From the NCBI GenBank assembly GCA_050290185.1, contig JBNKHE010000002.1, forward strand, positions 64,001-128,000: 64,000 bases of DNA, in the 5' to 3' direction. The notes beneath the pieces are model-generated. The model made no database searches, had not been told where the DNA came from, and was given only the letters and a program-made list of their open reading frames with translations. This document shows, piece by piece, positions 1 to 64,000 of the stretch. The number at the start of each line of letters is the position of its first letter. Positions within the stretch are counted from its first letter, which is position 1. This stretch comes from Pontiella sp. (GTDB taxonomy: Bacteria; Verrucomicrobiota; Kiritimatiellia; Kiritimatiellales; Pontiellaceae). A program made the translations under genes and the position numbers.

Positions 1-141
1 CGGCAGGGCCGTTACTTCCGAGGCCGGCGGCGTAAAAAAGGCCGGATTGTAGAACTGCCCCTTTACGAGAAACAACAGAAGCACCACGACCGGGAGAATC
101 CATCCCGCTATCAGAAGAACACGAGGAAGCATGGTCGTTTC

Positions 142-1257
142 CTAGGCCAGCGCCGTTTCGGCCCGGCGGATATGATGCGCCACCGGCACCCCATTCGGGC
201 AGGCCCGCTCGCAAATGCTGCAATCGCCGCAAACCGACAACGACGGGGTCCGTCGCAGACCACGATAGGTGTCAAAGGCCATCTGCACATATTCGGCGTT
301 TTCCATGTAGTAGTCCGAGCAGCGGACCACATCCGATACCTGCAGGCCCTTAGGACAGCTGGACGTGCATACACCGCACATCAGGCAATGGCCGCTCATG
401 GCCACCCTGGCCGAGTTGCGCAACCGCACGCCCGCCTGCGGATCCGGTTTCGCCTTCGCGGCATCGACCAGCTTCTTGACTTCCGCAAATGAATTGGCGC
501 CCTTGTTGATCGTCGTGATCCCGGGCGTCGCAAGATAGTGCGGTACGGCGTCTTCGTAGGCACCTTGCACCCCACGCCCTGATTTCATCAAGACGATGCC
601 GACGCCCTCCTTTGCCGCCCGCTCGAAGATCGGAAGGAATTTTTCCTCGTCCACCATGGAATAGGCCGGCATGAGCGCATCGTAGAACCCCTGGTCCAGC
701 GCGGCCGTCAGGCAGTTGTCCACATCGCCGTGTGAGGTCAGACCGATGTACTTGAACTTCCCGGCCTTTTTCCAGCGTTCGGCGCCGGCCTTGTATTTTT
801 CCTGCTTTACATCGTTGGCGTTGTGCAGGTTGAAAAAAGCGATATCGACGCTGTCAACACCGAGTGTTTCGAGCGCCTTGTCCATGGCATAATCGTCATC
901 CGGAGCCCAGGTAATCTTCAACCCGATCTGCACCTTATCCGTCTGGCCCTTGATCGCCTCGGCGACATGATTGATGGAAACGCCCCCCTTGTATTCGGTC
1001 GAGGTGTGAATAAAGGTCATACCCTGTGCGATGGCGGACTTGATCACATTGACATCCTGCGCCGGCCCGGTGCCCAGCGAAACGGCCGGAAGCATCAGAT
1101 CGGTCTTGCCTAGTTTACGCAGCGGAACGCCACCCTGGGGCGATTTTGCGTTTTCCTCGGCGGCCTGGACCTGTCCGCCTGTCACGACGGTAGCGCCCAC
1201 AACCAAACCGGCACCTTTGAAGAAATCAGAACGGGATAGTTTTCCAGAATCATTCAT
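142..1257 (-). CDS. Aldo/keto reductase family oxidoreductase with Tat-like leader and C-terminal 4Fe-4S dicluster domain
   Basis: SRSDFFK leader; AKR start PLRKLGKTDL..SLGT; KYIGLTSH; C-terminal CLMCGVCTSSCP and CGDCSICERACP. Confidence 0.85.
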   Translation of the reverse strand: MNDSGKLSRSDFFKGAGLVVGATVVTGGQVQAAEENAKSPQGGVPLRKLGKTDLMLPAVSLGTGPAQDVNVIKSAIAQGMTFIHTSTEYKGGVSINHVAEAIKGQTDKVQIGLKITWAPDDDYAMDKALETLGVDSVDIAFFNLHNANDVKQEKYKAGAERWKKAGKFKYIGLTSHGDVDNCLTAALDQGFYDALMPAYSMVDEEKFLPIFERAAKEGVGIVLMKSGRGVQGAYEDAVPHYLATPGITTINKGANSFAEVKKLVDAAKAKPDPQAGVRLRNSARVAMSGHCLMCGVCTSSCPKGLQVSDVVRCSDYYMENAEYVQMAFDTYRGLRRTPSLSVCGDCSICERACPNGVPVAHHIRRAETALA

Positions 1258-1409
1258 CGCGACCCTTCCTTTCTGGCTGACCGCACCGCGCGGAAACCTT
1301 GAAGAAAGTTGATAACATTCGTCATACAGACCGTCAAACCGTCACCCCGTATCCGTCATCTTTGCACGGAGTCCGATTAGTCCCAGGTAATAGCAGCATG
1401 CGATGCGAA

Positions 1410-2402
1410 TCAATGCGTCCATTTGAGTAACAACAAAACCGTTCCGGTCTGAACCAGGCTAAGCCCGCCCACCAGCAGCATGGCTTTGGGTCCGTGGACC
1501 AGCAGGGAGCGGAACCGGATGCGGCTTCCGACCGCGACCATTGCCACCACCATCAGCACCTTGGCTGCAAGCCGGATATCCAGCATAACCACATGGCTGG
1601 CCGGCAACAGGCTGGCTAGCACGGCGAAGAACAGAAAACCGAGAATATAGCCGGGCATGCGCGGCAGGCGCCGTTTTCCCGCAACATCCGGCGTGTGAAA
1701 AAGATGATGGAGCAGCACGACCAGCGGACCGATCATCAGTACACGCATCATTTTTACAACCAAGGCATGGTTGCCCACATCGCCGGAAACCGCAAAGCCG
1801 GAAGCCGCCACCTGCCCCACCGCCTGAAGGCTGCCGCCGATCAGGTTGGCGGTCTGGTCCGCCGACAGCTTCAACGCCGTAGCGAGCCCCGGCAACACAA
1901 ACATGCCGACCGTTCCCATCAGATTGACGGCTGCGATCGCCACCGGCACTTCGTGCTTGCGGACCTTCAGAGCCGGCGCGCTCGCCAGCACCGCAGAGGA
2001 ACCACAGACCGAATTCCCGATCCCGAGCATCAGAGCCGAATGCCCTGAAAAACCAAGCAGACGACCGAGCGGAAGGGAAACAAGAATCGCCAGCAGCATG
2101 GCCGGAATCGCCACAAGAAACGCGTCCATGCCGGTGTGCCCCATAGCGTGAAGTTCCAGCTCGCTTCCCATCAACGCAATCGCCGCCGGAAGAATGGCGT
2201 GGTCCGCAAAATCAAAACCCGCCGAAAACAGATGCTCCTCCGGCATCAGGTTGCCCGCCACCATCCCGATCAGGATCGCTAGGCAAATCGCGCCCGGCAG
2301 GGGTATCACCTTAGAGAGAAACATCGACAGCACGGCCAAGGCGATGGCGGCCAGCAATCCTGGAATTATTTTTCTATTCGGTAAATTCATGTTCAACCCC
2401 AT
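1410..2402 (-). CDS. yeiH: YeiH/UPF0324 putative sulfate/sulfite exporter membrane protein
   Basis: About 10 hydrophobic helices; GNSVCGSSAV and VKMMRV motifs; divergent from a YeiE-like LysR gene. Confidence 0.8.
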   Translation of the reverse strand: MGLNMNLPNRKIIPGLLAAIALAVLSMFLSKVIPLPGAICLAILIGMVAGNLMPEEHLFSAGFDFADHAILPAAIALMGSELELHAMGHTGMDAFLVAIPAMLLAILVSLPLGRLLGFSGHSALMLGIGNSVCGSSAVLASAPALKVRKHEVPVAIAAVNLMGTVGMFVLPGLATALKLSADQTANLIGGSLQAVGQVAASGFAVSGDVGNHALVVKMMRVLMIGPLVVLLHHLFHTPDVAGKRRLPRMPGYILGFLFFAVLASLLPASHVVMLDIRLAAKVLMVVAMVAVGSRIRFRSLLVHGPKAMLLVGGLSLVQTGTVLLLLKWTH

Positions 2403-2467
2403 TTAAAACACGGGTAGTTGATACGCTTTTATGTCTAATTAATCCAATTCATCGTATTTATTGTAGT

Positions 2468-2484
2468 TATCAATTTTTATGATA
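2468..2484. promoter_or_regulatory. LysR-type (T-N11-A) operator
   Basis: TATC-AATTTTTAT-GATA dyad in the AT-rich gap between yeiH and the LysR gene. Confidence 0.55.
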
Positions 2485-2494
2485 TAAGAACTCC

Positions 2495-3382
2495 ATGAAC
2501 ATCACGCTTCGTCAGCTAGAGGTTTTCTGCGCTATCGCCCATCGCGGCAACGTGAGCCGGGCGGCGGAAGACGCCTCGATCTCGCAATCCGCCGCCAGCA
2601 TGGCGCTGGCGGAACTCGAACGGCAACTTGGCGAACTGCTATTCGATCGCTTCGGAAAAAAACTGGCCCTCAACGAAAACGGGAAACTCCTGCGTCCTCG
2701 GGCGCTTGAACTGCTTGCTCGGACCCACGAAATCGAGGGAATGTTTACCGATGCCGATGGAACCGGCGGCGAACTCAAAACGGGAGCCAGCTCGACCATT
2801 GGCAACTACCTCATGCCCGGCATTCTGTCCCGTTTTTCCCACGAACATCCACGTGCGCGGATCGCCCTGCGGGTGGGAAACACCGAACAGATTATCGCCG
2901 CGGTGCTGGCGTGCGAGATCGACGTTGGATTCATTGAAGGGCCGTGCAGCGATCCGAACATTGAAACGCGGATCTGGCGCGAGGACGAACTGATCGTTTT
3001 CGCCCATCCGGGTCACTCGCTAGCCGCAAAAAAGAAAGTCCTTCCCAAGGATTTGGTTTCCGCCGAATGGGTGCTGCGCGAACGCGGTTCCGGTACGCGC
3101 TCCATCTTCGAACGGGCCGTGGAAAGCCTGCCGGGCAGCCTGTCCATCCGTCATGAACTGGGTCACAGCGAAGCCATCAAGCGGGCCGTCAAAAACGGAC
3201 TCGGGATCAGCTGCCTATCGCGGCTGACCGTTCAGGAGGATCTCGAAAACGGAACACTGGTTGAATTGAAAACCCCGTTCCTGCAACTCCGGCGCAATCT
3301 CTACATCCTGCTCCGTAAGGACAAGTACATGACCGGCACGCTACGGCTGTTCCTTGATGCGCTGACAAATCCAGAATCCTAA
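2495..3382 (+). CDS. yeiE: LysR family regulator, YeiE/CysL-like
   Basis: MNITLRQLEVF HTH, SQSAASMAL; GASSTIGNY; LRERGSGTR; EAIKRAV. Confidence 0.85.
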   Translation: MNITLRQLEVFCAIAHRGNVSRAAEDASISQSAASMALAELERQLGELLFDRFGKKLALNENGKLLRPRALELLARTHEIEGMFTDADGTGGELKTGASSTIGNYLMPGILSRFSHEHPRARIALRVGNTEQIIAAVLACEIDVGFIEGPCSDPNIETRIWREDELIVFAHPGHSLAAKKKVLPKDLVSAEWVLRERGSGTRSIFERAVESLPGSLSIRHELGHSEAIKRAVKNGLGISCLSRLTVQEDLENGTLVELKTPFLQLRRNLYILLRKDKYMTGTLRLFLDALTNPES

Positions 3383-3391
3383 GCACCCTGA

Positions 3392-3506
3392 GATACGCGG
3401 CCTTTGCTACGCAAAGAGCCACGTCCTACAACGCACAAAAATCATCCCCGATGCAGAACATGAACCCACACGGTGTAGGACGCGCCTCTCCGCAGGAGGG
3501 CGCGTT
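3392..3506. repeat. REP doublet left of RAYT
   Basis: Reverse REP (rc GTAGGACGTGGCTCTTTGCGTAGCAAAGGCCGCGT), spacer, then forward REP GTAGGACGCGCCTCTCCGCAGGAGGGCGCGTT; each has a GTAG foot plus hairpin; 3392-3484 is repeated at 4047-4138. Confidence 0.85.
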
Positions 3507-3557
3507 TTGTTATGAATAATTCTTTCAACTATAATATGATTCCATAACCCTAAAACC

Positions 3558-4031
3558 ATGAACAAACATCACCCCAAACGCCCACCGCGATTGACGAATG
3601 TCTTCCATAAATTCGATCCGCCCCTTTACTTCATCACATTCTGCACATTCGACCGCAAACCGCTCCTTGCCAACGACACCTTCCACCACCATTTTGTGCA
3701 GCACATGAAACGCAAAAGCGGTAACGGCATCGCTTGCGGGGAATATGTCGTAATGCCCGATCACATCCATTGCTTCCTGCGTATCGATCCGCACCGCTTC
3801 CAACTCGGCAAAACAATCGGCTTCATCAAGCAATCCCTCTCCAAACCCTTGCGGGACGCAGGATTCGCACAACCGCACTGGCAGCCCGGTTTCTTCGATC
3901 ATCTCCTGCGAAACGCCGACAGCTATTCTGAAAAATGGGAGTATGTGCGCCACAATCCCGTGCGGGCCGGATTGGTGAAACATGCGGATGATTGGAAATA
4001 CCAAGGAGTCATCGTTCCGATCCGGTACTGA
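3558..4031 (+). mobile_element. rayT: REP-associated tyrosine transposase (RAYT; IS200/IS605 Y1 HUH family)
   Basis: YFITFCT, VVMPDHIH (HUH), WQPGFFDHLLR, YVRHNPVRAGLV; flanked by REP hairpins. Confidence 0.9.
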
Positions 4032-4046
4032 AAAACCATGCAGACG

Positions 4047-4210
4047 GATACGCGGCCTTTGCTGCGCAAAGAGCCACGTCCTACAACGCATAAAATCATC
4101 CCTGATGCAGAACATGAACCCACACGGTGTAGGACGCGGTTCCCGAAGGGGACGCGTCGAGGTCCGAACGCCGAGATACACGCCCTTCGTGCCAAAGGGG
4201 CGCATACCAC
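4047..4210. repeat. REP array right of RAYT (three hairpins in alternating orientation)
   Basis: Near-identical copy of 3392-3484; forward REP GTAGGACGCGGTTCCCGAAGGGGACGCGTC; degenerate reverse REP with GTGG foot ending at 4210. Confidence 0.8.
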
Positions 4211-4218
4211 ATACCGGA

Positions 4219-4551
4219 TCAATAATAGTTCGCGTAGAGCCAATAGATGCCGGCCAGCGCCAATCCATGAACCACAAGATACGGCGTTGAAATCGGGAGC
4301 GCCTGGAACAGCTTGTGTCCGTGGGCGAGCGATCGTTTTGCCAGCAGAACGGCAACGGAAAGCAGAAGCCCGAAAGCGCCAACCGTGGAAAGCATGAAGA
4401 AAAGCGTTTTCACGGCGTCCGAGCAGGACAGGCCCCGGACATAGTTCTCCATGAGATTATCCAGCAGCCCGACCAGCAAAATCGCCTCGGCGGAAATCAG
4501 GCGCTGGTTGGAAAACCAACGCCGCCAGGAAGCATTACGTTTTTTCGCCAT
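4219..4551 (-). CDS. Small hypothetical membrane protein (about 3 TM), probably co-transcribed with alaS
   Basis: ATG 12 bp downstream of alaS stop; hydrophobic segments. Confidence 0.65.
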   Translation of the reverse strand: MAKKRNASWRRWFSNQRLISAEAILLVGLLDNLMENYVRGLSCSDAVKTLFFMLSTVGAFGLLLSVAVLLAKRSLAHGHKLFQALPISTPYLVVHGLALAGIYWLYANYY

Positions 4552-4563
4552 CGAAACTGCAGC

Positions 4564-7218
4564 CTAGCTGTGCATTTCCTTCAGCAATCCGGGCACGGCC
4601 TTGATGGCGTCGGCGACCTTGGAGCCGTCCTTGCCGCCGGCCTGGGCCTTGTCGGGCCTGCCGCCGCCACCACCGTCGGCGAGCTTGGCGACTGCGCCGA
4701 TGAGCTTGCCGGCATGGATGCCTTCCTTTACCAGATCGTCGCTGACGGACGCCATGAAGCAGGCCTTGCCGTCGGCGTGGCTGCCGAGAATGATGACACC
4801 GCTTTCGAGCTTCTGGCGCAAGCGGTCCATCAGTTCGCGCAGCGCGTCCATCGGGACTTCGCCGGCCGTAGCGGCCAGCAGCGGCATGTTGTCGACCTTG
4901 TCGGTGAGCGTGATGTGCTCGACCTTCGTCAACAGGGCTTCGATGCCGTGGACGGCGGCCTTCATGCGCGCTTCCTTGAGCTGTTTTTCTGCGGTTTTTG
5001 CCTGGTCGGCAATGGCCTTGATCCGGTCCGGCAGGTCGGCAGGTTTGACGCTGAGGCTCTGGCTGAGATTGGTCAGCAGTTCATGCTCTTCGGCGGCCCA
5101 AGCGAGCGCCTCCATGCCGGTGACGGCTTCAATACGGCGGATGCCGGCGGCCACGGATGATTCGGAAAGGATACGGAACTGGCCGATGTCGCCGGTCGAC
5201 TGGACGTGCGTGCCACCGCAGAGTTCCTTGCTAAAATTGCCGACCGTCACGACGCGAACGCTTTCCCCGTACTTGTCGTCGAAGACGGCCTGGATGTCGC
5301 CGGACTTCTGGACGTCGGCCAGCGCCATTTCGGTAGTCGCCACTTCGGTGTTTCGCATGATCTCGTGGTTCACGATCTGTTCGATCTTGCGCAGTTGCTC
5401 GGGCTTGAGTGCCTCGAAATAGTTAAAGTCGAACCGGAGGTAGCCGGGCGCGACGAGCGAACCGGCCTGCTTGATCGTCGGATCAACCACTTGGCGCAAC
5501 GCGGCATTGAGCAGGTGCGTCGAGGTATGGTTGCGGCGGAACTGTCCGCGGCGGTAGCGCTCAACGGCGGCCAATGCCCGGTCGCCCTTTTTAACTTCGC
5601 CAAATTCGAGTTCGCCGACGTGCAGGATGATGCCTTCGGGTGTTTTCTGCGTATCGGTAACCTTGAAGTTGAAGTTGGCACCCTTGATTTCGCCCTGGTC
5701 GCCGAGCTGACCGCCGGATTCGGGATAAAACGGGGATTCCTTGAGAATGACTTCGCCGGATTCAAGCACTTCGAGTACTTCGGTTTCGCACTTGACGGCA
5801 TCGTAGCCGACAAACACGGTCGACTCGACATCCAAAGCGCCGCCTGCGGCCATGACAACCGACTTCTTGCTCTTATAGTCGGCGCGGGCGAGTTCGCGTT
5901 GTTCGTCCATCAGTTTTTCAAAGCCCTCGGCGTCAACGGAGAGGCCGCGTTCGCGAGCCATCACCTGGGTAAGGTCGAGCGGAAAACCGTAGGTATCGTA
6001 AAGCTTGAATGCCTCGTCGGCCGGGAAGGTTTTATCGGACAAGCCGGCAACCACCTGCTCGAAGAGTTCGATGCCGCGGTCGAGGGTGCGGATGAAGGAG
6101 TCCTCTTCGGCCTTCAGTGTTTTGGACACGCGGTCGAGGTTCTTGCGCAGTTCGGGGAAGGCGTCGCCATAGAGTTCGGCGACGGTGTCGGCGAGCTTGT
6201 AGAAGAAGGGATCCTTGAAGCCGAGAACGCGCCCAACACGGACGGCGCGGCGCAGAATCCGGCGCAGCACGTAGCCGCGGCCTTCGTTGGACGGAATAAT
6301 GCCGTCGGCGATCGCGAAGGAGAGGCAACGGATATGGTCGGCGATGACGCGGAAGGCGACATCGACAGAATCGGTCATGGAACTGCCGTATTTCTTTCCG
6401 CTCATTTCCTCCAGCGCGCGGAAGATCGGCGTGAAGACGTCGGTCTCATAGTTGGAGATGATGCCGGAAAAGTCGGTAAAGTTGTTGGTGCACTGGATGA
6501 TCGAGCAGGCGCGCTCGAAGCCCATGCCGGTGTCAACGTGCTGGGCGGGCAACGGCGTATAGCTTCCGTCGGCGTTGGCGTTGAACTGGATGAAAACGAG
6601 GTTCCAGATTTCGATGCAGTCGGCGCTGTCGGCATTGACCATCTTGGCGCCGCAGTTTCCTTCGGGCGTCAGGTCGACGTGCAACTCGGAGCACGGGCCG
6701 CAGGGGCCGGTGTCGCCCATCATCCAGAAGTTGTCCTTGCGATTGCCGGGAACGACGCGTTCCTCTGGCAGGTATTTCAGCCACATCTCCTTGGCTTCGA
6801 GGTCGGCCTCGGATTTATCGTCGCCGCCGAAATAGGTGGCATAGAGGCGCTCTTCCGGAAAACCCCAAACCTTGACGAGCAGTTCCCACGCCCAGTCGAT
6901 GGCTTCCTGCTTGAAATAGTCGCCGAAGGACCAGTTGCCGAGCATTTCAAAGAAGGTGTGGTGGTAGGTGTCGGCGCCGACGTCCTCGAGGTCGTTGTGC
7001 TTGCCGCCGGCGCGGATGCATTTCTGGGTGTCGGCGGCGCGGCCCGGCGTGTAGGGGCAGTTGGCCTGACCGAGGAAGATCGGCACGAACTGGTTCATCC
7101 CCGCATTGGTAAACAGCAGGTTCGGCGCGTCGGGCATCAGACTGGCCGATTTCACGACCGTGTGCTGCTTCGATTCAAAAAAATCCAGAAACGACTGGCG
7201 GATTTCCTTCGATGTCAT
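4564..7218 (-). CDS. alaS: Alanine--tRNA ligase
   Basis: LLFTNAGMNQF, HHTFFEMLGNWSFGDYFK, DTGMGFER, editing HTSTH and ELCGGTH, GGGGRPDKAQAGG; likely start MTSKEIR. Confidence 0.98.
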   Translation of the reverse strand: MTSKEIRQSFLDFFESKQHTVVKSASLMPDAPNLLFTNAGMNQFVPIFLGQANCPYTPGRAADTQKCIRAGGKHNDLEDVGADTYHHTFFEMLGNWSFGDYFKQEAIDWAWELLVKVWGFPEERLYATYFGGDDKSEADLEAKEMWLKYLPEERVVPGNRKDNFWMMGDTGPCGPCSELHVDLTPEGNCGAKMVNADSADCIEIWNLVFIQFNANADGSYTPLPAQHVDTGMGFERACSIIQCTNNFTDFSGIISNYETDVFTPIFRALEEMSGKKYGSSMTDSVDVAFRVIADHIRCLSFAIADGIIPSNEGRGYVLRRILRRAVRVGRVLGFKDPFFYKLADTVAELYGDAFPELRKNLDRVSKTLKAEEDSFIRTLDRGIELFEQVVAGLSDKTFPADEAFKLYDTYGFPLDLTQVMARERGLSVDAEGFEKLMDEQRELARADYKSKKSVVMAAGGALDVESTVFVGYDAVKCETEVLEVLESGEVILKESPFYPESGGQLGDQGEIKGANFNFKVTDTQKTPEGIILHVGELEFGEVKKGDRALAAVERYRRGQFRRNHTSTHLLNAALRQVVDPTIKQAGSLVAPGYLRFDFNYFEALKPEQLRKIEQIVNHEIMRNTEVATTEMALADVQKSGDIQAVFDDKYGESVRVVTVGNFSKELCGGTHVQSTGDIGQFRILSESSVAAGIRRIEAVTGMEALAWAAEEHELLTNLSQSLSVKPADLPDRIKAIADQAKTAEKQLKEARMKAAVHGIEALLTKVEHITLTDKVDNMPLLAATAGEVPMDALRELMDRLRQKLESGVIILGSHADGKACFMASVSDDLVKEGIHAGKLIGAVAKLADGGGGGRPDKAQAGGKDGSKVADAIKAVPGLLKEMHS

Positions 7219-7280
7219 TTTCACAACCTTCTTTCCATAAAACAAAAGCCGCCGAACCCGGTCGGCGAAAAACAGCGGGC

Positions 7281-7309
7281 TTTATACTGGCATCGGCGAA
7301 CCGATGCAA
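7281..7309 (-). promoter_or_regulatory. Putative sigma70 promoter of alaS with an embedded palindrome
   Basis: Minus strand TTGCAT-N17-TATAAA; inverted repeat GCATCGG-N4-CCGATGC at 7290-7307. Confidence 0.55.
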
Positions 7310-7457
7310 TGGCGGAATCGTGGCGAAAGCGGCCCGAATTGAACGATTGAATCCGAAAGAAGGTCTTACATTAATATGATGATCATGTTTTAAGTTTTTA
7401 TTGTCCAGCACTGGATCAACGACTATAAACCCAGAAACCTACCAAGGAGACCGACTG

Positions 7458-8066
7458 ATGAAACTTTCAATGCAAACCATCGCACTCATCGCAACATGTG
7501 CGGTGCTGAGCTTTGCCGCCAAGGCTGCAACCAACCATTTCGCGTGCGGAAACAGCGGGTTTTCCGCCTACATAATCAATGGCGAAAATAACCCTGATCT
7601 GACGCTGGTGCGCGGATTCACCTACACCTTTAATCTGAATGCCGCCGGGCATCCCTTCTACATCAAGACCGTACAAGGAACAGGAAGCGGGAACGCCTAC
7701 TCGGACGGGGTAACAGGAAACGGCACCCAAATTGGCACGGTTACGTTCACCGTTCCCACCAATGCACCGGACCTCTTGTACTACAACTGCCAATTCCACG
7801 CCCTCATGACGGGCAAACTGAATATTGTGGACACGCCAACGGTCAACATCACAAGCTTCACCGTTGGAACAACCGATGCCACGATCCAGTCCACCGGCAC
7901 CGATACGCTGAATATCAATGTCCTCACGAGCACCAATCTGACGACCAACACCGTTTGGACATCCGCATCGATCCAAACCAACACCTACGCCAACGGCACC
8001 AACACCACGCAAATCGTGAAGCCGGAAGGCGATGCCGCCTTCTTCCAGGTGGAACAGGGCTTCTAG
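7458..8066 (+). CDS. Secreted cupredoxin-like (type-1 copper) protein with Thr/Asn-rich C-terminal domain
   Basis: AGGAG RBS; signal peptide; GHPFYI and YYNCQFHALM give H/C/H/M ligands. Confidence 0.7.
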   Translation: MKLSMQTIALIATCAVLSFAAKAATNHFACGNSGFSAYIINGENNPDLTLVRGFTYTFNLNAAGHPFYIKTVQGTGSGNAYSDGVTGNGTQIGTVTFTVPTNAPDLLYYNCQFHALMTGKLNIVDTPTVNITSFTVGTTDATIQSTGTDTLNINVLTSTNLTTNTVWTSASIQTNTYANGTNTTQIVKPEGDAAFFQVEQGF

Positions 8067-8070
8067 CCCG

Positions 8071-9501
8071 CTAGAACGAGACCACCCAGCGTCCGCCGAC
8101 GATGTCCTCGTTCTGAAGTGGATCGTCATGCATCCAATGCTCGTGGTTGATGATGAGCAGGCTGCCGCCCGGCAGTGTGATATTGGGCCCCCAGGTAAAG
8201 CGCTCAATAGTTGCCCCACCATACAATACCGGATTCATAATATTGTCGTAGCGGACCAGCATTGAAATCTTCGGATTGCGCCACAACAGTCCCTCGACCT
8301 CTACGACATGTCCGGAAAAGGTACTCTCCAACGTAGGCGTTGTATCCTCCACGCGTCGCGCATATTCAAAGTATCCACGAATATAATCCCGGTATCGCAG
8401 GGTTACATCCCCACCCTCCAGTTGGTAGTTCGTTGTTGGATTTCCAGAGGCCTGCAGCTCGCCTGTTGCAAACGATCCGCCGAGAACGATCCATGAACTG
8501 CCCAACGTCACGCGCCCACCGAGAGCGGTATTGGAATTGTTGTCGTGCCAACTGCGGCTCGGCGTAAAACCGCCTTCCTGCAGCCCGTTGATCGCGTAGC
8601 CATCCAGCTGGACCGCAAATCCGGCAGGCACAGGAACGCCCAAATGCAGATCAACCCCCTCGTCGGCATAAGGCATGGGCAACACCGGCTCGTAGTAGCC
8701 GACCCGACGCCCCATGTTGTACATCAAGGGATTACTTATCGTTCGGTAGACGCCGGGATGGGCCAGGCCCGAAAACGCTCCGAAAGGAACAATGAAGCGG
8801 CCGGCTTTGGCTTCCAGCTCCACGTCCGAATCCCGCTCGTCCGCACTACGCCCCGTCATCATATGGATCAAATCCGCGGTAAAGCTGCCTTCGACCAGCT
8901 CTGCATTCAATCCACCACTGCCATTGTCGTGGCACGTGGTGCATGCCATCACCTGTGCTCGAAAAGGGCTGTCCTTGGGTCGCCAATCCGCCCCAACCCA
9001 TACATCAGGCGAAAATCCCTCGTTTTCCACCTGCATATCCCCCTTGCGCCAGAGCAGTGAAACCGTACCGTTGACGGTGACAGAAGATTCCGCCAAAACC
9101 GTTTTCACCGGAGGCGTGCGATCCGCGTCGTCCGGGGCGGGTTCGGCTGCGTTTAACGAAGCCAAATAGTCGGTAATGGGTTCGATCTCGCTTTTCAGGA
9201 TATTCGACCCCGTTTTTTCGGACATGCGCCGTACGGTCGCCAGCCACTCTTCGCGGGTTTTTAACTTTGACGTCGCACGCTCCGTATCGTGACACTGCGA
9301 ACATCGATTCAGGAACGCCGCCTGAGCATCCCCTCCGTCTCCGCGATCACCTTGCCCGGTAGCTTCCATCTGCGATAAAAGCGCCGAAGTGGATGGAGAC
9401 GCAGACTGCGTATCCACCCCGTCGCGATCCGCCTCATTCGCCATCGCCAGCGTCGCCATCAAAGTTCCCGCCAGTACAAAACAACAACATCCCCTCTTCA
9501 T
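8071..9501 (-). CDS. c-type cytochrome fused to a putative outer-membrane beta-barrel/porin
   Basis: Signal peptide; CSQCH domain; second CTTCH; porin-like AGRFIVPFG, GYAING and DNNSNTALGGRV; terminal RWVVSF. Confidence 0.7.
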   Translation of the reverse strand: MKRGCCCFVLAGTLMATLAMANEADRDGVDTQSASPSTSALLSQMEATGQGDRGDGGDAQAAFLNRCSQCHDTERATSKLKTREEWLATVRRMSEKTGSNILKSEIEPITDYLASLNAAEPAPDDADRTPPVKTVLAESSVTVNGTVSLLWRKGDMQVENEGFSPDVWVGADWRPKDSPFRAQVMACTTCHDNGSGGLNAELVEGSFTADLIHMMTGRSADERDSDVELEAKAGRFIVPFGAFSGLAHPGVYRTISNPLMYNMGRRVGYYEPVLPMPYADEGVDLHLGVPVPAGFAVQLDGYAINGLQEGGFTPSRSWHDNNSNTALGGRVTLGSSWIVLGGSFATGELQASGNPTTNYQLEGGDVTLRYRDYIRGYFEYARRVEDTTPTLESTFSGHVVEVEGLLWRNPKISMLVRYDNIMNPVLYGGATIERFTWGPNITLPGGSLLIINHEHWMHDDPLQNEDIVGGRWVVSF

Positions 9502-9675
9502 ACCCAGTTCTCCAAAGCTTACTTCACGACTAATATGCTAATCTTATACGCATTAGAAAGCAAGTTCGTGCATCCATTGGGTCAAGGTTCGGCGCGATCA
9601 GGAATACCGCCTAAACCATTGAGCGCATCGCCCATCCCTGATAGAACCCGAATGTTCGTTGACGAAGGATACCCC

Positions 9676-11799
9676 ATGAATGTATGTCAGTCCGTATTTA
9701 GCACCTGCGCTTCGGCCATCCTCCTGCTGGGCACACAAGCTTGCGCAACCGTCGCACCCGAAGGCTTGATGATCGAATTCCTGCAAGGGCCCAAGGTTGA
9801 AAACATTGCCGATCCCACCCCCGAGTTTGGTTGGATCGTCCCCTCTTCGGAAAAGAATGCGATGCAGACGGCCTACCGTGTATTGGTGGCGAGCAGCCCC
9901 GATCTTCTCGCGGAAGGCCGTGCGGATCTATGGGACAGCGGCAAGGTTGGATCGGCTCAATCGATCAACGTGCCCTACGGCGGCAAGGCGTTGGAACCCG
10001 GAAAAACCGCGTTTTGGAAGGTGAAGACCTGGACGGACCAGGACGAAGAGAGCGGTTGGTCAAGCGTGCAAGAGTTTTCCATGGGTCAGCCGTCCACCGA
10101 CTACACGGCCACCCGCTATGCCCTGGTGCAGGAGGAAATCGCGCCGGTGAAGGTTACGAGGAAGAACGGCACCTATCTAATCGATTTCGGCAAGGTGGCC
10201 TTTGGCTATCTCCGCCTCGACATCAACTCTCCCAAGGACCAGCAAATCACCATCCACTTTGGGGAAAAAGGCAACGACAATGGCATCGACCGGAAACCCG
10301 GAGGAACCATCCGCTACTACGAAGTAAAGGCATCGCTGAGCAAAGGCGAAAACAAGCTCGATGTCCATGCGCCGCAAGATGGCCGGAACACGGGGAAAGA
10401 CGCCATCAAGATCCCCGCATCGATCGGTGTGATTGAACCGTTCCGCTACATCGAAATCGAGGATTGTCCCATTTCCTTGGATGAATCAATGATCCGACAA
10501 GTGGTTGTGCATTATCCCTTCGACGAAACCGCCTCCAGCTTTGAATCGGACAACGACCTGCTGAACCAAATCTGGGATCTATGCAAACACAGCATGAAGG
10601 CCACCAGTTTCTGCGGCGTGTATGTCGACGGCGACCGCGAGCGCATCCCCTATGAAGCCGATGCCTACATCAACCAGCTTTCGCACTATGCCGTCGACCG
10701 CGAATTTTCGATCGCGCGCTACAGCCATGAATATCTGCTCCGGCATTCCACCTGGCCCACCGAATGGAAGCAACATTCCGTCATGCTGGCATGGGCTGAC
10801 TACATGTATACCGGCAATACGGAATCGCTCGAAAAAAACTATGCTGTGCTGAAGAAGGACAAGACGCTTGAGTGGCGCGCACGCGAAGATGGCCTGCTGA
10901 AAACCGATGGAATGGCTAACCGCAACGACATCGTCGATTGGCCCGAGGGCGAACGCGACGGATACGACCGCCGCGAGGTCAACACGGTCATCAATTCGTT
11001 CTACTACCTTAATCTAAATCAAATGGCCGACATGGCCAAGGCGCTCGGCAAGAATGCCGAAGCGGAGGATTATCGAAAAAAAGCCGAAACAGTTAAAAAG
11101 CGCTTTAACGAGGTGCTGTTTGACGACGATAAATACATCGACGGCGAGGACTCGCACCACTCGGCCCTGCACGCCAACATGCTGCCGCTGGCCGTCGGAC
11201 TCGTTCCAGAAGATCAGGTTAAATCGGTGGCCGATTTCGTTATTTCCCGCGACATGGCCTGCAGCGTCTACGGCGCGCAGTATCTGCTGGAAGGACTGTA
11301 TAAAGCCGACGAAGCACAGGCCGCCCTCGACCTGATGACTTCGACGAAAAAGCGCAGCTGGTACAACATGATCGACGCCGGCTCGACCATCACGATGGAA
11401 GCGTGGGACAACGAGTTCAAACCCAACCAGGATTGGAACCATGCGTGGGGCGCCGCCCCGGCCAATATCATTTCCCGCTACCTGCTCGGCGTCCGCCCGC
11501 TCGAACCCGGATTTGCAAAAGCGCTGATCCAGCCGCAACCCGCCTCGTTGAAAAACGTGAAGGGCGTCGTCCCGACCATCCGCGGGCCGATCACGGTTAT
11601 CATCAAGAACGAAGACCGCAAGTTCATGATGGGCGTCGAAATCCCCGCCAACATGACTGCCAAGATCGGCATCCCGCACATCAACAAATCTTCGGACACC
11701 GTGCAGCTCGACGGCAAACCGGTGACGGCAGAGGTTGGCGGCGCATATCTCTACATAGACAACGTCGGCTCCGGCCAGCACATGATTATTGCACAGTAG
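9676..11799 (+). CDS. Alpha-L-rhamnosidase (GH78), secreted
   Basis: QTAYRVLVAS..LWDSGKV, DGDRERIPYEAD, IVDWP, TITMEAW, WNHAWGAAP. Confidence 0.9.
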   Translation: MNVCQSVFSTCASAILLLGTQACATVAPEGLMIEFLQGPKVENIADPTPEFGWIVPSSEKNAMQTAYRVLVASSPDLLAEGRADLWDSGKVGSAQSINVPYGGKALEPGKTAFWKVKTWTDQDEESGWSSVQEFSMGQPSTDYTATRYALVQEEIAPVKVTRKNGTYLIDFGKVAFGYLRLDINSPKDQQITIHFGEKGNDNGIDRKPGGTIRYYEVKASLSKGENKLDVHAPQDGRNTGKDAIKIPASIGVIEPFRYIEIEDCPISLDESMIRQVVVHYPFDETASSFESDNDLLNQIWDLCKHSMKATSFCGVYVDGDRERIPYEADAYINQLSHYAVDREFSIARYSHEYLLRHSTWPTEWKQHSVMLAWADYMYTGNTESLEKNYAVLKKDKTLEWRAREDGLLKTDGMANRNDIVDWPEGERDGYDRREVNTVINSFYYLNLNQMADMAKALGKNAEAEDYRKKAETVKKRFNEVLFDDDKYIDGEDSHHSALHANMLPLAVGLVPEDQVKSVADFVISRDMACSVYGAQYLLEGLYKADEAQAALDLMTSTKKRSWYNMIDAGSTITMEAWDNEFKPNQDWNHAWGAAPANIISRYLLGVRPLEPGFAKALIQPQPASLKNVKGVVPTIRGPITVIIKNEDRKFMMGVEIPANMTAKIGIPHINKSSDTVQLDGKPVTAEVGGAYLYIDNVGSGQHMIIAQ

Positions 11800-11844
11800 A
11801 CAACGGGAACGAAATGGCAACCCAATGGCTTCGCTCGAACAAGG

Positions 11845-12924
11845 TCAATAAGCTTCCCCCCGACGATATTTTTCAAGCGTTTGCCTAAATAAGTCCTGCG
11901 TTGCTTTCGAGTGATTTTCCTTATCGGCAAAATCAACAACCGTTTGTTGGAGATATATCGCATAATCAAACTGCCCGTTTTCTGCATAAGCAGCTGCCAG
12001 CTTTGTTCTCCATGCAGTGTATCTGAGAGAGACTCCGCAAACGATTGCCCGATCTGCATATTCAGCAGCCAAGGCCCCGTTTCGCTTCGATTTATCTTCA
12101 TTGGCTCCATAGTATCCTGCCAACCAAGTCAAACAGCCCGGACTGTCTTCTTCAGCGCCTTTCTTGAGCCATTCCAACGCCAAGGCATCGCTTTTTTCTA
12201 ATCCATGTCCTCCCTTAAAATATAACTCGGCCATGGAGGGCACAGCACTGTAGTCGCCGTCTGAGCAGCTTTTTTTATAGTATTTTACAGCCTTTGCATA
12301 ATCGGCTTGCGGCCCTCCCCGAGATCCTGACTCGTATGTTAGACCAATGCAATAATAAGCCTTCAAGGTCCCCTTTTTCCCTGCTCTTTCCAGCAATTCT
12401 ATGGCTTTTTTATATTTACGCTCTTTATGCAACCGCATGCCCTCAAAATATTCTTTTGCCTTTTTTCCCGCAATAAAAGGGCGATTTCGAGGGTGTATAG
12501 GATTTTCATTCCATTCAATTTCATTATGCAATTCCTCGGGAATGGAGATTTCATACATTGGTTGGATACCCCCTCCTCCAAGCCCATATATGCGCAAGAC
12601 CACACCAGCGGGAACAGAATCCAAGCAATATCCCGGAAGACGAATCCTTTTCTCCCCATTGGGTGGAATGCTGCCAATAAATTGATCCAGTCCAAAAGCA
12701 TACATACTGGTCTCACGGGCCTTACTCCTACAATACACCCGATAATCCATGTACAGGTTTTCGAGTTTCTCACCATCCAGGTTCTTTAGAACCACTTCAT
12801 AGTAAGCCCCCTTGGCCCCCCCATCCATTTGCTCGGCGGAAACAGCCAGATATTCCCTACCCGACGAAACAGTGGCTCCCATCATGAAACACACAAGCAG
12901 TCTTGCCGTGAATACCCTCATCAT
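11845..12924 (-). CDS. Secreted SEL1-like repeat protein, visibly lower GC than neighbours
   Basis: Signal peptide; SEL1 units YYCIGLTYESG..DYAKAVKYYKK and MAELYFKGGHGLEKSDALALEWLKKGAE. Confidence 0.8.
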   Translation of the reverse strand: MMRVFTARLLVCFMMGATVSSGREYLAVSAEQMDGGAKGAYYEVVLKNLDGEKLENLYMDYRVYCRSKARETSMYAFGLDQFIGSIPPNGEKRIRLPGYCLDSVPAGVVLRIYGLGGGGIQPMYEISIPEELHNEIEWNENPIHPRNRPFIAGKKAKEYFEGMRLHKERKYKKAIELLERAGKKGTLKAYYCIGLTYESGSRGGPQADYAKAVKYYKKSCSDGDYSAVPSMAELYFKGGHGLEKSDALALEWLKKGAEEDSPGCLTWLAGYYGANEDKSKRNGALAAEYADRAIVCGVSLRYTAWRTKLAAAYAENGQFDYAIYLQQTVVDFADKENHSKATQDLFRQTLEKYRRGEAY

Positions 12925-13167
12925 ACCCCCCTTTTTAGTTTTAGTCTTTTTCTAACCCTATTTGCTCCAGCGATTAAATATTATTCTACGAAGAATTTTA
13001 TTGTGAAAGCACCAGCTTCCCGCAGAAGAATAGGATGCTTGTCCGATAGTTTTTAACGGTTCTAAAGCCGCGGTCAAACTCGGCATCATGCCGCGTCCAG
13101 AAGTGCCGAAACATCTCTTTATAGGTACCATGCATTGGCAGCGCCAAGCTCGGCCTTGACCCGCGAA

Positions 13168-13450
13168 TCGACTTGATGACCTCGAAGGAAAAGCGCAGCT
13201 GGTTTAACATGATCGACGCCGGCTCGACCATTACTTTGCAAAGGCGCTGATCCAGCCGAAGCCGGCTTCGCTCAAGAACGTGAAGAGCGTCGAAATCCCC
13301 GTCAACATGACCGCCAGGACCGGCGTGCCGCGCGTGAATAAATCATCCCTCTCCGTATTGGTTGACGGAGAAACGGTTCAGGCAGTAGCGGAAGGCGACA
13401 CCCTGTTCGTAGACAGCATCGGTTCCGGTCAGCACATGATCCTAGTGCAG
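13168..13450 (+). pseudogene. Deleted remnant of a GH78 3' end (homologous to 11327-11796)
   Basis: Three collinear blocks match 11327-11393, 11512-11569 and 11631-11796; translation VEIPVNMTA..GSGQHMILVQ. Confidence 0.85.
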
Positions 13451-13462
13451 CAGCCTAAATAT

Positions 13463-13488
13463 GGAAGCGACGAGGGCGGCGCGTCTAC
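13463..13488 (-). repeat. Degenerate REP (GTAGA family)
   Basis: rc GTAGACGCGCCGCCCTCGTCGCTT, similar to 15769-15792. Confidence 0.6.
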
Positions 13489-13513
13489 ATTCCAGTTGAC
13501 GAACTCGCATCCC

Positions 13514-15349
13514 CTAAAAATCAACATCGGAGTGCAGGCGGGTTTCGAGCATGGGTCGGGCAAATTCCCATCCTTTCGCAAGGGCGTGGATATCATGCTT
13601 GATGCGGGTGGTTTCCTTGAAGCGATCCTCGTTGGAGAGGTCGGCTCGCCTGGCAAGCGCCGCCTGCTCGCCTTCAAGGTGGCGTTTCCAGAATATAAGG
13701 ATATAGCGTTGAGCCAGCTCCACCGGCAAGGTTTCGGCATCAATCGTACGCGACTCCTCCACCTGCGCACGGCTGATTACCTTCTGGGTTTCCCCATCGA
13801 ACTCATGAAAGCCGTCGGTAAGTGTTTCGGGCGCATCGAGCATCAGAATTTCAACCAGCTTTCTGCAGGTTGGGTCCGTTAGCAGATTGGGCGGAAGAAA
13901 GTCGTGTACCAGCGGGTGGACCTCGTGGTAGTGATGAAGTAGCAGCTCCAGCAGCGCGGTCTCCTGCCGTGGATAGGTTTTTTGCTTGGCAACCGCCGGA
14001 ACTGCAGTCTTTTCCCTGGGTGCCGAGGATCGCTGCTGGCGTTGCACTCTTTTTAAATCCTGACTGAGCGCGAGTGGCGAAATATTCAACCGGTCAGCAG
14101 CGCTGTGGATCATCGGATCCCGGCGGGCGGCGGAAGGGCAATGGGCAAGATACTTGAGCACGGCCTGCACCACGCGCATGCGCCCGGCTTCGGTCCCGGC
14201 GTTCTCCTGCTTCTGAAAGGCATCGATCAGGAAGTCGAGCGCCGACGGCGCTTCCGCGACCAGCGCCGTAAGCGATTCAGGGCCCTTTTTCCGAATCAGA
14301 GAATCGGGATCTTCGCCTTCCGGCAAGGTGACGACGCGAACCGCCAGTTCGGTGGCGATAAAGATTTCGGACGAAGCGAGAGCGGCCTTGATCCCGGCGG
14401 CGTCGGCATCGAGTACGAGGATGACCTCGTCGGCGTGGCGCTTGATGAGCCGGGCATGGTTTTCGGTGAGCGCAGTACCCTGCGAGGCCACCACATTTTC
14501 AAGCCCGGCCTGATGGCAGCGGATGGCATCGATCTGCCCTTCCACCACGATGGCCTGATGCGCATCAACAATGGCCTTGCGCGCCTTGTCGAAGGCGTAG
14601 AGCACCTGGTTTTTCTTGAACAGCAGGGTTTCCGGGCTGTTGACATATTTCGCGCCCTTCTCGGCCTTGTTCATGATACGGCCGCTGAAACCGATGACGC
14701 GCCCGATCTGGTCGCAGATCGGAAACATGATGCGGTTGCGGAAGCGGTCATAGTGGCGGGTCTGCCCCCCGCGTTCCGAGGGAACCACGAGGCCGGCGGT
14801 TTCGAGCTGTTCGGCTTTGTAGCCTTTTTTGAGTGCGCGCGAAAGCAACCCTTCCCAATCGTTGGGGGCATAGCCGATCTGGAACTGCTTGACGAGATCC
14901 GGAGGCAGGTCGCGCTCTTCGAGATAGCGGCGGGCATCGGCGGCGTCGGGGCTGTCTAGCAACATGCGGTGGTAGAAGGCGGCGGCATCGGTATGGAGCT
15001 TGTAGAGTACGTCCTTGTTTCCGCCTTTCTCAGGCTGGCCGCCACCCTCGTACTTGACTTCGACTCCGGCGCGCTCGGCGAGAATGCTGACGGCGGTAAC
15101 AAAATCAACTTTTTCATAGTCCATCACGAAGCGGAAAACGTCCCCGCCGGCGTTGCAACCAAAGCAGTGAAAGATCTGACGGGCATCATTGACGGTAAAA
15201 GAAGGCGTCTTTTCCTGATGGAACGGGCAATTGCACTTGTAGGTGGATCCACGGCGACGCAACTGCGGCAGATACGCCCCCACCACCTCCACAATGCTGC
15301 AGCGGGCCCGTATCTCTTCAATTGTTTCTTTCGATATGATCGCCATCAC
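13514..15349 (-). CDS. dnaG: DNA primase
   Basis: CPFHQEKTPSF..FHCFGC zinc finger, DRFRNRIMFPI, KYVNSPET, TOPRIM VEGQID and DADAAG. Confidence 0.97.
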   Translation of the reverse strand: MMAIISKETIEEIRARCSIVEVVGAYLPQLRRRGSTYKCNCPFHQEKTPSFTVNDARQIFHCFGCNAGGDVFRFVMDYEKVDFVTAVSILAERAGVEVKYEGGGQPEKGGNKDVLYKLHTDAAAFYHRMLLDSPDAADARRYLEERDLPPDLVKQFQIGYAPNDWEGLLSRALKKGYKAEQLETAGLVVPSERGGQTRHYDRFRNRIMFPICDQIGRVIGFSGRIMNKAEKGAKYVNSPETLLFKKNQVLYAFDKARKAIVDAHQAIVVEGQIDAIRCHQAGLENVVASQGTALTENHARLIKRHADEVILVLDADAAGIKAALASSEIFIATELAVRVVTLPEGEDPDSLIRKKGPESLTALVAEAPSALDFLIDAFQKQENAGTEAGRMRVVQAVLKYLAHCPSAARRDPMIHSAADRLNISPLALSQDLKRVQRQQRSSAPREKTAVPAVAKQKTYPRQETALLELLLHHYHEVHPLVHDFLPPNLLTDPTCRKLVEILMLDAPETLTDGFHEFDGETQKVISRAQVEESRTIDAETLPVELAQRYILIFWKRHLEGEQAALARRADLSNEDRFKETTRIKHDIHALAKGWEFARPMLETRLHSDVDF

Positions 15350-15473
15350 CTAGCAATAGCGGAACCCCGCTCCCCCCTCAATCCTGCGCACTAGAATTTT
15401 GCGGCGGAAGGTTGAAGTGGATCGGCCAACTGCCTATGGTTGCGATACTTCTCTCGAAACCAGGGATTGCTGG

Positions 15474-15767
15474 ATGAAACTACCGAAACTTCAAGACCTG
15501 AACAACGAACGCTTTCTGGACGAGGCCTTCAATCCCGAAACCAATGCGGTATGGATTCGTGCCGTCCGCCTGCGCCGGAACGTTTACCTATGGCTCTTCC
15601 TGACCGGTATCGGATGCCTCTTTATCACGGCCTTTACCCATCAAATCCACATGAGTATCCTGTCGCTCTTTCTGGCTACCCTGTCGCTGGTGGTGATGAC
15701 AAAATACGACACGCAGCTCCGCTTCCTGACCAAGCTCAAGCTTCGGGAAGTGAAGGAGCAGGACTAA
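15474..15767 (+). CDS. Small 2-TM hypothetical membrane protein
   Basis: ATG at 15474; two hydrophobic helices. Confidence 0.6.
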   Translation: MKLPKLQDLNNERFLDEAFNPETNAVWIRAVRLRRNVYLWLFLTGIGCLFITAFTHQIHMSILSLFLATLSLVVMTKYDTQLRFLTKLKLREVKEQD

Positions 15768-15768
15768 C

Positions 15769-15830
15769 GTAGAAGCGACGCCCTCATCGCTTTATCCATC
15801 CGCAGAACGCGACGGGAGCAACGCGTCTAC
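15769..15830. repeat. REP doublet (REPIN-like)
   Basis: GTAGAAGCGACG-CCCT-CATCGCTT followed by inverted AACGCGACGGGAGCAACGCGTCTAC, between convergent genes. Confidence 0.75.
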
Positions 15831-15910
15831 AATCCATTCATCAGACGAAATGAGCCGGATTACCTGAAATGGCGGCGGGACGGTACTCCCCTGCAAGCGA
15901 TCGCTTTAAG

Positions 15911-16429
15911 TTATTCCGGGATGAAGAGCTTTTGGCCGACGTAAATGTTGTCGTTCTTGAGGTTGTTGGCCTTCTTGATGGCTTCAACGGAGGTGCCGTA
16001 GGCCTGCGCGATGGCGGAGAGGGTATGCCCCTTTTCCACTACATGTTCATGGCCGGCGCCATGACTGGGCGTGGACGTACGCGGTGATGCGACGGCCTTG
16101 TTCAGCAGTTTTTCCACGCGGCTGACGAGTTCCTTCATTTCACGGGCCTGCTTGGATTCGAGCGCCTGCATATTATGGTTCAGCTGCGTAATCTGGCTGT
16201 TGCAGGAACGGACCTGCTCCTGCAGCTGCTGAATTTGCTGAATCAGATTGCCATATTCCATTTCCACCGATTCCACCCGGCCCTGAACTTTGTACATCCG
16301 TTCTTCGCTCACGCGGGCGGCGGCCTGCTGGCGCGCAGCCGCCTGCTGGCGCTGCTGCGGCGTTTGAATGGTTTCGCAGCCGGATAGCACGGCCAGCACG
16401 GGCAAGGCAATCAACACTCTGGTTTTCAT
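15911..16429 (-). CDS. LysM-domain lipoprotein with coiled coil
   Basis: Lipobox LSGC; Gln-rich coil; HVVEKGHTLSAIAQAYG..IYVGQKLFIP. Confidence 0.9.
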   Translation of the reverse strand: MKTRVLIALPVLAVLSGCETIQTPQQRQQAAARQQAAARVSEERMYKVQGRVESVEMEYGNLIQQIQQLQEQVRSCNSQITQLNHNMQALESKQAREMKELVSRVEKLLNKAVASPRTSTPSHGAGHEHVVEKGHTLSAIAQAYGTSVEAIKKANNLKNDNIYVGQKLFIPE

Positions 16430-16493
16430 CGGAGCACCTCTCTTTTAATATCGTTTCGTTTAAAGCTCGTTGCTTGTTTTTACACACGGCCCA

Positions 16494-17486
16494 TCAGGGC
16501 TTCCACTGGTACAGAAACCGGGGCGAATCGAAGGCGTTCATGCCGGGGATTGCCGGCATTTTTGAACCCAGCAAGGAATCCAAAAAGCCCTTCTCTTCGG
16601 AGTAGCGTACGATATACAGCTCCTGCCCTCCCAGCAAATCCTGCAACGCATTGACCGCTTCAAGCCAGTAGCCGATCGCATCGATAAATCCGAGTTCCTG
16701 CGCTTTTTCAGCGGTAAAAACACGTCCATCAAGCAATTCCCGGCTTTCAAGGCCTCTGGATTCCATAACAATCGATGCAAAGCGGTTCTGCATTTCATCC
16801 ACCAGCCCCTGTAGCATTTCCACGTGCTGCGGGTTTACCGCCTCCAAAGGATTCAGCATATCCTTGTTTTCGCCCGATGCGATGGTGACGGACTTCAGCC
16901 CGATCATATCGCCCAGTTCTTTCATGTTGTAGGAGTGCATAATCACCCCGACCGATCCAACAATAGCGGTAGGTTCAGCGATGATATAGTCGCCGGCCAT
17001 GGACGCATAGTAGGCGCCCGACGCCCCCAGGCTGCGGATGAACACCACCACTTTCCGGCCTTCAGCGCTCTGCTTGAACAGTTGCAGGGCAGTGTAGATT
17101 TCGTCGCTCGGGGTTACGGCGCCGCCGGGGGAATCGACTTCCAGCAGAATCGCCTTCACATCCGGATCGTTCCGGGCCACCAGGATCTGGGAAAGGATGG
17201 ATTCGACCATGTCGGGATCGCTGCCGAGCAGACGCTCGTGCTGGCCGCGCATGATCACCCCGGACAACTCGATGCGCACCACCTTGTTTGCCATGGCTTC
17301 GCGGCTGCCGTACGACCAGACCTCCTCAAATACCGGTGTTTCATCGACGGGATAATCGGGCTCAGAACCCGATGCCCCCGAAGCCACCATGGCCAGTATT
17401 CCGATATTGGCAAGTGCGCTCCAGAATAACGCTATCGATAGTAGCGTGATCGCGATCCAGTATCCGATTGATGAGCCTTTGGCCAT
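16494..17486 (-). CDS. sppA: Signal peptide peptidase SppA (S49)
   Basis: VDSPGGAV, GASGAYY, VGSVGV, SGENKD, DGRVFTAEKA. Confidence 0.92.
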   Translation of the reverse strand: MAKGSSIGYWIAITLLSIALFWSALANIGILAMVASGASGSEPDYPVDETPVFEEVWSYGSREAMANKVVRIELSGVIMRGQHERLLGSDPDMVESILSQILVARNDPDVKAILLEVDSPGGAVTPSDEIYTALQLFKQSAEGRKVVVFIRSLGASGAYYASMAGDYIIAEPTAIVGSVGVIMHSYNMKELGDMIGLKSVTIASGENKDMLNPLEAVNPQHVEMLQGLVDEMQNRFASIVMESRGLESRELLDGRVFTAEKAQELGFIDAIGYWLEAVNALQDLLGGQELYIVRYSEEKGFLDSLLGSKMPAIPGMNAFDSPRFLYQWKP

Positions 17487-17616
17487 GAATTTTCTCCATT
17501 GTGCTGAATATCGGGACACCATAGAGCTTCGCCCCCTTTATTTGAATAAATAAATTCCATTGGCCGCGATAAATCGGCTAGTTTCTGGCCTGTTTGAAAT
17601 AATCGAGGAGCAGGAT

Positions 17617-18588
17617 TTGGACTATCTTCAACGGGCAAGCGAAGTACTGGCAATCGAGATTTCCGGACTGGAAAAGGTTAAGCAGGATCTGGACGGCGGT
17701 TTCAGCCAGGCGGTTGACGCCATTTTGGAAACTGTCCGGAACGGCGGAAAAGTCGTCGTCGCCGGCGTCGGCAAAAACTGGCATATCGGAAACAAGATCG
17801 CGGCTACGCTGACGAGCACGGGAACGCCGGCGGTGGTGATGCATCCCATCGAAGCCATGCACGGCGACTTCGGCATTCTGGGCGACCGCGACATCCTGCT
17901 GGCCATGAGCTATTCCGGCGCCTCCGACGAGCTGATCGCTCTGCTACAACCCGTCAAGCGCAAGGGCGTCCGGATCATTGCCATGACCGGGGAAATGGAC
18001 AGTCCGCTCGCCCAGCACAGCGATATCATCGTATCGGTCAAGGTCGAAAAGGAGGCCTGCCCGTTCAATATGGCCCCGACCACCAGTACAACGGCCACGC
18101 TCGCACTCGGGGATGCTTTGGCCATGGTGCTGCTTGAAGCCCGCGGATTCAAAATCGAGGACTATGCCAAACTCCATCCGGGCGGCGCGATCGGGCGCAC
18201 CCTGCTCTTGCGGGTCGAGGATGTCATGCGCACCGGCGAACGCTGTGCCACGGTCCAATCCGGTCACGCGGTGCGGGAAGCGCTAATCGCGATGACCGGC
18301 GCCAAGGCCGGATGCGTGGCCATCGTCAATGTCGACAACACGCTGGCGGGCATTATGACGGATGGCGACCTGCGCCGCCACCTGATCGAAACGCCCAATC
18401 TGGTCGAACAGCCGGTGGAAACGGTCATGACGGCCAACCCGATCACCTTGAGCAAGGATATGCTGGCGCTGGAAATCCTGAATATTTACGAAAAACACAA
18501 CATCGACGACTTGATCGTGGTCGATGAAAAGAACCGCGTAATCGGCGCGGTCGACATCCAGGATATGCCCAAGCTTAAAATCCTGTAA
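17617..18588 (+). CDS. kdsD: Arabinose-5-phosphate isomerase (KpsF/GutQ, SIS plus CBS)
   Basis: KIAATLTSTGTPA, EAMHGDFG, EACPFNMAPTTSTT, HPGGAIG, TDGDLRR; likely TTG start after GAGGAG. Confidence 0.92.
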   Translation: MDYLQRASEVLAIEISGLEKVKQDLDGGFSQAVDAILETVRNGGKVVVAGVGKNWHIGNKIAATLTSTGTPAVVMHPIEAMHGDFGILGDRDILLAMSYSGASDELIALLQPVKRKGVRIIAMTGEMDSPLAQHSDIIVSVKVEKEACPFNMAPTTSTTATLALGDALAMVLLEARGFKIEDYAKLHPGGAIGRTLLLRVEDVMRTGERCATVQSGHAVREALIAMTGAKAGCVAIVNVDNTLAGIMTDGDLRRHLIETPNLVEQPVETVMTANPITLSKDMLALEILNIYEKHNIDDLIVVDEKNRVIGAVDIQDMPKLKIL

Positions 18589-18689
18589 CGCGGACCGAAA
18601 CGCAATAGTTACCGATTGACCCGTTTGGGTCCAATCTGTAGGGTTTGCGGGTTCTTTTTACAACTATTGGAAAGGGAGAGGACAACACC

Positions 18690-20363
18690 ATGGCTATGAT
18701 GATTTCAAAGTTTCACAAACTCGTTGGTTCCAAGAAGGTTTGGACCGTCTTCGCCGTGCTTATCAGCGCGGCATTCGTGATCGCCTATACGGGCGGAAAA
18801 TCAGGTCGGCAACAGGCCCGGCCTGACGCGTCCTCAGAGACTGTGGGCAAGCTGTACAACGAGAAGGTCTCACGGCACGAACTGAGCCGCGAATACCAGA
18901 ATACCTACCTCATGCTGATCCTGCGGACCGGAAAGCCGCTCAGAATCACCGAGCAGATCGATCAGCTCCTCAAGGAGCAGGCATGGCAACGACTGGCCAT
19001 CTTGAAAAAAGCGGCCAAGATGGGGCTGGTGGTCTCCAAGGAACAGCTGGTCACCGCCATCCGCCAGCAGCCCGTCTTCCTCAACCAGCAGACCGGCCAG
19101 TTCGACCGCCAGGCATACGATGCCTTTTTCGCGCAGATACTTCCCCGCATTGGCGTGAACATGTCCCCCAAGGGATTTGAAACGATGATCTCCGAAAACC
19201 TGCTGATCGAAAAAGCCTCCAGCATGGCGATCCAGAGCGCCCTCGTAACCGATGCAGAAGTCGACCATGCTTTCCATGTATACAGCGACAAGCTGACCGT
19301 ACAGTATGCCTCCATCCCGCAGAGCCTGGCCACGCCCCCGGAAACTACCGAAGCGGATGCGCGCGAATACTACAACAAATACCCGAACCAGTTCACCTAT
19401 CCGGACAAGGTCAAGGTACGCTATGTGGATTTCCCCGTGGCAGACTATACGGCCGACATCGAAGTGACCGATGAAATGCTTGCCCAGGTCTATGATGACA
19501 ACAAGCAAATGTTCATGGTAGAGGGGACCGAAGACAGTGCGTCGCCGGAATACAAGCCGCTGGAAGAGGTAAAGGATACGATCATCGAAGAAATCAAGGG
19601 AGGCATGGGCCGGAAGAAAGCTGCCAATGATGCAGGCCTGTTTGTTTCCAAATTGTCCAGCCAGGCAGGAACCTTCGACAAACTGGCACAGGACGCCGGA
19701 AAAACCATCGCATCGACGCCGCCCTTTGCCCTGACCGATACCGTACGGGACATTGATCCCACCGCAAATTTTGCCCGGGCCGCCTTCGGCCTCGAAGATG
19801 ATGCCAACCATTACTACAGCGATCCGGTGATCGGCAAGGAACACGTCTACATCCTCGTATTGCAGAGCAAAATGCCCTCCTTCCTTCCCGGGTTCGAGAT
19901 CGTTGCGGATGAAGCCATGACAGCCGCCAAAGCTTCCGCCGCCGAAAAAGCCTACGCGCAGAAGGCCGAAGCGATCCACGCCGACCTTGAAACCGCGTTA
20001 AAGGCCGGTGCCTCGTTCGAAGATGCCGCATCCAAAGCCGGGCTGACGATCACCACCACCGAACCGTTCAGCGCAGCCGAACCCCCGGAAGACGATCTGG
20101 GCCAGAACATCCTGAGACAGACCGTGCTGTTCGATGCCGGCACACTCGTCGACCTGATCCCGACCGAAGAGGAGTTCATTGTCGCCTATATCTCCGCGAG
20201 GGAACCTGCCGACCGGCTTACGGCGGATCCAAACCTGATGGCCCAGCTCAAGGCCAGCGTACAGAACGACAAGGCCACCCGTCTTGCAACCGCATGGCGC
20301 GAATCGATCTTGAAAGAGGCCAATCTCGAGATCATCGACCCTGCAGCCAAAGACAACTCCTGA
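18690..20363 (+). CDS. PpiD/SurA-N-like membrane-anchored periplasmic chaperone
   Basis: N-terminal TM; F...GQFDRQAY; VTDAEV; PDKVKVRYV; KPLEEVKDTI. Confidence 0.75.
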   Translation: MAMMISKFHKLVGSKKVWTVFAVLISAAFVIAYTGGKSGRQQARPDASSETVGKLYNEKVSRHELSREYQNTYLMLILRTGKPLRITEQIDQLLKEQAWQRLAILKKAAKMGLVVSKEQLVTAIRQQPVFLNQQTGQFDRQAYDAFFAQILPRIGVNMSPKGFETMISENLLIEKASSMAIQSALVTDAEVDHAFHVYSDKLTVQYASIPQSLATPPETTEADAREYYNKYPNQFTYPDKVKVRYVDFPVADYTADIEVTDEMLAQVYDDNKQMFMVEGTEDSASPEYKPLEEVKDTIIEEIKGGMGRKKAANDAGLFVSKLSSQAGTFDKLAQDAGKTIASTPPFALTDTVRDIDPTANFARAAFGLEDDANHYYSDPVIGKEHVYILVLQSKMPSFLPGFEIVADEAMTAAKASAAEKAYAQKAEAIHADLETALKAGASFEDAASKAGLTITTTEPFSAAEPPEDDLGQNILRQTVLFDAGTLVDLIPTEEEFIVAYISAREPADRLTADPNLMAQLKASVQNDKATRLATAWRESILKEANLEIIDPAAKDNS

Positions 20364-20375
20364 TCGGTAAAGGTC

Positions 20376-20777
20376 ATGCCGCTGCAATATCTCATCGCCC
20401 TGTTCATCGGCCTTCCGGTCGTTGAACTGGCGTTGCTCTTCAAAGTGCATGATTTCATGGGATGGGGTTCCACCATCCTGCTGGTGTTGCTGACCGGCGT
20501 AATCGGCGCAACACTGGTTCGCCGTCAGGGAATTGCCATCCTGTTCAAAATCCAGCATGAAATGGCACAGGGAAACCTGCCTGCCCCGCAGATGATCGAC
20601 GGCATCATGATCCTGCTTGCTGGCGCTCTGCTCATCACACCCGGCCTCATCACCGACTCCGTCGGCTTTGCGCTGCTCATTCCGCTTGTCCGCGAATCTC
20701 TCCGCGGCTGGTTGCGGAAAAAACTGGAGCAAAAAGCCCGCAACGGTTACATACAGGTAAACATCGACCGCTCGTGA
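20376..20777 (+). CDS. fxsA: FxsA family membrane protein
   Basis: LPVVELALL, VRRQG, ALLITPGLITD. Confidence 0.9.
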   Translation: MPLQYLIALFIGLPVVELALLFKVHDFMGWGSTILLVLLTGVIGATLVRRQGIAILFKIQHEMAQGNLPAPQMIDGIMILLAGALLITPGLITDSVGFALLIPLVRESLRGWLRKKLEQKARNGYIQVNIDRS

Positions 20778-20793
20778 AGGTCGTGTGAGAGCT

Positions 20794-22215
20794 ATGACTG
20801 ATACTAAATCCATTCCACTGTGTGTCGATCTCGATGGAACGCTGGTCAAACTCGATACCCTCCACCAGGCGCTGTTCCTTCTTCTCCGGCGCGATTTTTC
20901 CAGCCTCTTCCGCATTCCCGGATGGATCCTTAAAGGCAAAGCCCACCTTAAGGAACAGGTCATGCAGCGCGTCACGCTCGACGCCACGGCCCTACCCTAC
21001 AACCAGACCTTTCTGAGTTGGCTGCACGAAGAGCGGGCCGCGGGCCGAAAGCTCGTACTGGCGACCGCCTCGAACTACCGTACCGCCAACGCCGTGGCCG
21101 ATCACCTCGGCATCTTCGATGAAATCCTGGCAAGCAATGCGGAAACCAACCTGCGCAACAATCGGAAACTTTCAGCCATACAGGAACGTTTCGAGCGCTT
21201 TGGCTATGCGGGCAACGATGCCCACGACATTCCGATCTGGGAGGCGGCAGCGGAAGTGATTCTCGTCAACCCCACCCGCCCGGCCAAAGCGGCCTGTGCC
21301 TCCAAAGCCGATCGCGTATTCGAGGAACGGCGCCCGGTACTGCGCATGTTCATCAAAGCCATGCGCTGCAATCAATGGCTTAAGAACATTCTCATTTTCT
21401 CCCCCATGTTCCTTGCACACCGCTTTACGGATCGCATCTGCCTGACCGATACCATCATGGCATTCTTTGCGTTTAGTTTTGCCGCATCGTCGATCTATGT
21501 CCTGAACGATCTTTTTGATCTCAGCGCCGACCAGCACCACCCGCGCAAATGTCAGCGACCCTTCGCCTCCGGCGACCTCCCCATCGCGGTCGGATCGCTG
21601 CTGATGCCCTTGCTCGTGATTGTCAGCATCATCTTCTGCATGTTCCTGCCCCTGCCCTTCTTCTTTACCTTGATGGCCTACTATATCATCACCACACTCT
21701 ATTCATGGCGCCTTAAGCAACTCGCCATTGCCGACGTACTGACCCTGGCGATTCTCTTTTCCATGCGCATTCTTGCCGGCTCCGTGGCCACAGGAACTCC
21801 CGCGTCGGGCTGGTTCGTTGAGTTTGCCATTTTTCTATTCCTGAGCCTTGCGCTGGTCAAGCGGCTCTCCGAGCTGCGAGAAATGGAAAATGGCTCCGAA
21901 CTGAAGCAAAAGCAGCGCGAACGCGGTTACAAGACCGACGACCTGCCGCTGCTGCTCGCCTTCGGAACCGCAAGCGGGTACATCGCGGTGCTGGTCTTCA
22001 CTATGTATCTCGGCAGCGAAAAAGTGGCCGAGCTATACCGCCGCCCCGAACTGCTCTGGATCTTCTGTCCGTTGCTGCTCTACTGGATCACCCGCATCTG
22101 GCATCTGGCCTGGCGCGGGCAAATGCAGGACGACCCGCTCGCCTTCGCCGCCAAGGATCTTCAAACCTATCTTGTTGGCGCGATCGGTGCCGCAGCCATG
22201 CTTCTTGCCATTTAA
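20794..22215 (+). CDS. HAD-like plus UbiA prenyltransferase fusion (decaprenyl-phosphate phosphoribosyltransferase-like)
   Basis: VDLDGTL; QWLKNILIF; NDLFDLSADQHHPRK..RPFASG; DDPLAFA. Confidence 0.88.
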   Translation: MTDTKSIPLCVDLDGTLVKLDTLHQALFLLLRRDFSSLFRIPGWILKGKAHLKEQVMQRVTLDATALPYNQTFLSWLHEERAAGRKLVLATASNYRTANAVADHLGIFDEILASNAETNLRNNRKLSAIQERFERFGYAGNDAHDIPIWEAAAEVILVNPTRPAKAACASKADRVFEERRPVLRMFIKAMRCNQWLKNILIFSPMFLAHRFTDRICLTDTIMAFFAFSFAASSIYVLNDLFDLSADQHHPRKCQRPFASGDLPIAVGSLLMPLLVIVSIIFCMFLPLPFFFTLMAYYIITTLYSWRLKQLAIADVLTLAILFSMRILAGSVATGTPASGWFVEFAIFLFLSLALVKRLSELREMENGSELKQKQRERGYKTDDLPLLLAFGTASGYIAVLVFTMYLGSEKVAELYRRPELLWIFCPLLLYWITRIWHLAWRGQMQDDPLAFAAKDLQTYLVGAIGAAAMLLAI

Positions 22216-22236
22216 CCGTTATCGGAGATTAAACCC

Positions 22237-23151
22237 ATGACCAAACCCACCGTTGACCTGACTATTGTTGGATCCATTGGAATCGACACCATTGAAACAC
22301 CGACCGAAAAACGCGAAGAGATTCTCGGAGGCTCCGTCAGCTATGCATGCGCCGCCGCCTCGTTCTTTACCCATACCGGCATGGTCGGTGTCGTCGGCAC
22401 CGACTTTCCCCAGGAATTCCGCGACACATGGACCGACATGAACATCGACCTCGAAGGGCTCCAGACCGTCGAAGGAAAAACATTCCGCTGGTCCGGCGTC
22501 TATCACGAAAACATGGACAACCGCGACACGCTTTCCACCGAACTCAATGTCTTCGAAACCTTCTCCCCCGAACTGCCGGACGATTACCGCGAAGCCCCCT
22601 ACCTTTTCCTCGGCAACATCCACCCCGCGCTCCAGCTCCATGTGCTGGAGCAGGTGCGCGATCCCAAGTTCATTCTGATCGACACCATGGATCTGTGGAT
22701 CAATATCGATAAGGAAAACCTCACGAAGGTGATCGGCAAGTGCCACATGCTCACCCTCAACGAATCCGAGGCCCAGCTCTTTACCGGCGAGCACACGCTC
22801 AACAAAGCCGCACACCAACTCCTTGAACTCGGCCCTGAATATGTACTGATCAAAAAAGGCGGAAACGGATCGATGCTCTTCACCAAGGACGACGTCTTCC
22901 TGCTGCACGCCTATCCGCTCGACTCCTTCAAGGACCCCACCGGCGCGGGCGACACCTTTGCCGGCGGCCTCATGGGCGCACTTGCCGCATCCGGCAAAAC
23001 CGACAAAGAAGCCATCCGTCAAGCCATGGTCTACGGCAGCATCGTCGCCTCCTTCGGCGTCGAGGAATTCAGCCTCGAACGGCTGGTCCAGCTCGACCGA
23101 CCTCAGATCGACACCCGCGTTTCCGAGTTCAAGGAAATGTGCCGGCTGTAA
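22237..23151 (+). CDS. PfkB family carbohydrate kinase
   Basis: GGSVSYA, LNESEA, DPTGAGDTFAGG. Confidence 0.92.
   Translation: MTKPTVDLTIVGSIGIDTIETPTEKREEILGGSVSYACAAASFFTHTGMVGVVGTDFPQEFRDTWTDMNIDLEGLQTVEGKTFRWSGVYHENMDNRDTLSTELNVFETFSPELPDDYREAPYLFLGNIHPALQLHVLEQVRDPKFILIDTMDLWINIDKENLTKVIGKCHMLTLNESEAQLFTGEHTLNKAAHQLLELGPEYVLIKKGGNGSMLFTKDDVFLLHAYPLDSFKDPTGAGDTFAGGLMGALAASGKTDKEAIRQAMVYGSIVASFGVEEFSLERLVQLDRPQIDTRVSEFKEMCRL
23068..23144 (+). repeat. 77-bp direct repeat, copy 1 (3' end of pfkB-family gene)
   Basis: Matches 24381-24457 with 6 mismatches by eye. Confidence 0.9.
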
Positions 23152-23250
23152 AAGGCTTTAGCTCTTGCATAGAACCTTCCTGCTCTTATCATGATTCAAT
23201 GATCCCGACGTGATTCCGGATACGGGTCAACATGATTAAGGAGAAATGCC

Positions 23251-24375
23251 ATGAAATGCTGGAAACGCATTGTCGTCTGCCTGCTCACAGGAGTGTATCT
23301 GGCAGGAGCCCAGACCAATGAAACCAAAGTAAGCAAACCGATCAGCATCGAGCTGGCGAAAAAGGCCATTTCCGCCATTGAACAAGATCCGCTGGGCGAC
23401 ATCTCAGAAGCCGCGATTGCGGTACTACTGCAATTTGCGGAGGAATCGGAGGACGTCGTGGTTACCATCGACGATTCTATCATGCCCCTGTTGCAGGCCT
23501 CCCAGGAGCATGAATACGGCAAGGTGCTCTTTGCGGCCTTCATTGCGGGAAACATCAAGGTTCAGCTTGATTCCGGCGTATGCGAAGACCAGCGCGAAGC
23601 CGGCATCGCCCAGGCCATTGCAACGTACAACTACCTCAAGGAACACACCGACATTGAGTCCAACCCGATAATCGAGGAATGGATCGAAGAACGACACTCC
23701 GGCATTGAGCCCAAATCGACAACCGAAGAATCCACCACGGAATCAGACGATAAGGATTCGGTCTGGAGCGATCGCCTCGAGCAGGGAAGAAAACAGATCG
23801 AATCGAAAGAGCCTTATGGAGCCATCGCCGATCACCTTGATCCCGTAATTGAGCATTATGAGGAGACCTATAAGGATGAAACCCGAACGATCTATTGTGC
23901 CGCTAACATGAAGGAAACGGTTGCTTACACGGCAATGTCTCTCCCGAAATCATCAGAGGATTCGGGAACCCTTGTACTGGATCAGGTTTGGGCGGAAGCC
24001 TATTACCTGAAAGCCTATTCTTTCGTAGAACTGAACCAGCTTGATCAGGCGAAAGCCGCATTGCAGCATGCCCTGAAACTTTCTCCGCGTCATTCGCAAT
24101 ACTGGGCTGAACTGGGTCACGTGTTCCAAACCGAAAAGGACTGGAAGCGATGCATGACGGCCTACGAAAAAGCAGCAGAGTCCGCTTCATTTTCCGACGA
24201 CGACATGGAAAAAAACCATCTAACCCGCGCATGGCGCGGCATGGGGTTTGTGCTTGTCGAGCTGGGAAAACTCACCGCGGCTGAGGAAAAATACAAACAA
24301 TGCCTGGAACTCGATCCCAACGATAAAAGGGCCAAGGCTGAGCTGGACTATATCAAGGGACTGCGCGGGAAGTAG
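23251..24375 (+). CDS. Secreted two-domain protein with C-terminal TPR repeats
   Basis: AAGGAG RBS; signal peptide; TPRs AEAYYLKAY..ALKLSP, YWAELGHVF and AWRGMGFVL..CLELDP. Confidence 0.85.
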   Translation: MKCWKRIVVCLLTGVYLAGAQTNETKVSKPISIELAKKAISAIEQDPLGDISEAAIAVLLQFAEESEDVVVTIDDSIMPLLQASQEHEYGKVLFAAFIAGNIKVQLDSGVCEDQREAGIAQAIATYNYLKEHTDIESNPIIEEWIEERHSGIEPKSTTEESTTESDDKDSVWSDRLEQGRKQIESKEPYGAIADHLDPVIEHYEETYKDETRTIYCAANMKETVAYTAMSLPKSSEDSGTLVLDQVWAEAYYLKAYSFVELNQLDQAKAALQHALKLSPRHSQYWAELGHVFQTEKDWKRCMTAYEKAAESASFSDDDMEKNHLTRAWRGMGFVLVELGKLTAAEEKYKQCLELDPNDKRAKAELDYIKGLRGK

Positions 24376-24380
24376 AACGG

Positions 24381-24457
24381 TTCAGCCTCGAACGGCCGGT
24401 CCAGCTCGACCGCGACCAGCTCGACACCCGCGTTTCCGAGTTCAAGGAAATGTGCCG
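24381..24457 (+). repeat. 77-bp direct repeat, copy 2 (orphan pfkB 3' end)
   Basis: TTCAGCCTCGAACGG...GAAATGTGCCG duplicate of 23068-23144. Confidence 0.9.
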
Positions 24458-24460
24458 CGT

Positions 24461-26650
24461 CTACAACAGCGACAGCGCATCGACATCCACCGTGCAGGTG
24501 ACGGCCTTCGGCATTTTACAGGATGCGAGGACGTGCCGGACCGGTTTCGTCATCTTCACCGTATGCTCGCATCGTAGCATGATCTGGTAGCGGTAGTACC
24601 CCTTGGCCCGGGCCAGCGGCGCAGGAACCGGCGGCGAGTGGGTCACGGATTCGGGAAGGATTCGTTCCAACCGATCAAAAAACCCGTCGGCCGCCTGCAT
24701 CACTTTGCTCTCGTTCTCCCCCTTGAACGTCAGCAGCACAAGGTGTGAAAACGGCGGATAGGAAAGCTCTTTGCGGAATTCCAGATCCTGCGAGCAGAAG
24801 CCGTCATAGTCGAGGTTGCGCGCCGCCTGGATGGCCGGATGGTGCGGCGTGTAGGCCTGAACAATCACTTCGCCCGCCTTTTCGCCGCGCCCGGCACGCC
24901 CGGCCACCTGCGTCAGCAACTGGAAGGTTCGCTCGCCCGCCCGGAAATCGGGTACGTGCAGCGACATGTCGGCACAGAGCACGCCAACGAGCGTGACGTT
25001 CGGGAAATCGAGCCCCTTGGCGATCATCTGGGTACCGAGCAGAATATCGATCTTTCCGGAGCGGAACTTGTCGAGCACGGTGCGATAGGAATCCTTCTTG
25101 CGCATCGTATCCGAATCCATGCGCGCCACCCGCGCGCTCGGGCACAGCTTCTCGAGCACCTCTTCGATCTTTTCCGTGCCCATCCCCGCATACTTGAAAT
25201 CCGGATCGCCGCAGTCCGGGCAACGGTCCGGTACCTTTTCTTCATGCCCGCAGATGTGGCAGAGCAGTTTGTGGGCGCGCTTGTGGTAGGTCATCGAAAC
25301 GCTGCATTCGCGGCACTCGGCCACATAGCCGCACTGCTCGCACTGGAGCGACGACGAAAATCCGCGACGGTTCAGGAACAATATCACCTGCTCGCGATTG
25401 TTGAGGCGGTCGTAGATGCCCTCCACCAGCTCGCGGGAAAAGATCTGCGGCCTCCCGTCCTTCTCGGCCTCGACGCGCATGTCGACCACCCGCATCAACG
25501 GCATGGAACGGTCGTCGACGCGCAGCAGCATTTCGGCAAGCTCGTAGCGACCTTCCTTCACATTGTTGAACGACTCCATCGACGGCGTCGCCGAGCCGAG
25601 CACCACGCAACAGCTTTCCAGATGGCCCCGCATGACGGCCACATCGCGGGCGTTATAGCGCGGCGACTCGTCCTGCTTGTAGGTCGCTTCGTGCTCTTCG
25701 TCGACCACGATCAGCCCCGGGTTCTCGATCGGCGAAAACAGAGCCGAGCGAGCGCCGATCGCGATCTGCGCCTCGCCGTTGCGGATGCGGTGCCACTCGT
25801 CATGCCGCTCGCCTTCCGAGAGACTCGAATGCAGCACCGCCACGCAATCGCCGAAGCGCGAACGGAAGCGGTCGACCGTCTGCGGCGTTAGCGATATTTC
25901 CGGCACCAGCACAATCGCGCCCTTTCCCTGGTCCAGCGCGTGCTGGATCGCCTGCAAATAGACCTCCGTCTTGCCGCTACCCGTCACGCCGTGCAACAGC
26001 ACCGTGCCCGGCTTTTCGCGATCCATCGCCGCATTGATCTTTTCGAGGGCGGTTTGTTGCTCAACCATCAGCTTGAACGGTTTCGTGCGCAACAACTCCA
26101 TGCCCGCATGCGGATCACGCAGAATGGTCGACTCCTCGATTTTCACCAGCCCATTCTTTTCCAGCGTCCGCACCGGCGAATCCGAGCAGCCCGTGCACTC
26201 TTTCAGTTCAGACAGCGTCATCGAGCCATGGGCTTGCAGGGTTTCGATCACCAGCATCTGCTTGGGTGGCAACGTAGACGCGGCATCCACCAGCGAAACC
26301 ACCAGTTGCTTCTTGTGCTGGGCGCCGCGTTTGCGGACGGCGCTGGGCAGGACGGTGCGGACAGCGTGCTCGATGGGTGCGCAGTAGTAGTCAGCGATCC
26401 AGTAGGCGAGTTTCATGATCGGGTCGGGAATCAGCGGCTTTTCGCCGACGACCCCGGCGATTTCCTTGAGCTTGTCGCCATAGGCCGAATAATTGGAGAG
26501 CCCTACCACGAACCCGCGCAGTTCCCGCGTTTTGAACGGCACCACCACCTGCGTCCCGACCTTGATGATGGACTGCAAATGCGCAGGAATCCGGTAGTCG
26601 AACTCCCGGTCCAGCGATATTTCCACCACAACTTTTGCAATCGATGCCAT
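24461..26650 (-). CDS. priA: Primosomal protein N' (replication restart helicase)
   Basis: GVTGSGKTEVY, LVPEISLTPQ, DEEHE, four CxxC pairs, GTQMIAKGLDFP, QVAGRAGR. Confidence 0.97.
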   Translation of the reverse strand: MASIAKVVVEISLDREFDYRIPAHLQSIIKVGTQVVVPFKTRELRGFVVGLSNYSAYGDKLKEIAGVVGEKPLIPDPIMKLAYWIADYYCAPIEHAVRTVLPSAVRKRGAQHKKQLVVSLVDAASTLPPKQMLVIETLQAHGSMTLSELKECTGCSDSPVRTLEKNGLVKIEESTILRDPHAGMELLRTKPFKLMVEQQTALEKINAAMDREKPGTVLLHGVTGSGKTEVYLQAIQHALDQGKGAIVLVPEISLTPQTVDRFRSRFGDCVAVLHSSLSEGERHDEWHRIRNGEAQIAIGARSALFSPIENPGLIVVDEEHEATYKQDESPRYNARDVAVMRGHLESCCVVLGSATPSMESFNNVKEGRYELAEMLLRVDDRSMPLMRVVDMRVEAEKDGRPQIFSRELVEGIYDRLNNREQVILFLNRRGFSSSLQCEQCGYVAECRECSVSMTYHKRAHKLLCHICGHEEKVPDRCPDCGDPDFKYAGMGTEKIEEVLEKLCPSARVARMDSDTMRKKDSYRTVLDKFRSGKIDILLGTQMIAKGLDFPNVTLVGVLCADMSLHVPDFRAGERTFQLLTQVAGRAGRGEKAGEVIVQAYTPHHPAIQAARNLDYDGFCSQDLEFRKELSYPPFSHLVLLTFKGENESKVMQAADGFFDRLERILPESVTHSPPVPAPLARAKGYYRYQIMLRCEHTVKMTKPVRHVLASCKMPKAVTCTVDVDALSLL

Positions 26651-26740
26651 AGCGGTACACCCTAGTTGGCCCCATCCTTAAACTCACGAAAAAACATCCC
26701 GCCTCTTGATTTGACGGCCTGCGCCAGTAGTATCCCCCGA

Positions 26741-27367
26741 ATGGTTCGCATATTGGAAATAGATCGGCAGCAACCGGAAACAGAACGGATTGCAGAAGCC
26801 AAAGCGGTGCTGGATGCCGGCGGATTGGTGATTGTCCCGACGGAAACGGTCTACGGCATCGCCTGCAATCCGGCCGTTCCGGGGGCGATGGAGAAGCTGA
26901 TCGCCGCCAAGGGGCGCGATGGCGACAAGCCGGTCGCAAGGTTGGCCGCAGATCCGAAGCAGGTAGCAAAAGCGGCAATCGACTGGAATGCCGGGCTTGA
27001 TGCGTTGGCCGAAAAATATTGGCCGGGCCCGCTGACCATTGTGCTGGAGACCAAAGAGGGATGGGTCGGCTACCGCATTCCGGACCATGCCGTGACGTTG
27101 GGCTTGGCTCAGGCCTGTGGTTGCTCCCTCGCCCTGACCAGCGCCAACCTGAGCGGAGATCCCGACACGAAAACGGCGCAGGAGGCCATGCACTCCGTGA
27201 ATGCCGATCTCGCGCTGGATAGCGGCCCTTCCGCCGAGCAGGCCATTCCCAGCACGGTCGTGAAAGTGGACGACGGGAAAATCGAATGCCTGCGAGCAGG
27301 TTGCATTCCTTTTGAAGAAATTGAACGGGAGTTCAAACACCAAGACACCAAAAACACAAACCCATGA
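26741..27367 (+). CDS. tsaC: L-threonylcarbamoyladenylate synthase (Sua5/YrdC)
   Basis: PTETVYG, KGR..DKP, WPGPLT, TSANLSG, PSTVV. Confidence 0.92.
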   Translation: MVRILEIDRQQPETERIAEAKAVLDAGGLVIVPTETVYGIACNPAVPGAMEKLIAAKGRDGDKPVARLAADPKQVAKAAIDWNAGLDALAEKYWPGPLTIVLETKEGWVGYRIPDHAVTLGLAQACGCSLALTSANLSGDPDTKTAQEAMHSVNADLALDSGPSAEQAIPSTVVKVDDGKIECLRAGCIPFEEIEREFKHQDTKNTNP

Positions 27368-27407
27368 GCATCAAACCTTCGTGTTTTACGCTTCCGGAGA
27401 CCGGCCC

Positions 27408-27866
27408 ATGAAAAAGATTTTGTTCATCTGCACAGGCAACATTTGCCGTAGCCCCATGGCCGAAGCGCTTTTTCGCCATCGGATCGGGGAAAACTCCGGA
27501 TGGGAGGCGGCATCGGCCGGCACCTATGCCTCGTTTGGGAATCCCGCCAGCGATAATGCCGTGTTGGCGGTGCGGGAACTCGGCATCGATCTTTCCAAAC
27601 ACAAAAGCCAACCGCTTACCGCCGAACTGGTTGAGAATTCCGACATGATCGTGGTCATGACGCAGGAACACCGGTTTCACATTCTCCAGGACTTCCCGGA
27701 GGTTGGGAACAGAGTTTTCTTGATTAAGTCGTTCGGAACCTCAAAAGTGCCCGCCGATGTATCCGATCCCTTCGGTGGATCGCTCAATACATACAAACGG
27801 ATTCGGGATGAAATCGATCGGGCCCTTTCGGACCTGATCCTTTTTATTCGTACGGGTAAAAAATAG
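27408..27866 (+). CDS. Low-molecular-weight protein Tyr/Arg phosphatase
   Basis: [13 protein letters not shown]-loop; DVSDPFGG. Confidence 0.9.
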
Positions 27867-27882
27867 AAAGAAGGACCCACTA

Positions 27883-29562
<1,680 letters not shown>

Positions 29563-29589
29563 TCCGTTCTTCAACGCAAGTTCCAAAAG

Positions 29590-29620
29590 GAAAGCGCCCA
29601 TGTAAAACACGGGCGCTTTC
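29590..29620. terminator. Probable bidirectional intrinsic terminator
   Basis: GAAAGCGCCC / GGGCGCTTTC stem between convergent genes. Confidence 0.7.
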
Positions 29621-29646
29621 GCATTTGTGGAGGAGAAAACCTATTC

Positions 29647-30132
29647 TTATCTGTTCCAGTCGGGCGATGGGTTGTTGACCCATTTGACCGTGTCGCGACC
29701 GCGCCGGTCCGGGAAAAGACGGAGATCGGAGGAAACTTCGGGATACGTCAGCGCATTGTTCGTGGCGCTGCCGGCCGATTGCTCATAGGCGGCAAACCGG
29801 TCGGTGGATGTGGTATAAATTCCGGTATCGCTTTGCGCGGCATGACGGGCATTGACCCCCAGATACTGCAACCCGACAAAAGCAACAAAGACCAATGCAA
29901 CGCCATATTTGGGCTCGGCAAAGAACCACGGGAAGCTGCCTTCCAGCAGATCGCCCATACTCTTACGCTTGCTGCGGCTTTCTTCACGTACCTGACGCAT
30001 GATATTCTGTTTGTTGCGCGTCATGCGCGAAGTCTCGGGAATTTCGTATCCCTTCAGGTGGAAAAGCTGCTTAAGCAGCTCTTCGCCGGACTGATTTCCG
30101 GTCATTTCCAGATTGTTATTTTCACCCATCAT
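29647..30132 (-). CDS. Single-TM protein, putative anti-sigma factor
   Basis: ATGA overlap with ECF sigma stop; central TM YGVALVFVAFVGLQYLGV. Confidence 0.6.
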   Translation of the reverse strand: MMGENNNLEMTGNQSGEELLKQLFHLKGYEIPETSRMTRNKQNIMRQVREESRSKRKSMGDLLEGSFPWFFAEPKYGVALVFVAFVGLQYLGVNARHAAQSDTGIYTTSTDRFAAYEQSAGSATNNALTYPEVSSDLRLFPDRRGRDTVKWVNNPSPDWNR

Positions 30133-30767
30133 TTCATGAACTCCGAAAGTTCGGCCTGCATTTGTCTTCTTGCATAAAACAGTCTTGAACGAATTGTACC
30201 GACCGAAGCACCCACCATTTTAGCAATCTCTTCGTGTGGAACCCCCTGCATATCATGCAGCACCACAACAGTTCTGTGCTTCTCAGACAGGTTCTGCAGG
30301 GCCTCGTTCAATTTTATTTGCAGCTCCGATAAACTGAGGTTTCTCAGGGGTGATCCCTTCGATGTAAGATCGTGGTACACTTCGTCCAGTTTGATTTCAT
30401 TGTCGAACTGGTCCAGACTCATCGCCCGTTTGCGGTTCCGTTTTTTGCGGTAGTTGATGGTCTTGTTCACGGCAATGCGATAGAGCCATGTATAGAATGA
30501 GGAATTTCCCTTGAAGCGCGGCAAGGCCTGAAAGGCCTTCACAAAGATGTCCTGGGTCAAATCCTCGGCATCCTCCCGGTTGGAGGTCATGTTGTAGGTC
30601 AGCCCGTAGATTTTACCGTGGTAGCGCTCCACCAATTCATCAAACGCATGGATATCGCCCTGCTGGGCCTTGAGCACCAGTTCATCATCAGGCGGCCCCT
30701 GCTGCTGGCCGTCCAGGCCGTCTTCTTCCGGGGCATTCTCCGGCTCTGGATTTAATTTCGCTACCAT
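30129..30767 (-). CDS. ECF sigma factor, RpoE/SigW-like
   Basis: DAEDLTQDIFVKAF, SSFYTWLYRIAVN, EEIAKMVGASVGTIRSRLFYAR. Confidence 0.92.
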   Translation of the reverse strand: MVAKLNPEPENAPEEDGLDGQQQGPPDDELVLKAQQGDIHAFDELVERYHGKIYGLTYNMTSNREDAEDLTQDIFVKAFQALPRFKGNSSFYTWLYRIAVNKTINYRKKRNRKRAMSLDQFDNEIKLDEVYHDLTSKGSPLRNLSLSELQIKLNEALQNLSEKHRTVVVLHDMQGVPHEEIAKMVGASVGTIRSRLFYARRQMQAELSEFMK

Positions 30768-30821
30768 GATTGCGCGCCATGTTAGGCTTTGGCGCCCCCC
30801 TTACCAGTAAAAAGAGTAAAA

Positions 30822-30848
30822 AGACGCATAAAGGAACCGTAACGTTCA
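30822..30848 (-). promoter_or_regulatory. Putative ECF autoregulatory promoter
   Basis: Minus strand TGAACG-N16-CGTCT, 55 bp upstream of the sigma ATG. Confidence 0.6.
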
Positions 30849-30849
30849 A

Positions 30850-31605
30850 TTATTTCCTCGGCGGCGGTTTCCTGCCCAGCTCCGCCAGCACGATCTGCAG
30901 ATCCTGCCAGGCATCCTTCTTCTTTGACGGATCGCGCAAGAGGTAAGACGGGTGGAAGGTCGGCATCAGCTTGATGCCTTGGTATTCCTGCCAAACGCCC
31001 CGCATACGGGTAATGCCCACCGGCTTCCCGAGCAGGCCTTCCATGGCCGTTCCACCCAGTCCGACGATCACCTTCGGCCGGATCAACCGGATCTGCTGGC
31101 GAAGATATGGCAGGCACATATCCATCTCCTCGCGTTGCGGTTTGCGGTTGTTCGGCGGACGGCATTTGACCACATTGGCAATGTAGATCTCGTCACGTCG
31201 GTACCCCATGGCCTCGATCATCTTATCCAGCAACCTACCGGCCTTGCCGACAAACGGGCGGCCCTGGGCATCTTCCTCCGCCCCCGGCCCTTCCCCGACA
31301 AACATGATATCCGGGGTCTCCGCATTCCCTTCGCCGGGAACCGTGCGGGTGCGCTCCTGGCACAGCGGGCAGTTGCGGCATTGGGCAACATGGGCGCTGA
31401 TGGCTTCCAGGGAATCGAAATCCGACGGAATGGGCGCGGCCTCGACTTCCATGGCTTCCGGCTCAGACACCACCACCTCCGGCTCCCTGGTCAGCGCCTC
31501 CAATACGGCGCGTTCGACCTCCAGCCGCTGGACGCCTTCGTCACGCTGGTATTCAAGGTATTTTTCCAGATCCTCGATCAGGCCATGGAATGTGGTGTCC
31601 GCCAT
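30850..31605 (-). CDS. Uracil-DNA glycosylase family 4
   Basis: CRNCPL, VGEGPG, GRPFVG, NVVKCRPP, TFHPSYLLR. Confidence 0.93.
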   Translation of the reverse strand: MADTTFHGLIEDLEKYLEYQRDEGVQRLEVERAVLEALTREPEVVVSEPEAMEVEAAPIPSDFDSLEAISAHVAQCRNCPLCQERTRTVPGEGNAETPDIMFVGEGPGAEEDAQGRPFVGKAGRLLDKMIEAMGYRRDEIYIANVVKCRPPNNRKPQREEMDMCLPYLRQQIRLIRPKVIVGLGGTAMEGLLGKPVGITRMRGVWQEYQGIKLMPTFHPSYLLRDPSKKKDAWQDLQIVLAELGRKPPPRK

Positions 31606-32516
31606 TACTTTCCTCTCAAATCGTCCAAAATTCGGCGCATATCATCAAACAACGGGGCCTCGAAAGAAAGCCTTTTCCCGGAAACGGGATGGGTAAACGC
31701 CAAGCGGGCAGCGTGCAGCATCTGCCGTTCGGGCTTTTGGGGAAGACGGTGCCTGCGAGCCCGGCCATACACCGCGTCACCTGCAATCGGATGACCGATA
31801 TGCGCCATGTGCACGCGGATCTGATGCGTCCGCCCCGTCTCGATTTTCACCCGCACCAGTGAAACTTCGGAAAAGTGTTCCACCATTTCATAATTGGAAA
31901 CCGCATTCCGTCCGCCTTCCTTCAGTACTGCCATTTTTTGACGATGGACCGGATGCCGCCCGATCAGCGTTTCAATGCGGCCACGGGCTGGCGGCTCGCC
32001 CCAGACCAGCGCGAGATATTCTTTTTCCGTCTCGCGCGCCTTGAACTGGCGTTGCAATTCCATCATCGCCGATTCCGATTTCGCCACCACCATCACGCCG
32101 CTCGTGTCCTTGTCGAGCCGATGCACAATACCCCCACGGTCCAACGACTCAAAAACCGGATGATGGAACAGAAGCGCATTGACCAGTGTACCCGATTCAT
32201 TACCCGCCGCCGGATGTACGACCAGTCCGGGCGGCTTATTTAAAACCAGCACGGCATCGTCCTCGTAAAGAATGTCGAGCGGGATATTCTCCGGCAGGAC
32301 TTTCTCCTCACTCTCCTCGGGCATAGACCACACAAGAACATCGCCGGCTTTCAGCTTCTGGTTCGGTTTGGATGTGACGTCGTTGACCTTTACCAGCCCA
32401 TTTTGGATCAGTGTTTTCCACTGCGAGCGCGATATATCCGGCACCTGCTCCGCCAGAAAGGCATCCAGCCGAACACCTCCGCAACCTGATTCCACTATCT
32501 GCTGTTCATTCATCAC
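31605..32516 (-). CDS. rluD: RluA-family pseudouridine synthase, RluD-like
   Basis: S4 domain RLDAFL; NKPPGLVVHP; HRLDKDTSG; TGRTHQIRVH. Confidence 0.9.
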   Translation of the reverse strand: MMNEQQIVESGCGGVRLDAFLAEQVPDISRSQWKTLIQNGLVKVNDVTSKPNQKLKAGDVLVWSMPEESEEKVLPENIPLDILYEDDAVLVLNKPPGLVVHPAAGNESGTLVNALLFHHPVFESLDRGGIVHRLDKDTSGVMVVAKSESAMMELQRQFKARETEKEYLALVWGEPPARGRIETLIGRHPVHRQKMAVLKEGGRNAVSNYEMVEHFSEVSLVRVKIETGRTHQIRVHMAHIGHPIAGDAVYGRARRHRLPQKPERQMLHAARLAFTHPVSGKRLSFEAPLFDDMRRILDDLRGK

Positions 32517-32612
32517 TGCCTTTGCTTCCTTAGCGACCTTCTGTACAATCTTCCGTGTTTTCGGTGCATTCCGTGGTTAATAATCCGGTTTTTGGATAGT
32601 GGAGAGCATGCA

Positions 32613-33371
32613 ATGGACATTCAAGCAGAACTCATATCGATCGGCAACGAGTTGCTCAGCGGACGAACGCTCAATACGCACGGGCAGGATCTCGGCGCAG
32701 CACTTGCCGCCATCGGCCTCCAGCTGGTGCGCGACACCACCATCCCCGACGAGATTCCCATTATTCAAAGCACAGTCCGGGAAGCCCTGGTCCGCACCGG
32801 CCTCGTATTCGTCAGTGGCGGCCTCGGCCCCACCGTCGATGACATCACCCGCGATGCCCTCGGCCAATTACTGAATCAAAAGATTATTTTGCACCAACCG
32901 ACCGTCGGAATCATGACCGAACGCTACGCCGCGCGAGGACGGGGAATGACCCCTGTAGCCGAACGGCAGGCACTGGTACTCGAAAATGCCGTTGTGCTAC
33001 CCAACTCCGTCGGCGCGGCACCCGGTCAACGCATTGCTCTTCCTGAAGAAAAAACCCTATTCGTAATGCCCGGCCCGCCCAACGAATTCAACGCCATCCT
33101 CAACGAAGAAATCGTTCCCTGGCTCAAGCTTCGCTATGCCCACGCACGCCCCAGGCTGGTACGTATCGTTCAAACCCGGGGAATTGGCGAATCCGACATT
33201 GTAACCATCCTCGAAGAGACCCATTTCCAGCCGGCCGATGTCGACCTCGGATTCTATCCCGGCAAGGGCAAGGTTGAAATCCGTCTCACCGCCCAGCCCG
33301 GTCAGGAATCCCAAATCGACGAAGCCGAACAAACCCTGCGCTCACTACTCAGCGACCATCTTGATCAATAG
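32613..33371 (+). CDS. CinA N-terminal (molybdopterin-binding-like) protein lacking the PncC domain
   Basis: IGNELLSG, GGLGPTVDDIT, GAAPG, MPGPPNE, GIGES; ends before the PncC domain. Confidence 0.85.
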   Translation: MDIQAELISIGNELLSGRTLNTHGQDLGAALAAIGLQLVRDTTIPDEIPIIQSTVREALVRTGLVFVSGGLGPTVDDITRDALGQLLNQKIILHQPTVGIMTERYAARGRGMTPVAERQALVLENAVVLPNSVGAAPGQRIALPEEKTLFVMPGPPNEFNAILNEEIVPWLKLRYAHARPRLVRIVQTRGIGESDIVTILEETHFQPADVDLGFYPGKGKVEIRLTAQPGQESQIDEAEQTLRSLLSDHLDQ

Positions 33372-33377
33372 GGTTTC

Positions 33378-33437
33378 ACCACAGAGATCGCAGAGGAGCA
33401 CAGAGAGTTTCGATTTCACTCCGTGATCCGCTGTGGT
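33378..33437. repeat. Imperfect palindromic intergenic element, possible terminator
   Basis: ACCACAG-AGATC...GATCC-G-CTGTGGT with internal CAGAG repeats, between convergent genes. Confidence 0.5.
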
Positions 33438-33442
33438 TTAAA

Positions 33443-34711
33443 TCATTTCCGGCGGATGAGGGCAGAGAAGGCGCCATCGGTTTCGGATTCGGGGGGAAAG
33501 CATTTACTGGTTTTAACCAAGCGGAATTCGGGATGATCGGCAATCCAACGGGCGACGAGGTCTTCGTTTTCCTCGGCTTCGAGGCTGCAGGTGCTGTAAA
33601 CAATCCGGCCCTTTTCGTTCAGTAATGCCGCACAGGCGGTAAGGATCTGATATTGGAGCTCAACAATTTTTTCAATCCGTTCCGGATCAATGCGCCAACG
33701 TGCGTCGGCGCGGCGGCGTAAGACTCCGGTGTTTAGACAGGGCACATCAAGCAGGATAGCGTCGAACTTGCGGTCTCCGAGCGCCTTCGTCGGATTGCGG
33801 GCATCGCCCTGAACGATTTCGATCCAGTCGAGTTTCAGGCGCTTTTTGTTTTCCTTGAGCACGGCAATGCGATCGGCATGCAGATCCATGGCCACCAGTT
33901 CACCGGAACCGGTCATGCGACTGGCCATCATGGCGGCTTTTCCGCCGGGCGCGGCGCAGGCGTCAAACACGGCTTCGCCGGGACGCGGAGCGAGTAGATC
34001 GACGGAGATCGAGGTAGCCGGATCCTGCACGGTAAACCATCCTGCACCGTAGCCAGGCACTTTTTTCACGGCCACGCCGCGCGGCAGGACGAGAAAGATT
34101 TCACGGTCGGAAAAAGGATGCAGCAGCGGCTCGACACCGGCCTCGCGCAGCTTGTCGATGAACTCCGCGGCATCGACGACCGACTGGTCGATGCGCAACG
34201 TGGTGGCGGGCGGCTGGTTGTTCCATTCCGCCAGCGCAAGAGCATCGGCCTCGCCGTATTGCCGGATCCAGCGGTCGAGCAGAAACCTGGGGTGCGATAG
34301 CCGAACATGCGCGGGTTGCTCTTCCAGCGATTTAAGCACGTCGTCGCGTTCGCGCTGGGCGCGGCGCAACACGGCATTGATCATCTTGGCGGCCCCTTCC
34401 CCGCCGGGACGGGCCTTGGCCGCTTCGACCGTTTCGTTGATGGCGGCATACGCATCAACCTCCATAAAGAGGAGTTGGTAGAGTCCGACCTGAAGCACGG
34501 CCTTGAAAAAGGGTTGGGGCGGCTTTTTCAACCATTGCTTTTCCAACCAGTCGAAGATGCTGCGGTTGCGCACGGTTCCGTTAACCATCTCAAGCACAAA
34601 AGCGTGGTCGTCCCTCACCTTGGCGAGTTGGCGGTCCGGGAAGCTCCCATCCACGAGCCATTGGGCGATGATTTCCGCGGCAACGAGCCTGCTATTCCTC
34701 TTTTTGGCCAT
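33443..34711 (-). CDS. rsmB: 16S rRNA m5C967 methyltransferase RsmB/Sun
   Basis: NusB-like N-terminus (AINETVE, INAVLR); DACAAPGGK, LLDVPC, YSTCS..EENE. Confidence 0.92.
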   Translation of the reverse strand: MAKKRNSRLVAAEIIAQWLVDGSFPDRQLAKVRDDHAFVLEMVNGTVRNRSIFDWLEKQWLKKPPQPFFKAVLQVGLYQLLFMEVDAYAAINETVEAAKARPGGEGAAKMINAVLRRAQRERDDVLKSLEEQPAHVRLSHPRFLLDRWIRQYGEADALALAEWNNQPPATTLRIDQSVVDAAEFIDKLREAGVEPLLHPFSDREIFLVLPRGVAVKKVPGYGAGWFTVQDPATSISVDLLAPRPGEAVFDACAAPGGKAAMMASRMTGSGELVAMDLHADRIAVLKENKKRLKLDWIEIVQGDARNPTKALGDRKFDAILLDVPCLNTGVLRRRADARWRIDPERIEKIVELQYQILTACAALLNEKGRIVYSTCSLEAEENEDLVARWIADHPEFRLVKTSKCFPPESETDGAFSALIRRK

Positions 34712-34798
34712 AAATCCCTTTCTGAAAACATCCGCACTCTAGCGATTCCTCGTCGATTTAAAAGAAAAAGCAAGGTGCTGGCTCAGCTCAACAGTTCA

Positions 34799-34814
34799 TG
34801 GCACATAACCTGCT
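34799..34814 (+). promoter_or_regulatory. Sigma54 (-24/-12) promoter
   Basis: TGGCACATAACCTGCT (GG-N10-GC), 55 bp upstream of ATG 34869. Confidence 0.7.
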
Positions 34815-34868
34815 AAACCTACGAGTAATTATTTTCGAAGAAAATTAACCGAAAAGGATTAGATCCAC

Positions 34869-36221
34869 ATGAAAACGAAAATCAAACCAATGGTATCATG
34901 GAGTATTTGGGCCGGCGGTCTGTCGCTGGTCATGGGTATTGTGACCCGCAATCAGCTGGTAGCCGGATTTCAGGCCGACAACACGGGAATGAGTGCAGTC
35001 ATCGCCGCCGTATTCGGCGCAGGGCTGGTCATCTCCTTTCTGGCAGCCCGTCAACTGCATAAAGAATGGGGCGTGTTGAAGCTGATTTCGGAAACCGACA
35101 CGATTCCGGATTCGAAGAAGGAATCCGATTTGGCCGCCGTATTCAGCAAGCTGGCCTCCTATAAGACCAAGGGCGAAACCGTTGATATCAATGCCGCCAT
35201 CGACACCTACCATTCCAAGCACAATTCGCGGGTACGCTCCGTCTCCATTATTGCGGCTTTGGTCATTTCGATGGGGTTGCTGGGAACGGTCGTTGGCTTG
35301 ATCATGTCGATTTCCGGTCTGGGCGGCATGGTTGAAAACATCGGCCTTTCGCGCACCACGATGATGGAAGCACTCAAGGCTACCGTTGCCGGCATGGGCA
35401 CCGCCTTCTACACCACCTTCTTCGGGGCACTTGGGGGACTGATTCTGCGCGCGGTCGCCGTATCCCAGCTCAACTCGCTATCCGAACTGTGCGCGGAGGC
35501 CACGGAATATGCCGACGCCCACTTGACGACAAAACTTGAAAGCAAGGAAGAAGAGCTCAATCAGAAGGTATCGAAGGTCATCGCCAGCTTTGATGGCATG
35601 CAGAAAGAAATCGAAGCGATCACCGTTCGGATTTCCGAATCCTTTGACTCCACGATGCGTAGTTTTGGCAATGCTCTGGGTGAAGCCGGTGAACATGCCA
35701 TGACCGCAACCAAGGAATGCATCAATGGCATGACCGACCAGATGGCCGTGTTCGGTAGTGAAATCGGCGCCTCATTCGGCACCTTCAATGCATCGGTTGA
35801 AAAAGCCGGCGAGGAGGTGCTCGAAGCCATCGGTACCGTCAATCTATCCATCGAAAAGTCGGGCGAAGAACTGCATAGTGCCTTTGGCGGCCTGAACCAG
35901 TCGCTGGAAACAGCGGGCGAAGGCGTAGCTGAATCGTTCAACGGACTCAACGATACCGTAAAGGAATCGACCGATATAGTCAGCGGATCCCTCGCAGACT
36001 TCAAGCTGAGTATGGATGGCACTTCTCTGGAACTCAAGGACGCTATAGGCGAACTCCACAGCGCCATCAGCGAAGCCACCGGCGAAATGAAGACCCTTTC
36101 CAAGGCTCGGCTCGATGCGGATGCTTCCGAGATCGCCGGCCACCTCTCCGTAGCGGCCACCTCGATCCAGAAGTTCCTGAACACGAAGAATACACACGAC
36201 GAAAACCAGAAGGTGGCGTAA
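34869..36221 (+). CDS. MotA/TolQ/ExbB-family ion-channel subunit with long helical C-terminal tail (ZorA-like architecture)
   Basis: Four TM segments; MGLLGTVVGL and GMGTAFYTTFFG signatures; about 250-aa amphipathic tail. Confidence 0.8.
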   Translation: MKTKIKPMVSWSIWAGGLSLVMGIVTRNQLVAGFQADNTGMSAVIAAVFGAGLVISFLAARQLHKEWGVLKLISETDTIPDSKKESDLAAVFSKLASYKTKGETVDINAAIDTYHSKHNSRVRSVSIIAALVISMGLLGTVVGLIMSISGLGGMVENIGLSRTTMMEALKATVAGMGTAFYTTFFGALGGLILRAVAVSQLNSLSELCAEATEYADAHLTTKLESKEEELNQKVSKVIASFDGMQKEIEAITVRISESFDSTMRSFGNALGEAGEHAMTATKECINGMTDQMAVFGSEIGASFGTFNASVEKAGEEVLEAIGTVNLSIEKSGEELHSAFGGLNQSLETAGEGVAESFNGLNDTVKESTDIVSGSLADFKLSMDGTSLELKDAIGELHSAISEATGEMKTLSKARLDADASEIAGHLSVAATSIQKFLNTKNTHDENQKVA

Positions 36222-37445
36222 ATGCGTGCGGCAACCCGACAGGAAGCAGCCTCCGGATCGGAAGGCGTATACGAGTCCTTCTCGGACATGGTGCTTTGCA
36301 CGGTAATCGTGCTCATCACCCTCGTGGTCGTACTGGCCCTGAATGTGGTACAGCAGCTCAATGTATACATCGAGCCCAACCACTTCAGTGGCGGTGCCAC
36401 CCGACCCTGGCTTTATCTCCAGGCGCAGAATACCGACTATTCAAAAACCTCCTCCGAAGGGCTCTCGCTTGAGCGCGCAGTATACGGGACCCGTCCGTTC
36501 GTGACGGTCAACCTGTTCAGCCCGGTCACGGCCAACTCGACCACCACCGTTCAGGATGGCCAGACCATCTCGGAGAGGGAAGGACAAACCTTCGACGGGC
36601 AGTGCGACCTAACGGCCTATAATTTCCTGCAGCTGGCCGCGGGCATCGAGCCCGGTTCGTTCCCGGTTGCCGGGAACCAGACCGCCCTCATGCTACCCAA
36701 GTTTTCGCACAAGGGCATTCTGGTCGAGTCCGGCGAGTCCAATGGATATATCGCCGAGCCCGACAATGCGCTTGCCTTGAAAGCCATGGCACTGGCATGG
36801 CCCATCTACGGCAATGCGCTCTATGCGCGTCGTGCGGCCAGTGACTACTTGAATGCGCGCACCAAGATCTTCGTCGAGGTTCTTGAATCAACCGACGACC
36901 AGCACCGGATCATGATCGGCCATAGCGTATTCACGCTTCCGCAGGATGTTGAAAACGGCAAGCTCGGCTGGCTGGCTGGTTTTTCTTCCGGCTTGACGGA
37001 AATGGTCTATCTCGGCAAGGCATGGAGCGATCCGGAAAACCAAACCAACAAGCGCATCGATTTCTTTGAAAAGAACGGCTTTGCCGATGCCGCGGCTGAT
37101 TACCGCGCATTCAGTTTCCCCAAGGGGTGGAGCCGGGCGCAACAGGAGCTGTTCGACGTAGCATGGGCCACCAACCCTGCCTTGTCGGAGAAGGCTCTGA
37201 AGCAGTATGCCCGGAACGCGGAGAACCAGATTGCGGTATCGTCGGCAATTATCAGCGGAACGAATGCACAGGAATACCTGCCACCGCTGCTGCGCCACCG
37301 CAATGCCTGGAAGGCCTATACCGATTTCTGCCTCTCACTCTCACAGGAAAGCGGCGATGCACCGCCAACGTGGCTCATGACCGAGTTTCTTGAACCGCTT
37401 GGCTTCGAACAGGCAGTCGTACGGGGTTTGAATACCGACTCCTAG
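36222..37445 (+). CDS. MotB/ExbD/ZorB-like single-TM partner with an unrecognised large C-terminal domain
   Basis: Starts immediately after the partner's stop (TAAATG); YESFSDMVLCTVIVLITLVVVLAL has Asp at the TM start; no OmpA-like motif seen. Confidence 0.65.
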   Translation: MRAATRQEAASGSEGVYESFSDMVLCTVIVLITLVVVLALNVVQQLNVYIEPNHFSGGATRPWLYLQAQNTDYSKTSSEGLSLERAVYGTRPFVTVNLFSPVTANSTTTVQDGQTISEREGQTFDGQCDLTAYNFLQLAAGIEPGSFPVAGNQTALMLPKFSHKGILVESGESNGYIAEPDNALALKAMALAWPIYGNALYARRAASDYLNARTKIFVEVLESTDDQHRIMIGHSVFTLPQDVENGKLGWLAGFSSGLTEMVYLGKAWSDPENQTNKRIDFFEKNGFADAAADYRAFSFPKGWSRAQQELFDVAWATNPALSEKALKQYARNAENQIAVSSAIISGTNAQEYLPPLLRHRNAWKAYTDFCLSLSQESGDAPPTWLMTEFLEPLGFEQAVVRGLNTDS

Positions 37446-38623
37446 AAAACCGCTCCCGGAAACTCTTCCAAAAGCAGCTCGATCTCGAGCTGCTTTTTTT
37501 CTTCCCGCAACAGCTTAAACCGAAGCGTCTCCCCCACCGAATGGTTGAATGTGATGCGCAGAACATCATACTCGTCCTTCACCGGTTTTCCATCCACCTC
37601 AAGAACCTGGTCGCCGACCTGGACCCCCGCGCGATCCGCCGGCGTATCGCGCCATACTTTCGCCACCCTTAAGCGGTGGTCTCCGGAAAACCCGAACGAG
37701 TTGAAGGCGGCACCCACCCATGGCCACTCATGCTTCCCTTTTTCGATCAGTGAGTTGGCAATTACCATCGCCAGATTCGAGGGCACGGCAAAAGCGATTC
37801 CAATGCCCTTCTCCTGCGCCTCAGTCAGGATCGCCGCATTAATCCCGACCAACCGTCCATCCACATCAATCAACGGACCGCCACTGTTCCCTTCGTTAAT
37901 AGCCACATCGGTCTGGATAAAATCCTCATAGGGAAGCACCTGCATACGGCGACCTTTTTGGCTGACATGACCAACGGTAACCGAACTTTGCAGGCTGAAC
38001 GGGGATCCGATCGCAATAACCATTTCCCCGATGCGCAAAGCATCAGAGTTTCCAAACTCCACGGCGGGGAAAACGGCGTCATTGGAATCGCCGGGGGCCG
38101 CGTCAGGAGAGGCGGCACCGTCGCCCTTGATCCTCAACACCGCCAGATCCGTTGCCTTATCGTGCCCCACCTCTTCGGCCTTGAGCTTGGTTCCATCATT
38201 GAGCACGACTTCAATCCACTTCACCCCTTCAATGACATGGTAGCTGGTGATGATATCGCCGCGCTCATCGATGATCACCCCCGACCCTTCGCCGGCCAGT
38301 TGTTCAGGCACATAGCGGTATTCCTGGAGAAATCCGAAAAGGTCGCGCTGTACCAGCTTAAGCACATACTGGGTCTTTTCCGTACGGATCACCACCACGG
38401 ACGGCATCACCTTTTCCACGGCATCCCCCAGCGCATCATTGAGCTCGCGGGCAATGTTGTAGTCGGAGACCGGCCGTTGCCGCGGAGCAAATGAACTGAC
38501 CGGTGCGGGATCAACAGGGGCCAATGCCTGATCGGCCCTATGGCGCCGCCAGGTCGAATGCAATGCACTCGCAATCATCAGGATGCAAAACCCAATCACC
38601 AGCCATTTGTTGCGGCTCTTCAT
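37442..38623 (-). CDS. HtrA/DegS-like trypsin serine protease with one PDZ domain
   Basis: GSGVII, TSYHVI, DLAVL, INEGNSGGPL, TPADRAGVQVGD. Confidence 0.92.
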   Translation of the reverse strand: MKSRNKWLVIGFCILMIASALHSTWRRHRADQALAPVDPAPVSSFAPRQRPVSDYNIARELNDALGDAVEKVMPSVVVIRTEKTQYVLKLVQRDLFGFLQEYRYVPEQLAGEGSGVIIDERGDIITSYHVIEGVKWIEVVLNDGTKLKAEEVGHDKATDLAVLRIKGDGAASPDAAPGDSNDAVFPAVEFGNSDALRIGEMVIAIGSPFSLQSSVTVGHVSQKGRRMQVLPYEDFIQTDVAINEGNSGGPLIDVDGRLVGINAAILTEAQEKGIGIAFAVPSNLAMVIANSLIEKGKHEWPWVGAAFNSFGFSGDHRLRVAKVWRDTPADRAGVQVGDQVLEVDGKPVKDEYDVLRITFNHSVGETLRFKLLREEKKQLEIELLLEEFPGAVF

Positions 38624-38853
38624 TCTTCAACCTCAAATGGGACTTCTGCAAGCTCGCCGTCCTTCTTCACCAGCTTTTCGATTTTTTGTTCCACCTCGTT
38701 GAGCTTCTTGGAGCAAAGGCCGACGAGTTTTGACCCTTCCTCGAAATGCTTGATCATGTCTTCAAGACTCAGTTCGCCGCTTTCCATCTCCTCGACCAAC
38801 TGTTCAAGCCGCTCCAATGACTGCTCGAAATCCGCGCTCTTCTTTTCTGCCAT
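38620..38853 (-). CDS. xseB: Exodeoxyribonuclease VII small subunit
   Basis: FEQSLERLEQLVEEMESGELSLE..FEEG. Confidence 0.95.
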   Translation of the reverse strand: MAEKKSADFEQSLERLEQLVEEMESGELSLEDMIKHFEEGSKLVGLCSKKLNEVEQKIEKLVKKDGELAEVPFEVEE

Positions 38854-38877
38854 AACCGCTCTCCCCGGGACGTCTCT

Positions 38878-40209
38878 TTACTCTTTTTCCACAATATTTG
38901 AAACCACTTTACCATCTGCAAACTGGGTGACCAGACTTTCCCCGATGCCAACCGTATCCACACTGCGCACCACGGTGCCATCCGGCTTGCGGGTCAGGCT
39001 ATAGCCCCGCCGCAACACGCCCAGCGGGTTGAGCATGCGCAACTGGCTTTCCAACCGTGTCAGTTGCTGCTGGTCGCGCTCGATCTTCCGCTCCATCCGG
39101 TGCTGCATAGTCATGGCCAGCTCATCGATTCGCTGATGGGTTTGCTGTACGCCGGAATACAGCAGGTGCGACATTTGTACATTTGCACTATCCAGCCGCT
39201 GCGCCCGTCTTTGCGCCCCCAGTTTAAGCAAATCAGCCATCCGCGTTTCCATCGAACTGATGCTCTGCCGGTATTGCCGGATCAGGTTGGCCGGTTCGCG
39301 GAACACATAGCTATGCGCCTGCCGGTTCAGCCGAAGGCGAAAATCCTGCGCCATGGTTTTCAGGCTCTGCTTCAGGCGGCGGTCGTACAGGAGAACAGAT
39401 TCCTCCAACTCGCCCTTTTCCCGCACGGCCAGCTCGGCGGCGGCCGAAGGCGTTGGTGCCCGCACATCCGCCACAAAATCGGATATGGTAAAATCGATCT
39501 CGTGGCCAACGGCCGATATAACCGGAATATCCGACCGGGCAATCGCGCGGGCCACAACCTCTTCGTTGAAGTTCCACAAATCCTCGATGCTTCCGCCGCC
39601 ACGGCCGACAATCATCAAATCAATATCATCACGGGTATTGAGATAGTCGATCGCCTTGACGATTCCCCGCTCTGCGCCGGCCCCCTGCACCTTGGCGGGA
39701 ATCAGCAGAATCTGGATATTCGGGAAACGGCGTGTGAGAACATTGATGATGTCACGGATTGCGGCACCGGTCGGCGATGTCACGATTCCGATTTTCTGCG
39801 GCAGCAGCGGCAATGGCTTCTTGCGGCCGGCATCAAACAGTCCTTCGGCCGCCAGTTTGGCCTTAAGTTTTTCGAACTGTTCCTGCAGGTTGCCCTTGCC
39901 CGCCTCCTCCATCTCGGAGGCAATCAGCTGGTAGCGCCCGGAAGCTTCGAACACGCTGGGCCGCGCATACATCTGGATCTGCAGCCCATCCTTCGGCCGG
40001 AACGTCACCCGCGCATTGTCGTTGCGGAACATCGCGCACGAAACCGCCGCACCTGCATCCTTCAAGGTAAAATACCAGTGCCCGCTGGAATGGATCGTAA
40101 CGCGTGAAAGTTCACCTTCCACCCAGACCTCGCCGATACCGCTTTCGAGCACCATCCGCGCCTTGCGGTTGACCTCCGCTACCGTATAGATTTTGCGTTC
40201 ACCGCCCAT
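38878..40209 (-). CDS. xseA: Exodeoxyribonuclease VII large subunit
   Basis: SGHWYFTLKD, TSPTGAAIRD, RGGGSIEDLWNFN, GHEIDFT, APTPSAAAE. Confidence 0.97.
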   Translation of the reverse strand: MGGERKIYTVAEVNRKARMVLESGIGEVWVEGELSRVTIHSSGHWYFTLKDAGAAVSCAMFRNDNARVTFRPKDGLQIQMYARPSVFEASGRYQLIASEMEEAGKGNLQEQFEKLKAKLAAEGLFDAGRKKPLPLLPQKIGIVTSPTGAAIRDIINVLTRRFPNIQILLIPAKVQGAGAERGIVKAIDYLNTRDDIDLMIVGRGGGSIEDLWNFNEEVVARAIARSDIPVISAVGHEIDFTISDFVADVRAPTPSAAAELAVREKGELEESVLLYDRRLKQSLKTMAQDFRLRLNRQAHSYVFREPANLIRQYRQSISSMETRMADLLKLGAQRRAQRLDSANVQMSHLLYSGVQQTHQRIDELAMTMQHRMERKIERDQQQLTRLESQLRMLNPLGVLRRGYSLTRKPDGTVVRSVDTVGIGESLVTQFADGKVVSNIVEKE

Positions 40210-40218
40210 TTCAGTTTT

Positions 40219-41004
40219 TTAATCCTGAAGTCTGATTCGTATCCGTTCAATCTCCCGCGCTTTACCGGTCTTCATATCGACATCGACAATCGCGCCTTCG
40301 AGGGTTGGGTCGCCGGTGGCGACGTCGAACTTGTGCGGGACGCCGGTCAGGAATTTCTTGACGACAGGCTCTACTTCGCGGCCGAGAATGGAATCCCGCG
40401 GACCGGTCATTCCAAGATCGGTGATGTAGGCCGTCCCGTTGGGAAAGACCGTTTCATCGGAGGTCTGGCAGTGGGTGTGCGTACCGAAGACGGCCGAAAC
40501 GCGGCCATCGAGAAAACGGCCCATGGCCATACGCTCGGAGGAGGCTTCGCCGTGCATGTCCAGGAAGATCACCTTGTCGTTGGCCAGTTCGCCCTTGAGC
40601 ATCCGATCCGCCATCTGGAACGGGCAGTCGTAACTGGGTTGCGTAAATACACGGCCGATCAGCTGCATCACGGTGATAGGTCCTTCGGGGGTCTCGACCC
40701 GCACCCAGCCCTTGCCGGGGGCTCCCTTCGAAAAGTTGGCCGGACGAATAATGAGCGATTCCATATCGATACCCGCCACCATCTCCTTGCTGTCCCAGGC
40801 GTGGTCGCCCAATGTAATTACGTCGGCTCCGGCATTCAGCAAAGCATTGGCTATTTCCGGTGTCGGACCGCGCCCCGCTGCCGCATTCTCGCCATTGGCG
40901 ATCACAAAATCCACGCGCCCCTCATCCTTCAACCGGCCAACGATCTGGTTAAACGCATTGCGTCCCGGCCGCCCGACAATATCTCCTACCAATAAAACCT
41001 TCAT
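40219..41004 (-). CDS. ymdB: YmdB-like metallophosphoesterase
   Basis: GDIVGRPGR, NGENAAAG, DMHGEASSE, GTHTH, TDLGMTG. Confidence 0.92.
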   Translation of the reverse strand: MKVLLVGDIVGRPGRNAFNQIVGRLKDEGRVDFVIANGENAAAGRGPTPEIANALLNAGADVITLGDHAWDSKEMVAGIDMESLIIRPANFSKGAPGKGWVRVETPEGPITVMQLIGRVFTQPSYDCPFQMADRMLKGELANDKVIFLDMHGEASSERMAMGRFLDGRVSAVFGTHTHCQTSDETVFPNGTAYITDLGMTGPRDSILGREVEPVVKKFLTGVPHKFDVATGDPTLEGAIVDVDMKTGKAREIERIRIRLQD

Positions 41005-41082
41005 ACTTCCTCTTTTCACTAATTGGCCGGGAGTTTACATGAAAGCTCCGTGGTGTCGAGAACTCCGCGGATTGGGGCCTGA

Positions 41083-41122
41083 TGCAAAAGCCCGGGTTCT
41101 TTTAACGGACCCGGGCTTTGCA
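41083..41122 (-). terminator. Hairpin terminator downstream of the ECF/VWA cluster
   Basis: AAAGCCCGGGTT / GACCCGGGCTTT stem. Confidence 0.7.
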
Positions 41123-41133
41123 AATGACAATTT

Positions 41134-43233
41134 TTAATCGGATGCGCCGGCATTCAAAAGCCGGGCTTTTTCCACCAGGCGAATGAACTCGGAGCGGTAG
41201 CCTTCCGCATCTTCGCCACGGGCGGTTTTAGCGCGTTCTATGACTTTCCCAAAGCTCGCATTGCCCTTGAATTCGGAGTCACGCAGCAGGAGACCGAATT
41301 CGGCAACCTCGCTGGCGAAACGGAAATTATCCGACGGCCTGCGACCTTCAACATCAGCCGCGGCAACCGTGCGCACCAGCAGCTTGCTCACATCGCTGTC
41401 CGGTTGTTTGTAGCGCAGTTTCACCGTCATCAGGTCATCGCTATCAACCAGCTGTGTCCGCTGGTACATCAGTTCCTCCGCCACCGGAACGGTCTCACCG
41501 GATCCTGCCGGAATCAGCTCGTAGAGCGCGGTCACCGTATGTCCGGCGCCCAGTTCGCCCGCATCTTTTTTATCGTCGTCGAAATCCTCCTTGGCCAACA
41601 TGCGGTTTTCGTAGCCGATCAAACGGTAGGCCTTAATCTGGGCCGGGTTGAATTCCACCTGGATTTTCACATCCTTGGCGATGGTCAGCAGCGTACCGCC
41701 CATTTCGTTGACGAGCGTCTTCTTTGCCTCGAGGATATCGTCGATGTAGGCATAGTTGCCGTTGCCCTTGTCGGCCAGCTTTTCCATCTTGGAATCCTTG
41801 AGATTGCCACGACCGAATCCAAGCACGGTGAGGTAGATCCCGGACTTTCGTTTGTCCTCGATGATACGTACCAGCTCGCCGTCGGAACTGACGCCGATGT
41901 TAAAGTCGCCGTCGGTCGCAAGGATCACGCGGTTGTTGCCGTTCTTGATGAAGCCTTCCTGCGCAGTCCGGTAGGCCAGTTCAATGCCCGCCCCGCCCGC
42001 GGTGGAACCTCCGGCATTCAATCGTTCAATTGCCTCGGCGATCCGTTCCTTGTCGGCGGTCGGCTCCAACACCAGCCCGGCGGCACCGGCATAGACCACG
42101 ATGGAAACCCGGTCCTCGGGCCGAAGCTGATCGACCAGCAGACGCATGGCGGACTTCAACAACGGAAGCTTGTCGGGGCTGTCCATCGATCCGGAAACAT
42201 CCAGCAGGAAAACGAGATTGTTCGACGGGAGATCCCGGGTGTCGACCTTCACGCCCTGCAGCCCCACCATCGCCAGCTGGTGACCATCGTTCCATGGACA
42301 GTCGGCAACCTCCAGCGAGATGGCAAAGGGATCCTCGCCCTCGGGTTCCGGATAGTTATAGTCGAAGTAGTTGATCATCTCTTCGATGCGCACGGCATCG
42401 GGCGGAGGAAGCTGGTTGTCGTTCAGGAAGCGCCGCACATTGGCATAGGCCGCCCGGTCGACATCGATCGAGAACGTCGACAGCGGGTTGTCCATTGCCA
42501 TCTTGAAAGCGTTTTCCGGAATCCAATCATACTGTTCCGTATTGAAATCGGATGCCGCCCGAGCGCGAGAAAAAGCCCCCTCGCGTTTATACTGCACCAC
42601 CCCCGATGCACTGAATCCGTCCGTATCAAACAATGCAAGGCCGTACGTGGAGGACTTATCAGCGACGGCGCTTCCTCCGGCTAGCCTGGGCATACTAACG
42701 ATATCGGACGGCACCTGAACCGGAGCTTCCGCGCCTGCCTGTTTGGACTTCGCCACCACCTGCTTACCCCACTTGGCCTCGGGGATCGGCATCGAGCCTT
42801 TATCCACGGGTACATGGATCTCTTCCCGGGCTATTTCGACCGGCTCTTTCTTGATCGCTACCACCACCGGCTCATGTTTTTTCGGGAAGATATTGAACAC
42901 AACAACACTGCCGGAAATGACGATAAACAGCGACGCCAGCGCACCGGCGGCCAAGGTCGACTTGAACTGCGGGCTGTACCAGATTTTCCCGAACCAGTGG
43001 CCGGACCCGGTCTTTTTGCGATGAATGGCATACCAGGGCTTCAGCGTTTCGGGGGCCGGAGCGCCGGCCAGGGCGTCGCCCAGCAGGGAGAGCGCTACCC
43101 GTTGCGCTTCCAGTTCGGCGCGGCACGCCACGCAGCTTTCCAGATGCTGTTCTAGGGCGCATGATTCGCTTTCACCAAGTTCGCCGTGCATGTAGGCGAC
43201 CAACTGTTTTTCAAATTGATTACATTTTTTCAT
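41134..43233 (-). CDS. Zinc-finger anti-sigma (zf-HC2) - TM - YfbK-type VWA fusion, copy 1
   Basis: HLESCVAC; TM; STFSIDVD, VRIEEMINYFDY, MIDAS DVSGS, LATDGDFN, IAKDVKIQVEFNP, DAGELGAGH. Confidence 0.9.
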   Translation of the reverse strand: MKKCNQFEKQLVAYMHGELGESESCALEQHLESCVACRAELEAQRVALSLLGDALAGAPAPETLKPWYAIHRKKTGSGHWFGKIWYSPQFKSTLAAGALASLFIVISGSVVVFNIFPKKHEPVVVAIKKEPVEIAREEIHVPVDKGSMPIPEAKWGKQVVAKSKQAGAEAPVQVPSDIVSMPRLAGGSAVADKSSTYGLALFDTDGFSASGVVQYKREGAFSRARAASDFNTEQYDWIPENAFKMAMDNPLSTFSIDVDRAAYANVRRFLNDNQLPPPDAVRIEEMINYFDYNYPEPEGEDPFAISLEVADCPWNDGHQLAMVGLQGVKVDTRDLPSNNLVFLLDVSGSMDSPDKLPLLKSAMRLLVDQLRPEDRVSIVVYAGAAGLVLEPTADKERIAEAIERLNAGGSTAGGAGIELAYRTAQEGFIKNGNNRVILATDGDFNIGVSSDGELVRIIEDKRKSGIYLTVLGFGRGNLKDSKMEKLADKGNGNYAYIDDILEAKKTLVNEMGGTLLTIAKDVKIQVEFNPAQIKAYRLIGYENRMLAKEDFDDDKKDAGELGAGHTVTALYELIPAGSGETVPVAEELMYQRTQLVDSDDLMTVKLRYKQPDSDVSKLLVRTVAAADVEGRRPSDNFRFASEVAEFGLLLRDSEFKGNASFGKVIERAKTARGEDAEGYRSEFIRLVEKARLLNAGASD

Positions 43234-43847
43234 GATACCACCCCCGCCTGGCGCAGGCTTTGGGTTAATTTGCGGGTTGCGGAATGGATCAGGGAACCGA
43301 CATAGCCTTCCGAGCGATTGATCACCGAGGCAATCTCCTTGTAGGACATCTCCTCCTGCAAACGCAGGACGAGCACTTCCCGTTCCTTCGGGCGCAGGGA
43401 ACCCAGGTGCTGCAATACCAACGCATGCCGCTCATCTCGATCGCGCCGCTTCTCATCATCATTGGCGGCATAGCGCTCTTCCTGCTTCGACTGCCGGTCA
43501 TGCAAGGACCGCAAGCGAGACTCCTTACGGATAAAGTCGACCGCCGCATTGTGCGTGGTCCGGAACAGCCATCCCTTGATAGGCACACGCCGGTTCATGA
43601 CTTTGTCCCAGTTTTCGTGAAGTCGGATGAACGCTTCCTGCACCACATCCTGGGCCGCATCCTGATTATTCAACACCCGCGTTGCATACCGGAGCAAGGT
43701 TGCCTGATATTGTTCCATAACACCCTCCAGATCCATTGATGCCGTATCCTTAACCGCAGGGGATGGCTCCAAAGGTGATTTATCGGCCTCAGGCTTTGTG
43801 CCGTGGATGATCTCTGTTTTCTTCATGTCCAACGTACCAAATACCAT
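43230..43847 (-). CDS. ECF sigma factor, copy 1
   Basis: AQDVVQEAFIRL, WLFRTTHN, MSYKEIA; ATGA overlap with the anti-sigma-VWA gene. Confidence 0.9.
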   Translation of the reverse strand: MVFGTLDMKKTEIIHGTKPEADKSPLEPSPAVKDTASMDLEGVMEQYQATLLRYATRVLNNQDAAQDVVQEAFIRLHENWDKVMNRRVPIKGWLFRTTHNAAVDFIRKESRLRSLHDRQSKQEERYAANDDEKRRDRDERHALVLQHLGSLRPKEREVLVLRLQEEMSYKEIASVINRSEGYVGSLIHSATRKLTQSLRQAGVVS

Positions 43848-43898
43848 AGGTCGATCCCCTAGTCCATCGGTCCTGTCAATTTACGGACTTCATAGTGG

Positions 43899-43925
43899 AT
43901 ACGCCTTCCGGGTGTATTTTCTTTG
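43899..43925 (-). promoter_or_regulatory. Putative ECF promoter CAAAGA-N16-CGTAT, copy 1
   Basis: Same elements and spacing as 53410-53436. Confidence 0.7.
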
Positions 43926-43946
43926 CGGCGTCCCGAACAATATTTA

Positions 43947-46900
43947 TCACGCGCTCCGTCTCAGACGGCCCAGCCAGCATCCTGAAACCAGAATGAGACC
44001 GGCAGACAGAGCAACCACAACCGTCTGGACCGCACGTCCGCCCCGGGAGGGCGCGGCGCTGAACTTCACTTCCATCTCGGTATCGGACTGGAGCTGCAGC
44101 GTACGCGTGAATCCGAGTCGGGTTCCCTGCTGGGCCATGACCACCCGTATCGGATGGACTTCGACGGCAGCCGCCTGCTGCTGGTCGAGCATGCGTTCCG
44201 CAAGGTTACTCAGTGCACTGCTTTCCTTTTCACCCAATTGCGCCTCGATCTTCTGCACATCGTTACCCGACCATTGCTCGACCGGAACCATTTCGTTGCC
44301 ATCGGTCAGGTTCAGCGACTGCTTCAGCTGGTTGCGGCGGTTAACCAGTCCAACCACACCCTGCTGCCGCACCAGATTGCGGTACTGCACCCGGGCGTCC
44401 TCATTGAGATCCTGCTGTCCCTGCGAGTAGGAGATGGCCTGTTCGAACGCCTTGCGGGCACCGCGCTGATCACCGCTTTCCATGTAGCTGTTGGCCGTCA
44501 CGATGCTTTCCTTGGCGCTGTCGCCAAACTGCTGCGAGGTATCGGCGTTATAGCGGATGTATTCAGCTTCGCTGAAGGTCGCCATGCGCGACTTCCAGGG
44601 GGATGCCGCTTCCTGGTATTCCAGTGTTCCATCAAAGCCGGAATAGCGGTATCCATCCGGTGCATAAAACGTCCAGACCACATCGCGCAGGGGCAGCTTG
44701 AATTGCGGGCCCATAAAATCGAGCTTGCGACCAAACCAACTCTTTTTCCACGACTGGGCATACATGACCTCCACCGCCGCGGACTGGTCTGTCCCGGGTT
44801 CGATAGGAATCAGGTAGAGGCCCTCCTCCACCAGCGGGCGAACCGCAGTCTCGTTGACAAAGACCGACCAGATCTGCGCACCTTCCGGAAGCCGCATTTC
44901 AAGGAAGCGGAGCGCACCGGGATCGAGCGTCATGGCCATGTTGTTGAGGGTCTGGCCGTCCATGGTAATGAGTGAATCGAGCCGGACGGAGCGGACCTGC
45001 GCCGGCAGGACTTCGGCGGCATCATGGCGCACGGCATTGAGCTTCAGGGCATAATCGCGTTCGGTGGCGCGATAGCAGAGTACCGCATCGGACAGATCGC
45101 CGGCACCAAAGCGGTGCGGAATGCTGCGGGCATCCTCGGCTCGCAGCGACTCGGGAACCTCAGCCGGCTTGACCTGCAGGCGTCCACTGGAAAGAACCGT
45201 AATGTAGCCTTTCTGGCTGTCGGTGCCGACTGTCTGCAGCGGATGGATGACGAGTTCTGAATTGTCGTGGGCGAACGGAACCTGATACGCCACTTCCATA
45301 CCGTAGCGGTCTTCAACCTTGCCGTGCAGTTCCACTTCCCAGAGACCCTCTTCCTCATTGATTCTGCGCACCCGGGCAATGTTGCGTCCGGAAACCACCA
45401 GCGCAATGTCCGGACGCGGCGGCTGAAGCAGGAAGGTTTTCACGCCGGCATGCTCGATCTCGTATTGTACATAGCAACGGACCTTGAGCATTCCTTCCGA
45501 AAGCGCAATGCGTTGCAGAACTTCGGTCTTTACCTGGGGTTCGAGCACCTCCGAATGGAGATGGATCGACCAGTCGGGGCGCAACAGCCGGTAGGCCAGG
45601 CTGCCCTCCTGCCGGATACCCATCTCACGCGGATTGATTTCGCTGACGCCATCGCGCAACGCCGGTGTGATCCGGATACCGCGCTCCACAGTTACCCCCA
45701 GGGAGCCTGTATGCTTCAGTACCCCATCGATTCGGATGCGCGGCATCGTGAAATCCGCATCGAGGTCGCGGCCGGATCGGCTGAGCACCAGATTCAGCGG
45801 CACGTCTCCCAGGATCTGGCGCTTGAAGTTGACGACCACCTCACGGGCGGCACTATTCACTTCATCCCAATGACTGATGGCGTCGCCGGTCAGCGAATCG
45901 ACATCAAACCCCTCTGGAATCCGAATACGCAACGAAAAGATTCCGGACTTGCTGACCTTAATATTGAGTCGGCTCGTCATGCGCATCTGCTCAGTGGCGA
46001 TATCCAGGCTCGTGTCTTCGACCAGACGCAGCTCGGGCAGCACCTCGTCGGCCGAAACGTGGGCCGAAAACGGCAAGAGATTGTAGCGGAAGGCCCGCTT
46101 GATCGAGCCCTCGGCGGAAATCTCCAGAAGACGGGCGGCATCGCCGATATTGATTCCGCTCAGTGCATCGACCGACTCGATATCGATCTGAACCGCATCC
46201 GGCGAAGCCATCGCCACCACACCGCGCTGCATGGCGGCCCCCTGAACGGCGATCCCTTGGAGTGTGATATCGTAGGGGAGTTTGTCGCGCGCAATCTGCG
46301 CACCGATCTGCATGCGGTAAGACTCGGTGGCCGGCACCGACAGCACCACTTCCAGCAGGCCGGTATCGGGATCGTAGCGCCAGGTGGCCACTTCGCTGCC
46401 GCGAACCTCCGTAATGCTCATGCCGGCAGGAACATCGAACCGCAGGTTCTGCAACTCGCCCTGTGCAATGTTAAACCGGACATCGTGCCGCAGATCAACC
46501 ATACCGGGTTGGAAGTCGGCCAGCGTGTTGACATCGCAGAAAAAACGCGCCTGCTCCAGATCGGTTTTGCGTTCCTCGGGTTTCCAGCCAAGCGTGCATA
46601 GACTCGTTCGGCTGCCGAACAGCACCTCCGCCCGGACCCCTTCCTGCCGGATGCGGATGGCCTCTTTCGACTGCAGGTTCCATCCTTCGACCGGCAGGGT
46701 AATGACTGCCGCATTTTGCAGGGATGCGGGAATCCAAAGGTTTGCGTTCCATACGCCTTCGTCATAATCCGCTTCCACCAGATAATCGACCGACACCTTG
46801 TATTTCCCACCGCGTTCCACGTGCAGCGTGCATCCGTTTTCATCCTGCACAACCTGCAGACGGCGCGAGGACAGATCGTAGTTCTTAATCACGAAACCGG

Positions 46901-49900
46901 GCCCAAGAAGCTGGAGCGTTTCGCCTTCTTCAGCCTTCATTTCCAGTTCCATGTGCACATTAACATTCACGCGGCTTTCGGTTTCGAACTCCGGCACGGA
47001 AACCGTCAAATCAACGCGTTGCGCCACTGCAGATTTGGGTGTCGACGGTTCTTCCTTGCCCTGTACCGTCGTGCATCCGGCGGCCAAAACCGCCATCACG
47101 GCCAGAATCAGGCCCAACAGCCTGATCTGTACCGAACCCTCCGAACCGGTGGTCGGCATTTCGGGCTGATAGGCGGGCATCTTTTTTTCGCCACGCCGTT
47201 CCGGGTCGCTTTCACCGGACCGGCGACCGGCCAGCCAACAGGTGGTAAACAGCAACGCCAGCGGGAACAGAAGGGTTACCCATGCCAGATAGGGGCTGAA
47301 GGCGCAGACTGCGGCCAGTAACGCAACTGCCGGCATCAGCAGTTTTTGTTTTCGCGTAATCAGCACCCACCCCAGCGGCACCAGGCCCACCAATAACAGC
47401 AGCAGGGTTTGAGCGGCTTCATATCCGGCTCCTACCATTTTAAGATTCACCAACAATCCACCGTCGGAACCGGAAACCGACTTGGTGAAGACCCACTCCG
47501 TCGGTATATCGGCCGATACGGTAAGCATTCCAAGTACAACATACAGCGCCACACCGCCAACCACCAGAACCCCACCCAGCTCAACGAGGACCAGTAAAAA
47601 CCGGATAAAGGAAAAACCACGCAGGCGTCCGCGCAAATACAGCGCAGCAGCCAATAACGCCACGGCAACGATCCAGAAGACCAGCATTTCAGAGCCAAAG
47701 TTCAACAGCATGGCTCCCAGTCCCGTTTTCCGACCGGACAACGGTCCTGGCATTTCCATATTCCCCTTAGCAGAGGCAAGACGTTTCCCGTCCGGCAACC
47801 GGAATGCCCAGCGGGCGAAAACCGCCTGGGCGTCCACTTCAGGGGCCTTGAATTCCATCCAGGAAACCATGCCCGGCTCCTTGAGCTGCTGGGCATAAGT
47901 GATCTCCACCTTGAGCGGAGCGTTGGGATCGCGCCGGCGTTCCACCGGAATCAGTACTTCACCGTCACCACGATCGAGAACCTGGGTCTTGCTCCCCTCC
48001 ACCTTGACAGACCACAGCGATGCATCCTCCGGAAGGCGCATCGAGAAATATTGGCGGTCCGTATTCTTGACGTGATAAACTGCCACGGTGACGGCTTCGC
48101 CGTCCTTGCTGATGGTGGTGTCGAAGGTGGTATGATCCGCCACCTGGGTCAACAGTGGCTGGATTGAGAAACGCTTGATCCGCACCTGCGCCTCGTGCGG
48201 AGTGGCCACATACTTGTAGGCATGCATGATCGTATCGTTGACCAGCAATGCATACTCTTCCGGAATCTCGCCGACATCAATCGGCAGGATGGTCGTATCA
48301 TGCCCGATTTCCTCATCGAGCGAGAGATTGGCGGCACCGGCCAGAGCGATATAGCCCGTTTCATTTTCGATATCCAGCGTTCGAATCCCGCCGAGCAACA
48401 GCTCTTCCCCCTGGTATTTTGCCGGATGATCGTAGGTGACCAGCAACGTGTAGTCGCCGAGTACCTTCTGCTGAAGATGGATCGTCCATTCATCGCCGTC
48501 CCGCGTCCAATTGCGGATATCCCGCCCGTGCAACTCCACATTACGGTATGCCGGCGGAACCCGCAGTGTAAAACTGCGCGTCGGCGCATTGGCTACGTTG
48601 TAGGTGACCAGACAGCTGCCAAATACCCCACTCTCGCCCAGTGAAACCAGCTGGAACGATTCAGCATGGATCGACGATTCCTCCTGGCGGACGCTGACGC
48701 GTCCGGACCAGTCCGGGCTCTTGAACCGGAAAGCCTGCCGCGCATCGGTAATCCGGATCGGCAGCGAGCCGGTATTCACTTCGCGCAACCCGGCAAGGTC
48801 GGTTCCCTCCAGACGGGTTCCCGTTTCGCCACGTAGCACAAGGAAGCCACGCTCGGACCGGGCCCCCGACACCTTGAATGTGGGAATGCCGAAACCCGTG
48901 GCCCCTTCCGGCAGGGTTCTTTCCAGCCGCACCTGAAGTAACGTGCGCGTGTCCACCGCCTTTTTGAAATAGACCTTGATCCAACGCGAACCCTCGCGGT
49001 CGCGCACATCGTAGTCCGCCACGTTCTGGCCTTCCACGGCGGCAACGGTCCAATCCTTCGATACCTCCAGTTCCACCTCCCGGGTGGGTGCGTCGCGAAC
49101 TTCGAGATCGACCTTTGCGTCGACCGAGGCATCAAATTCGCTCAAAGCCAGCACCAACTGATTTTCCGCATCGAGCGAGGTCACAATGTTATCGGCCGTG
49201 AGCTTCATACTGAATGGCATGTTTGCGAACATATAGGCATACAGTCCGCGCGCCGGCCGGCTGAGTGGGTCCCAGTTGATGGCATCCGGTTCCACCTGGG
49301 TCAGTCCACCCAATCCATCGACCAGCAACTTGATGGTGCTGTCCGTGCCCACCAGCACCACGCCGTTGGCGCGGATAACATCCTGCGGCTCAATAACCGG
49401 AAATTCAAAGGAACAGGGAAAATCCGAAAGCGACTGCTCCGCCTGCACCGTCAGAACATATTGTTTTTCGTGGGGACGGCTTAGCTCGACATGCAGCTGG
49501 CGCGCCGTATCGTTTCCACGTACATCCCAGGAGAGAACATCTTCGCCGTTGACCTGGATAATGTTCAGGCCGGCCGGCAGCGCCAGCGAGAGTTCCTTCA
49601 TGCGGCCCTGCGGAATGGTGTAGATAAACTGTCCCTGCAACAACAGGGCGCCGACTTTGGCCGAGCCCACAAAAATGCTGTCGCACGAGGCTACGAGTTC
49701 CCCGGAAAGTTTTTCGAGTTCGGGGCTCCAATCGATCCGTACCGTACCGGTCGGCGGCAGATAGGCCTGAAGGCGTTTTTCGTCGAGTTTCTCCGTGCTC
49801 GGGGCGTTGGCCACCTCGACCTTGTAGCCCTCTTTTTCGGCATCCAGCGTGATTTTTCGCACCGTGGCGGACGGCAGCCCGAAAACCGCCGCCCGCCGCT

Positions 49901-50216
49901 GACCGGAGGAGAAGACCTTGGCTTCAAAATCGATTTCGACGTCCTGCTTGCCGTTCTTGCCAAACTCGATGTAGTAAGTGCCGTCCTCCAGCACCATCTC
50001 CGCACCGCGCGGCAAATCCAGTTTTGTGGGAACCACGCCGCCCTCCAGCACCATGATGCGAACCGGAGCCCCTTCAACCTGCGCCTCGAACGTCATTTTC
50101 AGGGCCAGCTCATCTTCGGAAATTCGGCCTGTCAGTTCTACCTGCTTGATCGCCACATCAGCCACGGCCACACCGGCGAGCAGACACATCAAAAAAACCA
50201 TCCATATACGTTTCAT
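43947..50216 (-). CDS. Giant (2089 aa) hypothetical membrane protein with two homologous halves of repeated beta-rich modules
   Basis: GAGG RBS; signal peptide; repeated modules; central multi-TM block; C-terminal TM plus basic tail. Confidence 0.85.
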   Translation of the reverse strand: MKRIWMVFLMCLLAGVAVADVAIKQVELTGRISEDELALKMTFEAQVEGAPVRIMVLEGGVVPTKLDLPRGAEMVLEDGTYYIEFGKNGKQDVEIDFEAKVFSSGQRRAAVFGLPSATVRKITLDAEKEGYKVEVANAPSTEKLDEKRLQAYLPPTGTVRIDWSPELEKLSGELVASCDSIFVGSAKVGALLLQGQFIYTIPQGRMKELSLALPAGLNIIQVNGEDVLSWDVRGNDTARQLHVELSRPHEKQYVLTVQAEQSLSDFPCSFEFPVIEPQDVIRANGVVLVGTDSTIKLLVDGLGGLTQVEPDAINWDPLSRPARGLYAYMFANMPFSMKLTADNIVTSLDAENQLVLALSEFDASVDAKVDLEVRDAPTREVELEVSKDWTVAAVEGQNVADYDVRDREGSRWIKVYFKKAVDTRTLLQVRLERTLPEGATGFGIPTFKVSGARSERGFLVLRGETGTRLEGTDLAGLREVNTGSLPIRITDARQAFRFKSPDWSGRVSVRQEESSIHAESFQLVSLGESGVFGSCLVTYNVANAPTRSFTLRVPPAYRNVELHGRDIRNWTRDGDEWTIHLQQKVLGDYTLLVTYDHPAKYQGEELLLGGIRTLDIENETGYIALAGAANLSLDEEIGHDTTILPIDVGEIPEEYALLVNDTIMHAYKYVATPHEAQVRIKRFSIQPLLTQVADHTTFDTTISKDGEAVTVAVYHVKNTDRQYFSMRLPEDASLWSVKVEGSKTQVLDRGDGEVLIPVERRRDPNAPLKVEITYAQQLKEPGMVSWMEFKAPEVDAQAVFARWAFRLPDGKRLASAKGNMEMPGPLSGRKTGLGAMLLNFGSEMLVFWIVAVALLAAALYLRGRLRGFSFIRFLLVLVELGGVLVVGGVALYVVLGMLTVSADIPTEWVFTKSVSGSDGGLLVNLKMVGAGYEAAQTLLLLLVGLVPLGWVLITRKQKLLMPAVALLAAVCAFSPYLAWVTLLFPLALLFTTCWLAGRRSGESDPERRGEKKMPAYQPEMPTTGSEGSVQIRLLGLILAVMAVLAAGCTTVQGKEEPSTPKSAVAQRVDLTVSVPEFETESRVNVNVHMELEMKAEEGETLQLLGPGFVIKNYDLSSRRLQVVQDENGCTLHVERGGKYKVSVDYLVEADYDEGVWNANLWIPASLQNAAVITLPVEGWNLQSKEAIRIRQEGVRAEVLFGSRTSLCTLGWKPEERKTDLEQARFFCDVNTLADFQPGMVDLRHDVRFNIAQGELQNLRFDVPAGMSITEVRGSEVATWRYDPDTGLLEVVLSVPATESYRMQIGAQIARDKLPYDITLQGIAVQGAAMQRGVVAMASPDAVQIDIESVDALSGINIGDAARLLEISAEGSIKRAFRYNLLPFSAHVSADEVLPELRLVEDTSLDIATEQMRMTSRLNIKVSKSGIFSLRIRIPEGFDVDSLTGDAISHWDEVNSAAREVVVNFKRQILGDVPLNLVLSRSGRDLDADFTMPRIRIDGVLKHTGSLGVTVERGIRITPALRDGVSEINPREMGIRQEGSLAYRLLRPDWSIHLHSEVLEPQVKTEVLQRIALSEGMLKVRCYVQYEIEHAGVKTFLLQPPRPDIALVVSGRNIARVRRINEEEGLWEVELHGKVEDRYGMEVAYQVPFAHDNSELVIHPLQTVGTDSQKGYITVLSSGRLQVKPAEVPESLRAEDARSIPHRFGAGDLSDAVLCYRATERDYALKLNAVRHDAAEVLPAQVRSVRLDSLITMDGQTLNNMAMTLDPGALRFLEMRLPEGAQIWSVFVNETAVRPLVEEGLYLIPIEPGTDQSAAVEVMYAQSWKKSWFGRKLDFMGPQFKLPLRDVVWTFYAPDGYRYSGFDGTLEYQEAASPWKSRMATFSEAEYIRYNADTSQQFGDSAKESIVTANSYMESGDQRGARKAFEQAISYSQGQQDLNEDARVQYRNLVRQQGVVGLVNRRNQLKQSLNLTDGNEMVPVEQWSGNDVQKIEAQLGEKESSALSNLAERMLDQQQAAAVEVHPIRVVMAQQGTRLGFTRTLQLQSDTEMEVKFSAAPSRGGRAVQTVVVALSAGLILVSGCWLGRLRRSA

Positions 50217-50256
50217 ATTCCACCTCGTCAGTTAATCGTCCCCAAATACTTGCCAA

Positions 50257-52833
50257 TCAATTTTCCAGCCCGGTCGCAATGGAAATCAGCTGTTGCAGTT
50301 CTTGCACCTGGCCATCGAGATTCAGGGCCAGCACAACCGGTTGCATCCGGGCCAGAACATCCGTCATTTCCGTCCCCTCGGTATAGGGACTGCGGCGCAG
50401 CCGTTCGGCAAACTCCGCCACGCAGGCGGCCAGCTGGAACCGCGCATCTGCATCCTCGAAGCGGGCCTTGCGGTAGGAATCCATTACCCGGCTGCTGATC
50501 TCTTCGATAGCGCCGTTGTCGGCCCGGCGATAGCGGACATAGACCGTAGCGATCGGATCTTTTTCCAATCCGTCTGGTTTGAGTTCAACGTCATAAAGCG
50601 CCGTCACGGACTGGCCGGAGCCAACCTCGCCGGCATCTACCGTATCATCGCGGAACTGCTCCTTGGTCAGTTGGCGGTTTTCGTAGCCGAGCTGGCGATA
50701 GCGCAACACGCGGTCGGGATTGAATTCGATCTGGATCTTCACGTCGCTGGCAATTACATGGAGTGTGGAAGCCAACCGGTCAACAAACAGCTGACGGGCT
50801 TCATCCATCGTATCGACATAGGCATACATGCCGTCGCCGCGATTCGCCAGGCGCTCCAGCAGATCGTCGTCGTAGGTTCCCGCCCCGAAGCCGAGCACGG
50901 AAAGATAGATGCCCTTGGTGCGGTAGTCGGCCACCTGCTCCAGAATTGCATCCGGATCCAGCTCGCCCAGATTGGCAACGCCGTCGGACATGATAATGAT
51001 CCGGTTGGAATCGCCGGCTTCGAAACCATCGGACGCCATCAGGTAACCCAGTTCCAATCCCTTGTCGAACTGCGTCGGACCGCCCGGGTGCAGGGCGTTG
51101 ATGGCCGCAAGCAGGTCGGCCTTGTTGCTTACAGGTGTATGCTCGCAAACCAATCGTGCATCGCCGCCAAACTGTACAATCGCCACCTTGTCCTCTGGGT
51201 CGAGATGATCGAGCAGTAGAGACAACGACTGCTTAACCAGACCGAGCCGTTCCGGTGTGCTCATCGAGCCGGAGGTATCGATGACCAGCGTAAGGATGGC
51301 TTTGCGGTGGTCGTCACGCCCGATGCGGCGTCCCTTGATCCCAACCTTGAGTACATCCATGCGCCCCCGGAACGGCGACGGCGCCATTTCGCTGTGCACA
51401 GCAAAAGTCTGCTTGCCGGCGGGCGGGCGGTAATCATAGTCGAAGCTGTTGATGAATTCTTCCGTGCGCACGGCCTCGGTATCCGGCATGGCACCGCCCA
51501 GCAACAGCTGCCGTGCCAGCCCGTACGACGCCGTATCAACATCGATTGAAAATGTGGAGAAGGCATTGTCCGCCGCCATCACGTAGGGATTGAAAACGGC
51601 AGGCTTGCGTTCCCGCGGCGTCACGGCCGCTTCATCCTTGAAGTCAGATCTCCGGGCCCGACTTACATCGTCAGGAATTTTTTTCGCACTCTTTTTCGTT
51701 TCGGATGGATCTGGTGTAATAACATTATCGGCAACTCTTCCCCATGGCTCCGTACTATATGCATCCAGATCCTCGCCCCCGAACAGATCATCCATGCTGT
51801 CACCTGCATCCATGGCCCCTGCGAACAGACCGTCTATGCTATTATCCTTCCCGACTGCGGGAACCGGCTGGGGAAGAGCAGTATCTGTCGTAGGTTCATT
51901 GGCAAACGGATCTCCGTAAGCGTACTGCTCATTTTTATCCTGCGAGCGTCCCGTATCGGAGTCCGACAACGTTGAATACCCGGACAGGTTAACCGACTCG
52001 GTGGCTGGTTCCGGCTCTGTTGAAACCGCATAGCCAAAGACGGACGTTTCGCTGATCTCAGCCCGGTCGACGATTTCCGCTGAGCCTAAACCTGTCCCGC
52101 CTATCAACCCTTCCGAGGTTCCTTCCAGATCCGGCATCTGTATTTCGGGCATAGACCGGGTTTTCACCTTTGCCACAATGCGCGAGGAGGGCTTGGGCTG
52201 GGCGCTCTTGACCACCTTCACCTTGGGTTTCTTGAGCATCATCTTCGGCCGCTCCACCGCCGCCGCGGCAAAGGTTTGGTCCGGCACATCCTTATCCGCG
52301 TGACCACCCTCTGCACCGAAGAAATCCTGTGAATAGTCGTCCATTACGTCCACTTTGGGCTTTACCACCACCGATCTGCGTAGCTTGGGCGTTGCTTTTA
52401 TCTCGTCGGAGACCTGTAACTTGTTCAACTTCATTCTGGGGCGCTGTACCGGGGCCGCTTCGAAAGAAACCTCACTCTTTTGCACCACCTGAACCATGAC
52501 AAAGCTCATCGAAACCATGATAAACAAAGCAGCTATGACTCCGGTGACTAGTGCTGCCTTGAACTGCGGGCTGACCCAGATGCGGGCAAAGGCATTGGTG
52601 CGGATATCGACTTTCCTTACGGGCAGATGCCGCCATGCGGACATGCGGACGGGAGTGGGCACCGCAGCCATGACCTTGCCCGCCAACCGAAACGTCGTGT
52701 TCAGTACTTCAAGTTCGGCCCGGCAAGACGCGCAGCTTTCCAGATGGGCCCGCAGGGCATGGTAGTCCCGCTCGTACAACTCGCCATGCAGATAACCCGG
52801 CAGCAGTTTTTCAAATCGTTTGCATTCCTTCAT
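50257..52833 (-). CDS. Zinc-finger anti-sigma - TM - long linker - YfbK-type VWA fusion, copy 2
   Basis: Start MKECKRFEK; HLESCASC; TM; STFSIDVDTASY, MIDAS DTSGS, IASDVKIQIEFNP, DAGEVGSG. Confidence 0.9.
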   Translation of the reverse strand: MKECKRFEKLLPGYLHGELYERDYHALRAHLESCASCRAELEVLNTTFRLAGKVMAAVPTPVRMSAWRHLPVRKVDIRTNAFARIWVSPQFKAALVTGVIAALFIMVSMSFVMVQVVQKSEVSFEAAPVQRPRMKLNKLQVSDEIKATPKLRRSVVVKPKVDVMDDYSQDFFGAEGGHADKDVPDQTFAAAAVERPKMMLKKPKVKVVKSAQPKPSSRIVAKVKTRSMPEIQMPDLEGTSEGLIGGTGLGSAEIVDRAEISETSVFGYAVSTEPEPATESVNLSGYSTLSDSDTGRSQDKNEQYAYGDPFANEPTTDTALPQPVPAVGKDNSIDGLFAGAMDAGDSMDDLFGGEDLDAYSTEPWGRVADNVITPDPSETKKSAKKIPDDVSRARRSDFKDEAAVTPRERKPAVFNPYVMAADNAFSTFSIDVDTASYGLARQLLLGGAMPDTEAVRTEEFINSFDYDYRPPAGKQTFAVHSEMAPSPFRGRMDVLKVGIKGRRIGRDDHRKAILTLVIDTSGSMSTPERLGLVKQSLSLLLDHLDPEDKVAIVQFGGDARLVCEHTPVSNKADLLAAINALHPGGPTQFDKGLELGYLMASDGFEAGDSNRIIIMSDGVANLGELDPDAILEQVADYRTKGIYLSVLGFGAGTYDDDLLERLANRGDGMYAYVDTMDEARQLFVDRLASTLHVIASDVKIQIEFNPDRVLRYRQLGYENRQLTKEQFRDDTVDAGEVGSGQSVTALYDVELKPDGLEKDPIATVYVRYRRADNGAIEEISSRVMDSYRKARFEDADARFQLAACVAEFAERLRRSPYTEGTEMTDVLARMQPVVLALNLDGQVQELQQLISIATGLEN

Positions 52834-53375
52834 GATACCACCCCCGCCTTGCGCAGGCTTTGGGTTAGCTTTTTTGAAGCGGTATGGATCAGGGTGCCGA
52901 CATACCCTTCCGTGCGGTTGAGCACCCCGGCGATATCCCTGTAGCTCATTCCATCCAGCAACCGCAGCACCAGCACTTCGCGCTCCCGGGGCTTGAGTGT
53001 GTTGATGTGCTGGAACACGAGGGCCTCGCACTCATCCAGATAGTCACGTACTGCATGATCGCACCGGTTAGCGGGATCATGTGAAAGTTGCTTGTGCAGC
53101 AGACGCAGACGGGATTCTTTGCGGATATAATCGACCGAAACATTGTGGGTGGTGCGGTACAGCCACCCCTTTAATGATCCCTCCTGTTTCCGGAGACGTC
53201 CCCAGTTTCCATGCAGACGGATAAACACCTCCTGAACGATATCCTGGGCGGCATCGGCATTGTTCAGCACACGGGATGCGTAGCGCAACAGGACAGACTG
53301 GTACATTTCGATCGCCGCCTCCAAATCAAGTTTATCCGGCTCCCCGCCCTTGAGCCCTTGGATGTCATCGCTCAT
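52830..53375 (-). CDS. ECF sigma factor, copy 2
   Basis: AQDIVQEVFIRL, WLYRTTHN, MSYRDIA; paralog of 43230-43847. Confidence 0.9.
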   Translation of the reverse strand: MSDDIQGLKGGEPDKLDLEAAIEMYQSVLLRYASRVLNNADAAQDIVQEVFIRLHGNWGRLRKQEGSLKGWLYRTTHNVSVDYIRKESRLRLLHKQLSHDPANRCDHAVRDYLDECEALVFQHINTLKPREREVLVLRLLDGMSYRDIAGVLNRTEGYVGTLIHTASKKLTQSLRKAGVVS

Positions 53376-53409
53376 GTCGCGCCTTTTCCCCATTGGTCTT
53401 TCACATATA

Positions 53410-53436
53410 ATACGTTCTGCGAGCCAAAAATCTTTG
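53410..53436 (-). promoter_or_regulatory. Putative ECF promoter CAAAGA-N16-CGTAT, copy 2
   Basis: Same elements and spacing as 43899-43925. Confidence 0.7.
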
Positions 53437-53639
53437 TAAAAAAGTGTGAAATTTCATGCACACCCAGATGCAATTCAATCCTTGTGGTGGTTTTGAAATA
53501 TTTATGGCAATCTAATGTCATGTTGTACTGGAATTCCTTGCACGCGGAAAGCCAGCACGTACCAGTAGAGCCGCCACTACAAGTGGTGGCTCCCGTGCGC
53601 AGAGGAAACATCAGAAAATTGACCGAACAGTAGTGAACA

Positions 53640-55109
53640 ATGGATAGGCCTATGACTTCCCTGCGCACAACCTGCATCGAGAAGGCCCGATCCGATATCC
53701 AGGATTGCCTGGTGGTCGGAGCCGGGATCAATGGTGCCGTCGCCGCGGCTGCACTGGCCGGCCAAGGGGCGAAGGTGACGGTAATCGACAAGAGCGACTT
53801 TGCCTCGTTCACCTCGCAAGAGAGTTCCAATCTCGCATGGGGCGGCATCAAGTATCTCGAAACCTACGAGTTCGGTCTGGTGTGGAACCTGTGCAAATGC
53901 CGTAACCGGCTGATGAAAGCGTATCCCGCCCAGGTGCGCGAGATCCGTTTTTTCACCAGCATCGCCAAGGGGTTCCGCAAGCCGCGGATTCTAATTTATC
54001 TCGGCGCACTCCTCTATTGGTGCATGGGCCGTTGCCAAACGAAACCTCCGCGGCTGCTTTCGCGCAAGACGATCCAGCGCGAAGCGCCGATGGTAAACAC
54101 GGCCCCCCTCGCCGGCGGGCTGGAATATTCCGACTGCTACTTGATTCAAAATGACACGCGCTTTGCCTTCGGGTTTATTCGAAACATGCTTAAAAACGGC
54201 GGCAGCGCCATAAACTATATGGAATTGGTCTCCGCTGAACAACGTGATGGGTTGTGGCAGTGCACACTGCGGAACCAGGTCGACGGCGAAGCCCATAGTC
54301 TCCGAACAAAAACCATCATTAATGCCGCCGGGCCCTTTGTCGACCGCGTCAATGACCTACTCGGCATCGAATCGGCCTTTAAACATATTTTTTCAAAGGG
54401 CGCGCACATCATTGTTCCGCAGATCACCCCGATCAAACAGGTGCTCACCTTTTTTGCATCGGACGGCCGTCTCTTTTTCATGGTGCCCATGGGCGAACGC
54501 ACCTGTATTGGAACCACCGACACCCGCGTTGACAATGAAGTTGCAGAACCCACCGCTGATGATGTCGATTTTTTATTATCCAACGCCAATGCGCTGCTTG
54601 CGCTAGACCAACCGCTCACCAAGAACGATGTGATCGCCACGCGTTGCGGCGTGCGACCGCTGGCGGTACGAAAAGATGCCGATGTCGGCAATACCGAATG
54701 GATGGCTCTCTCCCGGAAGCACGAAATCGATCTCCATCCTAAAGAGAAGGTGCTTAGCATATATGGAGGGAAGCTTACCGACTGTCTCAACGTGGGTGAC
54801 GAGGTTGCCGGGATGATCGAGTCTTTCGGCATTGCGCTGAATCCAGCCAAACAATGGTACGGCGAGGAATCCCAACCAGAAATCCCGGCCAATGATGAGT
54901 GCATTCTTGGTCCCATCTACCGGAGCGAAATTCAGCGCATGGCCGAAGAGGAAATGGTCGTGCACCTGGAAGATTTCCTCCGGCGGCGCACCATGCTTGA
55001 ACTCACCATGGGCAAGGAAACATTGCGTTCCGATCCAGGGTTACGCGAAGCCGCCATCATCCTGTTCGGCGATGCGGCGGATAGAGAACTGAACCGCTAT
55101 TTTGAATAA
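53640..55109 (+). CDS. glpD: FAD-dependent glycerol-3-phosphate dehydrogenase/oxidase family protein
   Basis: VVGAGING, SSNLAWGGIKYL, INAAGP, KGAHI, IGTTD, GVRPL, GGKLT. Confidence 0.8.
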   Translation: MDRPMTSLRTTCIEKARSDIQDCLVVGAGINGAVAAAALAGQGAKVTVIDKSDFASFTSQESSNLAWGGIKYLETYEFGLVWNLCKCRNRLMKAYPAQVREIRFFTSIAKGFRKPRILIYLGALLYWCMGRCQTKPPRLLSRKTIQREAPMVNTAPLAGGLEYSDCYLIQNDTRFAFGFIRNMLKNGGSAINYMELVSAEQRDGLWQCTLRNQVDGEAHSLRTKTIINAAGPFVDRVNDLLGIESAFKHIFSKGAHIIVPQITPIKQVLTFFASDGRLFFMVPMGERTCIGTTDTRVDNEVAEPTADDVDFLLSNANALLALDQPLTKNDVIATRCGVRPLAVRKDADVGNTEWMALSRKHEIDLHPKEKVLSIYGGKLTDCLNVGDEVAGMIESFGIALNPAKQWYGEESQPEIPANDECILGPIYRSEIQRMAEEEMVVHLEDFLRRRTMLELTMGKETLRSDPGLREAAIILFGDAADRELNRYFE

Positions 55110-55127
55110 GCGGCCGGACCGGAACGA

Positions 55128-56504
55128 TCAATCGTAGACGGGCTGAGCAATGCTGGCGTTGCCAGCGACGCCAACGCGCACCCACTTCTGCCACTTAAGT
55201 TCCGTGCGCGTAACCAGACGCTTCAAACTGCGAACCAATGCCTGTAGCTCGATCATATCGACTGCATAAAACAGCAACCAGGCAGTCGGCGCGAGCAATA
55301 GCAGGTTGCGGTGGAAGCGAATCTTGGGATCGACCAGAATCTGTATGCTTACCACTGTCGTCAACAGGCCGATGACAAACGCCAGCGGCATGTAGTCGCT
55401 GGTGGCAATGGTATAGAGAAAGAAGACTCCCAGCATGACCGCTTCGGTCAACAGCAGCAGTTCGGCATAGACCGCGATCGGCAGCACGAGTAACGTCAGA
55501 TAGGGATTGTGTTCCCTGCGAAGGCTGAAGAAGAGCTTGCGGTGCTTGATAAAGGTCAGGATGCGGCCGTACTTCCAGCGCAGGCGCTGGTTACACAAGC
55601 CTCCCCAATCGGAAGGCCCTTCGGTGTAGATCACGGCATCGCAAGCGTAGCGCGTCTTGTAGCCATGCGACAGGATGCGGGTAGACATCTCGATGTCTTC
55701 GGTGATGATGGAATGATCAAAGCCACCCATCTTCTGCAGAACCTCCCGCCGGTAGGCTGCGGCAGCCCCGCCAATAATGTAGACCGAATTGAACAAGGAG
55801 TCGGAACGCTTGAAAAAGAAACCATAGAGGTATTCCATCTGCTGCATCCACTCAATGGGCTTTTTGCGATTCCCTACAATCACGTTGCCTGCAACACCTC
55901 CAACCGATGGATCATCAAAATGCTTCACCAGATTGGTGATCGCATCCGGATCCATCACGCTGTCGGCATCGATGGTGATCACGATTTCACCGGTGGCGTG
56001 AATCAGTGCGCGGTTCATGGCACGAGCTTTGCCGCCGTTCGAAAGGTTCAGGTATTTAACCGAGGCGCGCTGGATTGGATCCTGTTTGTAATCGGCCACA
56101 AAGCGGGTCACCTTTCCGTGTGTGCCGTCTGTCGACCCATCATTCACAACAACGACCTGCAGGTGCGGATACGCGGTGTTGATCACCGACCACATAGTCC
56201 TGACAATACCGACTTCCTCGTTCCAGGCCGGAATGATTACGGATACCGATGGTTTCCGGCGGTTGGCGGCCGCCTTTGTACGACGTCTCGCAACCATGGA
56301 GTAAAACGGGCTGACGGAAAGCTGGAGGACATATTTCGCCAGCAGTGGCATCAATAACACCAACATAACCAGGCGAATGGAATCAAAGCGAACGACCGCG
56401 TGGTATTCGCGTGTCGCCGCAAGATAGAAAATGCCGCTCGTCGCCGCATACAAGGCTCCGATAAAACACACCATTTCCCTCGTTGCTTGAAACCGTTTCT
56501 TCAT
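55128..56504 (-). CDS. Processive GT2 glycosyltransferase (PgaC/IcaA-like); start codon uncertain
   Basis: IPAWNEE, NDGSTD, GGKARA, IDAD, TED, QRLRW; flanking TMs. Confidence 0.88.
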   Translation of the reverse strand: MKKRFQATREMVCFIGALYAATSGIFYLAATREYHAVVRFDSIRLVMLVLLMPLLAKYVLQLSVSPFYSMVARRRTKAAANRRKPSVSVIIPAWNEEVGIVRTMWSVINTAYPHLQVVVVNDGSTDGTHGKVTRFVADYKQDPIQRASVKYLNLSNGGKARAMNRALIHATGEIVITIDADSVMDPDAITNLVKHFDDPSVGGVAGNVIVGNRKKPIEWMQQMEYLYGFFFKRSDSLFNSVYIIGGAAAAYRREVLQKMGGFDHSIITEDIEMSTRILSHGYKTRYACDAVIYTEGPSDWGGLCNQRLRWKYGRILTFIKHRKLFFSLRREHNPYLTLLVLPIAVYAELLLLTEAVMLGVFFLYTIATSDYMPLAFVIGLLTTVVSIQILVDPKIRFHRNLLLLAPTAWLLFYAVDMIELQALVRSLKRLVTRTELKWQKWVRVGVAGNASIAQPVYD

Positions 56505-56526
56505 AAACATAATGCTTACTTTCCTA

Positions 56527-56542
56527 CGCATGTTATGTGCCA
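56527..56542 (-). promoter_or_regulatory. Sigma54 (-24/-12) promoter of the GT2 gene
   Basis: Minus strand TGGCACATAACATGCG (GG-N10-GC). Confidence 0.6.
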
Positions 56543-56863
56543 ACAAAAGCCCAAATTATATAGCGTTTGGGTCGGTAAAAGTGGCCGCTTATAAGGGAAT
56601 CCCCGCTCCCGCACAACCCGCCAGTGCGACTATTTCACTGCCCGGCGGGAAGCATGTTCAAGGCCGGAGGGATCAAATATTCGTTTTTGCCAGTTTTTTA
56701 CGGATTTAGTGATCGCGATATGCACAATTTCGCATTCTCCGAATCCGCAAATAGCACACACGGCATAGCAAGATGGGGTCATAAAAAGAGCGCGCACAGG
56801 TGGAGCGATCCGTTGCACCTGCACGACTTGAGGATTCCACGGCACAGCGGCCAGCGGAACCAT

Positions 56864-57934
56864 CTAGTCAAAGAAGTGCAAGTCCCACTCGGCCATCCAT
56901 TCCAGATACGGCATATCATCTTTGAACTGGAGGGGAAGCCAGATGTAGCGACTGTCGGCCAGATTACGCGGATTCCAGCGGTCAGCCATAAAGATGAAAG
57001 CCCCCTTCTTTCCCTGAACCGGAAGGATGTAGGTGCTTTGAGAATGAAAGGTCGTTGAGGCATCGTTGCCGATGCAGGGATTCCCCAGGTCGGTCCACTC
57101 GCCCATGATTGAATCGGCCACATGCAACCGCGCGGCATTGGGATCCCAGCCCGTGCAGCCGGAAGTGATCAGGAAGTATTTGCCTTTGTGCTTGAAGATG
57201 GCCGGTGCTTCGTTGTGCCCACCGGGAAGAATTCGGCTCCACTGGTCTGTGAACGAAGTGTAATCGTCCGACAGTTTCGAGATGTGGAGCGTGAAGTTTT
57301 CTTCGGAGGAATGGATGTGGTAGGCCGTGCCATCGTCGTCGACAAACAGGGTCATGTCGCGCGACATCTGGCCCGCTTTAAAATCGCGCTTTAAAAGTTT
57401 CGCGGACTCATCCCTGCCCGTCGTTTTGGCTTCCGCTTGATGGTTGATCGGCCAGATTTCGGCATTGGGGCGGTAGGAACGGAGATATTTGTAGGGACCG
57501 GTGACCGTATCGCTGACGGCCACACCGGTCCGAGCCGCCTCGTAGCCCTTCCCCTTCAACTCAAGATGGAACCACATCACATACTTGCCGGTCATTTCGT
57601 TATAGACGACCTTCGGGCGCTCCATGATACAGCCGGGCCGGATTTCCGATTCATGCCTGTTCACGACCGCCAGCGCAATGCCTTCGTTCGTCCAATCCAC
57701 CAGATTGGTGGAGGAATAACAGCTTATGCCGTCGCGCGCCGCGCCACCCTTGCGCTTGAACTCGCCAAACCAGTAGTAGACACCATCGTCATACAGCATG
57801 CCCCCGCCATGGGCGTTGATCACCTCGCCACGGGTATCCTTCCACTCGTCACCGGGGTTGAACATGCCATCGGCAGCGGCAGCACCTAAAACCCCCATTG
57901 CGAGTTCTGTTGCGAGAAGCAGGCTTGCATTCAT
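56864..57934 (-). CDS. GH43 glycoside hydrolase (exo-beta-1,3-galactanase-like)
   Basis: INAHGGG, YYWFGE, MERPKV, SRDMTLFVDDDG, NEAPA, SGCTGWDPN, SQST, ADRW. Confidence 0.88.
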   Translation of the reverse strand: MNASLLLATELAMGVLGAAAADGMFNPGDEWKDTRGEVINAHGGGMLYDDGVYYWFGEFKRKGGAARDGISCYSSTNLVDWTNEGIALAVVNRHESEIRPGCIMERPKVVYNEMTGKYVMWFHLELKGKGYEAARTGVAVSDTVTGPYKYLRSYRPNAEIWPINHQAEAKTTGRDESAKLLKRDFKAGQMSRDMTLFVDDDGTAYHIHSSEENFTLHISKLSDDYTSFTDQWSRILPGGHNEAPAIFKHKGKYFLITSGCTGWDPNAARLHVADSIMGEWTDLGNPCIGNDASTTFHSQSTYILPVQGKKGAFIFMADRWNPRNLADSRYIWLPLQFKDDMPYLEWMAEWDLHFFD

Positions 57935-57953
57935 GGCCGGAAACCCATTTTTG

Positions 57954-58751
57954 CTAATCCTTGTACGCCCTGATTTTACGAGCCTTGCTATTCAGGAACT
58001 TGTTGAGGGGGCAGTTGCGCTGCCCCCGTATGCCGGCGATCACGCATGCAGCATTCAGCTCGGCCCCTTTTTCATTGGTGTGGACATGGTGGTCGGCAAA
58101 GAATTCCTGCCGCACCTCCTCCTCGTCGCCGAAATCGTCAAAGCGGTCCGCCACAATATGATTCAGGTGAATGAACCAGGCGTCTTCCTTCTCTGCGGCT
58201 TTCTTGGACCATCCTCCATAATCGTCGTGCCCCGAACGTCCGCACTTTCCCTGATCGGTCCATAGGCAGCGCGGGATGGGCGAACATACAATTACGACCG
58301 CCCCCTTCTCATGGGCTTCCTTGATATACTGCTTCATGTACCAGCCATAGGAATGGACTGCTTCCTTCTTGCCTTCCTTTCCAGTCACCTCCTGCGTATC
58401 GTCGTCCATGCCCTTGAGCGAAGAACGCCCATTGTCCTTGCTCAGGGAACCGCCGTCATTGTGGCCAAACTGGATCATCACAAAATCGCCCTCTTCCAGC
58501 TCATCGAGCACCTTCTGCCACAGCCCGTCACGCCGATAGCTCCGGCTACTGGTGCCGCCAAGGGCACGATCTTCCACATGAATGTTTCTAAGATAGCTCT
58601 CGAGCTTGCCCCCCCAACCATAGTGGTCCCCCCGGTGCGTTTCCACCGTCGAATCCCCCACAATGTACAGGGTCGGCCAGTTGGCATAAGATGTTCCCGT
58701 AAGGGCGAAAATCGTTAAAGAAACGGCTATAAATGTTCCTGCTCTTGACAT
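57954..58751 (-). CDS. Rhamnogalacturonan acetylesterase-like SGNH hydrolase (CE12)
   Basis: GGAGG RBS; signal peptide; VGDSTV, GGTSSRS, IQFGHND, HVHTN..GA. Confidence 0.88.
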   Translation of the reverse strand: MSRAGTFIAVSLTIFALTGTSYANWPTLYIVGDSTVETHRGDHYGWGGKLESYLRNIHVEDRALGGTSSRSYRRDGLWQKVLDELEEGDFVMIQFGHNDGGSLSKDNGRSSLKGMDDDTQEVTGKEGKKEAVHSYGWYMKQYIKEAHEKGAVVIVCSPIPRCLWTDQGKCGRSGHDDYGGWSKKAAEKEDAWFIHLNHIVADRFDDFGDEEEVRQEFFADHHVHTNEKGAELNAACVIAGIRGQRNCPLNKFLNSKARKIRAYKD

Positions 58752-58840
58752 GATAAACCTCCAATGGAGTCTTGTATCAAAATGAAGGGATAGCATAGCC
58801 CAACCTATGAAAAATGACAAGGCAGCGGCAGCCGGGACTC

Positions 58841-60376
58841 TCAAACCCAAAGCTGCCGGTCGAGCGTGCGGTACTGGATGGCTTCGGCCACGTGGTTGGC
58901 CTCGATGGTTTCGGCATCTGCGAGGTCGGCAATGGTGCGGGCAACCTTGAGGATGCGGTCGTAGGCGCGGGCACTGAAGTTGAGATCGGACATCGACGTG
59001 CGCAGGATTTGCTCGGCGTCCGGCTCCAGCCGGCAGACCTGATGCAGGGTCTTGCTGCGCATGTTGGCGTTGCAGTGCGTGCCGGGCTGTTTCCGGTAGC
59101 GTTCCTGCTGAATCTCCCTGGCACGAACGACGCGATCGCGGATGGCGGACGACGGCTCGCCCTTTTCGAGTCGGGTCAACTGCTCATAGGCAATGGCAGG
59201 CACCTCGACATGGATATCGATGCGGTCGAGCAGCGGGCCGGAAATCTTGCTGCGGTAACGCGCGATCTGCGTCGGCGAGCAACGGCACTCGCGCTTGGGA
59301 TCGGTCTGGTAACCGCACGGGCACGGGTTCATCGCGGCCACGAGCATGAAGCGGCAGGGATAGGTGACGCTGGCGGCGGCGCGGGCGATGGTCACCTCGC
59401 CGTCTTCCAACGGCTGGCGCATCACTTCCAGCACGCTGCGCTGGAATTCGGGCAACTCGTCGAGAAACAGCACGCCGTTGTGACCGAGACTGACTGCGCC
59501 GGGCATCGGGTTGGTGCCGCCACCAAGTAGACCGGCATCGGAAATGGTGTGGTGCGGCGAATGGAACGGACGCCGCGCCACCAGCGCCTGATGCGATTTG
59601 AGCGACCCGGAGATGCTGTGGATCTTGGTCGTTTCCAGTGCCTCGTCGAGCGACATCGACGGGAGGATCGACGGAATCCGTTTGGCCAGCATGCTCTTAC
59701 CCGTTCCGGGCGGGCCGATCATCAGTAGATTGTGCCCGCCGCTCACCGCCACTTCCAATGCGCGCTTGGCAAACTCCTGTCCCTTTACGTCGGCAAAGTC
59801 ATCTTCATAGAGACTGTTGGCCTCGAAGACGGAACGAATGTCGAGCTCATAGGGATCCAGCTTGATGTCCTGATTGAGAAAATCGGCCGCCTCGCGCAGG
59901 TTGCGGACGGGAAATACCTTGATCCCGTCGACTACCGCCGCTTCTTCGGCGTTTTCGGCGGGCACCATCATCGCTTTGTAGCCGGCATTGCGCGCCATGA
60001 GCGTGATCGGCAGAATTCCGCGAACCCGGCGCACCGCACCACTAAGCGCCAGCTCCCCCACCACACAGATGCGGGATAGCAAATCATCCTTGATGTCTTC
60101 GAGCGCGGCGATAATACCGAGCGCGATGGGCAAATCGAAGCTGGGCCCCTCCTTCTTCATGTCGGCCGGAGCGAGATTGATGGTGGTACGGCCCATCGGC
60201 GGCCGGAAACCGGAATTGATCATCGCCGTCCAGACCCGATCGGAGCTTTCCTTCACGGCGGCATCGGGCAGACCGACGATCACCACCTTGGGCTCGCCGT
60301 GCCCGGCATTCACCTCGATCTCGACAGGAAACGCCTCGATCCCCACCACCGCTCCGGAATTGATTTGTGAAAGCAT
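58841..60376 (-). CDS. comM: YifB/ComM Mg-chelatase-like AAA+ ATPase
   Basis: VGLPDAAVKES, INLAPAD, GPPGTGKSML, LFLDELPEF, AMNPCPCG, SGPLLDRID. Confidence 0.92.
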   Translation of the reverse strand: MLSQINSGAVVGIEAFPVEIEVNAGHGEPKVVIVGLPDAAVKESSDRVWTAMINSGFRPPMGRTTINLAPADMKKEGPSFDLPIALGIIAALEDIKDDLLSRICVVGELALSGAVRRVRGILPITLMARNAGYKAMMVPAENAEEAAVVDGIKVFPVRNLREAADFLNQDIKLDPYELDIRSVFEANSLYEDDFADVKGQEFAKRALEVAVSGGHNLLMIGPPGTGKSMLAKRIPSILPSMSLDEALETTKIHSISGSLKSHQALVARRPFHSPHHTISDAGLLGGGTNPMPGAVSLGHNGVLFLDELPEFQRSVLEVMRQPLEDGEVTIARAAASVTYPCRFMLVAAMNPCPCGYQTDPKRECRCSPTQIARYRSKISGPLLDRIDIHVEVPAIAYEQLTRLEKGEPSSAIRDRVVRAREIQQERYRKQPGTHCNANMRSKTLHQVCRLEPDAEQILRTSMSDLNFSARAYDRILKVARTIADLADAETIEANHVAEAIQYRTLDRQLWV

Positions 60377-60502
60377 GCCTTCCCCTTGCGCAAACAGAGG
60401 AAACATTAACCCTTTTCCAGTTCATGTTACTAGAAATTCTTTATGCAAGTATGGTATTTACACACAAAGACACCACTACCCGCAACCGGGGTTCGTACGC
60501 CG

Positions 60503-63500
60503 CTACGGCTCGGTTCCAAGGAGATAGAACCGATACGGCGATTCAGCCGAACTGTTCGTGAAGCCGAGTGTGCCACCCGTACCGGGGATCGGCGTTCCAA
60601 GCGGAATCCATGAGGCGTCCAGCAAATGGTCCTTGTAGTATATCTGGTAATTCAATCCGCTGATCGAAGACCAACTAAACACAACGTTTGTTCCGCTGGC
60701 CTGTACCTCGCCCAGAACCGGTCCATCCGCGGGGATCGCATTGGAGGAGCCAGGCGTTGGAGACGATAGCGAAAGGATCGTATCGCCACCAGCGGGATAA
60801 CGCCCTTCCGACAGATCGGCCGTCTGCACCCCGAACGAGACGGTATCAATCTCCCGGCCATCCGGCGCATACAACCCGATAGACTCGCCTCCTTTGTCCA
60901 ACGAGAAACCGGTATGCAGAGCGGGTTGGTTGGTGGAGTTCTGTTCCGGTTCCCCGTCGGCCCAGACCAGCAGGTAGCCGTCTGGAGGGATGGAGTAGTG
61001 TCCATTGTCCGGAATCTGGAATTCGAACGGGTTGGAAAGCTCGTCGGTCAGGTAGCATCCGCCGAGATCGACGGCAGTGGTTCCCGGGTTGTACAGCTCG
61101 AACCAGTCCTCGTAATCGCCATCAGCCGGGTCGGCCAACGTGACATCGTTGTCCGCCATCCATTCGTTGATAACGATGGCGTCCAACGGGTCCGTGATAA
61201 CTTCAGTGCTGATCACCGTCAGTGCGGCGCTCGCTCCAGGAACGGGATCACCGAACCGGTCCACACCTGCAATCGACAAATTGTTCGTGCCGGGAAGCAG
61301 CGGCACCGTCATGCTCCATGCTGTGACACTCGTCCAGTCGAGCGGATAGCCTACGCCGTTGACCAGAATATCGGCAACCTGTAGCGGCGCAGTACCGGTC
61401 AGGACCACGCTGTTGCTCGAGACCGAGAACGAGGGGGAACCGTCGACAGCAAAATCGGCGGATGGCAGTATGCCCTGGAGATAGGTGCGGCGAGCGGAAA
61501 TGAAATTGATGATGGATTGTGGAGAAGCTACCGACACGCCGTTCTTCAGAAGGTTTTGATAACGTTCGTTCAAGATCGCGCCGGCAACACCGGGTGCCAT
61601 CGGCCCATCGACCGCTTCCTGGAAAGCCATAAGGTATTCCCTGTGGATCGATGAAATCGAGGTGATCATGTTGAACAGCACCGAGTCCTGGCTCCAGTAG
61701 ATGCTCTCGGTCGTGCCATGGCTCCCGTTACCGAGGGCCAGTTCAATATCCCACATCAGCAGGCGCCATCCGTTGCCGTCCGGCTTGAAGGCATACATAT
61801 TCTTGCCGCGGTCGTAGGCATAGCTGTCCCAGCTCCCGCAAACATGGTGCGTTACGATGGGACGAAGGAAATTGCGCACATCCATCCTGTCATGCACCCG
61901 GTCTTCCCAATCCGGCGATGCGCTGTTATTAACCGCCACCACCAGATTGGTAAAGTTGAACCAGTTTTCATGATCCCGGGTCGCGCGCGGTCGCCAACTC
62001 CAGCGATACCACTTCAGGTCGATGCCTCCCGTGCTCTTGTTTACCAGCCCGATGCGGCCGTACACACTGCCCTGGTCGACAAAGTTGTCGGCAAACTCGA
62101 ACCAGCTTTCGATCTTGCGTAGCTCCGTCTGCGAGTCGTCGGGGAAATATTCGTCGAGCATTTCACTGTTGGGTTGCTGGGTATCCAGATAAATACTTCC
62201 GCGTTCATTGCCGTTAACCATCATGTGCATATGGCGCCGGTAGTTGTACTGCTGTCCCAGCTTTCGTGCAATCCAGGTGCCGGTCAGGTCAACCTGTGTG
62301 GTTGAATCATACCAGAAGCTGCCGTTATCGTCTTCCGCCTGGATAACAAACGGCTCCGAACCCAGAAAGCGTTCGCCCGGCTGGAAATTAACTTCATAGT
62401 CACAGGCGAAGGAGCCCACAGGCCCATTATAGGCAGGCGTATGGAACGGACTGGCGCTGTACATGGTGCCGACGTTGTAGACCACCCGGTGGTTTCCATA
62501 GACAAACGTCGCATCAATCGGGTCGTTGGCATTCTTCTCGCGACTGCCCCAGAAACTGAGATTGGTTGCCGTTACCCACAACCGATACGTGCCGAGGCCG
62601 CCGGCAAGTTGTGATTCTCCCCAGCCCACCAGGCATTCATGCGCCGGGGCATTTGCCGGGAATTGCGAACTTGCGGAACCATCGGAGCCCGAAATATAGA
62701 ACGCAACCAGCGTGCCGTCCGAATGGCCTGCCAGGGTCGCCGAATAGAGGCCGTCGCCGGCAACGGCATCGCCGCCGGTGCCGGCGTCATTCATGGTCGT
62801 GGTGGAATACGATGCCGACGGATCAATACGGTAGTGAAGCGTCAGCAAGGAGATCCCGTCCGGATCGGTGGCGCGTGCGGTCACCACCACCGCTTCGTCC
62901 GCCGCCGGAAGAACGGGGCTGTGCGCAACATCGTAGATGGCCGGTCCCGCATTGGCGACGAGCCGTGAGTTGGCCTGCCCCGGTGTTCCGCAATTGTCCG
63001 GAACCTCCAGACCCTGGCTGGCTTCCATCCAGTTGCCGCGCAGCCGGAAAAGGATCTGTTTCGCCCCCTTCAGCCAACGCACCTTGGCCCGGATGGTTCC
63101 CGTATCCGATCCCGTGATCGCAGGGACGGCGGAAAGATTGTTGTAGGCCTTGTTGCAACCCGTGTCACCACGTGCAACGGAAACCAGATGCAGCGCATCC
63201 GAACCACTGACGCCGATTCCACTTTCGACATAGGAGTTCCGAACAACGCCTCCAAAGCCCCAGCTGGAGGAACCACTTGAAAAATCGCCATTCTGAACAA
63301 GACTGGCCCCGCCGTTATTCAGGAATTCGACGTCATCGACCTGCACTTCACCGGCCCCCTGCAACAACAGTTCGAGACGGTTGCAATCGGCAGCCTCACC
63401 ATAGCTTCCTCCTTCATCCACCACGGAGGCCGCCTGCCCGTTTTCCAGAATCTCCGTAACGTCGACGGTCGTCCACGGCGCCTTGGCCGTTTCATCGCTG

Positions 63501-64000
63501 TCGGCCCAGCTGGCAGGCTGGCGATTGTCGGCGTCGGGATCGATCAGCTCCAGCGAGCTGCCACCACCGTCGCTCCATTCCCCCCAACGACCTCCGTCTA
63601 GATAAGTCACCTCCTCTACCGGAATGTAGAAGATGTTGGTGGTTGCCACATTCTGGCTATTGGTTGAGATCAAGTCCTCCCACATCGAGAGGCGGATCGT
63701 GTCACTCGAATTGCCAAGAGATCCGATGTAGTTGCCGTAGGTGTTCGCACTGTTGAGCTGGGTGTATTTCGCGATCAGGTTGGTGGCGTTTTCGGCCACC
63801 ACCAGATACCCATGGCCGGCGATGAGCGAGTTGCTTGGAAATTCGTAGGAAATGCCGCCCTGCAGCTTCCATCCCGAGAGATCCACCGGACTGCCGGTGC
63901 GGTTGTACAGCTCGATATATTCATCGTTCTTCGAATCGGAAATGGGGTGATACATGATTTCATTGATCACAACCGGCCGCTGCAAGGGCACTGTATTGGC
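60503..64000 (-). CDS. Large secreted lamin-tail-domain / CotH-kinase-like protein; 5' end lies outside the window
   Basis: LTD motifs VVINEIMYHP..EYIELYN and VINEWMADN..DWFELYN; NDAGTGGDAVAGDGLYS; CotH-like WDSY..KNMY and LLMWDIE; frame open to the window edge. Confidence 0.8.
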   Translation of the reverse strand, partial: ANTVPLQRPVVINEIMYHPISDSKNDEYIELYNRTGSPVDLSGWKLQGGISYEFPSNSLIAGHGYLVVAENATNLIAKYTQLNSANTYGNYIGSLGNSSDTIRLSMWEDLISTNSQNVATTNIFYIPVEEVTYLDGGRWGEWSDGGGSSLELIDPDADNRQPASWADSDETAKAPWTTVDVTEILENGQAASVVDEGGSYGEAADCNRLELLLQGAGEVQVDDVEFLNNGGASLVQNGDFSSGSSSWGFGGVVRNSYVESGIGVSGSDALHLVSVARGDTGCNKAYNNLSAVPAITGSDTGTIRAKVRWLKGAKQILFRLRGNWMEASQGLEVPDNCGTPGQANSRLVANAGPAIYDVAHSPVLPAADEAVVVTARATDPDGISLLTLHYRIDPSASYSTTTMNDAGTGGDAVAGDGLYSATLAGHSDGTLVAFYISGSDGSASSQFPANAPAHECLVGWGESQLAGGLGTYRLWVTATNLSFWGSREKNANDPIDATFVYGNHRVVYNVGTMYSASPFHTPAYNGPVGSFACDYEVNFQPGERFLGSEPFVIQAEDDNGSFWYDSTTQVDLTGTWIARKLGQQYNYRRHMHMMVNGNERGSIYLDTQQPNSEMLDEYFPDDSQTELRKIESWFEFADNFVDQGSVYGRIGLVNKSTGGIDLKWYRWSWRPRATRDHENWFNFTNLVVAVNNSASPDWEDRVHDRMDVRNFLRPIVTHHVCGSWDSYAYDRGKNMYAFKPDGNGWRLLMWDIELALGNGSHGTTESIYWSQDSVLFNMITSISSIHREYLMAFQEAVDGPMAPGVAGAILNERYQNLLKNGVSVASPQSIINFISARRTYLQGILPSADFAVDGSPSFSVSSNSVVLTGTAPLQVADILVNGVGYPLDWTSVTAWSMTVPLLPGTNNLSIAGVDRFGDPVPGASAALTVISTEVITDPLDAIVINEWMADNDVTLADPADGDYEDWFELYNPGTTAVDLGGCYLTDELSNPFEFQIPDNGHYSIPPDGYLLVWADGEPEQNSTNQPALHTGFSLDKGGESIGLYAPDGREIDTVSFGVQTADLSEGRYPAGGDTILSLSSPTPGSSNAIPADGPVLGEVQASGTNVVFSWSSISGLNYQIYYKDHLLDASWIPLGTPIPGTGGTLGFTNSSAESPYRFYLLGTEP

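Follow-up and report, generated by a model that had tools for sequence, protein, structure and literature searches.

A putative MotA/ExbB/ZorA-family envelope motor of Pontiella with a predicted ExbD-like core and a PEGA-repeat lipoprotein partner

The window analyzed here, that is, the whole 64,000-nucleotide stretch of a Pontiella sp. contig, encompasses two abutting genes, A and B, that we predict to belong to a hitherto undescribed envelope machine of three parts; the probable third component, the lipoprotein C, is co-inherited and co-lost with them. Very probably, A and B make up a working motor of the A5B2 type; the 5:2 stoichiometry and the rotation would follow from family membership. 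An earlier note on this DNA proposed an undescribed motor of the MotA/ExbB/ZorA family, a reading that the present analysis supports, together with the conservation of its sigma54 promoter. The description of this motor as an orphan two-gene system, however, is not supported: a PEGA-repeat lipoprotein is encoded in the same operon in paralogs and, for the copy in the window, is co-regulated and co-lost in trans. To our knowledge, known 5:2 motors either have the B axle on peptidoglycan via an OmpA-like domain or work with a TonB/TolA-type transducer.

A conserved chromosomal gene pair

In the open reading frame (ORF) map, the ATG of B comes immediately after the stop codon of A, and the coordinates agree with the earlier description of a directly abutting pair lying alone between rsmB and htrA (Table 1). 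As also claimed, no zorC/D/E, tonB or flagellar genes are adjacent, the flanks being rsmB and htrA. Gene A is located directly 5' of B in 28 of the 29 orthologous loci, the 29th being interrupted by a contig end. The rsmB gene lies 5' of A in 22/29 of these loci and htrA lies 3' of B in 22/29, with both flanks present in 20/29; the loci without the expected flanks are mostly on short contigs, with few rearrangements. In the 14 loci taken from genomes that lack this A-B copy, rsmB and htrA are adjacent in every case. The A-B locus is chromosomal and syntenic.

Elsewhere in the window, positions 41134-50216 (minus strand) encode an ECF sigma factor, a YfbK-type vWA protein to which a zinc-finger anti-sigma factor is fused, and a membrane protein of 2089 aa that matches no Pfam family; a similar sigma/vWA pair is apparently repeated near 50257-53031. 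At 27883-29562 (plus strand), an RpiB-like domain is fused to serine hydroxymethyltransferase (identified by eye), an arrangement conserved in relatives.

Table 1. Features of the A-B locus, its flanks and the separately encoded lipoprotein C1 (positions in the window unless a contig is given)
Feature	Position	Strand	Remarks
sigma54 (-24/-12) promoter motif	34799-34814	+	70 nt 5' of gene A
Gene A, MotA/ExbB/ZorA-like ring subunit	34869-36221	+	450 aa; PF01618 match
Predicted ion-filter residues of A (G136, T140, A179, T182, T183)	35274-35417	+	
Tail of A (predicted to be cytoplasmic, helical and amphipathic)	35469-36218	+	~250 aa
Gene B, single-TM axle subunit	36222-37445	+	407 aa; Asp22 codon 36285-36287
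ExbD/TolR-like core of B (predicted)	36855-37427	+	residues ~212-267 and 383-402
rsmB-like methyltransferase	33443-34711	-	flank, outside the system
htrA/degP-like protease	37442-38623	-	convergent flank, outside the system
C1, stand-alone PEGA-repeat lipoprotein of G000 (genome under study)	G000:C7:101225-102571 (L105:1501-2844)		448 aa

The ring subunit A: ZorA-like tail and predicted ion filter

The assignment of A to the MotA/TolQ/ExbB-type subunits is borne out by an above-threshold match to Pfam MotA_ExbB (PF01618; residues 107-185, E = 7.7e-9, 35.8 bits versus a cut-off of 22.9), by the presence of both the GLLGTV and the AFYTT motifs and by a tail of ~250 aa. Of the four transmembrane (TM) segments claimed for A, a hydropathy scan at a threshold of 1.6 recovered two (residues 39-63 and 121-155) and did not call the other two. 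The family alignment contains conserved Gly-rich hydrophobic stretches at residues ~9-27 and ~175-197, and A is plausibly a four-TM protein judging from its sequence. The tail (residues ~201-450) is amphipathic, with a period of 3.62, and yields apolipoprotein-like and ZorA-tail matches; its length varies, the whole protein ranging from 346 to 602 aa among relatives. When compared to the PDB, the family profile of A shows its best motor match to 8VVN_C (E = 1.9e-7), spanning both the TM region and the tail, and also matches the ZorA tail of 8QYD (8QYD_A, E = 1.9e-6). The PADLOC ZorA models match A with E-values down to 9e-8 and a paralog with 1e-12, and the NCBIfam ZorA models score 16-24 bits against cut-offs of 100-700.

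Five residues, G136, T140, A179, T182 and T183, are invariant in all 34 aligned A proteins, including distant tailless ones, with a spacing identical to that of G154, T158, A182, T185 and T186 in PomA. According to the accessible part of PMC10374538, these PomA residues coordinate Na+, and H+ stators have Ala at two of the positions; in the part of PMC11946911 available to us, ZorA is described as having only Thr147 and Ser184 and hence is judged to be probably proton-driven. Because the three-Thr motif has the spacing of PomA, ZorA lacks the extra polar residue, and the genome under study encodes NqrB (nqrB), we consider Na+ to be the probable coupling ion, with moderate confidence.

The axle subunit B: a predicted, elaborated ExbD-type protein

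Protein B contains a single TM segment (by hydropathy), with an SFSD motif at its start. The Asp of this motif, Asp22, on which the motor reading of the earlier note leaned, is invariant in 45/45 aligned family members. In a set of 197 B proteins, the TM pattern includes Asp in 153 and Asn in 6 that form one distant group, with no match in 38, mostly fragments. The Asn-bearing relatives (P0121, P0124, P0125, P0127, P0151 and P0164) are full-length and keep the upstream Glu; they may represent a variant that is uncoupled from ions or coupled in another way.

Searches of B against Pfam, NCBIfam and PADLOC returned nothing at E<=1, and the TM motif gave weak matches to 8VVN_B, 8VVI_A and ExbD (E = 0.003-0.6). 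The large domain previously described as unrecognized may be placed tentatively through the AlphaFold2 model of B (mean pLDDT 85.9), in which the C-terminal core overlays ExbD/TolR. In this model, the core is split by a helical insert of ~115 aa, and residues 57-205 form an additional domain. When the C-terminal half of the model was compared to 858 chains, six ExbD/TolR entries ranked 2, 3, 4, 5, 7 and 17, with overlays covering nearly the whole ExbD domain; in an unbiased search of 48,161 chains, TolR and ExbD were, within the top 50, the sole rows spanning the beta core of B. In view of this overlay of the predicted core, we read B, most probably, as a subunit of ExbD type with extensive elaborations. 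The absence of an OmpA-like anchor from B is also supported: there is no OmpA match to the whole of B in Pfam, NCBIfam or PADLOC, and the C-terminal core aligns with ExbD/TolR in the predicted model. Nor did B match a VWA model of Pfam.

A PEGA-repeat lipoprotein as the probable third component

Paralogous loci, the B proteins of which are ~42% and 26% identical to the B studied here, have the gene order A-B-C, the third gene coding for a PEGA-repeat lipoprotein, C, that follows B in 15/15 cases. One paralog, in L051, has lost both A and the Asp of B (L051:8147-10530; B2 without the Asp, C2 intact, no A2 upstream). In the genome under study, C1, the C protein that accompanies the copy in the window (A1-B1), is encoded between phoH and the pyruvate:ferredoxin oxidoreductase gene and has a lipobox Cys (Cys24) and, by inspection, six GxTP-marked repeats. 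This genome has lost the paralogous A-B-C operon, and only a degraded fragment of the paralogous PEGA lipoprotein is left at that site, between apt and an rsgA-like gene (G000:C2:34784-35246).

Among 52 genomes of the genus, full-length C1 and intact B1 occur together in 31, B1 only in 2 (71% and 78% complete), C1 only in none, and neither in 19; this count omits G328, in which B1 is broken and C1 is cut by a contig end, and carries no p-value because kin are non-independent and the genomes incomplete. The distribution of B1 is matched less closely by two control genes of the same putative regulon (28/5/3/16 and 29/4/6/13 in the same order). Short relics of C1 persist in five genomes (G006, G014, G015, G019 and G338), all without A1-B1. 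In G330, C1 and A1 are arranged head to head, with their sigma54 sites back-to-back, and the distance between the two genes is ~4.5 kb in G304 and ~5.7 kb in G342, a similar pair. Conservation reaches 95% in the last 16 residues of C1, versus 75% in the body of the protein, and each group of C paralogs has its own conserved tail. The named homologs of C all come from Kiritimatiellales or Verrucomicrobia.

Altogether, C is very likely part of the system. The linked third protein is a lipobox-Cys PEGA lipoprotein and not a TonB/TolA-type transducer with an inner-membrane helix, and no tonB or tolA was seen in the loci. By analogy with ExbD and TonB, we lean slightly toward direct binding of C by B. 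We infer that C is sorted to the outer membrane and that its six repeats would form a rod of ~20 nm, long enough to span the periplasm, a rough estimate from the general domain size.

Several further genes were noticed around these loci. Several paralog-2 loci (L046:8154-8804, L048, L049:11762-12403) encode, after C, a 213-aa secreted protein that has paired CxxC motifs and no Pfam or PADLOC match. Just past the oxidoreductase gene adjoining C1, two small paralogous proteins are encoded behind a sigma54-like site (G000:C7:106400-107115, minus strand). In G000:C8:107500-118800, a Tad/Flp-like pilus locus is followed by genes for an FHA protein and for a PEGA protein of 466 aa that is distinct from C1, widespread and independent of A-B.

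A conserved sigma54 promoter and a putative regulon

The apparent sigma54 promoter upstream of A is conserved in orthologs: among orthologous loci with at least 100 nt of upstream sequence, the pattern TGGYMY-N6-TGC is located 68-93 nt 5' of A in 26/26, and a stricter pattern is found in 24/26 versus 0.03 per set in shuffles. The motif was found 5' of A in 0/11 paralogous loci. Paralogous operons (L045-L050, L054) share in its place a TGCCATA motif upstream of A, possibly an extended -10 element as judged from its sequence. A TGG-N9-TGC site precedes C1 in 30/30 orthologs, compared with 0.6 per set in shuffles; a narrower pattern is present in 14/30. The genome under study contains rpoN, and 7/10 genomes without A1-B1 retain it.

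The genome under study also encodes a PilS/PilR-like pair and contains sigma54-like sites before pilM, a secretin operon, a pilT-like gene, pilins and an MshEN-TPR gene, as well as before an autotransporter gene, mreB and nitrogen genes; the pilT, mreB, nif and nitrate labels are based on reading the sequence rather than on family models, and the sites are those of G000. Genes for PilQ and PilB-type proteins are kept in 5/5 genomes without A-B. Therefore, the motor is an accessory, and A-B-C is not needed to build pili. Another sigma54-like site precedes the gene for a 259-aa protein X, followed by that for an acidic-tailed membrane protein (G000:C4:128800-130751, L103:2801-4752, minus strand); protein X tracks A-B loosely (28/33 vs 3/19) and is a candidate partner of the A tail.

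Vertical inheritance, repeated loss and distant tailless relatives

Relatives of B number 109 in the 90% collection and 90 among the 50% representatives, 38 of these at E<=1e-30, and the named members of the cluster include Desulfobulbaceae, Leptospiraceae and Planctomycetota. Within the genus, B is present in 42/53 genomes and A in 42/53, with the same 11 negative; in a sample of the phylum, 8/301 genomes match, comprising 6 in the genus and 2 marginal matches with stops. The absences of A1-B1 are scattered over the RsmB tree (35 rows), forcing at least 5 changes, with 7-10 in bootstraps. Because the loci are syntenic, rsmB and htrA adjoin where A-B is absent, and the losses are scattered over the tree, the pair looks vertically inherited and repeatedly lost. 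Judging by the named homologs, A-B-C occurs in cultured Pontiella species, and the three-gene operonic paralog would lend itself to expression as a single construct.

Scanning metagenomes for the YESFSDL motif retrieved 31 loci. By eye, the 26 listed ones encode a tailless A of ~260 aa, often followed by two B genes, the neighbors being FHA and kinase-like genes in some cases and small lipoprotein-like genes in others; the proteins carry the invariant residues of A and the N-terminal and C-terminal motifs of B. Given the tailless A in these distant loci, the tail and C are, as far as seen, features of the Pontiella branch. In the tailless-A family (L067-L096), with its frequently doubled B, the kinase-like neighbors are of the Ser/Thr type and the lipoprotein-like ones are glycine-rich; L068 and L071 lie near type VI secretion-like genes (by eye), and one clade of B contains a PDZ insert.

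Proposed mechanism and alternatives

We propose that A and B would assemble in the inner membrane into a rotary A5B2 motor powered by ion flow, probably of Na+. The ExbD-like heads of B would grip the conserved C-terminal tail of C by beta-strand capture, as ExbD does with the D-box of TonB; the ExbD dimer is reported to capture a short beta-prone TonB motif (PMC10907165; 10.1101/2023.08.11.552980, accessible parts). The lipid anchor and repeat rod of C would then tether the B axle to the outer membrane, and ion flow would turn the A ring, with its long cytoplasmic tail, against the tethered axle. Because C does not have an inner-membrane helix like those of TonB and TolA, it would take the place of the peptidoglycan anchor that MotB and ZorB have; in Zorya, according to the available part of PMC11946911, peptidoglycan holds the B subunit, and rotation is proposed for the A ring and its tail. 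The job of the machine would most likely be that of an accessory mechanical link or a sensor of envelope or surface contact within a sigma54 program that includes type IV pilus genes.

We regard an A5B2 motor with B heads gripping the C tail, the outer membrane tied to the axle and a sigma54 program as the best explanation of the data and give it an even chance of being right. The fuller reading, in which the system would represent a separate class of trans-envelope rotary machines, is advanced tentatively: a non-flagellar 5:2 motor, driven by Na+ and equipped with a ZorA-like tail, would have its ExbD-derived axle held at the outer membrane by a PEGA lipoprotein rod, in place of peptidoglycan or a TonB/TolA, and act as a surface-contact sensor or actuator, and a surface- or pilus-linked role is likewise a possibility that we entertain with less than even confidence.

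Alternatively, the complex could be an energizer of the Ton/Tol/SiiAB kind that exerts force outward through C on an outer-membrane client, such as a secretin or an adhesin of the autotransporter type, or keeps the outer membrane in position, with the A tail serving as a mere cytoplasmic anchor or localization signal. We consider this unlikely. In its favor, a large gene follows C in the four clade-3 loci, one with a Pfam autotransporter barrel and another without a match, and a sigma54-like site lies before an autotransporter gene in G000; however, the autotransporter family does not track A-B, with relatives in 46/53 genomes. The ExbD-like head in the predicted model of B and the precedent of SiiAB (10.1101/641415, accessible part) fit an energizer, but C is devoid of the inner-membrane helix and linker of TonB/TolA, and seven ordinary ExbB/TolQ genes are present separately in the genome.

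An improbable alternative is a Zorya-like anti-phage envelope sensor, the tail of which recruits effectors encoded elsewhere. Matches to Zorya exist for A, the closest solved motor relatives of which are ZorA-type and which the PADLOC models detect (see above), and the TM motif of B is ZorB-like, yet no ZorB, ZorC, ZorD or ZorE model matches B, C or the neighbors tested; models of the Zorya effectors (zorC/D/E/F/G) had no match among 11 neighbor or partner proteins, although effectors may still be encoded in trans, the genome-wide PF15611 search having had no positive control. The patchy, repeated loss is typical of defense genes, but the housekeeping position is fixed, with both flanks in the majority of loci, the sigma54 promoter is dedicated, and B lacks an OmpA-type match. 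Assignment of the system to Zorya thus fails, given no OmpA match, no adjacent effectors and scores far below cut-off.

The AglRQS layout consists of one A and two B genes. A surface-motility motor of this kind, with MreB or another cytoplasmic track engaged by the A tail and an adhesin of the outer membrane pulled along by B-C, is highly improbable: the ExbD/TolR-type B, the distant relatives with one A and two B genes, the sigma54-like site upstream of mreB and the failure to find FliG (PF01706) in G000 (95.5% complete; control positive in 4/14 genomes) are compatible with it, but that mreB site comes from a single genome, and no Glt-like gene set lies beside any locus examined.

A tethered-axle motor, if real, would add a third mode of coupling ion flow, possibly of Na+, across the envelope; it would also assign a role to PEGA-repeat lipoproteins and provide an evolutionary connection between motors of the Zorya and Ton/Tol types. 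The system further suggests that tails of the ZorA type have uses beyond phage defense.

Comparison with known systems

We found no description of this A-B-C system in the literature covered, which included few subscription papers and, for PMC12505986 and PMC12204202, the articles without their supplements. The accessible part of PMC12505986 notes in general terms non-flagellar homologs with large periplasmic domains, and that of PMC11890865 makes no mention of orphan ZorAB. The comparisons below refer to the accessible parts of the papers cited.

The system resembles ZorAB in its MotA-type ring subunit, which extends into a long helical tail in the cytoplasm that varies in length (PMC11946911, PMC11890865), and in the SFSD-type start of the B TM segment with its essential Asp. 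Unlike ZorAB, B has a predicted ExbD-like core and no match to a peptidoglycan-binding OmpA-type domain; the filter contains three Thr residues instead of Thr/Ser; and there are no adjacent soluble effectors but rather a housekeeping location, a sigma54 promoter and a lipoprotein partner. The TolQ-like motors with TPH-vWA partners are, similarly, uncharacterized 5:2-type motors predicted in PVC and other phyla (PMC12204202), but B here has no vWA match and overlays ExbD instead in the predicted model; the main text of that paper on vWA-bearing motors, in its accessible part, does not mention PEGA or Kiritimatiellota. SiiAB, also a non-flagellar ion channel pair with an envelope or adhesion function (10.1101/641415), differs in that SiiA has an OmpA-like domain and lies within a type I secretion operon.

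Assignment to the flagellar stators or to Ton/Tol, the latter given no TonB/TolA-type transducer, fails as well. With the PomAB Na+ stator, the system shares the G/T/A/T/T filter with identical spacing and, probably, the four-TM architecture of A (PMC10374538), whereas here no FliG was found in the genome, no OmpA-type domain was detected and A has a long tail. With ExbBD-TonB and TolQR-TolA, it would share an ExbD/TolR-like periplasmic core, predicted here from the model of B (PMC10907165; 10.1101/2023.08.11.552980), a periplasm-spanning third protein and a short conserved beta-prone motif that the B dimer could capture. Compared to ExbBD and TolQR, however, ExbD is a third the size of B, and A carries a 250-aa tail; and where TonB and TolA consist of an inner-membrane helix, a linker and a C-terminal domain, C combines an N-terminal lipid anchor with PEGA repeats.
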